A stretch of DNA of 61,340 nucleotides, counting the filler, from Bipalium vagum (lineage: Eukaryota), in assembly GCA_037834085.1 (NCBI GenBank). It is 3 parts of 3 records of this genome, joined end to end, with 100 filler letters (N's around TTAATTAATTAA, not from the genome) between each part and the next. Parts side by side here need not be neighbours in the genome. Positions count along the whole stretch, not along the records: positions 17,457 to 41,410 come from JBBMKC010204268.1; 2 more parts are not named here. One strand, written 5' to 3'. Positions 1-61,340 of this stretch are shown piece by piece (positions within the stretch are counted from its first letter, which is position 1; the number at the start of each line of letters is the position of its first letter). Below the pieces are notes generated by a model. The model was not told the origin of the DNA, did not search any database, and was given only the letters and a program-made list of their open reading frames with translations. The translations under genes were made by a program, and so were the position numbers.

Positions 1-97
1 ATTATTATTATTATTTTATTAATATTAATATTATTTTTATTGTTTTTTATTTTATTAGTATTATTATTGTTAATAAATAAAAATTAGAAAATTTTAC

Positions 98-892
98 TTT
101 GATAATTAATTTTCCAACTTTTGTGTTCTCATCCAACATTATTTCAAAAATGCTCTTCTTGAACTTCGGCTCGCAGTCATTAATGTTAATTACAATAATT
201 TTTATCTCCAGGTATGACTTTAAATCCGGTTGGGCTGGGTTCCAAGCAACCAGAGTCAATTCGAAAACGTTTTTGGTTTCATAGTCCATATCTTTTGTCA
301 ACACCAGTCGAGGGTTGCTATCATTTGTTACATGGAGAACAAAAGTGTCAGAGGGTTTACTCAAACTATATAAAACTCGACTGTTTATTTCTGAAACATC
401 TTTGTCAATTGCTTTGGGAAGTTCAATAATTTTTCCAATGCTATAGAGAACTTCCTTCACTTTTTTCTCAAAAACTTTAACGGGAAATATTGGAACATTG
501 TCATTTTGATCGAGAATGACGATTTTCACATTGATCACTCCTCGTAACTGATTATCCTTCCAGACGTTGACAACGAGATGGAGAAAGCCGATTCCTTCCT
601 CGTTGCACAATTTGGGACATAAAACTTCCAAATTGATTTTCAAGGCCGTTTTCAAGACACCAGTTTTTGGATTTAAGTGAAAGTATTCACTGTTGTCACG
701 AAGCATGAAAACGTAGGAGGGGTCAAAAGCTTTCGGCAGATTCATGTTAGGATTGTGCATCACATCCAAGGATATATAGCCCACTTGGATTCCGGACGGA
801 TGGTTTTCTTGAATTGTATAATTGAGGCTGGCCTCAAATCGCGATAGTACAGCCAAAACGAGATCGACAATAATCCAAATAATTACCCACAT
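98..892 (-). CDS. Protocadherin-like cadherin, first coding exon (signal peptide, EC1, EC2, start of EC3); gene continues beyond window start
   Basis: Hydrophobic N-terminal signal (MWVIIWIIVDLVLAVLS). Cadherin motifs QENHP, LDQNDNVP, AIDKD, DMDYE, NINDCEP. Protocadherin-type EC1 cysteines (LEVLCPKLC). Phase-0 donor AAA|GTAAAA at 98/97, after which the ORF runs into AT-rich intron. Confidence 0.85.
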
Positions 893-1989
893 TTATTTTA
901 TTTTTATTAAATGTCGATGGTAAATTATCAAATTAAATTCAGGAAATAAAGTCCAGAGAATATAGTTTTACTATGGGGAAATAAATGCATTGAATTCTCT
1001 AACAAAGCCCATATGTGGATATATAAATGAGAAAAATGAATAAAAGCGCGCTTTGGCAGCTCAGTTTGGAATTGACAGTTTCCTACTCAGACACCATATT
1101 GATGTTATTGGAGGAAAATTTATGTCAAATGTAACTATGAGACCTGCCAGAAATAACAATCGGATTGAACAGAAAAAGCAATAATGATAATAATAACAAT
1201 AATAATATTAATATTAATAAAAATAATTATAATTATTATAATATTAGATTGGAACCAAATGAAAATTAACGCTTGTTTTACTGGCCACTTTTCAGTTATG
1301 TGTGTGTGTTTCGAGAATGTGTGTTTGTTTGCGTGTGTATGTGGCTTTGTCGCATGTGTTTGGTTTATTGGTCCGTGTTTTTGTCAGTTGGGTGTGCGTG
1401 TATATTTGTTCAGCTGAGCAAAATCAATCACAATACCATGTCGGGAGGCTGCGGAAATCCAGATGGGTTATCTAACTGGACATTGCGGTCTGACAGACCG
1501 GCGAAATCTGTTAATAAAATCTCTAAAAACTGTCTGTGGAATCTTTCTGTAACCGCTGCTTGGGTTAAAACAATTGACGAAATAATAATCATTAACGAGT
1601 TTCATGTTTGTCAAAATGAGAAATTAGATTTATAGGGATTGGTAATGAATCAATTATTTAATGGATTACGAAATGGTTGGCGTCGTTAAAATGTTGACGG
1701 TTTATCATTTTGGGATAGTCAAAAAATACTTTTTCACAACGGTTTCAGAGAAGTTCGGCGTTGTCTTTTCTATTTTTCATTCTTTTAACTTTTTTGTTTC
1801 GACAATTTTTATTGTAATATTTTTATAGCATTTTTATCTAATTTGTTCGTTTAGTATTGATAATTATGCCTTGGGATATATATTTAATTCTTTTCTTTAG
1901 ACCCTTTCTTCTTTGGCGTGTACCAGTTGGTTCAGGTCTTTCTCGTTTCAAAGTTGAACATTATTAAACTGATGCCTTGTAATCGTTGA

Positions 1990-2400
1990 TAAGAAATTGG
2001 TAACACAGCTAGACATTTTGCCAGTCCCCAAGTCGGATTTTCACTTTTGAAAAAAAATCACTTGCCTTTGACAGTCAGAAAACTGTTTCCTTCCATGATG
2101 TGGTTCCAGACTTAAATGTCATATATTACTTCGTTTGAAGCTTTTTATTAACTGAGATTAAGAATTGTCGACGTGATATAAACTATATTGATCATTTGAA
2201 AACGAGATTGGGAAAAGCTTGGAACGATATCTCATAAGTTACCTTTCATAACGCTTATCTACTTTGGATTCCTAGGTTAAAACGCTGCTCTGAAGAGAAG
2301 ACATTTAGAGCATGTATAAGTTTAAAACTTTGTAAAAGTTATTCTTTGTAAAAAAAATAGCTTTTTGACAAATTTTCCGCTTTTCTAGTGACCACTGTAT
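1990..2400 (+). mobile_element. Tc1/mariner-superfamily remnant (transposase C-terminus plus right end)
   Basis: Translates as ...NYIDHLKTRLGKAWNDIS*...WIPRLKRC, typical of a Tc1/maT C-terminal helix. Ends in ...GACCACTG|TA, i.e. a CAGTG terminus with TA target. Confidence 0.55.
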
Positions 2401-2471
2401 ATATTTTTTTTTTTGAATTTTTTTACGCCTTTTATTAAATGAATACAAAACTTATTGAAATATATATGTTT

Positions 2472-2890
2472 ATGAAACATGTTTCGAACTTTTATTTTTC
2501 AGTTCTTCGTCAATGTTTTTGATATTTATTTTGATTCAGTAAACTGCGGTGATAGAAAAAGCAAAGTTAAAGAGAACGAATTCAGAATAATTATGGGAAA
2601 CTTTGATAATAATAATAAACGAAAGATCTGTGAGTTATTATTTATCAAAGAAAGGCAAACAAATATTAACATCCAAACAGGAGAGAGTAAGAACCAATGG
2701 ATCGTTAATGTTTTCTGTGATTAATTTTTTTTTATTTTGAAAAAAAAAACAATTTTATCCAATAATAATCAAGAAAAATAATTTTTAAATACAGTCATTT
2801 AAAATGTACATACAGCGATTTAAAATGTAAATATCAAAAACATTGACTGATGAAGAGCTGAAAAATAAAAGTTCGAAAAAGTCTCATTTT
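2472..2890 (+). mobile_element. 5'-truncated Penelope-like retroelement end with inverted pLTR fragment
   Basis: 2530-2724 encodes FRII..N.DNNNKRKICELLFIKERQTNINIQ...VF*, matching the C-terminus of the PLE GIY-YIG endonuclease. It is flanked by an inverted repeat (2472-2529 vs 2828-2887) that carries a hammerhead core. Confidence 0.7.
2842..2888 (+). ncRNA. Minimal type I hammerhead ribozyme motif (degenerate)
   Basis: Elements in order: TGA, CTGATGA (2847-2853), A, stem II GAGCT/AGTTC (2855-2859/2870-2874), GAAA (2875-2878), AA, GTC^TCA. The inverted copy supplies the palindromic stem III GAAACATGT typical of PLE hammerheads. Confidence 0.6.
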
Positions 2891-3827
2891 TTCATTAAAA
2901 TTTAATATTTTTGTTCAGAATTACCACTCATTTTAATGCACTTATGTTTGACAATAGTGTAATTTGCTTGTGTATTGTAATATATAACATTTTGTAGTCA
3001 CTAAGCAATTTTTCTTTTTCTTGGTGTGACTGCCAAGTTTATTCCGAACACTCTGCATTTATGAATTCATAAAATACATAATAATACTTAACAAATATTT
3101 TAAATTAAGCAAGTTGAAATCTTAATTATGGATTATAACGATTTTAAATTAAAATTTAAAAATAACATGATCCATAAAATCATAAATTTTAATGATTTTT
3201 TATTTATTATTTATTTTTAAATTAATTATTTTTAAACTAGGTCAAATTATAAAATCATAACTTTAGATAATATGGTATTAATTCATTTATTAATCAATTA
3301 TCTCCTATCATTACAAGTTTTAACCTTAAGGACCTTAACTTGTAATAAAAAGTGAGTCTTCACATTTACCTTATCACAAACCTGATGAATAGTTGGTGAT
3401 GCGGATATATTTACATTCTGATATGATGGGGCTGTATCCTAAAGACTGCCTACTCCTTGAACAAATTATTCCAAGGTGGCCATGAGCCTTGAAGGAGACT
3501 TCAGGGTCCATAGCCCAGTGACCAGTTTTAGAGTCTCTGGTTCTTTCGGCAACTTTGATATCGGGTCGTAACTATAATTGAAAATTTTATAATTGGCAGT
3601 TTCGTGACTTTGAACATTTGATAAATTTTGTGAAATTTATCTATAGCATCATTAATGAATGTAGATACAACAAATATGTATCTGGGACATGAATTTCGAT
3701 ACTTCTGTGATGTTGGTTGAACTTATAAGTTCCTAAAATTTAATAAGAAAATTTGGTTAAAAATATCGATTTTTTACTTCATGTAACTTAACAAAGCTTA
3801 CTCTAATCAGAATGGTTTATGGAATGT

Positions 3828-3972
3828 NNNNNNNNNNNNNNNNNNNNNNNNNNNNNNNNNNNNNNNNNNNNNNNNNNNNNNNNNNNNNNNNNNNNNNNNN
3901 NNNNNNNNNNNNNNNNNNNNNNNNNNNNNNNNNNNNNNNNNNNNNNNNNNNNNNNNNNNNNNNNNNNNNNNN
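3828..3972. other. Assembly gap (145 N)
   Basis: Run of N. Confidence 0.99.
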
Positions 3973-5159
3973 TAAATCGATCGTTAAAAAAATGGCAATT
4001 AGAATAAAAACAATTTAAGTAAGTTAAGACCATTTTAATACTTTTATTTTTTAATGAAATCAAATAATGATAAATTATTTACTAAAAACATCTAAGATTT
4101 ACAGATAATCCTTTCACAGTTATCTAGTAAGCTGTGGAAAGGCCCTGGGACAATTTATCATCTAAACCATTGTGTAAATAGTAAAAAAAGAGAGAAGAAA
4201 AGGAAAATTAAAAATAAATAATCTTATTATTTTTACCAGTGATTATTTATAATCGAATTTAAATGAAGAACATTGTACAATTATAATCAAATTGTCAAGA
4301 TGTAATATTAATAAATATAGACACTGTTAATGTAGGTTACTGTTTTCTATCTTTTGGAAGTCAATGTTTTTCTTCAATCTCTTGATAAATTTATGCCCTC
4401 TAGACTTAATCGACTCGTGTCCGTAAATTAAATGTTTTCACATCTTTGTTTTTGTTATCTTGTGCAATTTATAGTTCTTTTAGTCGATTGATTATACGAA
4501 GCTATGAATTCTTGAAATACCTTAGATTTGTAATTTGATATGTTGACGTCTTATCTTTGTCTGTTTGTTTGTTTTTCTTTCTTTTTTGTTTCGTTTTACA
4601 GTTAATTTATATTAAAAATTTTAAATTTTAATCATTTTTAGCAATGTTATTTTTTGTTTCGTTTTTCATAAAGCAATATTCTTTTATTTTAATATTTTTC
4701 TGAATTTTTTATCTTAATTTCTATTTTTAAACATTTCTATATTTTTATATATTTGTTTTTTACCTTAACACTCTTAATAATATCAGTAATGATAATAATA
4801 ATTATAATAATAATATTACCAATAATAGTAATATAATTTTTAAACTGGTTAGTTATTTTATAAAAAAAAACACTTTGTTATAGGTTTTAATTTTAAATAA
4901 ACTCAAAATTCATATAATCAAAGATCAAATTAACACGAGGAAATCAAAAATCATTTAGATAATCATTAAATCATGAAAAATCATCAGTTTATCGAAGTCT
5001 CCACAAACTAATAAATGATTATATGTATATAAACAAAAAACCAATTGAATGACACAATTCATTAAAACGAACATATATTTATTTCTAGTCATTTTCCATT
5101 ATTATATATATATAATTCAAAATTACATATTTTTAGAGCAATATAATTGACCGAAAAAT

Positions 5160-6213
5160 ATAAAATCGTGGTCCGAAATAGGTCGTAAATTAAGTGACAA
5201 GTATAGAAAGTCTTTGACAAAGCGTGAAATGCAATATCTGTGGAAGAACTATGTGGAAATTAGATCCGTACTAGATAAGATAAGAGTTGGCAGACCACCC
5301 GTTGTATCATCCCAAGCTTCACTGGATATAAAACGCATTTGCCAAAGCAATCGCGTATTATCTGTAGATAAAATAACACTAATGCTGTCAAATGTGTTTT
5401 TGCTAGTACTGTTCAAAAAGAATCTAAAAAAGGACGGTTTGAGAAGCTACTCAGCATTTTAAAAGCCATTTATAAAATTAAATCAGCGTATGTAAAGAGT
5501 TGTCTGACCAAAAATTATAGTAATTGGGATGCATGATAAATGAGAAGGTGTTGTATTTACAGACGAGTACATATTTCAATCATATTGGCCACCAAGTAAA
5601 TTATTTATTAAAATAAACTCACGTGAAAGGTGCAACTCTACATATTTCCAACCAGTTGTGCATAATGACACATATAAACATGTCTGGGGCTGCTTCAACA
5701 GTAATGGAGTTGAACTTTTAAAAGGAATCAATGATAATATGGATGCCGAAAAATATCAAAAAGAAATTCTTCATGACATTAACATAATTGTTAAATTCTT
5801 AGTCTTCCCAAAACCCGTATTCATCTTTCAATATGATTTCACTTCATCACATAGAGCCAAAATCACCCAGACATTTTTAAAAAATAAAAATATTGATGTC
5901 TTACCTTAGCCCAGTCGAAAATATCTGGGGTATCCTAAAAATGAAATTTTCAACAATGACCCACAACTCTGGCGAATGATTATGGAAAGCATTTCATGAT
6001 GCTTGGTACAAACGTCCTACAAATATAGGCAAGAAGATTGTATACTCAATGTCAAAGAGATTGCAATTAGTCATAAGATCAAAAGGATATCCTACTAAAT
6101 TTTAAAATTATAAAATACTTACTTATTTAATAAATTTCGAGTTTGAACTTATTCATCTTTATTAAAAGTTAAATTTCCTATATGAAGTGAACAGACTTTT
6201 TACGAAGACTGTA
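5160..6213 (+). mobile_element. Decayed Tc1-like transposon (DD..E transposase pseudogene plus right TIR)
   Basis: Motifs HTH/GRPP (RVGRPP), VVFTDE, VWGCFNSNGV, FIFQYD..SSH, VENIWGILK and SMSKRLQLVIRSKGYPTKF*, with multiple stops and frameshifts. Right end AGTGAACAGACTTTTTACGAAGACTG|TA. Confidence 0.9.
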
Positions 6214-9200
6214 ATTGGTTTGCTAACGTTTGAATATAATAAAATTTAATTATCACTGGTCTCATATGCTCACTCTTATCGTGATCTCGGTGCGTATGAT
6301 TAACACTAATTTCATTTGTTCTTGTGCCCTTCGGTACTGCTCATATTATTAATGATAACCAAAACTATCTTGTGGTGAACCTATAGATTAGATTATTATA
6401 TTTTTTGAGTCAGAAAAATTAGGCGTTTGATTAATATTCAAAGTGTTAACGTAGTAGTCTTCCTCGTGTAGTAAAAAAATTACTAATCATAACCTTTTAT
6501 TAACTCTTATTTTATATTAATAGTTTTAATATTATTTATGCAGTAACTTTACTCATTTAAATTAGTGCCAGTTATGATTTAACAGAGGTAAACGTTTATT
6601 TAGTTTTACAATTTTTAATCATAATTAAATAAGGTATATGTCGATTAATCCCTAACTCAATATTTATTAAAAGAAATAATGTTTTTAACATAAACCTTTA
6701 TTATTTACCTTTTTTGAAAATTTATAATTTCATTATATTGTAATGGTAAATTAAAATAGCTTAATATATGTAAATTTATAACTATTGAATTTAAAATTTA
6801 TCATAGTTCTTAATTTCAATTGGCTTATAATTTATATAATATAAGACATTTTTGAATACATTTATTAATTGATAAAACAACTAATATTTAAACAAATTTT
6901 CTCAGACCCTGAAATTTATTTTAATTTTAAAAATAAGTTTACTTATAAAATTTAGAAGGTTTAACATTTCCGACTTTTTAAAGATCGAATTGTCTCTAAT
7001 TATAATTTTAATGAAACTCTGAAAATTATTTTTCAGTACAACCTATAAAAAGTGATCGATTAATGAAAGACTAGCAGGAATTAGAGAATAATTTATAGTG
7101 TAAACTGGATAACTGTTAATACATAATAACAATATAACTTAAGCCTGTTAATAATTAATTACTATCTGTGTGATGTAATTAACAATATTTTTTTGCAATA
7201 TTAGATAAAATAGCCATCTTGTCAGTAGAGTTAGTACCGAATTAATCTTAATATATAAAATTTTTAAAAATTTATTATTTATTTTTAGAGTTCTATTTGA
7301 TTAGTTTGAACAAACAGCAGAATGGTGTTATTTTATGTAAAACTAATCCTTACATTTTATACATAAACATACTTTTAAGAATAATATTTAAAATAACTAA
7401 GATAATTACAATAATTAAAAAATTCTGTTATGATTATCTTGCTTCTAATACTGATATGTTAAAAGCTATGTTTAAATTATAGCTCAAACCATTATTAGAT
7501 TTTCCAAAATGTTGAGTTGAATCAAGTAAAGTTGGATTATGAGAAATAATATGATGAATGAAAAATGAAGAATGAATGGTCCTGAATGAAGAAAAACAAA
7601 GTTTTTCAATCCCTACTTAGCGTGTGAAACAATGAACAAAAACAAAATATTACGAATTAAGAAAAAAAATATTTGATATGGTTCGAGTATTAATTTAGAT
7701 ATTTTTTTATAGATATGGAAAACCTTGTCTTGAATTCAAAGCAAGTTTGTTCAATTTTTTTAATTTATTAAGCAAAACAGCCGACTTTGTTTTTTTGATT
7801 AAGAAAATTTGCTTGAACTGATGATATCAATACAATATATCTTTATTGTGTGATTGACAAATTATTATTTAACTGAAAAATAAAATTACTTTTGGGCATA
7901 AAATATTAGGTTTCGTCTTTTAATTTATAGCTGGCCTCTTGTTTAAAATCTACTTCTTTTATAGTAATCTCCTGACATGGTTAGTGCAAGTTTACTGAAA
8001 TTCAGAAGTTTTGAAGTTAATAATATTGGTAAGTTTCTGAAAAGATGATACAAATGATTATTATTTTTAGATGGGTTAAGGAGATCGAAATTGAACTTTT
8101 ATGTCTATCAAGTTTACTGGGTTAAGAATATTGATAATGGACTTTCTAGGAACTTAACATAAAAAATATGTAAATTCAGAAGAATTTAGTGCACGTGTAT
8201 TCGAAGTTAAAATTTGAGTGACAATAAAAATGTTGATTACAAACGTTGAACCTTTTAAACTTTTTAACAAATATTAATTGCAAAACTGAGTTAACAAATT
8301 GTTTTATAAAATGTATTTGATATAAATCTGACAACTTTATTTTTTTAGTACAATTTTAATTTGGAGTTAAAATCCGAGATAAAGAGAAAAGTCAGATCAC
8401 CCTTCAGTATCCTACTCTCAAGAGTCCTCAGTTAAAAATTCGGTTCTCCGTCCTACTAAACGTAGAGAACAAAAAAAGAAAATACTTGGAAGTAAAAAAA
8501 AATACTTAATCATAAGGTATTGGAATACCTGTCCAATCCTTAGTATTTATTTTATTTAATTATTAAACCTTTAACTTCTAATTTGATTCAAATTACAGTT
8601 AATTGGTTTGTTTTATTTGAGTATCGTTTCACTTATTTCTAGTGTGAAACTAAGGTTTATTATGTTATTAATTTAAATGAAAGTTTACTTAAATTTGTAA
8701 TTAAATTTACTGAACTTATACAAATAATAATACTTAGTATAATTGATGAAACTGTGGAGCGGCATACTTGTTAGCTGTTCAAGTAATCTTTCAAAATACT
8801 TGCGACCTGGTTTTCACGGAAAGTCGTCTGCTTTTTTTCTTCATAAAAATGGCTCATTTGTTTTTGATTAATTTTGTGTTTTTGGTTGATTGAGGAACTG
8901 CAAATTATACATTTTGAATTATAATGACACTAGCTTTATGCTTGGAGTCTCCACAATATTTTTGCTGATAATTTGTTGAGTGACTATTTAATTTTTTAAT
9001 TCTCATTTATTTTTTATTTCCATACATTTTTAAAAAAAATTATTTTTAACATTATTTACTTATTTATCTATTTTTAGTAATTCTGTTTTATATCTAAATT
9101 ATTGTTCTATTTTTTTACTTTTATAACTTGCGATTTTATTTAATATTTTCAATTTATTTTACAATAATTATACTATTTCATAGTACATATTGTTGAGATC

Positions 9201-12043
9201 CACAGTAAAACTGGTAAAAAACCAATCTGATCAAAAACAAAATTCGAAGAAACAGATTCCAGAGATCGCTGACGAACCTCAGGAGCCGATAGAGAGTTAC
9301 ATTTTACATTTTATATTGATATGTATAAAAGAAAAGCCTACTATTTTTATTTTTATATCTCAGAATAAATGATGTAATTTTATATTTTATATTGTAAAAA
9401 TAATATTTAAATAATTAATAAAATTATAAATAATAATTATTTTAAAAATAAATTAAAAGTGGAGTTAGATATTAATATAAATATTAATCCACATGATTCA
9501 GCATTATTACTATTATAGAAATTAAATAACTTACTATAAATAAACGTTGTGGAAGTAGGGTTACTAAATATAGTAAGTTCTATAGACTAAAAATTTACCT
9601 AATATATAGTAACCACCTAAGCAAATTCTATTATTAGTAAGAAAAACTTTTTTAAAATAGAAACCGTCCACACATAAAATTATATTTAGTAAGTTAGAAT
9701 AGAGCCAATGAGAAGCTCTAGAATGTGGAAAATCGGAGTATATGTGTTCCTGATTTTCACATTTAAAACGCCCTTAATCAATTTGAGAATGTACATACTG
9801 CTATTCAAATTAAAGATATTTTTAAGACACGGGTAATATTAATAAGTAAGGAATTTGTATTAATTCCAAAAGTCCTTTAACCGATCGAGTTAAACTTAAA
9901 TTATTAATTAACATTTATTTAGTGATAGAAGGAAATTCTTCTCATCACTAACTTTTTAATATTTTTTATTCTTTTTTATTGTTCTCTCGCTAATTCGATT
10001 CTGCATCACTATAGGCGAAAGAATACGCATTTCTTGTTATCAGGACTTCTTCGATTATCGTGAAGTCAAGATATTTTATTAATTAAACATTTGTAATTTT
10101 GAATATTGTTGGTTTGATTTAATAGATTTCTAACTTTGCATTTGTGATAACTAATATACCTTATTTTGTTAATCGCTTTCTTTATTCGTGAGTTGTCTAT
10201 TAACAGTTCAGCTTGCGACCTAGACCGATACAATATAATATTTCATAATAAATATAATACATATATATAATATAATGTATAACTACTTTGCAATACTATA
10301 ATATTCATAATAAATAACTTAAGTTTTTTATATTTACATTTAATAATTTATATTTAATTTATAAATATCAAAAACAATTTAGCACAATAACCACTAATAA
10401 AATCAATTTTCAAAGATTGTTATTTATTTGAAAGCACGGAGGACGTGTTGATCATGGACAGTCTCCACAATTAAAGGTATTGATTTTAATATATAGCATT
10501 TTCAATTAAAAATTCACCATTTTCAAATAATAATTCACCATTTTCAAATAAACAAATAAATATAATATATATACGGTCAATTTTTTTTCAAAACACTCAC
10601 TTAGCTTACCTAAACTAGACTAAGGTTACTGGTGCTTAATTAAGGATCTCGTTATCTCACTCTAACAAAAATCTCATATTTTCATAAAATAAAATTGAAA
10701 CCCCTTTTATTTACAACAAACAAATTTCAAACAGGCAGTCACTCTCAAAGTGCACACTTGACAGTCATTTAAACCAAAAAAATCGCACTGACAGTCTCAC
10801 CACCTAAACTCTTAATTAACTGTTGAAACATACTTGGTGTTTCGCTGGCTTTTACTATTTAACAGTATATTTTAGTGCCTCTGATTGGCCAGTTAAGTTG
10901 TCAACCATGACGTACCTTCTAAAATTAATTATTAATAAAAATAAATTTAAATTAGAAAAATTTTCTAAAAATTACAATTAAAAATTTTTAGGGTGACATG
11001 CTACCGATTAAAAATCCGTAATAATTCCTAATTTAACATTTTAAATTTACGTAATTAATTTTAAGTTAGTCAACATATTATTTTAATTTTCGCCAAAAAT
11101 TATATTAAAAGAAAATTACGATAAGAGTTGAACCATAACACATTTGCTTCTTCAGATCTCGCAATTTTGATAGTCATAACTGTCATTTAAAAATTTTCTT
11201 TTGTTGTATATCCATTTTTTCTTGATTATCTTTCAAATCGTTATACAATACCAGAATTTAAGTAGTAAATTAATTGTTAATGGAACCCGACCAATCAATT
11301 ATAAGTTTGAGAATTAGAGCTAGGAATTTTGGTAATTAGTCGCTTAATACTACTTTATTTTACTATTTGATTGAAAATCAAATTTTACCTATATATTACC
11401 TATATATGAATTACATAAATTAACTCAGTTGTTTCTTTACTTACCAAGAAAATTATTTATAGATGATCTTAATATTTTGGTTTACTTTTTCGGAAATTCG
11501 ATAATTTATTAAAGTCATTGGTCGATCGACTTCGTGACATTACATTTTTTCCGATAAAACTATTCAAAAAATGTTATATTCAAAACTGAAAATAGATCTA
11601 TATTGAATATTATGAAAGATGAATATGTAACGATTTATAAATCGTGATATTGACATAATGAAATACAAATGTGTTAAAATATTGCGAGAAAATTCAATAA
11701 TTATTTCAATTAAAAATTTGAAGAATTACCCATTTAAGGCTTCTCAAAGCCTAACTAAATAAATTGATTTTTTATTTATCAGGTTTAAATAATTATTTTA
11801 TTGATTAATTTTATAAATTAACCAAATATATAATTAAAAATGTTCATGATAAACTTTCGAATCGAACCAAAATTCATTTTTCAAAACCAAAATCAATCAA
11901 AAACTCGAAATTTATTGAAAATCGAAAAACTGTTTTTATTGAGCTAGTACAAATGATAACTTTAAAAATCAATAAGCATTCTCTATCTTAATGTTCAACT
12001 CATATTCTAGATTATGAAAAGACGTAAAAATAAATAGTGCTTT

Positions 12044-13227
12044 TCAAACCTTGGTAACATTTTTACTTGAGGGGCTCGAATCCATTCCAATGATATCACA
12101 TGACTTGTTCCACAGATCGGGACAGATGTCCAAATAGTCGTTCACCCGTTGGGGCCATGGGATTGACTTAAAGCCGGCGTATAGCTCGTCACTACTCTGA
12201 CTGAGATCGTCGCTAATAGCGACGTGAACGATTGGGTGACAGGCATCGGCTGGGTCCTTTAGGAGTAGCCAGAGAAGGAAATGCAAGCCGGGCTGCAGAA
12301 GCACACTATAGCTGGACACAATATGCCTGCTTAAACGAGTGTTAACCATCCCGCCCGTGAACATAGTAATCACGTTTATCAACCGGTTGCCATCACCAAT
12401 GACAGGGTTACATTGTCTGTGCAGCTCTCTGGCAAACAGGCACAGCGCCAATTTCGAATTGGCGTACGCTTGCATCGGACTGTACGGGCGACTGCTGAGA
12501 TCGAGACCGTTCAAATCGAGCTCACCTTTCTTACAGAGAGAAGAAGAAATGAAAATAATTCTAGCCCTATCTTCTGTTTCCGATAATTGTTTTAACAATA
12601 AACGCGTCAAATAAAATGTGCCCAAGTAATTTGTGGCCATTGTTTCTTCAGTCTGTGTTGCTTGGGCCATTCGAAAGTGACCCATCATAACACCAGCATT
12701 GTTAATGAGACAATCAATCTTTTCATTCGATATTCTATCACAAAATTTCCGTATGGAATCGAGATCCAAAAGATCGAGATAGATCAGTTTAGCGATCGGT
12801 TTTGATCGATTGATTTCATCAACAATCTTTTTACCCTGAATTAAATTCCTAAGAAACAGACATTAAGAATTTATATAATTATAATAGTGTTTTGTTGTTT
12901 GTTGTTAAGGTTTTCTTACTTTTATCGAAATTTAAATTTAAAATGATTCCACCTGATTACCTGCATCCTAGAATAAGTTGACAATTTCGTTTTGCCAATT
13001 CATAAGCGCAATGCATTCCTAAACCAGAAGTGGCACCAGTGATAACAATTGTTTTTCTTTTACTACTCATACATTTACACTTCTTAGATTTAAATTTCTG
13101 AAGCCAACGAAACATAAATAAACCTAAACCAGTACTGAAGAGTCCAATAGTAAAATAATGGAAAATGACTAGAAATATATATATTAAAAAAATTCAATAT
13201 AATATCCAGAATATTATAATTACTCAT
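12044..13227 (-). CDS. Retinol dehydrogenase (RDH11/12/13/14-like) short-chain dehydrogenase/reductase; exons 13224-13227, 12961-13168, 12044-12848
   Basis: N-terminal membrane anchor, TGATSGLG (TGxxxGxG), LILGCR, LINNAG, TNYLG, catalytic YANSK. GT-AG junctions are phase-compatible (1, 2). Stop TGA at 12044. The 4-nt first exon is less certain. Confidence 0.9.
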
Positions 13228-15699
13228 AACAATCAAATTTCCTCGATTATCTTTCTACACCCGATATGAACATCGGTAAATTAAAATTACAATTTATTTA
13301 AATTTGAAAATTACGAACACATAAAGTAGCAAAACAATATTAATTACATTTAATATAAATTTCAGAAAATGTGAAATGCTTGAAATAGATTTTTAAAGTA
13401 TTATTAAACGCTATATAATATTCTTATTTGAAATTAAATTAGGTAATTAAAAAATATTAATTAAATATTTGAAACACTAAGTTTTTTCCACGTTCTTGGT
13501 TGGTTATTTGTAACATTTAGTTTATCTAAGACTCAATTTCTTTTTGAAATTAAGTATTACCATAAAATAATCATATATTTTAAATTGGTTTTTAAAAAAT
13601 TATCTCATGGTCCTTATAACCTATGATAATTTATATTAAAAATTGAAATTAATATCGTAGCCATTTCTGAATTATTTAGCTTTCCCCTTTCCAAATGGAA
13701 TTATAACTTACGACATATCAGTATACACATTCCATTGTCAGTCTTCAAATTTTGGATTACATTTCGTATAACTGGCATATTTTTATTTAAAATCATTAAA
13801 CTTACCCAATTTTACATTTACCTATTCAAATTAAAATGTGACCAACTATATGAAATTTCAACAAAAAATATGTGACAGTGGATTTCCGGGTCACCCTCTT
13901 GATCCTTTTTGGTCCCCTAGGGATTCCCAAGTTCGATGGGCCTTATTGTAAAATCCTATTGCAAATGAGGTATATATATTCAAACGCGTTTACAAAAATT
14001 ATATTCTTCGTATAATCTACCTTGAATTTTCTTGAATAATCTTCCGTGAATCATATTCTCGTCGCAATTAAAACAATAAAAAATATCTTCGTGTTATTTT
14101 ATCTTGGGCTGCCAATCTCTACTTTTACACAGCTATTTCCCTTAATAGCCCATTTATTCTGACTTTAGTTCGACACTGAGTTAAAGTTACTTTTAATATA
14201 ATTGTTTAATTCCTAAGAAATATAAATGTAAAATGGTTAACAAAATCGATTGCGGGGCTTTTAGATAACTAAACATTATCTTTGTAATCAGAAGGATTTA
14301 CGGATGAACGTTCAAAGCACGAAAACTGAATTTTATTATCACAATACAAAATATAAACGATCAAATAAAAATTCAAATTAACTGAAATAAAGCAATTAGT
14401 TTTAAAATATTTATTTAAAATTATGATTTTTACAATTGAACTCTTTTATGGGATGATCAAGGAAAGAAATCTTTTGGCACAAACTTTGTTTAATGCGCGA
14501 AAGTCCTCAGGAATTAGCCAGATAGCGGCTGTGTAAATTGTAAAAATAAAAAGAAGAAAAATAAAACTTTATTTGATTCTCGAAAAAGCTTTGAGAACTT
14601 ATTTATAAGAGTTTGTTGATAATATTACCAAGTCAATCGGTAAAGGTTTTCTGATAGGTGATAATTTAATTTAAAAATAAATAAAACTGCTGTGACGATA
14701 ATCGTACAGAGTTTAGAGAACTTATACAGAGAATTGCTTACTGTATGTTAAAATTTCTATTTATAGTAATATTTTCTGTCTTTATTTTATATATAAATTC
14801 TTAATTTAATTGTTTTTTGGTAATTTTGTATTCATTATTTAATAATTAATAATAAATAATAATAATTCTATTAGTCTTTAACTTGATGATCCCATATTAC
14901 AAAAATAAAATAAATCACAAAAGGAATTGTCTAAAAATGTCACCAGTTAGGGATACTCTACAAAATAATAATATAATTTATTGTCCTGACAGCGGGACAT
15001 GATTTTTTTATTTATAATAATTTATTATTATATTTATCATTATCTCGACGTCGAGACTTTAATAAATTATTATTAATTTTTTTTTAAAGTACACTTCTAA
15101 TTATTATTATTATAAATATTATAACTCTTAATGTAGGATTCTTGCCTTTGGCAAACCCAACTATTTATAACATCATATAACAATAACTTTTAAACTAAAT
15201 TAGCTAACGTTTTAATGTGTTTATATTTGAACATCACTTCTGGAACATACTGCACAATAGTCCTCATATTATACATCCGAAAATAAAGATTTTCAATTTC
15301 TTATTTCAATTAGCATCAAAATTTGTTCCAATTGTGTGATTTTTTCTTTTATCATAATCTCTATCCTTTGGTTATTCAAGCTGGAATTATCCTATTGGAA
15401 ACTTTTCGCTGAAAAGCTTAATAACAATTTCATCAATATCTCAATCTAAATTAGTCAAATAATAATCATTATTTTTTCAAAAAAAATTGTGCCGATAAAC
15501 CAAAAGTGGGTGTAAATATTCTTCTAAATGATGCAAATTTCTGAATATCTTTTTTCTATCTCAATTTAAATTAATTATCTTATATACTATTTAATACTTA
15601 CATTTTAGTAAAATTAATATTGGTATTAATATTATTATCTATATTATAATTAATCAGCATTTTGGAAAGAAAATTAAAGAAAATCATAAAAGTTTAGTT

Positions 15700-16449
15700 A
15701 AAAATCTTAAAATGTTACTGGAAAAGGTATATAACTAATATTGAAAAAAAAATAAAAATAACTTGACGAGGACTATACAAACTGATCGTTATAATTTTTC
15801 AAACCGAACATAAAGTAGTATTATACAAGTACATTAAGTATTAAGTTGTTAAATTTTTTCAAATTGTGCTTGCATGATAGAAGTAGTTTTGAAAGCTGCA
15901 AATATCATGTTTCCCATGCAATATTTGTTATGTACTGTAAATAAAATGACAAAGGTAAAGAATGTAAATTTTGTTGAGAAAATCATAATTTTTCAAACAC
16001 TTAATATTTATTACGAACATGTTATTTGTTACACACGGAACTTCTTTTTAACAAAACTGTACATGGACGACTTCTGTATGATTTAAACAAATTTGTGAGT
16101 TGATGGGTAGACGAAAAATGGTTTGTGAGAGGAATCTTGACCTTCTGAATGTTGCTGGACCAATTTTTTATGGAATATCATAAAGAATTACGAGAAATCA
16201 TTGAATCTTTGCATTGCTTTCTTTAAATGACAAAAAAACAAAAAAGGAATGGGTGCAACATTTTTCGTAATCTATGCCAGAAAATTTTGTTCTTGATGCG
16301 CAAACGATTAGAATTGGTTAAAAAATCGAATGATATTCTAATAAATATTAAGACTTTTGTATTTAATAAATTTCGTTCTTTAAAATATTCTTTTCAATTA
16401 AAAGTTGTATTTTTTATAGAGAGTGAACAGAATTTTTACGCGCACTGTA
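15700..16449 (+). mobile_element. Highly decayed Tc1-like remnant with right TIR
   Basis: C-terminal LCQKILFLMRKRLELVKKSN. Right end AGTGAACAGAATTTTTACGCGCACTG|TA closely resembles the end at 6186-6213. Left boundary is approximate. Confidence 0.6.
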
Positions 16450-16459
16450 TAACATTCAG

Positions 16460-16930
16460 TAGATAATGAAAGCACACTTCAAAAAATCTTAAGATATAGA
16501 TCATAATTTGTATCAATATCACGGAATGCTTCAGAAATGAATTGTTTGAAATCACCAAGAGATAAGAGTTTCTTCAAGAACACTAAATACCTAACAATTC
16601 CCAAACTCTTGAAGTCCATCGAAGTCAAATCTGGAGGAGAAGGAGGAAATTTTCAATCTATCTTTATTTAAAAATCTAATCCAGATAATTTCTAAAAGCT
16701 AGTGTAAAGTGCGGGGGAGCACCATCCTGTTGAAAATAAAATGTTTAAAATTCATCACGTAATCATAACTGCAGTAGAATAGTATTTGTCAAAGATTTCA
16801 GGTAAATAGCATTGGTTTCTGCTCCTTCAAAAAATAGGTCCCGTAATTCCAGATGATGCAATATCAGACCCAATAATGAGACCTTGTTTAATTAACTCTG
16901 ATTCAACTTTCATTTGCATTAAACGATTTC
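16460..16930 (-). mobile_element. Tc1/mariner (rosa/DD41D-like) transposase fragment
   Basis: Minus strand FYFQQDGAPPHF followed by degenerate PPSPPDLTSMDF, with stops and frameshifts. Confidence 0.7.
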
Positions 16931-17076
16931 TCGTCATGAATTATAATTTTATTTTCAAACCTAATTTTTTCTTAGCAATAAGAAAATCTCTTTATTTCAC
17001 TAATTCAGCTCGATAAAGAACATTTATTTACTTGTAATATTTGAATCTCAAGTGATTCCCTAAACATTATTTTATA

Positions 17077-17160
17077 CAGTAGAACCCGGATGTAAGGGAA
17101 TGCAAGGGTATTTAAAAAATTTCTCTTACACCCGGGTTTCTCATATATCCGGGTTCATGA
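17077..17160 (+). mobile_element. pogo/Tigger-like terminal fragment
   Basis: TA|CAGTAGAACCCGG start with internal palindromic echoes (TTACACCCGGGTTTC, TATCCGGGTTC). Confidence 0.45.
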
Positions 17161-17174
17161 AGTTATATAATAAT

Positions 17175-17356
17175 TAGGGCTCGGAATTTTGCCGGTATTT
17201 TTTTCCAAAAATGCCGGGATTCCCGGCTATTTTGCCGGTAAATTTTGCCGGCAAAATTTTATTGGTTATTTAAACGCAAACTGCGTGTTTACTAATGTTT
17301 ACGTATTGTCTTAAAGACTTCCAGACATAAAAACAAAAGTAAAGAAGTATATTGAA
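17175..17356 (+). mobile_element. hAT-like terminal region with subterminal GCCGG repeats, running into gap
   Basis: TAGGGCTCGG start followed by repeated TTTTGCCGG/CCGGC motifs. The other end is not seen. Confidence 0.4.
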
Positions 17357-17456
17357 NNNNNNNNNNNNNNNNNNNNNNNNNNNNNNNNNNNNNNNNNNNN
17401 TTAATTAATTAANNNNNNNNNNNNNNNNNNNNNNNNNNNNNNNNNNNNNNNNNNNN
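17357..17456. other. Scaffold join: 44N + TTAATTAATTAA + 44N (artificial linker)
   Basis: Exactly 100 nt with a palindromic all-frame stop linker; identical structure at 41411-41510. Confidence 0.95.
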
Positions 17457-17458
17457 AG

Positions 17459-17493
<35 letters not shown>

Positions 17494-19245
17494 AAATATA
17501 TATTCAATGAAAATTAAGAAAAATAATCTGATTATTTATGAAAATAATAAAGTTTTATTTTGAAGTAAAAGAAATTAATTAGGTATATTTTCACAGAAAT
17601 GTAATAATAAACTGAGCTATTAAATAATATATGCGATATTTACCGAAATGTAAAATATAAAATAATAATATTGATACAAACGGATATAGGTTTATTTTCG
17701 ATATAAATATATTGAAAGTAAAAAAAACCAAAGAAATTAAAATTAATAATTTAAGTTCGAATCCTCATTCAGTTCTGCTATGGCAGTCTGATGATTCAAG
17801 ATGGATATATAACGATATTTGTTAAATGTCACACTTTTCCAACAGAGATTTATCGATTTCTCTATTTCTAAGTTTGATATTTACAAATTCTTCCTATCAT
17901 ATCTGTGTCTTAAAATTATCATAGAGACTAATATCACAATTTATTAATAATAAAGTCTCATAGTTTTATTGAAATGATTTAAAGAAAACCATTCAACAAA
18001 TTGCTAAGTTTAATGAAGTTTTAAGTTTAAGTCGCTAATCTTTTGCGACAAAATAAATTAATTTTATTCAAGGATTTAATCAATATATTACGTCCGATGT
18101 TATTTTATTTAAAGGAAAGTAATAATGAAAAAGAATTAAATTAAAGATAAGCTTCTACAAGTTCACAAATGACTTAGGCAAATGTTTCAAGTTACGTTGA
18201 CAATAGTGTAAATAAAAATAACATATAAAGTTTTAATAATATATTTAATTTCAAAGAGGAAACATAGATTGGTAACTATATATCCAAGATATCAAACATC
18301 TCCGCCGTATACTGGTGAATTTAATAATAAGAGGACAAAAATAAAAACAAAGCATATGATGTCATAGGAGACATCCTTTAAACTAAGAGATTTTTGAGGA
18401 AATCCGTATTTTAAGAGAACAGACTTAAAAATCTATGCTAGTTGCTAGAAAATATTGAATAGGTGAAAAGCTTCCACAATATCTTTTAATTGAACCCAAA
18501 AGATAATTACAAATATTTTATTATTTACTAAGACTAGGAAGATTTAACTTTACTTAGAAATCGAGTTTTTTAGAATTACCCAATCCAGTTTAAAACACTG
18601 TTGACCTATATCTTTCTGTAATTCAAATGAATTCCGTTTTCTTTTCTACCAAAACCATCTAACATTCGCACCATTTCTTAATCTCACAGCGAATTGTAAA
18701 GAGAAAATATTAATTTGTTCTCAATTGTCAAATTTATGATTTCTTAATATCGCTGCATCTCAACGGAGTATGGACTATGTTTAAATCTTTTAATGTGTCG
18801 ATTTTTTTACTTCGATTGATGTCAAAGGTCTATTGAAAGATCAAGTCGTTATTTTTTTATTTTTCAAAATTAAAAGAGAACAATTGGAATCCGTATAGTT
18901 TACACAAAAGTCTTAATTCATAATCTCCGATTAATCTGAAATGATCGAATTATTCTAAAAAATCTGAATACCGAAACAAAAATTTTCAATAAGAATTCCC
19001 AATTAAAATTAAAATGTCACTTAGGCTGAACGATTTTTCTCTATTACAGAGATATTTTAATGCTTTTTTAATAATCAATCATTTTCATTTAGAATAACTA
19101 AAAAAATTAATAAAAACTCAAAAATGGTCCACTACAAACAATTTTACAATCGAAACAACTAACGGATAAAATATTCGATATTTCCATGCCTGGTTTTCAC
19201 TGTATTATAGAAACATATATACAATTAAAAGATTAATTTATTTAC

Positions 19246-22200
19246 CATGATTGAGGGAGTTTGTTGAGGTCCTGCTGGTACAGATACTCCAGGAATTATT
19301 CCTCCTGCATTGTTATTGGTAACCGAAATGCCTTGAGTGCTGCCATTGTTGGTAGAATTAATAGGCATTTGTTGATTTTGATATGATTGATATATTACAT
19401 CATGTGAACCAGGAAATTGATGTTGAGCTTGCCCCATCTGGTTTTGCTGAATGTGACCAAGCATGAAATTACTATTTTGTTGATTATTCATTGATTGGGG
19501 AATTGTTTTTTGATTCTGAGGAATATGTGAGTTGTTGTTGTTATTATTGTTATTATTATTATGTTGTTGTTGAGGATAGATGTTGGATGGGTGGCGATAT
19601 GCGGGAAATTGTGAATTGTAAGGGGTCATATTCTGCTGCTGAGATGTATGATGTGCAGCTAATTGATTATCTTGAATTTGCTGAGATTGTACGGAATGCA
19701 TTTGATTAGTGTTACTTGATTTTGATATATTAACATTATTCGAGGAAGAAGAATAAGGGGTTGATTGCAATTGAAGACTGTTAAATGGAGGAGTATCACC
19801 TCCTCCTGACATTTGACTGGATAGGCGAGCCAAACTAGCAAGACTAGCTGAAGTCAGATTTTGGGATGGAGAACTTATTGATGAAGAACAATAAGGTCCG
19901 TTCTGACTTGTTTGATTACCAGAAAATGAGCTACTGGCGGAGGCTGATGATACATGATTGGAAGAACTTATGGATCCAATGGATTTTAGATCATTCATGG
20001 GAGAAAATGATTTAATTGGCGACATCAATTCATTTTTGATTTGTACAGAATTAGACAAAACCTGGTTGTCAGGTATTGATAACCGATGAGGCATATTTCC
20101 ATTTATCACATCCTGATAATAAATATTTCAAATCAACATTTTTTTAGACAAATTGAAAGTTTACTCATAAAACGTTAATAATCCGAGAAGCGTATCCTTT
20201 GTTATAATAGATACATTTTAATAGATTATATGATATATTGAAGAAAATTGGTAAGAAACCAAAAATTAAATTAGAATTAAACCAAAATTAAATTAGAAAT
20301 TTATAAAATAAACGATCTACATGAAGTTAGAGAAAGGAAAATGTTTGAACTTAATAATACCAATTTTCTTTTCAATTCAAAAGAGTAAAACTTAAATAAG
20401 CATAAAATTAACATAAAAAAATTAATTTTCGCAAGGAATTGTTAAAGTGTGAAACAAACTGATATACGTAACCTCTTTATAAACCAAATTTTAGGCTATT
20501 ATTATTATAATAATTAATATATCTTGGTATGTTAAAAAAAGATTGAAGATAGTGATAAAATATATGATTATATATTTTATTAAATAAAGATAAAAGAGGA
20601 CAAAAAATTTAATTAAAAAATATCTTTAATATTTGTACTATAAATATTTGCAAATTCCTTAAGTCCTTTTCATTGGATTTTATTTTAGAAAATTTCCAAA
20701 AGCTTCTTCAGTTAGTACAAAATATAATAATGATAAAATTATTCCATCACCTAAATAATTAAGTCTAGAATACCAGTTAAATTTTTCCACCAGTTCAGAA
20801 AAATTAAAATGCTGTCCTAACTTAAAAAAACTGTTCAAAAAGAGAAATGTCACCCTTTACTAAAAACATATCCAATCAAGTTTGTTTTTTGTCACTGATC
20901 GAACAAATATATTTCAAAAAATCTAGCTTAAGGTTTTTATAAGGAAAAAACCTTAGTTTCATTTATTGAAAAATACGTATTTGGAAAGATGATTTAAATA
21001 TAAATTTCATCTTACAGTAATAATCCATCATAAATAATTACACTTCACAAACTCTTAAGCCTAATTTAATTGAACAGAATATGGAATATTTATTAAGTGT
21101 GCAATATAGAAGATAACATTAATAAACATTATTTTCAAAGTAAACAGAAAAAAAGTTCAGAGGTCTTAATATGTTCATAAAAATCCAAAGATAGAATAAA
21201 ACATTGTGAAATGAACAAAAAGTCTGAAATATGATATAGAAAATAATTTTTAAATACTTAATTAATTCACTGTACTAATACAAATATCTCTCAGGAATGA
21301 AAAAACTTCGAAATCTCAACAATAAAATGAGCTGTTAATTATCTTAAGTAAAAAAAGAAAAAATGTTTCTTACAGTTAAAATGACAATTAACCTCAAAAG
21401 AACTTTTTAAAATATCAAGATGAATCTTAAAAACGGATTTTTTTGGACGAAACTTTTTAGTGAAAAAAATCCCTTCTTAAGGACTCAATTCCTTAAATAC
21501 ACATTGAGCCAAACCAATCAGGATTCCTGTTAACCGACATATCCTGTTTGTGGATATATCTAATTTATCATTTTTGAAATGTTCCAGAAAATCTACAAAG
21601 TATTTCAAAAAGGTAATAAAATATTAGAAAACAGTTAAGTCCCTGTTTACGGTTTTCTAAGGTAGCAAGAAATCAAAAAGCCATTCACATACATTATGGA
21701 AACTTATCGAAGATTTCAGATTTTTTATTAAACTAAACATTTTACACCAATTACAAATTATACTTCATAAATTGTAAGTAATCAGCTCATAATTTTTAAA
21801 TAATGAAATTTCATTAAAATTTTTGATCAAAAAATAACCTAATTAAAATTGAGCTTTTAATATTTATTTTTTAAATTAATAATAGACATAAATAAGAAAA
21901 TGTAAAGATGAAACACAACTGATTAGAATTAAAAGTGAATTATATAAATTTAATTGGTGTTTTATAATAAAGGGTGTTTCACTAAGAGCTACTGAGTGTT
22001 ATTGTTAAAGAGAACATTTAAGGTTTATTTTAATATAAAGAAACAAATTAAAATTACATATAAAAAATAAGAATACATAATATCGGTCAAATGACTGTCG
22101 AAATTTTGTCATAAGACCTTATTCTTTCCTTAAAAATCTTGATCGTTTTCAAACATAAATCTGGTGCAATTTCGCTAATCACTTCTTGAATATTATCTTT

Positions 22201-25200
22201 CAACTGTTTAATGCCTTGTGGATTGCTTGTGTAAACGTCGCTTTTAACATAGCCCCAAAGAGAATAATCAAATCGCAAAATCTTGGCGACCATTTGATAT
22301 CACCTTATTTGGAGATAATTCGGCCCTCAAACTTTTTTTGCAATAAAGATATTGCTGTTTTGGTTGTGTCGCATGTTGTACTGTCTTGCTGGAACCATAA
22401 GTTATCTAAATGAGACCATAAGAAAATCTGTTAGCATTTTGCGATATTGTTCCCCATTCACCGTATCTGAATTCCCTTCTCGAATTCCAATCAAACTTTC
22501 AAATGAAAGACCACACAAAAGACCAACAAGTTATGGATGCAAGATTTGTTGTTTAATTTCTCTAGGATCGTCAGAAGACGAAATACGATAATTTTGTTTG
22601 TTTCCTCGCTGATAATGATTTTCTTTCATACATTTTGATCAGCCGCTTTGTTTTTGAGGACCCAATCGACAAACGTACGACGTTCACCATGGTGTAAAGG
22701 TTTTAAAAACTGAGTGAAATGAATTTTTTAAGGTTTCAGTTCCAAATCTTTCTTTAAAATTCGCCATACTTATGTGAACGGCGTCGAATTTACAACTTTG
22801 AGAATTCCTTTAAATTTCCTTTAATCATCGCAACATTATCATCTGAACGGATCAAGTGTTTTCAAATTTTTGAATAATTTACGGATTGTTTTTTCTGTGG
22901 ACAATAATGCAGACTAAAAATATCCTTAAGTTTTCAGATTTTCATTCATATTGACCAGGAACTCATATTTTAAAACGATTAAGTATTTTGAAGAAAAAAT
23001 AAAATCTCGTGAAAAGTTTTGACAGGCATTTGAATGATATTATCTTTCGTTATTGTATTGAGTTGCTTTTTATATTAAAATAAAGCTTTTGATTTTTTTT
23101 AAATTTAAACTTTTTCCTCAACAATAACATTCAGTAGCTCTTATTTAAATAAACTATATAATAAAATAAACTTAAATAAATAACCAAGTATACTTAACTA
23201 GTAAGTTAATATATCTGAGAAAATCAATAAATATTTTGTAAATAACTTTTAAAAGATAAATAATATTAATGGTTCTTTTACTTCAATAAAATTACCATTG
23301 CACAATGAGATTATCTGTTGATCAAATATTGTTAAAATAATAAACTTTTCCGTGTCCGCTGAATGATTCGTACTCAGTCTCGTTACGCAAAAGTAATAAT
23401 TAATGATTTCCCTATTTAGTAAGTACATATGCAATGAAAATCAATTAACGGTTTTAATCTCATAATTTAATTTATATTTGATATAATTACTAAAAATTAA
23501 AGATAATTCGATTTTAAGCATGATCAATCTACAACCGTTGCCGACCCCCCCCCCAAAAAAGAACAGTCTCGCCTATTATTATAGTTAAAGATATGAAAAT
23601 GAAAATTTAATACTTGAAATTAAAGATGAATGATACCCGACCATTTTTAGCATTTCTTTTCCTCCCAATTTATCTATATCGCAATAATACAAATAATGAA
23701 TTTCGTATATATGTTAATGGGTACTTAATTTACATTTATACTATTTATATCTTTAATTTTCCAAATTATTTTTTAGTAATTTCTTTTTTAGATTAAGTAA
23801 TTACTGTGTTGGATTACTTGAGTGACAGTTTTCATCTCATCAATTAAAATAATAAATGCTAATTAAAAAATCCCATGTGATATTTTATAACCGTGTATTA
23901 TAAATAAATTAAGCGGATATTTCCAATAAAAAAGACCCATTTGAATTTTTTATAAAATAACTCAATTTTAAAAGGTTTTTTTTATTTTCTGCCAAATTTA
24001 TATTTAAAACAATTTTAGTATAATTTATAGAAAGAAACTGTTCACATATGCTTTAAAAAATCAAAATAAGGAAATTTTCATTTTAAAATAATTTTTAATC
24101 AATAAAGCAACTGAAATAATTTTGATTTTAATAAATAAAAAATCCTAATGAAATCAATTATAAAAGTTCATATTTAAATTAATTTCTCTTTAGAATTAGA
24201 AAAAATTTTTAATTAAAAAAACTTAAGGATCTGAATTAATTGTCATCACTAATTTCTTAAAAATAGACAATATTGAAATGTGTATTGTGGATAACTGAAA
24301 AAATTATTCAAATTTTTTATTTGGCAATTGAAATAGAATAATTTAAAATTTCATTCGAGAATTTTTAAATATTTAATTATCTGATTTAGAGAAGTTAAAA
24401 AATTCAATTATTTAAACAAATATATTTATTTTGAAATTAAAGATTCGCGTTCATTGTAATCCCTTGTCAGTAACACTAAAAATGACAAAAAACATTTTTA
24501 ACTATTTGTTTTCCAAATAAAATTCTCAATGCATTTAATCATTTCCATTTTATACAAAAAATGATATTGAGTGAATTTATTCAATTTTTTATTTCTAAAT
24601 TGGAAAAAATAATTATAAAAATAGCTTTTATTCATAATTTAAATTTTTTACTTAAAACACTGTGGGATAAAATTTTATTCAATATTTTTTTTACCTCAAT
24701 TTAATACTTAACTTTTCTTTTTTTTTATATTTGATATAGTTTCCCTAATAAAAATCAATTATCTAGACTCAAAAGAATTTTTCAATTAATACGATAATTT
24801 TTGTGTTATTAAAAACCATTTCATTCATTACCTGCGAAACCATAAAATATTAATTTTATAAAAATTATTAAACACTCATCAACAATTCAAAAAAATATTT
24901 ATAAACATATTGTCTGTCGTGAGACAATAGAAATACCACTTGTTTAAAAAAGATGCAAATGATTTTTTTTCTAATATTTAAGAATGATAGATAACGTTTT
25001 TTAGATTAAAATTTGACACTTACACTTCAATTTATATTTTTATCAATAAAAAATAATGAAAATGAATAAGAAAAATTATAGAAATTTAACTTTTATGATA
25101 CAAAGTAATGAAAACGGAGAGAGAAGTAATATTTTTGTAGATCCAATAATTTTCTTTTAATTTAGTACTTAAAGTCATTTATTTAATTATTAATTGGCAA

Positions 25201-28200
25201 AATAAATTGAAATAGTTTTGGCAAAAGTTTTGGAATTAAAATCCATCTTAAATTAGACTATTTGAAAAGATTAAATAATAAATATTTTTAACAATGTTTA
25301 AAATTACTGTAGACCAAAGAAGAAAATATATATTTCTATTTTTCAATCATTTTCACAAATTTTAATTTTTTCATTATTTGAGTAACGTTGCATACTGCTT
25401 AGAGGTGTTGATAGTTGAAAAATTGTTTCTTAGAAAATATATAATCCATGAAACATTTTTCTAAAAAAAACCAACTAATCCACATACTGCAAAAATGGAC
25501 ATTAATACATCTTAATATTAAAATCTTAGAATTAAAAAAAAATTAATAAATAAATATTGTTATTATATTTTTGTGGAGGTAATTATATCCATTATCGAAC
25601 ACTGACATTAGGAAAAATTAAAGTAAATTTATTTTAAAGAAAACTCAAGTGACATGAAGAAGATTTGATTGTGACATATTAATTAATAACTTCAATAAAC
25701 TGGAATCAAATTTTGTCACATTAAAATATCGATTAAAATGTTAGGTGCAAAAATTAAAAGTGAAGTACTTGAAAATTCGACAAATTTTTATTCATCATAA
25801 GCGCTTCATCGTGAGAACCAACTGTATTCATCATTGGCGACATAAATCTCTGCTGTTGCTGTTGGTCAGTGATGGAAATAGCATTCATTTGAGATAAGTG
25901 GGGTTTTATATCATTGGAAATGAGAGGCAAGTTTGAATTGGATGTGCAAGCAACAGACGTCGTTACAGTATTTGTGGTCACAGATCCAGTAGATGATGAC
26001 TGGGTAGCGGTAGATTTGGCTGTTGATTTCCGTTTTTTCGATTTTGATTTCGAGGATGTCGATGTTGTTGTCGTTGTACTGGAGTTCGACGAAACATTTT
26101 GTCCTGTAGCCATAGGTCCGTTACTCGCAACAAGAGCTGCTGGAGGGGTTGAACCCCTGTGATGAGGATAAATACCAGAAAAATTTTGGTGCATTGGATG
26201 ATGATGTGAAGGCAAATGTGGATAATTTGGGTGTATCATACTCCAAGAAGGATCACAAATCTGTGGACAGCGAGCTTGTTGTTGATGTTGCTGCTGTTGT
26301 TGCATCAATATAGCCCTTTGGTTTGGCATTGGTGATTCATGATGATGCGGATAATACATTGAATGAGAATGATATCCCGGAGGAGGTGGTGCTCCTATTA
26401 ACTGATATGGCTTTTTGACCCCTCCGCCCGACGGATAAAGAACCCCAGAAGATGGCTCCATAGGTACAGCATGAGGTGTGAATGATTGTCTGATGAGATT
26501 TTGACGATGTCCAGGCATCACGTTAGAAACAATGGGTAAATTACTCGGAACCATTCCAGGATTTCCAGGAACCGGGGGATTGGTATATGGAACTATTTCT
26601 CCAGCGGGAAATCGGTTGTTCATCATATCATGAGCTTGTTTTTCTCTCATATATTCCATTCGCAACAGTTCCCATTGTCTTTGAGCAGCTTCACTGCAAG
26701 GTGGATTTTCACCGCTAATCATGAATGCTTGTAGTTCAGCAGGTGACATTTGCGGGTTGGAATTAAGGTGATACTGGGCTAGAATCGGTTGTCTTTGATC
26801 CGCTACAAATGGATTACACTGTCCTGTGAAGTAAAAAAACAAATAATCAAATAATCGGTATGCATCTTTAATTAAGTTTTCAACGAAAAATTAAAATTAT
26901 TATTAACATTGTTAAACAAGATAGTTCTTTTGGGGTCACATTTTTTTCAAATATATGTGTCACTATATATAAAAAGGTCATGAAATGATTCAATGATTTA
27001 TTTTATGCAATTTTCTTATTTTAATTACATGATTTAACATGACGAATTACAGTAAAATATGACACTTGATATCTGTCAAATATTTAAAAATATTTTTCGT
27101 AAAATATCTATTTTCTTTGTTTTTCACTGACTCCATCTCGAAATTAATATTAAGGGTAAAATCAGTCTGTTCCAATAAAGCTTTTTGATAGAAGAGTGTA
27201 AAAATATCATTGTTCCAATTTGATAAAACAATTTCAGAAAAAAGTAATTTTACTAAAATATTTTAAAAATGATATTCATCATGATTATCTGATATTATAT
27301 CTTTTCAAAAGTAACGTCCCTTTTTTCTGCGAAAAATATAAACAGAACATACACACATAGGTATATTTATTAAAAAACAATTTGATGATAAGATTTCATG
27401 AAAACCTCATTCTTCTGAAATCATAAATTTGAATATTGTTGTCTTATTAAGGTTATTTTCATTTATTGATTATTATTAAATTATTTAGTTAACGATTATA
27501 TTTCTTGTGTTGACCAAAACTGAAGATGGTCTACATGACGAAAGTGGTTATGAATGCCATAACCAAACTCTTTCTGAATTGATTTCTTTATGCTTTTTGA
27601 TGTTGTCACAATGGAGAATAACTCCTTTTAAGATTATTAAAGTTGTATAATTTATTATTTTTTTCTACCTGAATACAATAGATATCTGATTTTATTGTTT
27701 CACCAATTTTCAGTATCTCGAAATGAAGTTGAATGATTAGATATCTAACTACCAAACCTTATTATATCACCCCAATATCTATCCATTTACAATTGACATA
27801 TCAATGTTCAAATTTTTCTTATTAATAAATCTTCTTGAAACTTTTGTGAATTACTTCGCTACCAGAACTCAGATTTCTAGGCATTTCATAAGTAACCTGA
27901 TATTGAATATCGTTTATCGTTTATATTTAGGAGCGTTTCCTAAATCCAAATTTCCAACCCTAAAATAAGCAAACTATCTTTAGGATTTCCTTATCTCGAG
28001 AATACTGAGATGAATTTACCCACTCGATTTTATTGCCACAAAATATTTTTAATGACGAGAATTTTCGAGAATTCCAGTCTTCTTCAACAGTCCCATGAAG
28101 ACTTGATTAGCAAAAATTATGGTGCTTTATGTTAGTTAACCAAATGAAAGTGTGGCACATTGCAAAGAAACAATTCATAATCCAGTCTTTGAAGTCTACC

Positions 28201-31200
28201 CTTTGTTTGAGGTGCATTGTATTTTTTGTATCTTTTAACATCCTTTTTTATTCCGCCACATCTAGCACTCTTTTAATTTATTGCTACGACTGCAATCAAC
28301 TAGTTTCAAAATGTGATAAATTCTTATTTATTTGAAGTAACTAATTAGTCCTTTAAATTAAAAAAAACTGAGATTGTGTATATTTAAATTACGTTTTAGA
28401 GATAAAATATATCATACCCAGCTCAAATATAATTTGTCATGTCAACATTAAACTTTTTGTAGTATCACAATGCTGAATAAAGATTCTTGAAATATCTTGT
28501 AGCTTAAAATATCTAATGGAAATTTAATTTTCCAGATAAATTTTAGGAACATTTATTTTTTCATTTATCAATTTATAAGTCTTCCTTCCGAAAATAATAA
28601 ATTTAAAATATGTAAATTTTATTTGGAGAAATTATAGTCTGTCTGCACAATAGAAAAAATTATTTATATTTTTTTTGTTCAAAATTTTTTATTAGCCGAA
28701 TTTGAATAAAATTAACATTTTCAAAATTTTAATCAATATATTTTTATAAAAATAGAAATAATTACTGCTTAAATATAAAAACTTAAACATTTTTTTCAAA
28801 TTTCAATATTTTTTGGAATTTCAACATGCAATAATTGAATAAAATATTAAATATCCTTAAAATTATTATTATTATTATTAAAGATCTTTAGTCTAAAAAT
28901 AAATTTATCAATTCCGTAGTTATCAATTAATTGTGAATCTCCCTGAAAGTTATTGTCAATAATGAATTAAGAAAATTAATATTGATTGATAGATGCATAA
29001 GATTTAAACAAAACAGTTAGAAAAATCATTTTACACAATTGAGAACGTCAAAAATGAAAATTTGAAAGCATTATTAATATTTTTTGCAATTTAATTAAAT
29101 TTTTTTGTAAATTTGTCATTTTTAGAAATTTTTAAATATAAATAAATAATTTATAATTGAAAAAAAATATTCCGAAAAATTTCTACAGAAAAAAGAAATG
29201 AGCCATTTATATATAAAGTCAAATTCTAATAATCGAACTTCAATGGCATGTTTGTCACCATGATGACCGGTGTGTGTGTATGCATGTCTGTGACTGGTTG
29301 ATTAAATGAATGAACGTGTGGAAGTTTCTTTGTCAAAAGGCATACAAACCAACAAGCAGGCAAACACACACACACCACAACTGCAACTACTATTATTATC
29401 ACCACTATTTTTGACAGGCATTTCAATGTATTGATTAACTAGTGATAGAACTTATTGACAAAAATTATTGAGTACTTAACCGCAATTTGTTTTATATTAG
29501 TCGTTTAAACAGAAATCACAACTAAAAAAAATAGTAAATTTATTTAGAACGATGATGAATTTTTGGCGTACACAGAAAATTCTGAAAAAAGTTATTTTTC
29601 ATATAAAATATTTTTGTGGATAAGAATGGACTTGCGACATTTTTGATGTATCAAAAAATGATGGTTAATAAATTTTATCAAAAAATAATCAATAAAATAA
29701 TATCTACCTGAAAGTGTTAGGTGCATTGAATTAGATCCATTGTCTGCCATTAACGGGGTTCCATCGTTATTACTGCTGCTATTATTGTTGCCGTTATTAT
29801 TATTATTACTGATCATAGAGTTCATGTGACCCATTTCATGATTTGACGTTTCCATTGTCTTATTGAATTCGCCGCATCCAAAAGTCACAGGCATAGACAT
29901 CGAGCTGACTGTAGACAATTGATTGGAAGAAGGTGGCTGCTGGGCATTGACATCCACCATTACCGGTGCTGTGCTGGGTGTTGAAGTGGTCGTTGTGAAA
30001 ATCGATGTTTGTGAGGAATTTGAAGTGGAGTTTGTGACTGATTGAAATTTCGATTTCGTTAACGTCGATTGAATTTGTTCTAGTTTAGCCATTTTACTTT
30101 TGCGATTTTCAAGCTGTTTTTGTGTCAGTTGTTCGTATGGTTTTTGAAGTCCAATCAATCGATTTTGATTATACTGCTGTTGAATAAAATCAATAACCGC
30201 TGGATGATTATTGTGAAACTGAAAAAGAGTAGTTCGTTGTCTGGTATATTCTAAAGCTGCTTCATTGGCCATTTGCGTGGTAAATACCATTGCCTGCCCA
30301 GAGGGATTTTGAGTTAAATTTGAACCTGGTCCAACCATAACCATGGATGCATTAGAGGGATATGAAAATCGATGCTGGTTTGGAGGATATCTAATCTCGT
30401 TTCCCACCATAGGATCTAGATATAAAAATGTAATTTTTTTAAAGGTTTAATACATATTTCTGAATCTAATTTAATATTTTCCTATCTGTCTAAAATCTGC
30501 CTGAACTAAGTTCGAATCAAATACATCAAAAATTCTTTAGAATTCAGAAGATTGTTCGCTTATTAGTGAAAATTTTTAGTAAAAGAGAAATCAGGATTGT
30601 CTGAGTGTAATAAACTATGGTTATTTCTCATTCATTATATTTCCCATATGCCATAATAATTATCTTATTAGTTAAAATTTCTTAAAAAAATCCTTTCCAA
30701 AAAAATCAAATTAAGTTTTTGAACAGAGAAAAATACTCACCTTTGTTGAATGGAATACAAACTATAGTCCCTAACTGATCACATTATTACACTAATTTAA
30801 TAAACCTTTGGTGAAATAATAATAATCATAATAATAATAATAAGAAGAAGAATTATAATAATATAATTATTATTATAAGTACTAATAATAAGAATTCCTA
30901 TTTAATAATTTTATTTTATTTCTCAGAAGTGTGAAAGATAAGAAATATTGAAGAAAAGACTATTATAAAGATCTACTTGAAAAAGAACAAGAAAAATGCC
31001 AATACGGAAAAAATTATTTGCCAAAATTTTTGAAAGATTTTAACCTTCTGTAAATCAATAATTTTATGAAAATATAGAGAGCAAAATATAAGTACTAGAA
31101 AGTATTCTCATATAGCGCAATAATAATGTTTAATTTTTATGTTTAAATCATTCGTTTAAATTGTTGCAATATTCTTTAGATTGATTATGTCATGTAATCC

Positions 31201-34200
31201 ATAAATGATCCAAATAAGAGCAAATAATATTTAAATAGTCAGATTATGTTATACTTAAAAATATCTGGCTTTGCGACAGTTTTTATAGTACTAATTTCTG
31301 GGGAATTCTCTAAGATATTTTCAATGATTTGTTGACAGCAAATAGAAATTTGAAAAAATCTGCTATATAAAGAAATACAAGTATATAAAGACGTGTAATT
31401 AAACAAAAATGAAAAAAGTTGCGATTTCTAACAAAATAATGAAAAGGAAAAGTTTGTTGATAAAACAATTCAAGATCAATAACTATTTTCAAATAAAGTT
31501 AGCGGTTTATATTTAAATAAAAATATTAAGATAAAGTTCTTTATGCGAACTGTTACTTCTGAGATAATTAATTCCGAATTCCAGAACTAAAAATGAAGTC
31601 AACAAAATTTTAAAGATTTTGCACCAATCAAATTAAAGTGATTTTCTTAAAATAGATATATTAAACAATTTAATTTAAGCCATAGAACATTCAAAATAAA
31701 AATCAAATTTATCTTTGATGCAGTTCCATAAACATCATGTGTTACATTTGATTATTAGAAAACAAATATTTACGTAAACAAATCTATAAAAACAGTCAAC
31801 ACATCCTCTTATGACTCTTTATGTTTAACCTAACAAAACATATTAGATTTTATTCTAATCTCAAAGAACAGACTTTAATCAATCAATTAAAAACAAAAAA
31901 TCCTTTTTTTATTAAAAAATTATTGATTTTCATTAATGAGAAAATCTTTTGAACTTCATCTTTCTAATAGGGCCAAAAAAAGTTTTGCATTTAAACTTTT
32001 TAAATCCTGATCAATATTCATTCAGTCGGAAAAAAATCAATCGGGTCTCATTAATTTATCTCCGAAATTTGTGATCGATATTTTTCCATTACTTGTTAAA
32101 TATGATGGACGAAAACTTTCCTATGATCAGTTTTTTTACTAATAATTATTTCATTTATTCTTGTTTCATTCAATTAATAATCACTGTATATTTCAAAAAT
32201 TACAATCTCCAAAATAATTTCTTTCTTCCTTTTTTTTACTGATCAACTGTTTGTTGAGTATTTTATATTGATCTCAATATAATTCTGTAATAAAAAATGT
32301 TCTAACAATGTTCTAACATCTTCACAGTTTAAAAAACCACTAATTCAAAATAATATCATATATTATGATAAATATCATTTACGCAAAAAATTATAATTTT
32401 AAATATCATAATTAATAATAATGACAATAATTGGAAAACGAATAATAAAAGTAATATCTTTTCTCCTTTAGTGGAAAATAAATCTCTTTTAATTATAAAA
32501 AAGAGACAGAAACATCATTAAAATCGCTCTAACATAATTAAGTGGCTGTGATTAAACTATTTAAACAATAAATCATCTTTCTTGTGTTGGTATAAAAATA
32601 ATATTTTCCTTGAAATATCAGTCCGGTGACGAAATTTCTGATTAATCTTTAGAAAATGACATGTTTGAACAAAACGTTATTTCTTTGGAAGTTTTGTCTT
32701 GAAGACATAAATGATCTGGAAAATTTTGCTCAAAACTGAGTTAATAGTATAAGCTGTCCCAATAAGGATTTTAATTCTCATTGATTTCAATTATGAAATT
32801 GTTACATGTTATGTTTTGGCAGAGTAGTTCGAACAATCGTTAAATTTAATCTTTTGACTTTAATTACATATTATGACAAGATTTAAGACCCTGAAATAGG
32901 TGATTAGAGGATTAAATCAAAAAGTCTAGAAAATGTGTTAATTCAAAAAATGAGAAAACTAAGAAATTTTGCAGAAATGTTTTTGTCTGATGCAATCATT
33001 TAAGATTTTATCAAAAGTTCAAAAAATTGTCCTGTCAAATTTTCTAAAAAGTGTACATTATGAATTTGAATTCGTTCAAATGTAAATAACACCTCAGGGC
33101 ACATTCTAAACAAAACCATTCATTCATATAAGCAAATGGTAAATTCCACAGAACTATGTTATTGTTATTATTTCATAAAGTATAATCTGAAACTGTACTT
33201 CATTATGGTGTTTCATACAATCCATTATTTATTAGCATGATGCTTATAGAATGTCTGATTTCGAGATATATTTAACCTGTCAAATTAAAATGAAAATAAA
33301 CTGATCCAAAATATTCATTCCATTGTTAAAAAAAATTAATATTTAAAAAGAATGAAAACTTAAGAATTTAAGAAATCTTAAAAAGAATTCTCCGCCTTTC
33401 TTGGTTGGGAAAAAAGTTACCTTAAAAAAATTAAATAAGAAAATCAATAAAAATTCGTAGATAATACCAATATCAATAAAAATCAGTAAAAATTCGATCG
33501 AACATTGGTTTTGCGTGTTCTCTTACAGTTGTTATTAATATCCAGGTCTTTCATAAATGATCATAAAATTTATAGCGAAATCCAAAATTTCTTACGAACC
33601 AACACTATACATATCACAAGATTTGTAATTAAAAACCATTACTGTGCTAAAGAAATACAATTTCTTTTGAATTTCACTATAAATATTAAAACTCCGCATT
33701 AGGGTGCTTAATATTTTAGGGATTCAATTAATTATAGATTATAATTAATTAATTATTAATTATAGTTCGTTTAGAGTTGACATGATTTAAGAAATCCAAC
33801 AAATAAATGACCGAGGCATATGGGAAAATACGTTTGTATTATATTTAAATTAATTTTTGTTTAATTTAAAGTATTGGAATTCATTAAATAACCTTGCATA
33901 TGTTGAATCATTGGAGGATGGTACAGATTCTGGTGGGATTGTGAATAAGACATAGATATATTTGAAGGCTCAGCTTTAGGTTCACGACTCTGACATGCAG
34001 CCATCCGAGGAGACGTTTTAATCTGATTGTTATCAGCTGACGGTGTTGATGGGGCTCCATGAACACTGTGTGCAGGAGATGATACTGATCCATAAAGAGG
34101 TGAAGTCATATGGGCCTGAGAGCCTGGATAAGAGCTACTGCGAAGAATCATCTGTTGATTTTGAGCGCCAACATTAGAATTCATATATAATGATCCCGAA

Positions 34201-34666
34201 AATGAATCTAAAATAACTACTGGTTACTTACTGATTTTTCCACTATGGTTTGAAAAACAGCTATTTTTTGAAAATTTGAAAAGTTATCATTCATTTTAAT
34301 CACAAGAGAATATAGAAGAAACAGAGATGAAAACCAAAAGTAAAAATTTTGTTTATGATTAAATTTATAACAAAAAAATTTATGAATAAGAGAATTATTT
34401 TTATCTTATTATTATATTGCGGAAAATAAAAACTTATACAAAATAACAAAAATTGCAATAATTTCAATGATTCCTTTTTTTCAAGAAATAATCATTGAAT
34501 TTTAAGTAAATTAATATTTTTATGTGAAAAATCTAAAACTAAAAATCATCAATTAGAAAATTTCACACCTCATGGTATTAAACTTTACCAGCCAAATAAT
34601 TTTTAAATGAAAACAAAAACAGGAACATTTATTTTTATTATTCAATAAAGAATCAACAAATAATAT

Positions 34667-34706
<40 letters not shown>

Positions 34707-37700
34707 TAATATTATAATCCATTGAAATATACATTTTCTTACGAATAACATGAATTATCAATTAAACCATTTCTGAATTTTTATCTTACAAATTTTAATA
34801 TTTTCTGTAAGACTATTTAACAAATTAGAGATAAGAAAAAAGAAAGCGAGAAAATCATCACTCAAAATATTTTGAATTAAAAATTATTAATTAAATAAAC
34901 AAATACCAACTAGAAATAATTATATAGTCAGAAAAATACTTAAAAATCAAATCACATTAAATAATTTAAAATCAAATCAATTTCCAATTTTATAGAGATC
35001 ATGTTCATTTTATTAAGGACCATGAGCACAAATATGAATCAAAAATAATATTAATAATAATACTATTACTAATAATACATTTTAGAATTAATAAAAGATA
35101 CATTTCCCAGAAAGAAAAATTTGTCCAGTTCGAATTGGAAAAAATATAAATCGTCTTCTAAAAAATTGAACTTTTTAATCATATTGTCATTTTATTGTCA
35201 ATTATTTGATTGTAATGTTTTAAGAGTGATTGATTGATAATAATCAATATATTTTTCAATTAGTTCTGATTATATGCATATATCACATAAAGTGAGAAGC
35301 ATTGATATATAAAAAATATTCTGAAAAATCAATTACTAATGCCAGTACAGTCATCACCTGGATTATCGGACTTTTCTTGCTTAACAGTGACATTGGAAGA
35401 ATCAATACAGTTGTTGTTACCACTGTTGGGACCATTGTTTCCTAATGGTGTACACACTCGATTTAGTCCGTCATTATCTTGAACTTCATACATGTTTATC
35501 GAACAGTTTGAAATTGATTTTGGAATGGTAACATTTCCATAATAATCCGCAGAACTGCCACCATTCAATTCATTTTGTTCTCTATTCAATAAATTTGGAA
35601 CAAGCAGTTCTGTATTTTCTTGTGACAATTCACCACTTTCCAATGATGTACTAACCACTTCCAGCAAATGATCTTTAAGGAAAGCTCTCAAATCACCTTC
35701 TTCGTCTGAATGTCCTAATGAATTGATGAAAGTTCGCCATTGATCGATGGTCGGACCAACAACCACATCCCATTGAGCAGACAGAGAACTTTGTGGTTTT
35801 TCACGATAAAGACGCAAATCTGAATTAGCAGGTTGGAGTGTAATTTATAATTTATATCATTAAATAATATAAAATTATCTATCAATGGGAAAAAAATTTT
35901 CTTGAAAAAAGAAAAATTCGTTTGCATAAAGCTTTTCATATTCAATATAAATTTCATATCAAATTATTTATTTGTTATTTCATTTGATTGTAACCAGATT
36001 TAAAACGGTCACGTTATGCAATTTTTTTTTCTACCCTAGTTCAATAATATTTAATAAAATCATCTTATATTTGACAATCGTAAATAGATTATGGTTCTTC
36101 TCTCTTTTAAAATATAATTTATTAATCCAACGAACATTATAATATAAAATATCTCTGGTTTTTAATTTTTCTAAACCTATAGAATCATTATATAATCCAT
36201 ATTTCTTAAGCACATACTTTCCATATTTTTTTATTAAAAACTAACTGAACATTAGAAGAAAAACCCATCGATAAATTATTATAATAAAAATAATTGATCT
36301 AAAAAATTTAAATGTATGTGCAAGAGATGAAAATATAAAATATTCTATTTGATCGATTATCTAATGAAATTTTTTAATAAATTCTCAAAACTTTATCAAT
36401 AACCTATTGATGATTTTTTTTTAATTTTAGAATAGACAAATCATATCCCATTTTCTCAGAATCCATTTTCTATCACCATTATCCCTCAGAAAGACTTTAT
36501 CATATCAAATAAAAACAGTTTGAATTAAACGATAATTTTTCTTTAATCTCCTAAAATTCTCAACATATAGTTTTATCTTTCAAACTCGTTAACATAATAA
36601 ATTAAAAGAAAAGATGAACAAAATTCCTATATATCTGATTTACTTTTTCTAATCATTTTTCATTATTATAACTCGTTGAAAAACATCTTTAGAGCGAAAA
36701 AATTTAACATTTGTCTTATAACTAACTCAAACAATTATTTTTTATATATTTTTATTATGATTAATAAATATTGTAGTCAATTTATTTGTAAACTAATACA
36801 TTGATTATTAATGAAGAATGTGCTGAAATAAGTTGCCGATGTAATTTCTTTCGCAGAATTCGCGAAAATAGTAATTCAAAATTACAAAACATTTGTCATG
36901 CCCTGGTTCTTGCAAAATTCTTCCTGGTTAATATAAAATAATAACCATTGATTTTTGTACTATTTGAAAGTATATGAATAAACTATATAAAGGACCGAAT
37001 TTCAATGATTTACTTACTGCGTCATTAAGCATTAATGCTCAAAGAATGTGAAAAAAATCATTTTAATCATTAATAAATAAAGTTATTCCTTCTATCTCAC
37101 TAGATCAAAATCAGGATTCACCATAATATAATTCTTAATCAACAATCAATAATTTTGAATAAAATATCACTTGAATAGTGCAAAAAATAAATATTTTCTC
37201 TAATTTCTTTTAATAAATTCTTAAATTAACTCAAATATTGCTAATTCTTTCAGGATATAATTAATGTTATAATTCACTGAATAAGACAACTCAATAAAAT
37301 TTATTAAAAAAATGAAAAATGAAAATATCCAAAATTAAACTTTTTAATTGAATAATTTTAAATCAAAAAAATAAAATTGAAAAAATAATTTTTCATAAAA
37401 TGTTTGGTTTCTATATTTTCCCGGTTATATAATCATATTGTTCAGATCTTGAAAAGTTTATTTATTGAGACAATGTAATAATTTCACTTGCATAAAACAA
37501 GAAAATAATCACAAACTTATAACGGATTGATTGATTTATTAAATAAGGAATCATGTGAAACTAAAGTGTGCGTAAATAAGAAGTACTTCACTACATTTAT
37601 ACGGTGAAAGAATAATCTCATTAGCAAAAATAGATAATATCAATAGAATAAGAAAGTTAATAAAATTAATTAAAATATTAAAATTATTTAAAATAATGAT

Positions 37701-38375
37701 AATAATAATTATTATTATTAATTGAACAATTAAGCAATTACCATCCAAATAAACATAACTGCTGCCTTTCGAATCGGAACCGGCCTTTATTGCAAGTTCA
37801 TTCATTGAATCATCTGCAGTCTCTTCTTGTTTAATGTCACTAAATGGTTTGTTACCGCCACAAAAAGAATTATTATTATTGCCATTTGAACTGTTTCCGC
37901 TATTGAATCCATTCGGAGCAAAATTAAAATCGGGTAATTCATCATAAACAGTTTCAATAAGATTTTCCAAGAGTTTTGCTTTGTTTTCTGTAGTCAAGTT
38001 AAAAATTTGTCGTCCAGCACGCAACTGGAGAATATTAACACGGGCTGAAGTTCTTTTTTCATTGCTGAATGCATCTAAAGCTTTATCGACAGAAGAGATA
38101 GTGGCATTGGGAATTTTCAGAAATCTTAGAATTTGTACAACTAGGTACGCTAACGGTCGGTAATCTTGATTCTCCAATAATTTATATAAATCCTGTGACG
38201 GTATATTTAAAGTTAAAACAATTTAGACATATATATTTAACACCTGTAATCGGATTCTCGGAAATTTAAACCTCTGTTTATGCTGCACGAAAAATTGCAT
38301 CAAATATGGAAGTTTATAACGTTCAATATATTGAGTGGGAACAGTTGGGTCTTGATATATAAATGATATTGACAT
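19246..38375 (-). CDS. bcl9: BCL9/Legless-like beta-catenin coactivator with N-terminal DDT-WHIM1-WSD module; exons 38244-38375, 37742-38192, 35337-35819, 33893-34207, (30741-30770), 29708-30415, 25769-26823, 19246-20112; 3' end missing
   Basis: Junction phases 0,1,1,1,1,0,0, all GT-AG, giving a stop-free 4011-nt (1337 aa) frame. HD1 MVFTTQMANEAA..TLFQFH (~30207-30293); HD2 EQLTQKQLENRKSKMAKLEQIQSTL (~30060-30134); HD3 AQRQWELLRMEYMREK (~26639-26692). Also NLTSASLASLARL (~19810-19860), NLS-like KSKKRK, and Q/N/P/M-rich low complexity. The join between the DDT part and the BCL9 part is inferred from splice phase only. Confidence 0.75.
21968..23157 (-). mobile_element. Near full-length decayed rosa/DD41D-like Tc1/mariner element inside a bcl9-like intron
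   Basis: Imperfect TIRs (TAAGAGCTACTGAGTGTTATTGTT at ~21982 vs AACAATAACATTCAGTAGCTCTTA at ~23120). Transposase motifs WFQQDSTTCDT, GRIISK, DYSLWGYVKSDVYTSNP..I.QLKDNI, with frameshifts. Confidence 0.9.
34660..34715. repeat. (AAT)n microsatellite
   Basis: Run of aataataat with few interruptions. Confidence 0.85.
35653..38320 (-). other. DDT + WHIM1 + WSD (WHIM2/3) coding module (CECR2/RSF1-type) across exons 1-3
   Basis: DDT-like YKLPYLMQFF...FKFPRIRLQDLYKLLENQDYRPLAYLVVQILR; WHIM1-like FNLTTENKAKLLENLIE; WHIM2-like GSDSKGSSYVYLDDLRLYRE; WHIM3-like WDVVVGPTIDQWRTFINSL...LRAFLKDHLL. Confidence 0.7.
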
Positions 38376-39959
38376 TCTTCGATTGTTTATCACAAAATTT
38401 CTGCATTAAAAAATGTATATACAATTATATTTAAACAATTATTGATTACTGTATTGAAAAGATAACCTAGAGGCAAATTCAGTTTAAAGTATACATTTCA
38501 TAATTTATAATAATATATCTTTTTTGATCAATGGAATAAAGAAAATTATTAGTTTTATCACCCATATAATAGGAAATCAGTTATAGTCAAAAAAGACCGC
38601 AACAAAAATCAAATTCTGAAACATTTACAGTTACTTTAAATACAATTGATATTAGATGCATTCTACTTTCCAAAAATTTCTTTCCGCATGCAAATTTATA
38701 CACACATACTTTATATACTGCAGATACGATTAGACACACATACACACACAGTCAATGCACAATTGCTAAAAATAGTAATTTCCTTACCACTGATATACAT
38801 ACAAGCATTTACATATTAAATCGAATTTGGATGTCGACATTTGTAAGATTTATGTCCAGAAATAATATATTTCATAAACTTTGAATCAAAGTTTTCAACT
38901 TGAGCAGACAAATTATAAAAAGACTAAATAACTTTATAAACATTTTTCTATGTGTAAGATATTTATAAATGTAAATAATAACTTTAAACATTGTTGTCAA
39001 TATATAGTGCTAGGTGAGGTTTTATAAATAATATTAAAATAGAAATATATTATCTTTAGATGTACTTTATAAAAAAACAAAATAACTTCATACGAAAATA
39101 AGCTTAATTATAAGATAAATAATTAAATATTTATTAACTTAATTCAATTTCAAAAACTAGTACCAATTAACAACGAGAAAGTCATTAATAAGTTGAAAAG
39201 CAATAGTAAATATATATCACCAAATTTAAATTAATAAAAAAATTCTACATTTAATCAATATTATTAGCTGACAACAATAATCAATAATACGATATTTATT
39301 CTTAAATAATATTTATTAGAAAAGAATAAAAAACTATTGATTATCAGACTTACTTTGTAAATTTTCCACTAAATAATTTAAAACAAAATCAGAAGCATTT
39401 TAAAAAATGATAAAATTAAACCACTTATTTAATATATTATAATGCAATAAAACAAAGTATTTTTCAAAATTACAATAAATATAAAAATTTTATTAACTTT
39501 AAATGAAATTTGGTTAATTAAAAATTAAATATACATGATATGACAATTGAAAAATAAAATATTCACAATGTCAAAGTATTATAAATATCCTTTAACATTG
39601 ATTAAAAAATTATATTTGGCTTACTAATATTAGTATTTTATAATTCAAAATTTAATTTGATGTATTCTTAATTTAAATTAACAGTATATAGTAAATTAAT
39701 TACAATTAATATGATTTCAAATTTATAACAAAATTTTCAATAAAGTAAATTAATCTCTATATTTTATATACCGTTAACTTGATAATATGATATCAAGTAT
39801 TGTATTTATCTGTACATGCCTTTCAATAGACATTTAATGTATTAATATATGGACTATAAATTAAAGTAAAAGGATAAACTTAATAACTTTTCCTCTATAA
39901 TAAAATAGAAGTTAAATTTTAAAAAATCAGAGACAGTATTTACACATTAAATATTTTTA

Positions 39960-40520
39960 TTAACTACTATAGGTATCATTCTGTATAATAATTTGTGGAA
40001 ATTTTTCAAGTAATGACACAATTCCACTTTCGATGAAATATTTATCGTTTTTTCACCGAGCTCTTCAAGTGCAATTATCATGTTTTATCCACCAAGGAGT
40101 TTTGCAAGGTTCGAAATACATGACAATTCAATGGTGCAATATCAGAACTATATGATGGATGTGGTAAAATTAGTTTTCTCTGAGTGGCCAAAGATGTACA
40201 TGGCTTTACATCATCATAATGGAAACCTATACTTTTTCGATTTACAAATTCTGGGCATTACTTTTCTTAATTTTTCACAATAAAGATTGGAATTAATTGT
40301 TACGTTTCATTGAATTTTAAAATAAATTAATCTTTCATAATTTCATCATATCGAAAACGTGACATCTCTTTGATGTATATCAGCTTTAGATTGTGTTGCA
40401 AAGGGATCTCATCAAGAGTTTCGAAAATGATTCATTTTGGTTACTCTTTGAAAGGAAATATAAAGCACGAAGCATACCGATAATTGAGATTCAATTAGAT
40501 AATGTGGTACCCAAATATCA
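39960..40520 (-). mobile_element. mariner (DD34D, cecropia/Hsmar1-like) transposase remnant
   Basis: Minus strand FHYDDVKPCTSLATQRKL..LPHPSYSSDIAPLNCHVFRTLQNSL..FIESGIVSLLEKFPQIIIQNDTY matches FHHDNARPH..LPHPPYSPDLAPSDYHLFRSLQNSL. Confidence 0.85.
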
Positions 40521-40719
40521 AGTTTTTTTTAATTAAGAAGTTTTCTCAAATAATCAGAGTAAAGTAAAAATGGCTATTCAAAACCACACAAAACCATTTA
40601 TTTTTTAATAAAATAGCCCGTTTCATAAAATATATGGCTGAAAGCAATTTTGAACAGCCATTTTTATTCTACTTAGGTGAGAATCATGTATATCAATCAT
40701 TCAATTTATTTTCTTAAAA

Positions 40720-41336
40720 ATGGATGAAAATTGGTATTTTAGATGTTGTAAAAATATGACTTTGAAAATAAAATTCATCATAAAGATTCGATAAAACCTG
40801 AAAAAGAAACAATGAAAATACAAAGACATAAACGAACAAAAAACGATAAAATCAATAAAAAACAATGATTAAAAAAGTAAAGCAAAAGATCAATAAAAAT
40901 TTTAAATATTGAAGAAATCCAACAAAAATCAGTTTTTTAAAGAGTTTTTCAATCAGCTATTACAAATGATGAATTTTTAAATCAATTTTCAAGAGAGAAA
41001 TATACAGGAAAATAGCAGTTAAATTCCCAAATCCTTTTAATAAAATAATTTCTGTTCATCAATTTTCAAGACCAGGAACAAATATTGACAAAAGATTAAA
41101 AACTATGAAGTGTTACAAGATTATATTACAATATAATACAATATCAAATTCCTAAACCAGATTCTATTTAATAAACAGAATAGATCAAGCACCAATGAAA
41201 CATGATGTAAAATATATATCTGAAAATTTACAAGATAGATATATTGCTGCTGTTGAAATGGTACATCAAATAAACAATATTCAAAATCCAGTCCCAAGAT
41301 AAAAAAAATAAAAGAGCTTTAGTAAAATTAATTAAT
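40720..41336 (+). pseudogene. Polinton/adintovirus fragment (ZnF-like plus PLA2X), diverged paralog of 57250-57950
   Basis: PKPDSI.INRIDQAPMKHDVKYISENLQDRYIAAVEMVHQINNIQNPVPR, collinear with the 57.6-57.95 kb copy; multiple stops. Confidence 0.8.
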
Positions 41337-41410
41337 GCCGTCCACTTCATCTAGGAAGAGATCTCCACTTCCTAAGATGATTCGCGAGGCAAAACGAAGA
41401 TTATTTCAAG

Positions 41411-41510
41411 NNNNNNNNNNNNNNNNNNNNNNNNNNNNNNNNNNNNNNNNNNNNTTAATTAATTAANNNNNNNNNNNNNNNNNNNNNNNNNNNNNNNNNN
41501 NNNNNNNNNN
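41411..41510. other. Scaffold join: 44N + TTAATTAATTAA + 44N (artificial linker)
   Basis: Same structure as 17357-17456. Confidence 0.95.
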
Positions 41511-41659
41511 ATTATTATTATTTATGCATTATTTATCATTTTTATTATTTATTTTTCCCCGGGGGGTGTCCTGGTAAACCCAACAAATTTTAAAATCTTG
41601 GGATAATTGCAACAAATTTTGACTCTTCCGACAAAATAAAACCCAATCTTCTTGATTAC

Positions 41660-41951
41660 TCTTATGACAACCAAAAATAATAATGCTCGATCTTTCTTCT
41701 GACAACAAAATAATAATAGTTCTCGATCTTTCTTCTGACAACCAAATAATAATAGTTCTCGATCTTTCTTCTGACAACAAAATAATAATAGTTCTCGATC
41801 TTTCTTCTGACAACCAAATAATAATAGTTCTCGATCTTTCTTCTGACAACAAAATAATAATAGTTCTCGATCTTTCTTCTGACAACAAAAATATTAATTC
41901 CCGATCTCTCTTCTGACAACAAAATAATAATAAGTCTCGATCTCTCTTCTG
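41660..41951. repeat. 36-bp minisatellite, ~8 units (CTCGATCTTTCTTCTGACAACMAAATAATAATAGTT)
   Basis: GACAAC recurs at 41701, 41737, 41773, 41809, 41845 and 41881; edge units are degenerate. Confidence 0.95.
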
Positions 41952-43042
41952 TGGCAATCCACTGCGGATTCTAATTCCTTATATACCATTCTGATCAGAC
42001 GATTAATAGGGAATGTCGATTACCCTTTCAGATCGATAATTCTAAATCGATCCCTCCTTGTGGACTCTGATCTAATCTTAGCAATTTAGGTTCGCCATTG
42101 TCAAGATTAGATCCTTTTTGGAAATAATTAATTGCCATTTTTTGTTTTAATGTACTTTTTAATTAATTAATCAATTTATTATTATTATTATTATTTTATT
42201 TCTCACCATTTTGAGGTCTCTCAAATATGCTTTTACAAGGGTTTATATTGATTACCCAACATAATATTTAAATCGTAATATTTGTAATGTCTGTATATAA
42301 ATAAAAGTATTAATCAAATTACTTGGCTTATTAATTTCTTTATACTGAGCATGAACGAGTGAAGGTAGTATAGGTTTTTTGGGACATCCGATCTTTTATC
42401 TAAATAAGTAAAACAATAAATAATTTAATAAGTATATGTTTCATATTTTCGAATATGGGCATCATTTAAATTTTTTATAAATTAATAAAGCCCAGACTGT
42501 TTATAACTTTGGAAAATTGAAAAAATTGATAGCATTATTTCAGGCTTTAGAGTATTTATATGTATTAATTTCTTAATAAAGAAAACGTCAATATATGATA
42601 ATTTTATATATTTTGACTTACAATATCAATATTATACGGAGAAAAATCGTAAAATTTGTTCATTTATTAAAAAATTTATTATTATTTATTAAAAATTCAT
42701 TTGATATTTGAATTTTAAAAATTTCCTTTATAGATTTATAAGTTAATGCAAAGACAGAAATAAATATAATTAACTTTTATTAAGTACCTTAATTTAATGA
42801 TAAATAATTCTAGATTTAAAGTCTCATAATAATTAAGATAATATATTTTTATTACTTTAATATATAAGCCGAAAAGGTATTCCATTTTAAAACGTCTTTC
42901 ACAAATATTAAATGTTGTTTTATTAATTGTTATAAAGAAAATAATTAGAATTTAAAGTTATTTTTAATACATTAAAATACTTAGGTAATAATTAAGTAAC
43001 ATTTAGTTTTAAAACTTCCTTTTTTTAAATTTTTCTAGTAAA

Positions 43043-46000
43043 ATGAGTGGAAACACACTTAATAAAGAAAATAATGTAATGTTATCCATAAGAAAAAACA
43101 TGCAGAGAGTGCTTGAGGAAAGGAAAAAAATATTTTCCGAAACTCCTATTCAGTCTCCATTTTCAAAAGAAATAGCTCAACCTGCATTTAAATATCATTT
43201 AAATCAATACAATCCCAATTTACCTCTTGGAGAAGGAACACGTGAATTATCATAAACTTAACTCAAAGTAATTCATATTTTCAACAGGGATGGTTTTAAA
43301 TTCAAATGGAAATTTAAAGAATACCAAACGGATGGATGATTTAGAAAGTGTTACAACACGTCCAAAGGGTTCAGTTATTGTCGGTCCGAATGGTGATTTC
43401 AATGAAAATCAACTGGGGACAATTAAAGAAAATTCTCGCCACAAAATTTTGAATGAAAAAATTGGAAGAAATATGACAAGCAAAGTGAAACGATCATATC
43501 AACTGCCAATCCATCAATTTGAACATGAGATTATGCAAGAAATTGAGAATAACCAGGTTGACAATATTTTATTTTCTAAGTCTAAGAAATTCATGTTTGA
43601 AACTGTTTAATTTAAATTGTAGTCAATATATTGATTTAGATTATGCAATGTATTTGTTGGTGTTATATATTAGATCCTGTGGAAGTTACTGTGGATTTTG
43701 ACAAATATATATTAAGTGAAGTTTACAAAAAAATATACACATTAAACAAAGCATTGATCAATTCTTTTAAATTACTATGTTATCTGTCGGAAAACTGAAA
43801 AATCGCTTATATAATTTTGCATATGGTTGAAAATTCCTCTAATACGTTTTGATGGCCTCCAATGGTAGTCTAAACGTTCAATATCGGCCAGTCTGACAGT
43901 TGAACTACCTATCTTAGAATCAATGGAATGTACGGTGTGGCCTTATCAAGATGCAAGGTAGCGCTCCTCTCATTATGCCAATTCCTATTTTTGGATCGAT
44001 GGGGAAATAAGATATTCTGAACGAGAATAATGTTTTTCTGAATTGAGTCTGCTTTTTCAATTAGAACAACATTTTACTTTTCTTTAATTTCATAAAATTA
44101 AGTCGGTTCAAAAAAATCCATAGTACCTTCCGGATCATCAATTTTTTAGTATTTTCTAAAACAATCGGTTCCTTTAAAAATATTTTTGGTATTACATTAT
44201 CTTTTAATTGTGTCACTTGTTTATACAGCTATTCTGAATGTTATTTCAAAGATGTAAGATTCATTTTGAAGTGTCATTGAATTTTGTAATGATAACGGTG
44301 GAAATTTTTTGAAAATATAAATTGCAAAATGTAAAAGTTAAAGGAAGAGGACATTTAAAATCTATGATACAACAAAATGTTTTAATTAATCAAAAAAATA
44401 TTTTTGAAAGTAATTAGTCAAAAAGATAAATTTTAAAAAATATTTGTTTTTGATTAATTTATTATTAATTGTAAAACCATTTTTAATAAATTTATTAAAG
44501 ATGTTGCTTTTAACAAGATTGTCATTTTCAGAGCTTTTAAAGTGATCCGTTATTAGAATCGAAATATTTACATTCTTTGACCATACGTCAAACTTATAGT
44601 TTGTAGACCTTATGTATTGTATTGATTTCAAAAATGTTGTTCACATATTGAATTTCTAATAACATTCAGACTTTGGTTATTCAAGGAAATACCGGTTGCG
44701 GTAAGAGTACTCAGGTGCCGCAGTTCATATTAGATCATGCTTTTCGAAATGAGGAACCGGTCAATATTGTTGTTACACAGCCGCGTAGAATAGCCGCAAT
44801 CAGCGTTGCAATGCATGTTGCTTTTGAACGAGGTTGGGAGTTGGGGTCCTATGTGGGCTACCAAGTAGGCTTGGATCGAAAATGCAGTAACGAAACAGTT
44901 ATTACCTTTGTAACAACTGGGGTTTTGTTAGAACAGTTGATTCATAATCAAGTACTTACTGATTACACTCACATTATTCTCGACGAAGTTCATGAGAGAG
45001 ATGTTGATATGGATCTTTTGTTGTCAGTGATTAAGGAACTTTTACTGAATGATACTCGTACAAAAATTGTCTTGATGTCGGCCACAATAGCAGCTGAGAG
45101 GTAAATTGTTTTCGTTTTGAACCTAAGGATGTCTTCAAGACTATTTATTTTCAGAAAAATATCAATTGACATTACTATTCAGAAATAGTTTATTTTATTC
45201 AAAATGAATTTGATTTTCTTATAACGTTTTTGATTGTGAGATGTCTTCATAATATCGAGTGTAAAAGAAATTTTTTAAAACTTGATTAAGATCCTTATAT
45301 AAGATTTAATTTCATGCTCTTTCATTAATAATCAGTTCTGAGGAAACTGAAACCTTTATTTATTAGTTGATATTCTTGATTGAGAGACGTCTATGATGTT
45401 CTATTACATAAACAACGTTTTCAAAAAGAACGTTTTCATAGTATGACAACTATTGGTTATTTAAAATAGGTTATTAATGAGAATAATAATACTGTTTTAC
45501 GTTATTTTTCTGCTTTAGAATTACGAACAAATCATTTTGAATTGGTAAAAATGACTATCATACTAACTTATTTTGTTGTACATAGTTGACCTTTTTTTTC
45601 TTTTCCCATTAGAATCTTATGATTTATTACCTCATCGATTATAGACATGATTACATAACAAGCAAAAAGTAATTCTTTAAACTAATTTTTAATATTATCT
45701 TCGGTATAAAATTATTTTTTACTGAAAATAACATTTCCCGAAATGTTTTACACTTCTATTAAGGATTCAGTTTGGTGGTTTCGAAAATTGAAAACGTTAT
45801 TTGATTATTCATATAGATTTTCTTAAATCTCTAAGACAATTATAAATATTCAGATTTTTTTCTCCTAAGATAAAAAATTAAATTCAATACTTTTTTTCTT
45901 TTTGAAAGTGTCAACTTATCAATTATAAAATTGGAATCAAAAAACGTATTTTTCAACCCATTTTACTATCCCACCCCACTATAAGGTTTTTGATAATTTT

Positions 46001-49000
46001 AATTCATATTTTTATCTATACATTGATTTATCTTATTATCAAGATTTTCTTGCTATTTCTCAACAAAAATGGATCCCAGAACGCTTAATCCACTGCCAGG
46101 ATCGATCTTCCAGGTAGACGGGAAAATGTTTCCTGTTGAAGAATTTTTTCTGGATGATTTACCTAGATTGGGTATTTGTCAAGAGTCGTCAAATTCTTAT
46201 GATATTACTGTCCAACCAAGACTAACAGCAGAGTTGAAGGAAATAATCTATCAGCTACTGATGCATATCACACATCTTGAATTGACTGAATCAAGGTGAG
46301 TTTAAACATAATGTTCAGATGTGAAGAAGGTTTAAAAGTTGGTTTTATTTCTTTTCATATAATTCTGGTTTTCGAAAAACATCGATAATATAAAGCAACA
46401 CTTTGGTCCTCATTTCCAAAGAATTCTTTTACGTTAATTTCACATTTTTAATCCAACCAATGTAGTTTATAAAATCAATTTTAGATGATTAAGAGAAAAT
46501 CGAATGTTTATAACAAAATTTCTTCATTATTAGAAAATTCTATAGATTAAATCTTGCTTAGGTATAATTCTATGTAAAAATCTTTATTTAGGATTTTAGA
46601 AAAATCGCTTTTTGAAAACATTTTTTACATCACTTATTCGTTCTACTGAACCGCGTGAATAGAAATAATGAAGGAGTGAAGGGTGAATTTTCGGAGAATT
46701 TTATTGACTACCGATCTGATACGAATGAGAGTGATATCGAGTGTTGTAAATCAGTGTTTTCCTAAACAATTCCACTCAAAAATGAAACACACAAATCAAA
46801 TTAAAACGAGAAAAAGACATCCAACTAGATGTTGGTTGAGATAGTTATAAAATCGTTTAAAAAGTTTAAAATAGAATTCAAAAGCAACTGGAAATAAAAT
46901 TACATGTAAACAGTTGATTTAGTTTGAGGAGACTGAGTATTTTAAATTAATTTTTTTTAATTTTAATTTTTACTTTATAAAAAATATCTTCATGAAATAT
47001 ACTGTTATCTGTGATAAATAATTGATAATGTGACAAGTGAGATTATTTATTTTCGAGTTTTACAATATCATGTAAATGTATTCATTTCTGAAGCTTACAG
47101 ATGGACAAAGATTGACGGGAATTTTAATGCTTTGTTAATATCATATATTAAAGTTTTCAATGACTGCTGTAGATGTATCACGAGAAATGCTTGTCACTGC
47201 TAGCTTTATACGGGTAATCAACTCTTTAGTTTTAGGCTGATTCTCATGATAAACTATTGGCTTATTAATTATATAGCCAGTAATCGCATGGATTTATGTC
47301 TGGAGAACAGAGGTCAAAATTATGGAAAGTGTCTTTGCCAAATTGTTGTTACAGGATCTCTATTACATTACCGAAGATATCTACATCCCATCCTGCATGA
47401 AAATAGTTGAACGATGTTTCCTATTCTTCAAATCCAGTTCATCAAATCTTTAATCATTGAAAGATTGTGCTGGTCATGGACAGTTTCATGGTAGATGAAG
47501 GAGTTAATAGTAATGTTTGGAGACGCCCATCTATGCTGTCACTTTGTATGAATGCCGGGGAATTGTGTGGTATGGTCTTAGATTTTTGCGAGACCAGATG
47601 ACGCAATTCTTTCCTTATGATGCCATTCACATAAAAATGGTATTTATCACTTCATAAGATGTTATTCAATATTTCCTGAATGTTGAGAAGCCACTTTGCA
47701 AACTGCAGTCGAAGGAGAGCATAAATTGATTTTAACACTTTTATATCATGAATTTTTATGGGAGCAGTTTGTTAATAAGCATACGATACACACTGATGTG
47801 AGAGATGTTTGTTTTACCCGAGATTCTTCTAGAAGTACAGTGAATTTCTGATACACTATTTTGTAAAGCATTACGTAAGACTTCATCTTGCATAACAATG
47901 CTCTTAAACTTTCGCAGAGTGGCAATTGCATTCTTACCACTTGAATAAAAAGATTTAATAAAAATCATGTCTTCCAAAAATCACGCTTCATGTAAACGAA
48001 ATTAAAATTTTAGCTACAAAGATTAAATATTGATTTATTAACCATAATAAAATTGTATGGATTAAATTTTAATTGATATTAAATAATAAATAATAAATAA
48101 ATATTTTTAAAATAAATTTAAAAGTAATTTATTAAAATTTAATCCTTAATGTAAAAAATGTTTTTTAATAAATTTTAAGGTTTTTAAAAATTAAATTAAT
48201 TTTAATAAAAGTTTTAGATAATTAATTTGTTTAAGTAAATGATAAAAAGACCACACTTACTCAAATTATACAAATATTTTCTTCGAATAAAAGTGTTGCC
48301 AAATCTTAAGTTTATGAATTCAGAAACTGTTGATAAGGTCGCAGTAACTAACAAAAATGAAAAATTTATTAATTAAAACAAAAAAAGCTAAGTTAAACTT
48401 TGATATGACTTATTAAGCAAACATATATTAAAATTAATTTCCATTTAAATAGTGAATAACGTTTGCTGTTAATGGTTTCTCCTTAATGATTTATTATTAG
48501 TGTTAATAAACAATATTATAATCATTTTGATATTTTCCAACGTCACTCTTATTAATTATTATTATTAGATGTGAGAATATCAAAGACTTAGACATGGGTT
48601 CTGTGCTCATTTTCCTGCCAGGTTTAAGTGATATTACGGAATTAAATGAATATTTGTTGTTGGGATATCAAAGAGAGAATTGCGTAAATCCTCGCAAGCG
48701 GGACTATTTTTCTCATGGTGGACAACCTGCATCTATATTTCCTTTGAGAATTGATCCCAACAGTCATATACGACATATTTTGCAAGACGATACGTTACAG
48801 AAAACCTATCATGATACATTTTACTTGTTAGCTCTTCATTCCAGCATTGGTATAGCAGAACAAAAACGTGCGTTTGAAAATGTTCAGAATGGAAGACGAA
48901 AGATAATTTTGTCAACTAACATTGCTGAAAGTTCAATCACAGTAAAAGATATCAAATATGGTATATAGAGATATTTTTTAAAAAATTGATAATTTTGTCG

Positions 49001-52000
49001 TTTTAGTCATTGATTTGTGTATGATTAAGCGTTTAAGATATGATAGGGAAACACATTTTTCTTCATTACGTGTGGAATGGGCCAGTAAGTCTAGTTGTAA
49101 GCAACGGGCTGGTAGAACTGGTAGAGTGAGGAATGGTGTAGTTTATAGATTAATCACGCAGCACGTGTACAGTCAACTTGATGAATTTTGTCCTCCAGAA
49201 ATTTTGACAGGACCATTAACTCAAGTGAATTGATATATATTAACCTAAACTGACACCCATAATTAATATTTTAGGTAATTTTAAGAATTAAAGAATTTAA
49301 TAGAGATCCGCGGTCTTTACTTCAACGTGCACTAGACTGTCCATCTTTAGAAGACATCGGCTACACCTTATTGACTCTTAAGGAAGCCGGTGCTTTAAGT
49401 ATTAAACGACAGGAAATTACCCATAATATAAAGGATGAGGTTAGATTGATTCTTGAAAATTCTAGTTATTTTGATTCGTGTGATTGATATTTTAAAATCA
49501 TCTTATCAATCCTGATTTGTTGAGTTCTTTCTTTTACTAAATACTATTGATAAATGGATTTTAATTTTTGTTTCAAAGAATGGGGAACAAACTCAAGTAA
49601 CAAACGTTGTCATGCCAGTAGAAGATCATTGGGAGGGAGAGCTGACATTTATTGGGCGTTTAATATCAGCTCTTCCAATGGATTTACACATGGGAAAATT
49701 GATTGCCTTGGGATATGCGTTCGATGTTCTGGAAGAAACAATTATTATAGCGGCCTGCTTAACAGTAAGTCGAAGCATTTTCACTCAGCCTTTCTTTTCT
49801 GGAGAGGTGAAGATCAATAAAATTTCCAGGGCTCCCAATCAAATTCGAATTCTTGATGCATTCGAGTAAGTTTTGGGTATCTAATTCTATTGAAAGAATT
49901 CGTAAAATTTACATTTTAGAAAAAAGTTACGGCTTTCTGATTCAAAATACAGTGATTTGTTGACAATGCTTCATACATTTAAGATTTGGTATCAGCGGAA
50001 AAAGAGTGGAGCGTTTTCAGAACATGCAATTGAGAGAAAATGGTGTGAGTCTCTTTATCTGGATTGCCAATCGCTAAAAGAGGTTGTCTTTTATAAATAT
50101 TGCTTTGAAATTTTTTTATGTTGAGTAAATATTTTATCAAAATTGATTCTGTGGTGTACTTTCCAGGATTAACAAAAAATATTTAAACTATTTTTAATTT
50201 ACTATTAATTAATTAGTTAATTTTTCTGATATTTTTTCCAAAAATTTGTTTATCTTTTCAATCAATAATTAATTAAAAATTATATAATTATATTTATTAT
50301 TTTATCATTACTTTTATTTGATTAATGCTTTCTTGTTAACCCGAAAGAAAATATTGATGTGATTTTTTTTGTATAATCTAAACTTTAGATAAAAAAAGTC
50401 CGATAATTTTTATTTTGAAATGCTTCTTTCTTTTTATGTTCATAGTTATTTTATTTCTTTTATAGTTATCTTATTTTTTTGCTTTTACTCAGGCTGAAGT
50501 ATTGACTAATGAAATCAAAAGGCGATTGAAAGACAAGTTCAATATCATGGTTATGGATTTCCAATCTCTTGATAGAAAAGAAAGTGGTGAAGAAGTGTTC
50601 TTGGATCCGAATGAGAATCACGTCAGTCAAATGAATTCCATTTTATTCAGTAAATCTTTCCGAGTCATTCTGTTGCAAGTGAGAAATTTTTTGCCTGTCC
50701 TTCATTGGATTTGATTGGGAATAAATCCGAATAGATGGCAATTTCCGGTGCATTCTATCCAAACTATTTTTTGCGAACACACAATTCTTTCATCGAAGAC
50801 GATGCGATGAGAACTTTTGACGGTCTAGATCCTTTCCAATGTGTTGAAATCGGTAATTTACCCATGGACGAAGGCTGTCTTTATCGAGATTCTATTGCAA
50901 ATCATTTCAAAAACTATTGTATGAAGTTCTCCTCTGAAAAGCCAGTTGTTGTTTGTCGTAACACGAAAGGAATAATCAAGTTTCCCAAAAACAATGGATC
51001 TTATAACAGTAGCGATCAGCTAGAATCATCGATCTCCATATTTAATCTGAGTGTTTTATTGGCTTTGAAGATGGGGCAACTTAGTAGTCTTAAGCCGAAG
51101 ATTGAAGTTTTCAATTTGACTAATGAAGAAAAATCACGACTAAAATGTATCACAGAATCTGAGAACATAAAGAAAAACCAAATTCTACCTTTGAATTACA
51201 AGTAAACAACCTAGTAACTGAAATTAATTGTATCATTTTTTTAATCTCTAGGTACATATCTGGGCACAGGAATTTTATAGGTCTACCTAATATCGATTGT
51301 AATTTCATAAGAGTTTATGTTACACATGTAAGTTTTCCAAGGAAAAGTCAATTTTCTGTTTATTTATAATGATAATTTTACATTTCGTTTGCACAGGCAA
51401 ATGAGTGTGGGTCATTTTATGGCATTTATGAAGAAGAGAAAGATTCTGAACAGAATCTCTTCGTGGAGATAGGTGAGTATATGTCTCGTTTGAAAGACTC
51501 TGCAAAATCGCGAGTCTTCGAAATAAATAATTTCTGCTTGGCTCCTTACGAAGGGGATTATTACAGAGCTGAAGTGATTTCCAAAGCCAATCAAAATTGC
51601 ACGGTGAATTTTTAATAATAATAATAATATTAATAATAATAAGGAAAACCTAAAATTTATACAATTTTTAAACTATGTAATTGTTGAATATTTATTATTA
51701 ATATATTCGAAGCATTAATTTCCATTCCAATTTAGGTCTATTTTGTTGATTATGGAAACTGTATCACATTAAAGCACAATGATTTGATCGAATTACCTGA
51801 TTATCTTTACAAAATGTGCCCGTTTCTAGCTGTAAAGTTTGTTCTCAGCGAAATAAAGCCGTATACAGCATATCATCCAGACAATAAATGGAACTCACAA
51901 GATAAAGATTGTTTTCTCAACTATATCAATTATTACACTAATAGTCCCATCGGTTGTAAAGTATATTCTGCTGTTGACAATACTGTCCGTGTCCGAGTGG

Positions 52001-55000
52001 TAAGTATTCTTTATTATCAACATAAATCACAATAAATTATTGATTGTCTAATGATTTAGCAAATGGTGGACCACAATGATAAAATCTTAAACGAAGAACT
52101 AATAGTTATGGGAATTGCTGAATATGCAGAAGAATCGTACAATAGTCGTCAAGACAATCTTCTTAGAATCAGATCGAACAATAAACGCCATATCGATTTA
52201 TTTCGACTTTCACATGTAGATTTGCCAAACAGCATTAAAAAAAATGTTCGTGAATCCACATTAATGATTTCTCTTTTTTTAACCCACTTGATTGGATTTT
52301 TGTTATTTCCAGTTAGTACTTGATACCCATGAAGTCGGTGACAGATTCAGTGATACCGGAAACGAGTCCGATTCTCTAAGTGATGAGTTTGAGTGTTTAG
52401 TGAATAGTGTGAGACAGAATCATTTGAAAACGCAAACGGTGACGCTCAGCTCTCCTAATCATCCGTATTTAATGAAATTTCACGGTTTGACGGAATCTTG
52501 TAAAAGGTAATTTCTGTGTTCTTTACTTTCTCACTCGTTGACATATTTTAAAATTATCGGATCTCCGGTTGAAATTTTATTTTATTTACCTTGTGATTTC
52601 CTCTCTTTGCTGACAAAGTTTTTCATTTTCAAATTTCGGTCCAGTTTCATTTAAAATTAATTTTCTTTCCATTTAATTGGTTGTTAATGATATTCTTCAA
52701 GTTTATTCAATAAAAATGACAAGAAAATCAAGCATCGTAAATTGTAAGAATCAATTGCAGATACTTCATTTCAAAAAATTACGTTAGTAAGGGAACTACA
52801 CGTTTTTTGTTTTGAGATTTAAGATAATCGGTTATTGAACTTAAAAAAAGGAATAAATATTCCCTTTTTCCATTTCTCTTTCGCTTTTCAAGTAATAAGT
52901 CTTCACTTCGCTTAACTTGTGTGAACAACTAATGGAGGGGTGCTTGTCTTTGGAAAAGGGATGTATTGGTTTTAACTAATTCATCACAATAATAAAAATC
53001 TCCGGTGTGTAAAAAAATATCTGTCAACAGAGGAGATTAAGCAAGAGAAATATATTCGATTAAATATTATCGATTGTTTTTTTTTTAATATCAGGTAGTC
53101 CTGGTATTGAATTAATTTTTTTAAAAATAATCAATATAGTTGATAATTATTATTAATTTTTAAAATTTAATATATCAATCTTGTTAAACTATTTACAATT
53201 GATAAACAATATTCTGAACATTTTAAGCTGTATTAAATTTTTAATATCATTTAAAAAGAAAGTTAATATTAATTTCTTAGAGAATATTTTCATCAACAGG
53301 ATAAGCATCTACCTAATTTTCCATTTTGATATATGCAGATAAGTAATGTAAATATTTTCCTTTCCTTATTGTAATTTATCGTTTTTTTTATGAATTATTG
53401 AATCAGAATTATTTTTGAAAAGATGAAAATCAGACTAGTTTTAAAGCAGGGCCAGTAGAAAAGGATTATGACCCAATAATAATCAATTATAAATTTTGTT
53501 GATAGACGAGGAAGGAAATATTTTTTTGATTATCTAATACTTTGATATAATGCATTCTTATTTAAATGTTAAATAAATCGTTTGTCATAATCCAATTTGT
53601 CATTTCTCTAAAAACAGAAAATTTACCTCTTAATATTTAAAATATTTCAGATCCGTTGCCATGGCACCGGATTCTGTAAATAGTATTATTATTGAACCAG
53701 AACCACAGAATCATCTCCAAAGAATGCTTGTGGCCCATTGTGTCCAATCAAGTGGAGGAGGCGATCAAGGAAATGATTTATTATTGAGAAATACAACGCT
53801 GATGCCGTCGATTCCTGGACTACCATTTGTTATGATTTTGATATTTGCACCGTACGCTGAACTGATGTGAGTTATTAAATGTTTCTTTTGTTTCAATGAC
53901 AACTTTATTGGATGTGCAATTTTGGTTAATAATTTCAATTATTATTTTAAATATTCACTCAGTATTTTTTTAGTATAATTCAGTAAATTTAAGATAAATG
54001 ATATTATAGATTTTTAATTTTAGTTTTTATCACCAAATCAATTTCACATTTAAAATATTATGGTGCGAACTAATTGTTGGTTTGTAAAAATAATAAATAT
54101 AAAATATGGTTTAATTTTAAATCGACTCCCCAATTATCATTTAGGTTCCGTAAAAGCGTTGAACCTTTATTTTGACTTATTTAAACGTACATAATTATAT
54201 TTATTGAGTAAAATAATTTTTTTTTATTTGGGGGTGGTTTGAAAAAATATACTTTAATTGTGCTTATAGATTGTCAAATTTAGAAACGATTTCATATTTT
54301 ATTGGGGTATATTAATTATAATTTTCACTTAAAGATAAAATCGATATTCTTAAAATGAAAAATTCACGTTTTTATTTGACATATCTATACATAAAAATTT
54401 TTTTATTATTAGAAATTTATGCAGAAATTTATAGAAAATATTTTTTATAACAAATACGCGAATAATTATTCTATAAATTTTGAATAGGATTATATATATC
54501 TTGATTATTTTTCTATATATTACTGCATAAACCTGTATCATTGAATTTTAAATATAATCTCTAATTGTTTTACCATACTTTTTCGTTACTTGATATTGCC
54601 GGTCATTTTTAAAACAAAAAAAATTTTTTTGGTTAAATAAAAAGCAAAATGTAAGTTAGAGAAAATTCATTCAATTGAACTAATCGTAGAATAATTAAAA
54701 GCAAGAGTTATATTTAGTTATTGAAGAATATTAGATTGTAGCTCATCTTAGGAGATGAAATGACGTGCAATTATTGACAAATTTAAATTGAATTAAGTGA
54801 TTTAGCAAAAAAGATGTACATTCAAAATGACACGTACAAAAGTGATATTATAACTTGCAGTAATTATTGTTCATCAGTATTGAAAAAGGAAAGATTTCAC
54901 GGAAAATCGTAAATGTTTGTGTCAACTGTAATCAATAATTGTTATATTCACATTCTGATATTATCCTGGCTATCTTTCTCGTAACCGACTCAATTTTTAA

Positions 55001-56220
55001 AGAAATTTAATAAATGGATGTCATGCAGAATGAAAACCATTTAAACGAACATTAGTTATATGTCTATTATTAGTAACGACGATTAATTGGTTTCCTATCA
55101 TCCTAGAATAAAAATATCTTTAGAAATATTCAAAAGAAGAGATTATTAATTAGTGATTCATAATTATTTGTTTTTATGACAAACTTTTTTTTTATACTTT
55201 CAGCAACACTGAAAAAATCTTTAAAATTAAATGTGACAACCGTTATCTATTAATCATTATTTTTATCATTATAATGAACCGGTTTAGTAAACACCAATAA
55301 TCGCGTCAATTTGATTTAGAACCGATAAATTTAAAACTCGATATATTGGTGCAAAATGTGGACTCGGCATTGATTCCGATTGTCGACCGTTGCACCCTGC
55401 TAACGACATGGATATCCGGACTGATGTCAGATTCGATTCCAGTGACATCAAAAATATCAACGGAATTCGAAGTCTCTTAAATCTCTCCCTTGGAAACACT
55501 TCACATTCCCAAGATATCATGGACAAATATCAATGCGGAATAAAGAAATTCATTTCTGCGTAAGTGTGTCCTATGTAACAAGTAAAGAGATTATTGTCTG
55601 TATCGATTTTGGCAGATTGTTTTTGAAGCATAATCGTGACTTGGTTAACAATTCCAATGTCGGGGAATACCACATGAGTCCAGATATATCTATTTTAAAG
55701 AGTGGTACCTATACCAATACACGAGCGGTAAATCGGATATTTATTCCACATATCCTGGTAGAAGGTGTTGCTCGGCGTCTTGATTGGGTCAGAAATCCCA
55801 TCCTCGGAGATCCAAGAACAGAAAGAGCCAAGGCCGAGTGGTTGCCGCGATATATGGCTGCCGCTGAGGAAAATTTAAAGGATTTACTCGCTCCTCACAG
55901 GTAATTATTGTGCTGCTTAGTTGACTTTAATAATGATCAATTGAAATTCTCTATTGCTATTAATATAATTTTTTATTTATTTAAGTTATTACTATGAATT
56001 ATTACTTAATTTTTTAAGGCCGATTTCTCGAGTTAAGTTGAGTCGAGACGTTTTGCCGGAGGTCAAAGTTTGCGAACTGTGTACTCAAAACAACGATTAC
56101 ATGACTGAAAAGACGCGTCTCGGCGTTCCAATTTTTACTGAAACCGATCTCGAAGAGCATTTATCAAGTGAACAGCATAAACAAAACGTTTTGCAAATGA
56201 GAAACATCCTACAGATTTAG
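43043..56220 (+). CDS. tdrd9: TDRD9/spindle-E DExH helicase-Tudor piRNA-pathway protein (~1632 aa); exons 43043-43241, 43288-43556, 44670-45100, 46044-46295, 48569-48960, 49007-49224, 49275-49439, 49579-49865, 49920-50082, 50493-50678, 50735-51201, 51252-51327, 51397-51603, 51736-51999, 52060-52245, 52313-52506, 53651-53866, 55320-55559, 55616-55900, 56019-56220
   Basis: Helicase motifs GNTGCGKST, TQPRRIAA, DEVHER, MSAT, IFLPG, STNIAESSIT, QRAGRTGR; HA2 region; AISGAFYPNYF. Tudor CLAPYEGDYYRAEV..VYFVDYGN. TDRD9-type C-terminus SVNSII..PQ...RMLVA..LRNTTLMPSIPGLP, GAKCGLG. Terminal C2H2 finger. The 20 exons sum to 4899 nt in frame. Confidence 0.93.
47080..48000 (-). mobile_element. Decayed rosa/DD41D-like Tc1/mariner element in tdrd9 intron 4
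   Basis: N-terminal FIKSFYSSGKNAIATLRKFK (DUF4817-type HTH), RLQFAKWLL, HFYVNG, FMQDG, CSPDINPCDYWL; internal deletions. Confidence 0.75.

Positions 56221-61340: not shown

Follow-up and report, generated by a model that had tools for sequence, protein, structure and literature searches.

BCL9, BCL9L and Drosophila Legless are adaptors that make the Wnt enhanceosome responsive to β-catenin. They are long, mostly disordered proteins with short elements in a set order, namely HD1 (the segment that binds the PHD finger of Pygo), HD2 (the helix that binds β-catenin), HD3 and the C-terminal motifs, and for vertebrate BCL9 a link to BAF is known. The ISWI accessory subunits ACF1/BAZ, CECR2, RSF1, BPTF and yeast Ioc3 hold their ATPase by means of a DDT/WHIM1/WSD module, which lies at the extreme N-terminus in CECR2 and RSF1. 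Wherever a family with it has been characterised, it is, to our knowledge, a partner of ISWI. In planarians, β-catenin sets head-versus-tail identity. The residues of BCL9 HD2 that bind β-catenin are L351, H358-R359-E360, L363, L366 and L373 (PMC2478683), and HD3 has an invariant tryptophan followed downstream by an F/Y doublet (PMC5352222). The WSD motif contains a GxD signature, which a passage of PMC11789628 traces to Aravind and Iyer (2012). As for a connection between both systems, in Drosophila NURF (ISWI/NURF301) brings an ISWI complex to β-catenin/Armadillo (Wingless) targets. A direct contact between ISWI and Armadillo is credited to Song et al. (2009) by PMC2947479.

We analysed a stretch of 61,340 nucleotides from Bipalium vagum (the window; assembly GCA_037834085.1), in which the locus described here lies on JBBMKC010204268.1. 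Our preferred reading, to which we give a probability of roughly 0.6, is that a single flatworm gene begins in the window with its first seven exons, that its product is this lineage's orthologue of BCL9/Legless and that its N-terminal module recruits ISWI. The product would be a long, mostly disordered scaffold with HD1, HD2, HD3 and conserved C-terminal motifs, and its first ~330 residues are predicted to fold as a DDT/WHIM1/WSD-type module (N-module). We found no folded N-terminal module of this kind reported for BCL9 proteins. That a single gene combines a DDT/WHIM-like N-module with a BCL9 architecture is likely on the available evidence, and probably follows from comparative gene structure, a paralogue within the genome, fold and embedding searches and the spacing of the HD2 contact residues. 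The first-pass annotation had claimed a DDT-WHIM1-WSD module and BCL9 HD1-HD2-HD3 in one gene; these same lines of evidence uphold that architecture, whereas the Pfam matches that it would lead one to expect did not appear.

Reading of the sequence bore out the claim that seven minus-strand exons join through phase-compatible GT-AG borders into one stop-free frame (Table 1). The intron phases are 0,1,1,1,1,0, there are zero internal stops, and the exons sum to 3990 nt or 1330 codons. The motifs quoted by the first-pass annotation were also found where it had placed them. Its donor for exon 3, 35337|35336 (A|GTAATT), had the right phase 1 but not the probable position, which is a CAG|GT 21 nt upstream at 35358|35357 that is common to the paralogue and whose phase 1 agrees with the gene models of Clonorchis and Hydatigera. 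Exon 1 is covered by tblastn matches to orthologues, with which it has in common the intron position after RLRLQ, and its conservation with the paralogue sets in at 38376, exactly with the exon 1 ATG.

Table 1. Exons of the BCL9-like gene and the features predicted in them (positions in the window)
Feature	Position	Strand	Content
Exon 1	38244..38375	-	start codon 38375; first of the DDT-like helices; phase-0 donor CAG|GTGTTA
Exon 2	37742..38192	-	rest of DDT-like helical part 38192-37920, then low-complexity linker; ends in phase 1
Exon 2, WSD-like part	37781-37773		GxD signature (G-S-D), with first beta-strands
Exon 3	35358..35819	-	WSD-like part continued (LRLYRE motif, W-x10-W helix region), then disordered tail
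Exon 4	33893..34207	-	disordered linker; coding and internal, with phase 1 at either end
Exon 5	29708..30415	-	HD1-like segment 30293-30213; HD2-like segment 30128-30060
Exon 6	25769..26823	-	HD3-like helix 26689-26639; proline/glutamine-rich disordered region; basic KKRK patch 26050-26024
Exon 7	19246..20112	-	disordered; conserved LTSASLASLARLS motif 19857-19819; donor ATG|GTAAAT runs off contig

All seven exons are kept in a diverged paralogue of the same genome (locus C110038), and the conserved blocks between the two loci are these seven exons and no others. Every exon compared (exons 1-5) shows an excess of differences at third codon positions. For exon 2, which has 92% protein identity with its counterpart, the differences by codon position are 13/4/69, and for the whole of exon 4 they are 19/13/57.

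We searched the exons singly and used contiguous database orthologues as proxies for the whole protein. In tblastn, flatworm orthologues from Clonorchis, Paragonimus, Fasciola, Schistosoma, Echinococcus, Mesocestoides and Hymenolepis matched the window collinearly, with E values of 1e-34 for exons 1 and 2, 1e-19 for exon 3, 1e-15 for exon 5 (cestode orthologues) and 0.006 for exon 6; by sequence comparison, the exon chain is far beyond chance. For upwards of 15 trematodes and cestodes there are single gene models collinear with the seven exons, every one labelled hypothetical. In the Clonorchis and Hydatigera models, the introns have identical positions and phases. A motif table of 28 gene models places the N-module within one protein together with HD2/HD3 or HD1/HD2 and C-terminal motifs; HD1 is not recognisable in the trematode orthologues. 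The fusion had been proposed to be specific to the lineage of this organism, but trematodes and cestodes share it, and a monogenean likewise has the N-module. A phmmer search with exon 2 gave 13 proteins; four are unnamed, and the others are gene models of flatworms save for one weak match from Populus. The orthologue proteins are gene predictions, which could share a common fusion artefact. The Logan contigs with an Echinococcus exon are genomic rather than cDNA, and a search for RNA runs that contain the locus turned up a single run, DNA-like in kind, and none of RNA. A transcriptome-derived protein from Schistocephalus (P0046) begins after HD3 and has no bearing on the fusion. One Schistosoma cluster also contains proline dehydrogenase models, which may mean that models were mis-joined.

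This last cluster, as an instance of fused models among these annotations, fits an alternative in which two genes lie next to each other on the same strand. Reading through intron 3 leads to an in-frame TGA at 35331-35329, 2-9 codons past both candidate donors, where a small DDT/WHIM-like protein would end; a separate BCL9 would start at the ATG at 34184, 8 codons inside exon 4, with the acceptor at 34207 used to join a 5' exon or else a spliced leader, and with the first-pass annotation and the gene predictors having mis-joined the two. The codons between that acceptor and the ATG argue otherwise, as they evolve as coding sequence: the seven codons upstream of 34184 differ from the paralogue by four synonymous changes and one amino-acid change. 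Because coding-type conservation begins at the acceptor, upstream of the ATG, we regard exon 4 as an internal coding exon. Moreover, intron 3 holds no other conserved sequence, the read-through tails are not conserved, and zero loci in the genome carry one half alone. The arrangement is the same in both paralogues of the genome, and a trematode and a cestode agree with this planarian-like genome in the order and strand of the parts, in where the introns lie and in the phase-1 junctions. We consider two adjacent genes improbable, and treat the locus as one gene below.

The part of the protein after the N-module is most likely BCL9, as judged by the top PDB match of HD1, the nearest Atlas clusters and the exact spacing of HD2. 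A profile built from cestode orthologues and exon 5 of the window, run against 177,635 PDB sequences, ranked the BCL9 HD1 peptides 2vpb_B, 2vp7_B and 2vpe_B first, fourth and fifth; three of the six best matches are of this kind, and they are weak (E 0.72-1.8). The top three Atlas clusters for the BCL9 part are BCL9 homologues, with a score of 0.81. Because of the E value of 0.72 and the score of 0.81, we treat the HD1 match and the Atlas score as leads only. The HD2-like segment reads L-x6-N-R-K-x2-M-x2-L-x6-L, with offsets of 0, +7/+8/+9, +12, +15 and +22 that reproduce, gap-free, the spacing of L351, H358/R359/E360, L363, L366 and L373 (PMC2478683). The equivalents of L351, R359, L366 and L373 are kept and that of L363 is a conservative methionine, while N and K replace H358 and E360. 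The HD3-like helix, which is kept in trematode orthologues (E 0.006), has a tryptophan followed by Y at +7 and then M. It thus shares with BCL9 the tryptophan and a downstream aromatic (PMC5352222), and differs in having a single aromatic, not an F/Y doublet. In a further difference from BCL9, the gap between HD1 and HD2 is just ~28 residues.

The likeness to HD1, HD2 and HD3 might instead be coincidental, in which case the gene would encode a DDT/WHIM protein that is peculiar to flatworms, ends in a long disordered tail and has no relation to BCL9. With this would agree that the Pfam model of BCL9 HD2 (PF11502) gave no match to exon 5 or to the gene's contig at its curated cut-off, leaving the protein under the Pfam threshold, that the best PDB match has an E value as high as 0.72, and that searches aimed at BCL9 outside flatworms retrieved flatworm proteins only and no canonical BCL9. 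Neither phmmer with exon 5 (noise) nor the full orthologue profile (low-complexity matches only) gave a meaningful match among PDB sequences. What makes coincidence very improbable is the conjunction of the HD1 peptides among the highest-ranking of so many PDB sequences, BCL9 homologues as the nearest Atlas clusters, and HD2 contact residues at the exact spacing. The order HD1, HD2, HD3 and C-terminal motifs is kept in the motif table and in the collinear tblastn matches, and this order, with disorder elsewhere (pLDDT <50 beyond residue ~330 in the orthologue model), suits BCL9. In addition, a genome-wide scan showed no canonical BCL9 at any other place and no other candidate. We therefore retain the BCL9/Legless assignment.

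For the N-module, Pfam DDT (PF02791), WHIM1 (PF15612) and WSD (PF15613) gave no match in any exon, and these models and BCL9 gave none against 23 orthologue sequences at E<=10. The first-pass annotation had named a lack of DDT/WHIM profile matches for exons 1-3 as a finding that would refute its proposal, and such a lack is, formally, what we found in exons and orthologues alike. Because the Pfam profiles are blank, a DDT/WHIM assignment can be made only at the level of structure. Scans of the genome with the same three models left the gene's contig without a match and matched elsewhere, at a BPTF-like locus (C21843) and two BAZ-like loci (C232948 and C234437). An alignment of the N-module compared by hhalign with the BPTF-like and BAZ-like ORFs was not significant and placed the WSD motifs opposite each other, and phmmer of exon 2 against PDB sequences returned noise.

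The AlphaFold (AF2) model of an orthologue N-module has pLDDT values of 81-97 for residues 10-135 and 63-94 for residues 205-325. Foldseek of the N-module model gave no match in the PDB. VIA-align ranked Ioc3 (2y9z_B) best of 48,161 PDB representatives, with a Z of 9.3 and an rmsd of 4.8 over 223 residues (12-292 of the model), a match that we would grade as middling. By ESM Atlas features, the N-module scored 0.92, with 197 shared features, against a WHIM1 cluster; by structure, it had TM values of 0.50-0.62 to six DDT/WHIM1/WSD clusters. The top Atlas rows for our own N-module model were WHIM1 and DDT+PHD+WSD. The Atlas neighbours point to RSF1-like and DDT+PHD+WSD clusters rather than to CECR2, with which the first-pass annotation had aligned exons 1-3 by eye. 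The GxD signature hardly varies at its residues G210 and D212 in the orthologue alignment. The predicted succession of a helical DDT/WHIM1-like part and a GxD-bearing WSD-like part resembles that of Ioc3, ACF1/BAZ1A, BAZ1B, CECR2, RSF1 and BPTF. Unlike these subunits, the flatworm protein continues after the N-module into the BCL9 scaffold, with no bromodomain, PHD finger, WAC domain or AT-hook, and canonical BPTF-like and BAZ-like genes are separate from it in the same genome.

Would such a module still hold ISWI? The genome encodes an ISWI with HAND-SANT-SLIDE, and a complex prediction of this region with the N-module, run without alignment, scored 0.00 and carries no weight either way. We place ISWI tethering by the N-module at a little under even odds. 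A real one-gene fusion whose N-module no longer binds ISWI, being a diverged DDT/WHIM-derived fold or a CH-like (calponin-homology) helical domain plus a small beta unit, is somewhat unlikely; it would serve, for example, in linker-DNA or nucleosome contact, in dimerisation or in binding another partner. The drift below every Pfam threshold speaks for such a loss, and the helical half fits CH domains almost as well as Ioc3, with Z scores of 8.6-8.9 that come within 1 of the Ioc3 value for matches to residues 10-140 only. Ioc3 alone aligns over both halves, the family-annotated Atlas neighbours are all DDT/WHIM1/WSD proteins, and the characterised families with this module are, as far as we know, all partners of ISWI, which favours retention. 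The kept GxD signature predicts little on ISWI binding, because in Paramecium ISWI binding was not abolished when one GxD signature was mutated or deleted, the pulldown of the double deletion being inefficient (PMC11789628).

Were the N-module to bring in one of the ISWI ATPases that the genome encodes, docking of β-catenin on HD2 at TCF enhancers would bring a nucleosome-sliding motor along, and BCL9 would in effect be the signature subunit of an ISWI complex. We put forward as tentative the stronger proposal that the fusion is a 'Rosetta stone' for a BCL9-ISWI partnership, in which the motor would be brought straight to TCF enhancers. The fly link through NURF is non-covalent, whereas the putative ISWI-binding module of flatworms would lie within the β-catenin adaptor itself. 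A BCL9 that carried an ISWI-partner-like module across the phylum would lead one to expect that Wnt signalling and nucleosome spacing are directly linked, with a remodeller coupling different from the vertebrate BCL9-BAF link, and would suggest seeking a non-covalent link between BCL9 and ISWI in other animals. It would also bear on planarian head-tail polarity and parasite development, and give names to 'hypothetical' fluke and tapeworm proteins of medical importance such as Smp_170670 and CDS40823 of Echinococcus multilocularis. The architecture had been presented as undescribed, and we likewise found no description of it in the literature on BCL9/pygopus in planarians, on BCL9 with ISWI or DDT, or on Smp_170670. 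That it is neither annotated nor described may be because Pfam detects neither the N-module nor the BCL9 part.

Within intron 6 lies a short ORF reminiscent of the tail of a mariner transposase, to which Pfam gave no match. The contig edge cuts the gene, whose 3' exons lie on other contigs: the next exons, with the VNNTFVNAQLNVQQMNYQH and TPHTIQYLP motifs, are on C220685 and C220996.

Direct reading of the sequence confirmed that the seven minus-strand exons (ex1-ex7) joined in the first-pass annotation are stop-free, bounded by GT-AG and compatible in phase (0,1,1,1,1,0; 1330 codons in total), and the motifs quoted there were present at their positions. The region analyzed, 17457-41410, is contig C204268 of an assembly of 440 Mb in 272,664 contigs; exons were searched one by one, with contiguous database orthologues standing in for the spliced protein. 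G+C was 0.29-0.36 in the 1-kb windows with larger exons versus about 0.19-0.28 in wholly intronic or intergenic ones. The gene is truncated by the contig edge, ex7 closing with a donor, and the missing 3' exons were found on two other contigs, presumably one for each paralogue. Because they lie on separate contigs, we concluded that the intron after ex7 is long (>9 kb in the paralogue). Within the intron between ex6 and ex7 we observed a 68-codon ORF that may resemble the C terminus of a mariner-type transposase, although it had no match in Pfam.

Coordinates of the exons and associated features (window positions unless a contig is named)
Feature	Position	Strand	Remarks
ex1	38375-38244	minus	stop-free, GT-AG
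ex2	38192-37742	minus	stop-free, GT-AG
ex3	35819-35358 (first-pass end: 35337)	minus	stop-free, GT-AG
ex4	34207-33893	minus	stop-free, GT-AG
ex5	30415-29708	minus	stop-free, GT-AG
ex6	26823-25769	minus	stop-free, GT-AG
ex7	20112-19246	minus	stop-free, GT-AG
HD2-like helix	30128-30060
ORF in ex6-ex7 intron	22090-22293	minus	68 codons
Missing 3' exons	C220685 (L026 6229-6564), C220996 (L027 7130-6768)		carry VNNTFVNAQLNVQQMNYQH, TPHTIQYLP
Paralogue	C110038 (L025 2172-9688; L028 3220-7208)		all seven exons, order kept

A diverged copy of the gene, on contig C110038, shares 86, 92, 73, 68, 54, 64, and 60% protein identity with ex1 to ex7, respectively. In every exon compared (ex1-5), the third codon position carried an excess of the differences (13/4/69 by codon position in ex2, 19/13/57 in ex4), which points to old copies under selection and not to alleles. 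Since the copy is diverged and synonymous differences are numerous, the fused gene is taken to persist in this genome as two paralogues.

A phmmer search with ex2 against 1.84 billion representatives gave 13 matches, four of them nameless; the named ones were trematode, cestode, and monogenean gene models, every one annotated as hypothetical or unnamed, plus one weak Populus match. The relatives include Clonorchis, Opisthorchis, Paragonimus, Fasciola, Echinostoma, Schistosoma (Smp_170670), Echinococcus, Taenia, Hydatigera, Mesocestoides, Hymenolepis, and Protopolystoma. The proposed union of an N-module (the first ~330 residues, DDT/WHIM/WSD-like) with elements of BCL9 type in one protein recurs in the trematode and cestode models: in those of full length (1433-2568 aa) the N-module is followed at a long distance by HD2 and HD3 in trematodes, or by HD1 and HD2 in cestodes, and the motifs LTSASLASLARLS, VNNTFFNAQLNVQQMNYQH, and TPHTIQYLP are present as well. 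By tblastn, eight full-length models were collinear with the window (E 1e-34 for ex1+2, 1e-19 for ex3, up to 1e-15 for ex5, and 0.006 for ex6), and the neodermatan relatives are closer to one another than the window is to any of them, which places the organism among flatworms outside Neodermata or on its margin. HD1 could not be recognised in any trematode model, and none is encoded at the Clonorchis sinensis locus (L012, of protein P0005); an HD1-like segment is kept in cestodes and in the B. vagum genome, and the Pygo-binding element may have been lost in flukes. At 90% identity, the cluster to which the Schistosoma haematobium model (P0010) belongs also takes in proline dehydrogenase proteins, so some Schistosoma models may join this gene to a neighbouring PRODH gene, a warning on annotation chimeras among these models.

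Whether ex1-ex7 form one gene or two was judged on comparative evidence, as a search for RNA runs containing the locus found none. The Clonorchis model has the identical full phase series and shares intron positions after RLRLQ and YYYMD with the window, and the Hydatigera model is in phase 1 at all junctions from ex2-ex3 through ex5-ex6. In blastn between the paralogue loci the exons matched and no other block did, one conserved block beginning at the ex1 ATG and another at the ex4 acceptor. In the seven codons from acceptor 34207 to ATG 34184, four of the differences between paralogues are synonymous and one alters the amino acid; these coding-type changes argue that translation enters ex4 from upstream in phase 1, and on this comparison ex4 is coding from its acceptor onward. 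As for two genes in place of one, the stop just beyond the ex3 donor is uninformative because read-through tails stop within 2-22 codons in all lineages, without conservation; no locus with just one half of the gene was found in this genome. We estimate the probability that ex1-ex7 are a single gene at roughly 85-90%. A shorter isoform, through intron retention or an internal promoter, is possible. The first-pass end of ex3 preserved the frame (phase 1 either way) but probably not the donor: both paralogues share a phase-1 CAG|GT at the homologous position (35358|35357; 5271|5272 in L025), which is a better candidate than the A|GTAATT 21 nt downstream. Exons ex3, ex4, and ex5 are each phase 1-1, which, speculatively, fits assembly of the gene through exon shuffling.

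The assignment of HD1-HD2-HD3 to BCL9 drew no match from Pfam BCL9 in the exons, the genome scan, or the orthologues, and searches for non-flatworm BCL9 reached none; it was supported by HD2 spacing, element order, and ESM Atlas clusters. The HD2 residues required for β-catenin binding are L351, H358-R359-E360, L363, L366, and L373 (PMC2478683); the window helix has L, N-R-K, M, L, and L at the same offsets, differing in N-R-K for H358-R359-E360 and M for L363. HD3 is a helix with an invariant Trp followed downstream by an F/Y doublet (PMC5352222), whereas the window has W and one Y at +7. A profile of the cestode orthologues and window exons ranked human BCL9 HD1 peptides first, fourth, and fifth among 177,635 PDB sequences (E 0.72-1.8). 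For the Spirometra orthologue, the three Atlas clusters nearest to its HD1-HD3 stretch were 'BCL9 homolog' (score 0.81, a lead only), with PF11502 in 87-96% of members. Element order and disorder of the protein agree with BCL9, and a profile scan of contigs found no other BCL9 candidate in the genome. The gene is very probably the BCL9 orthologue.

The DDT-WHIM1-WSD assignment of the N-module failed by Pfam and gained support from structure-level searches. The three Pfam profiles matched no exon and, at E<=10, no orthologue; across the genome they left C204268 unmatched and matched BPTF-like and BAZ-like genes elsewhere. Under the condition set in the first-pass annotation, this profile result would refute the assignment. 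An AlphaFold2 model of the Echinostoma orthologue (23-row alignment) had pLDDT 81-97 at residues 10-135 and 63-94 at 205-325, with predicted disorder beyond ~330. Its best match among 48,161 PDB representatives was Ioc3 in ISW1a (2y9z_B; Z 9.3, rmsd 4.8, 223 residues aligned, spanning model 12-292), followed by CH domains covering residues 10-140 only. In the Atlas, the feature search returned a WHIM1 cluster (0.92, with 197 features in common) and the structure search six clusters annotated DDT, WHIM1, WSD, PHD, or WAC (TM 0.50-0.62 over 224-259 residues); with our N-module model, WHIM1 and DDT+PHD+WSD clusters ranked first. Foldseek of this model against the PDB and hhalign of the N-module against single ORFs of this genome gave nothing significant. 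G and D of GxD, the signature of the WSD motif (PMC11789628), are almost invariant in the alignment. A true relationship to DDT/WHIM is very likely. Canonical DDT/WSD genes stand apart from the gene studied, on C21843 (L003/L036), C232948 (L033), and C234437 (L034): a BPTF-like gene has DDT, PHD, and WSD in a single open frame, and two BAZ-like genes have WSD and PHD fingers, L033 finishing with a bromodomain-like stretch.

The architecture appears undescribed, as first supposed: a literature search found no description of a BCL9-DDT or BCL9-ISWI fusion, of Smp_170670, or of BCL9 in planarians. It would be of relevance to the Wnt and chromatin fields. HD2 binds β-catenin, HD1 the Pygo PHD finger, and HD3 Chip/LDB-SSDP; DDT/WHIM modules hold ISWI. 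A flatworm BCL9 with the N-module would bring ISWI to TCF enhancers, a tethering that we regard as a tentative proposal with slightly less than an even chance. Drosophila offers a precedent for ISWI at β-catenin/Armadillo targets, as NURF supports Wingless targets via ISWI-Armadillo contact (PMC2947479, citing Song et al. 2009). Proximity labelling of vertebrate B9L recovered BAF, and the main text of that study mentions no ISWI-complex subunit. ISWI genes with HAND, SANT, and SLIDE domains are present in the genome. SLIDE was matched at three loci, on C149725 (L013), C209075 (L014), and C205646 (L015), and L013 has Helicase_C, HAND, SANT, and SLIDE within one 634-codon exon.
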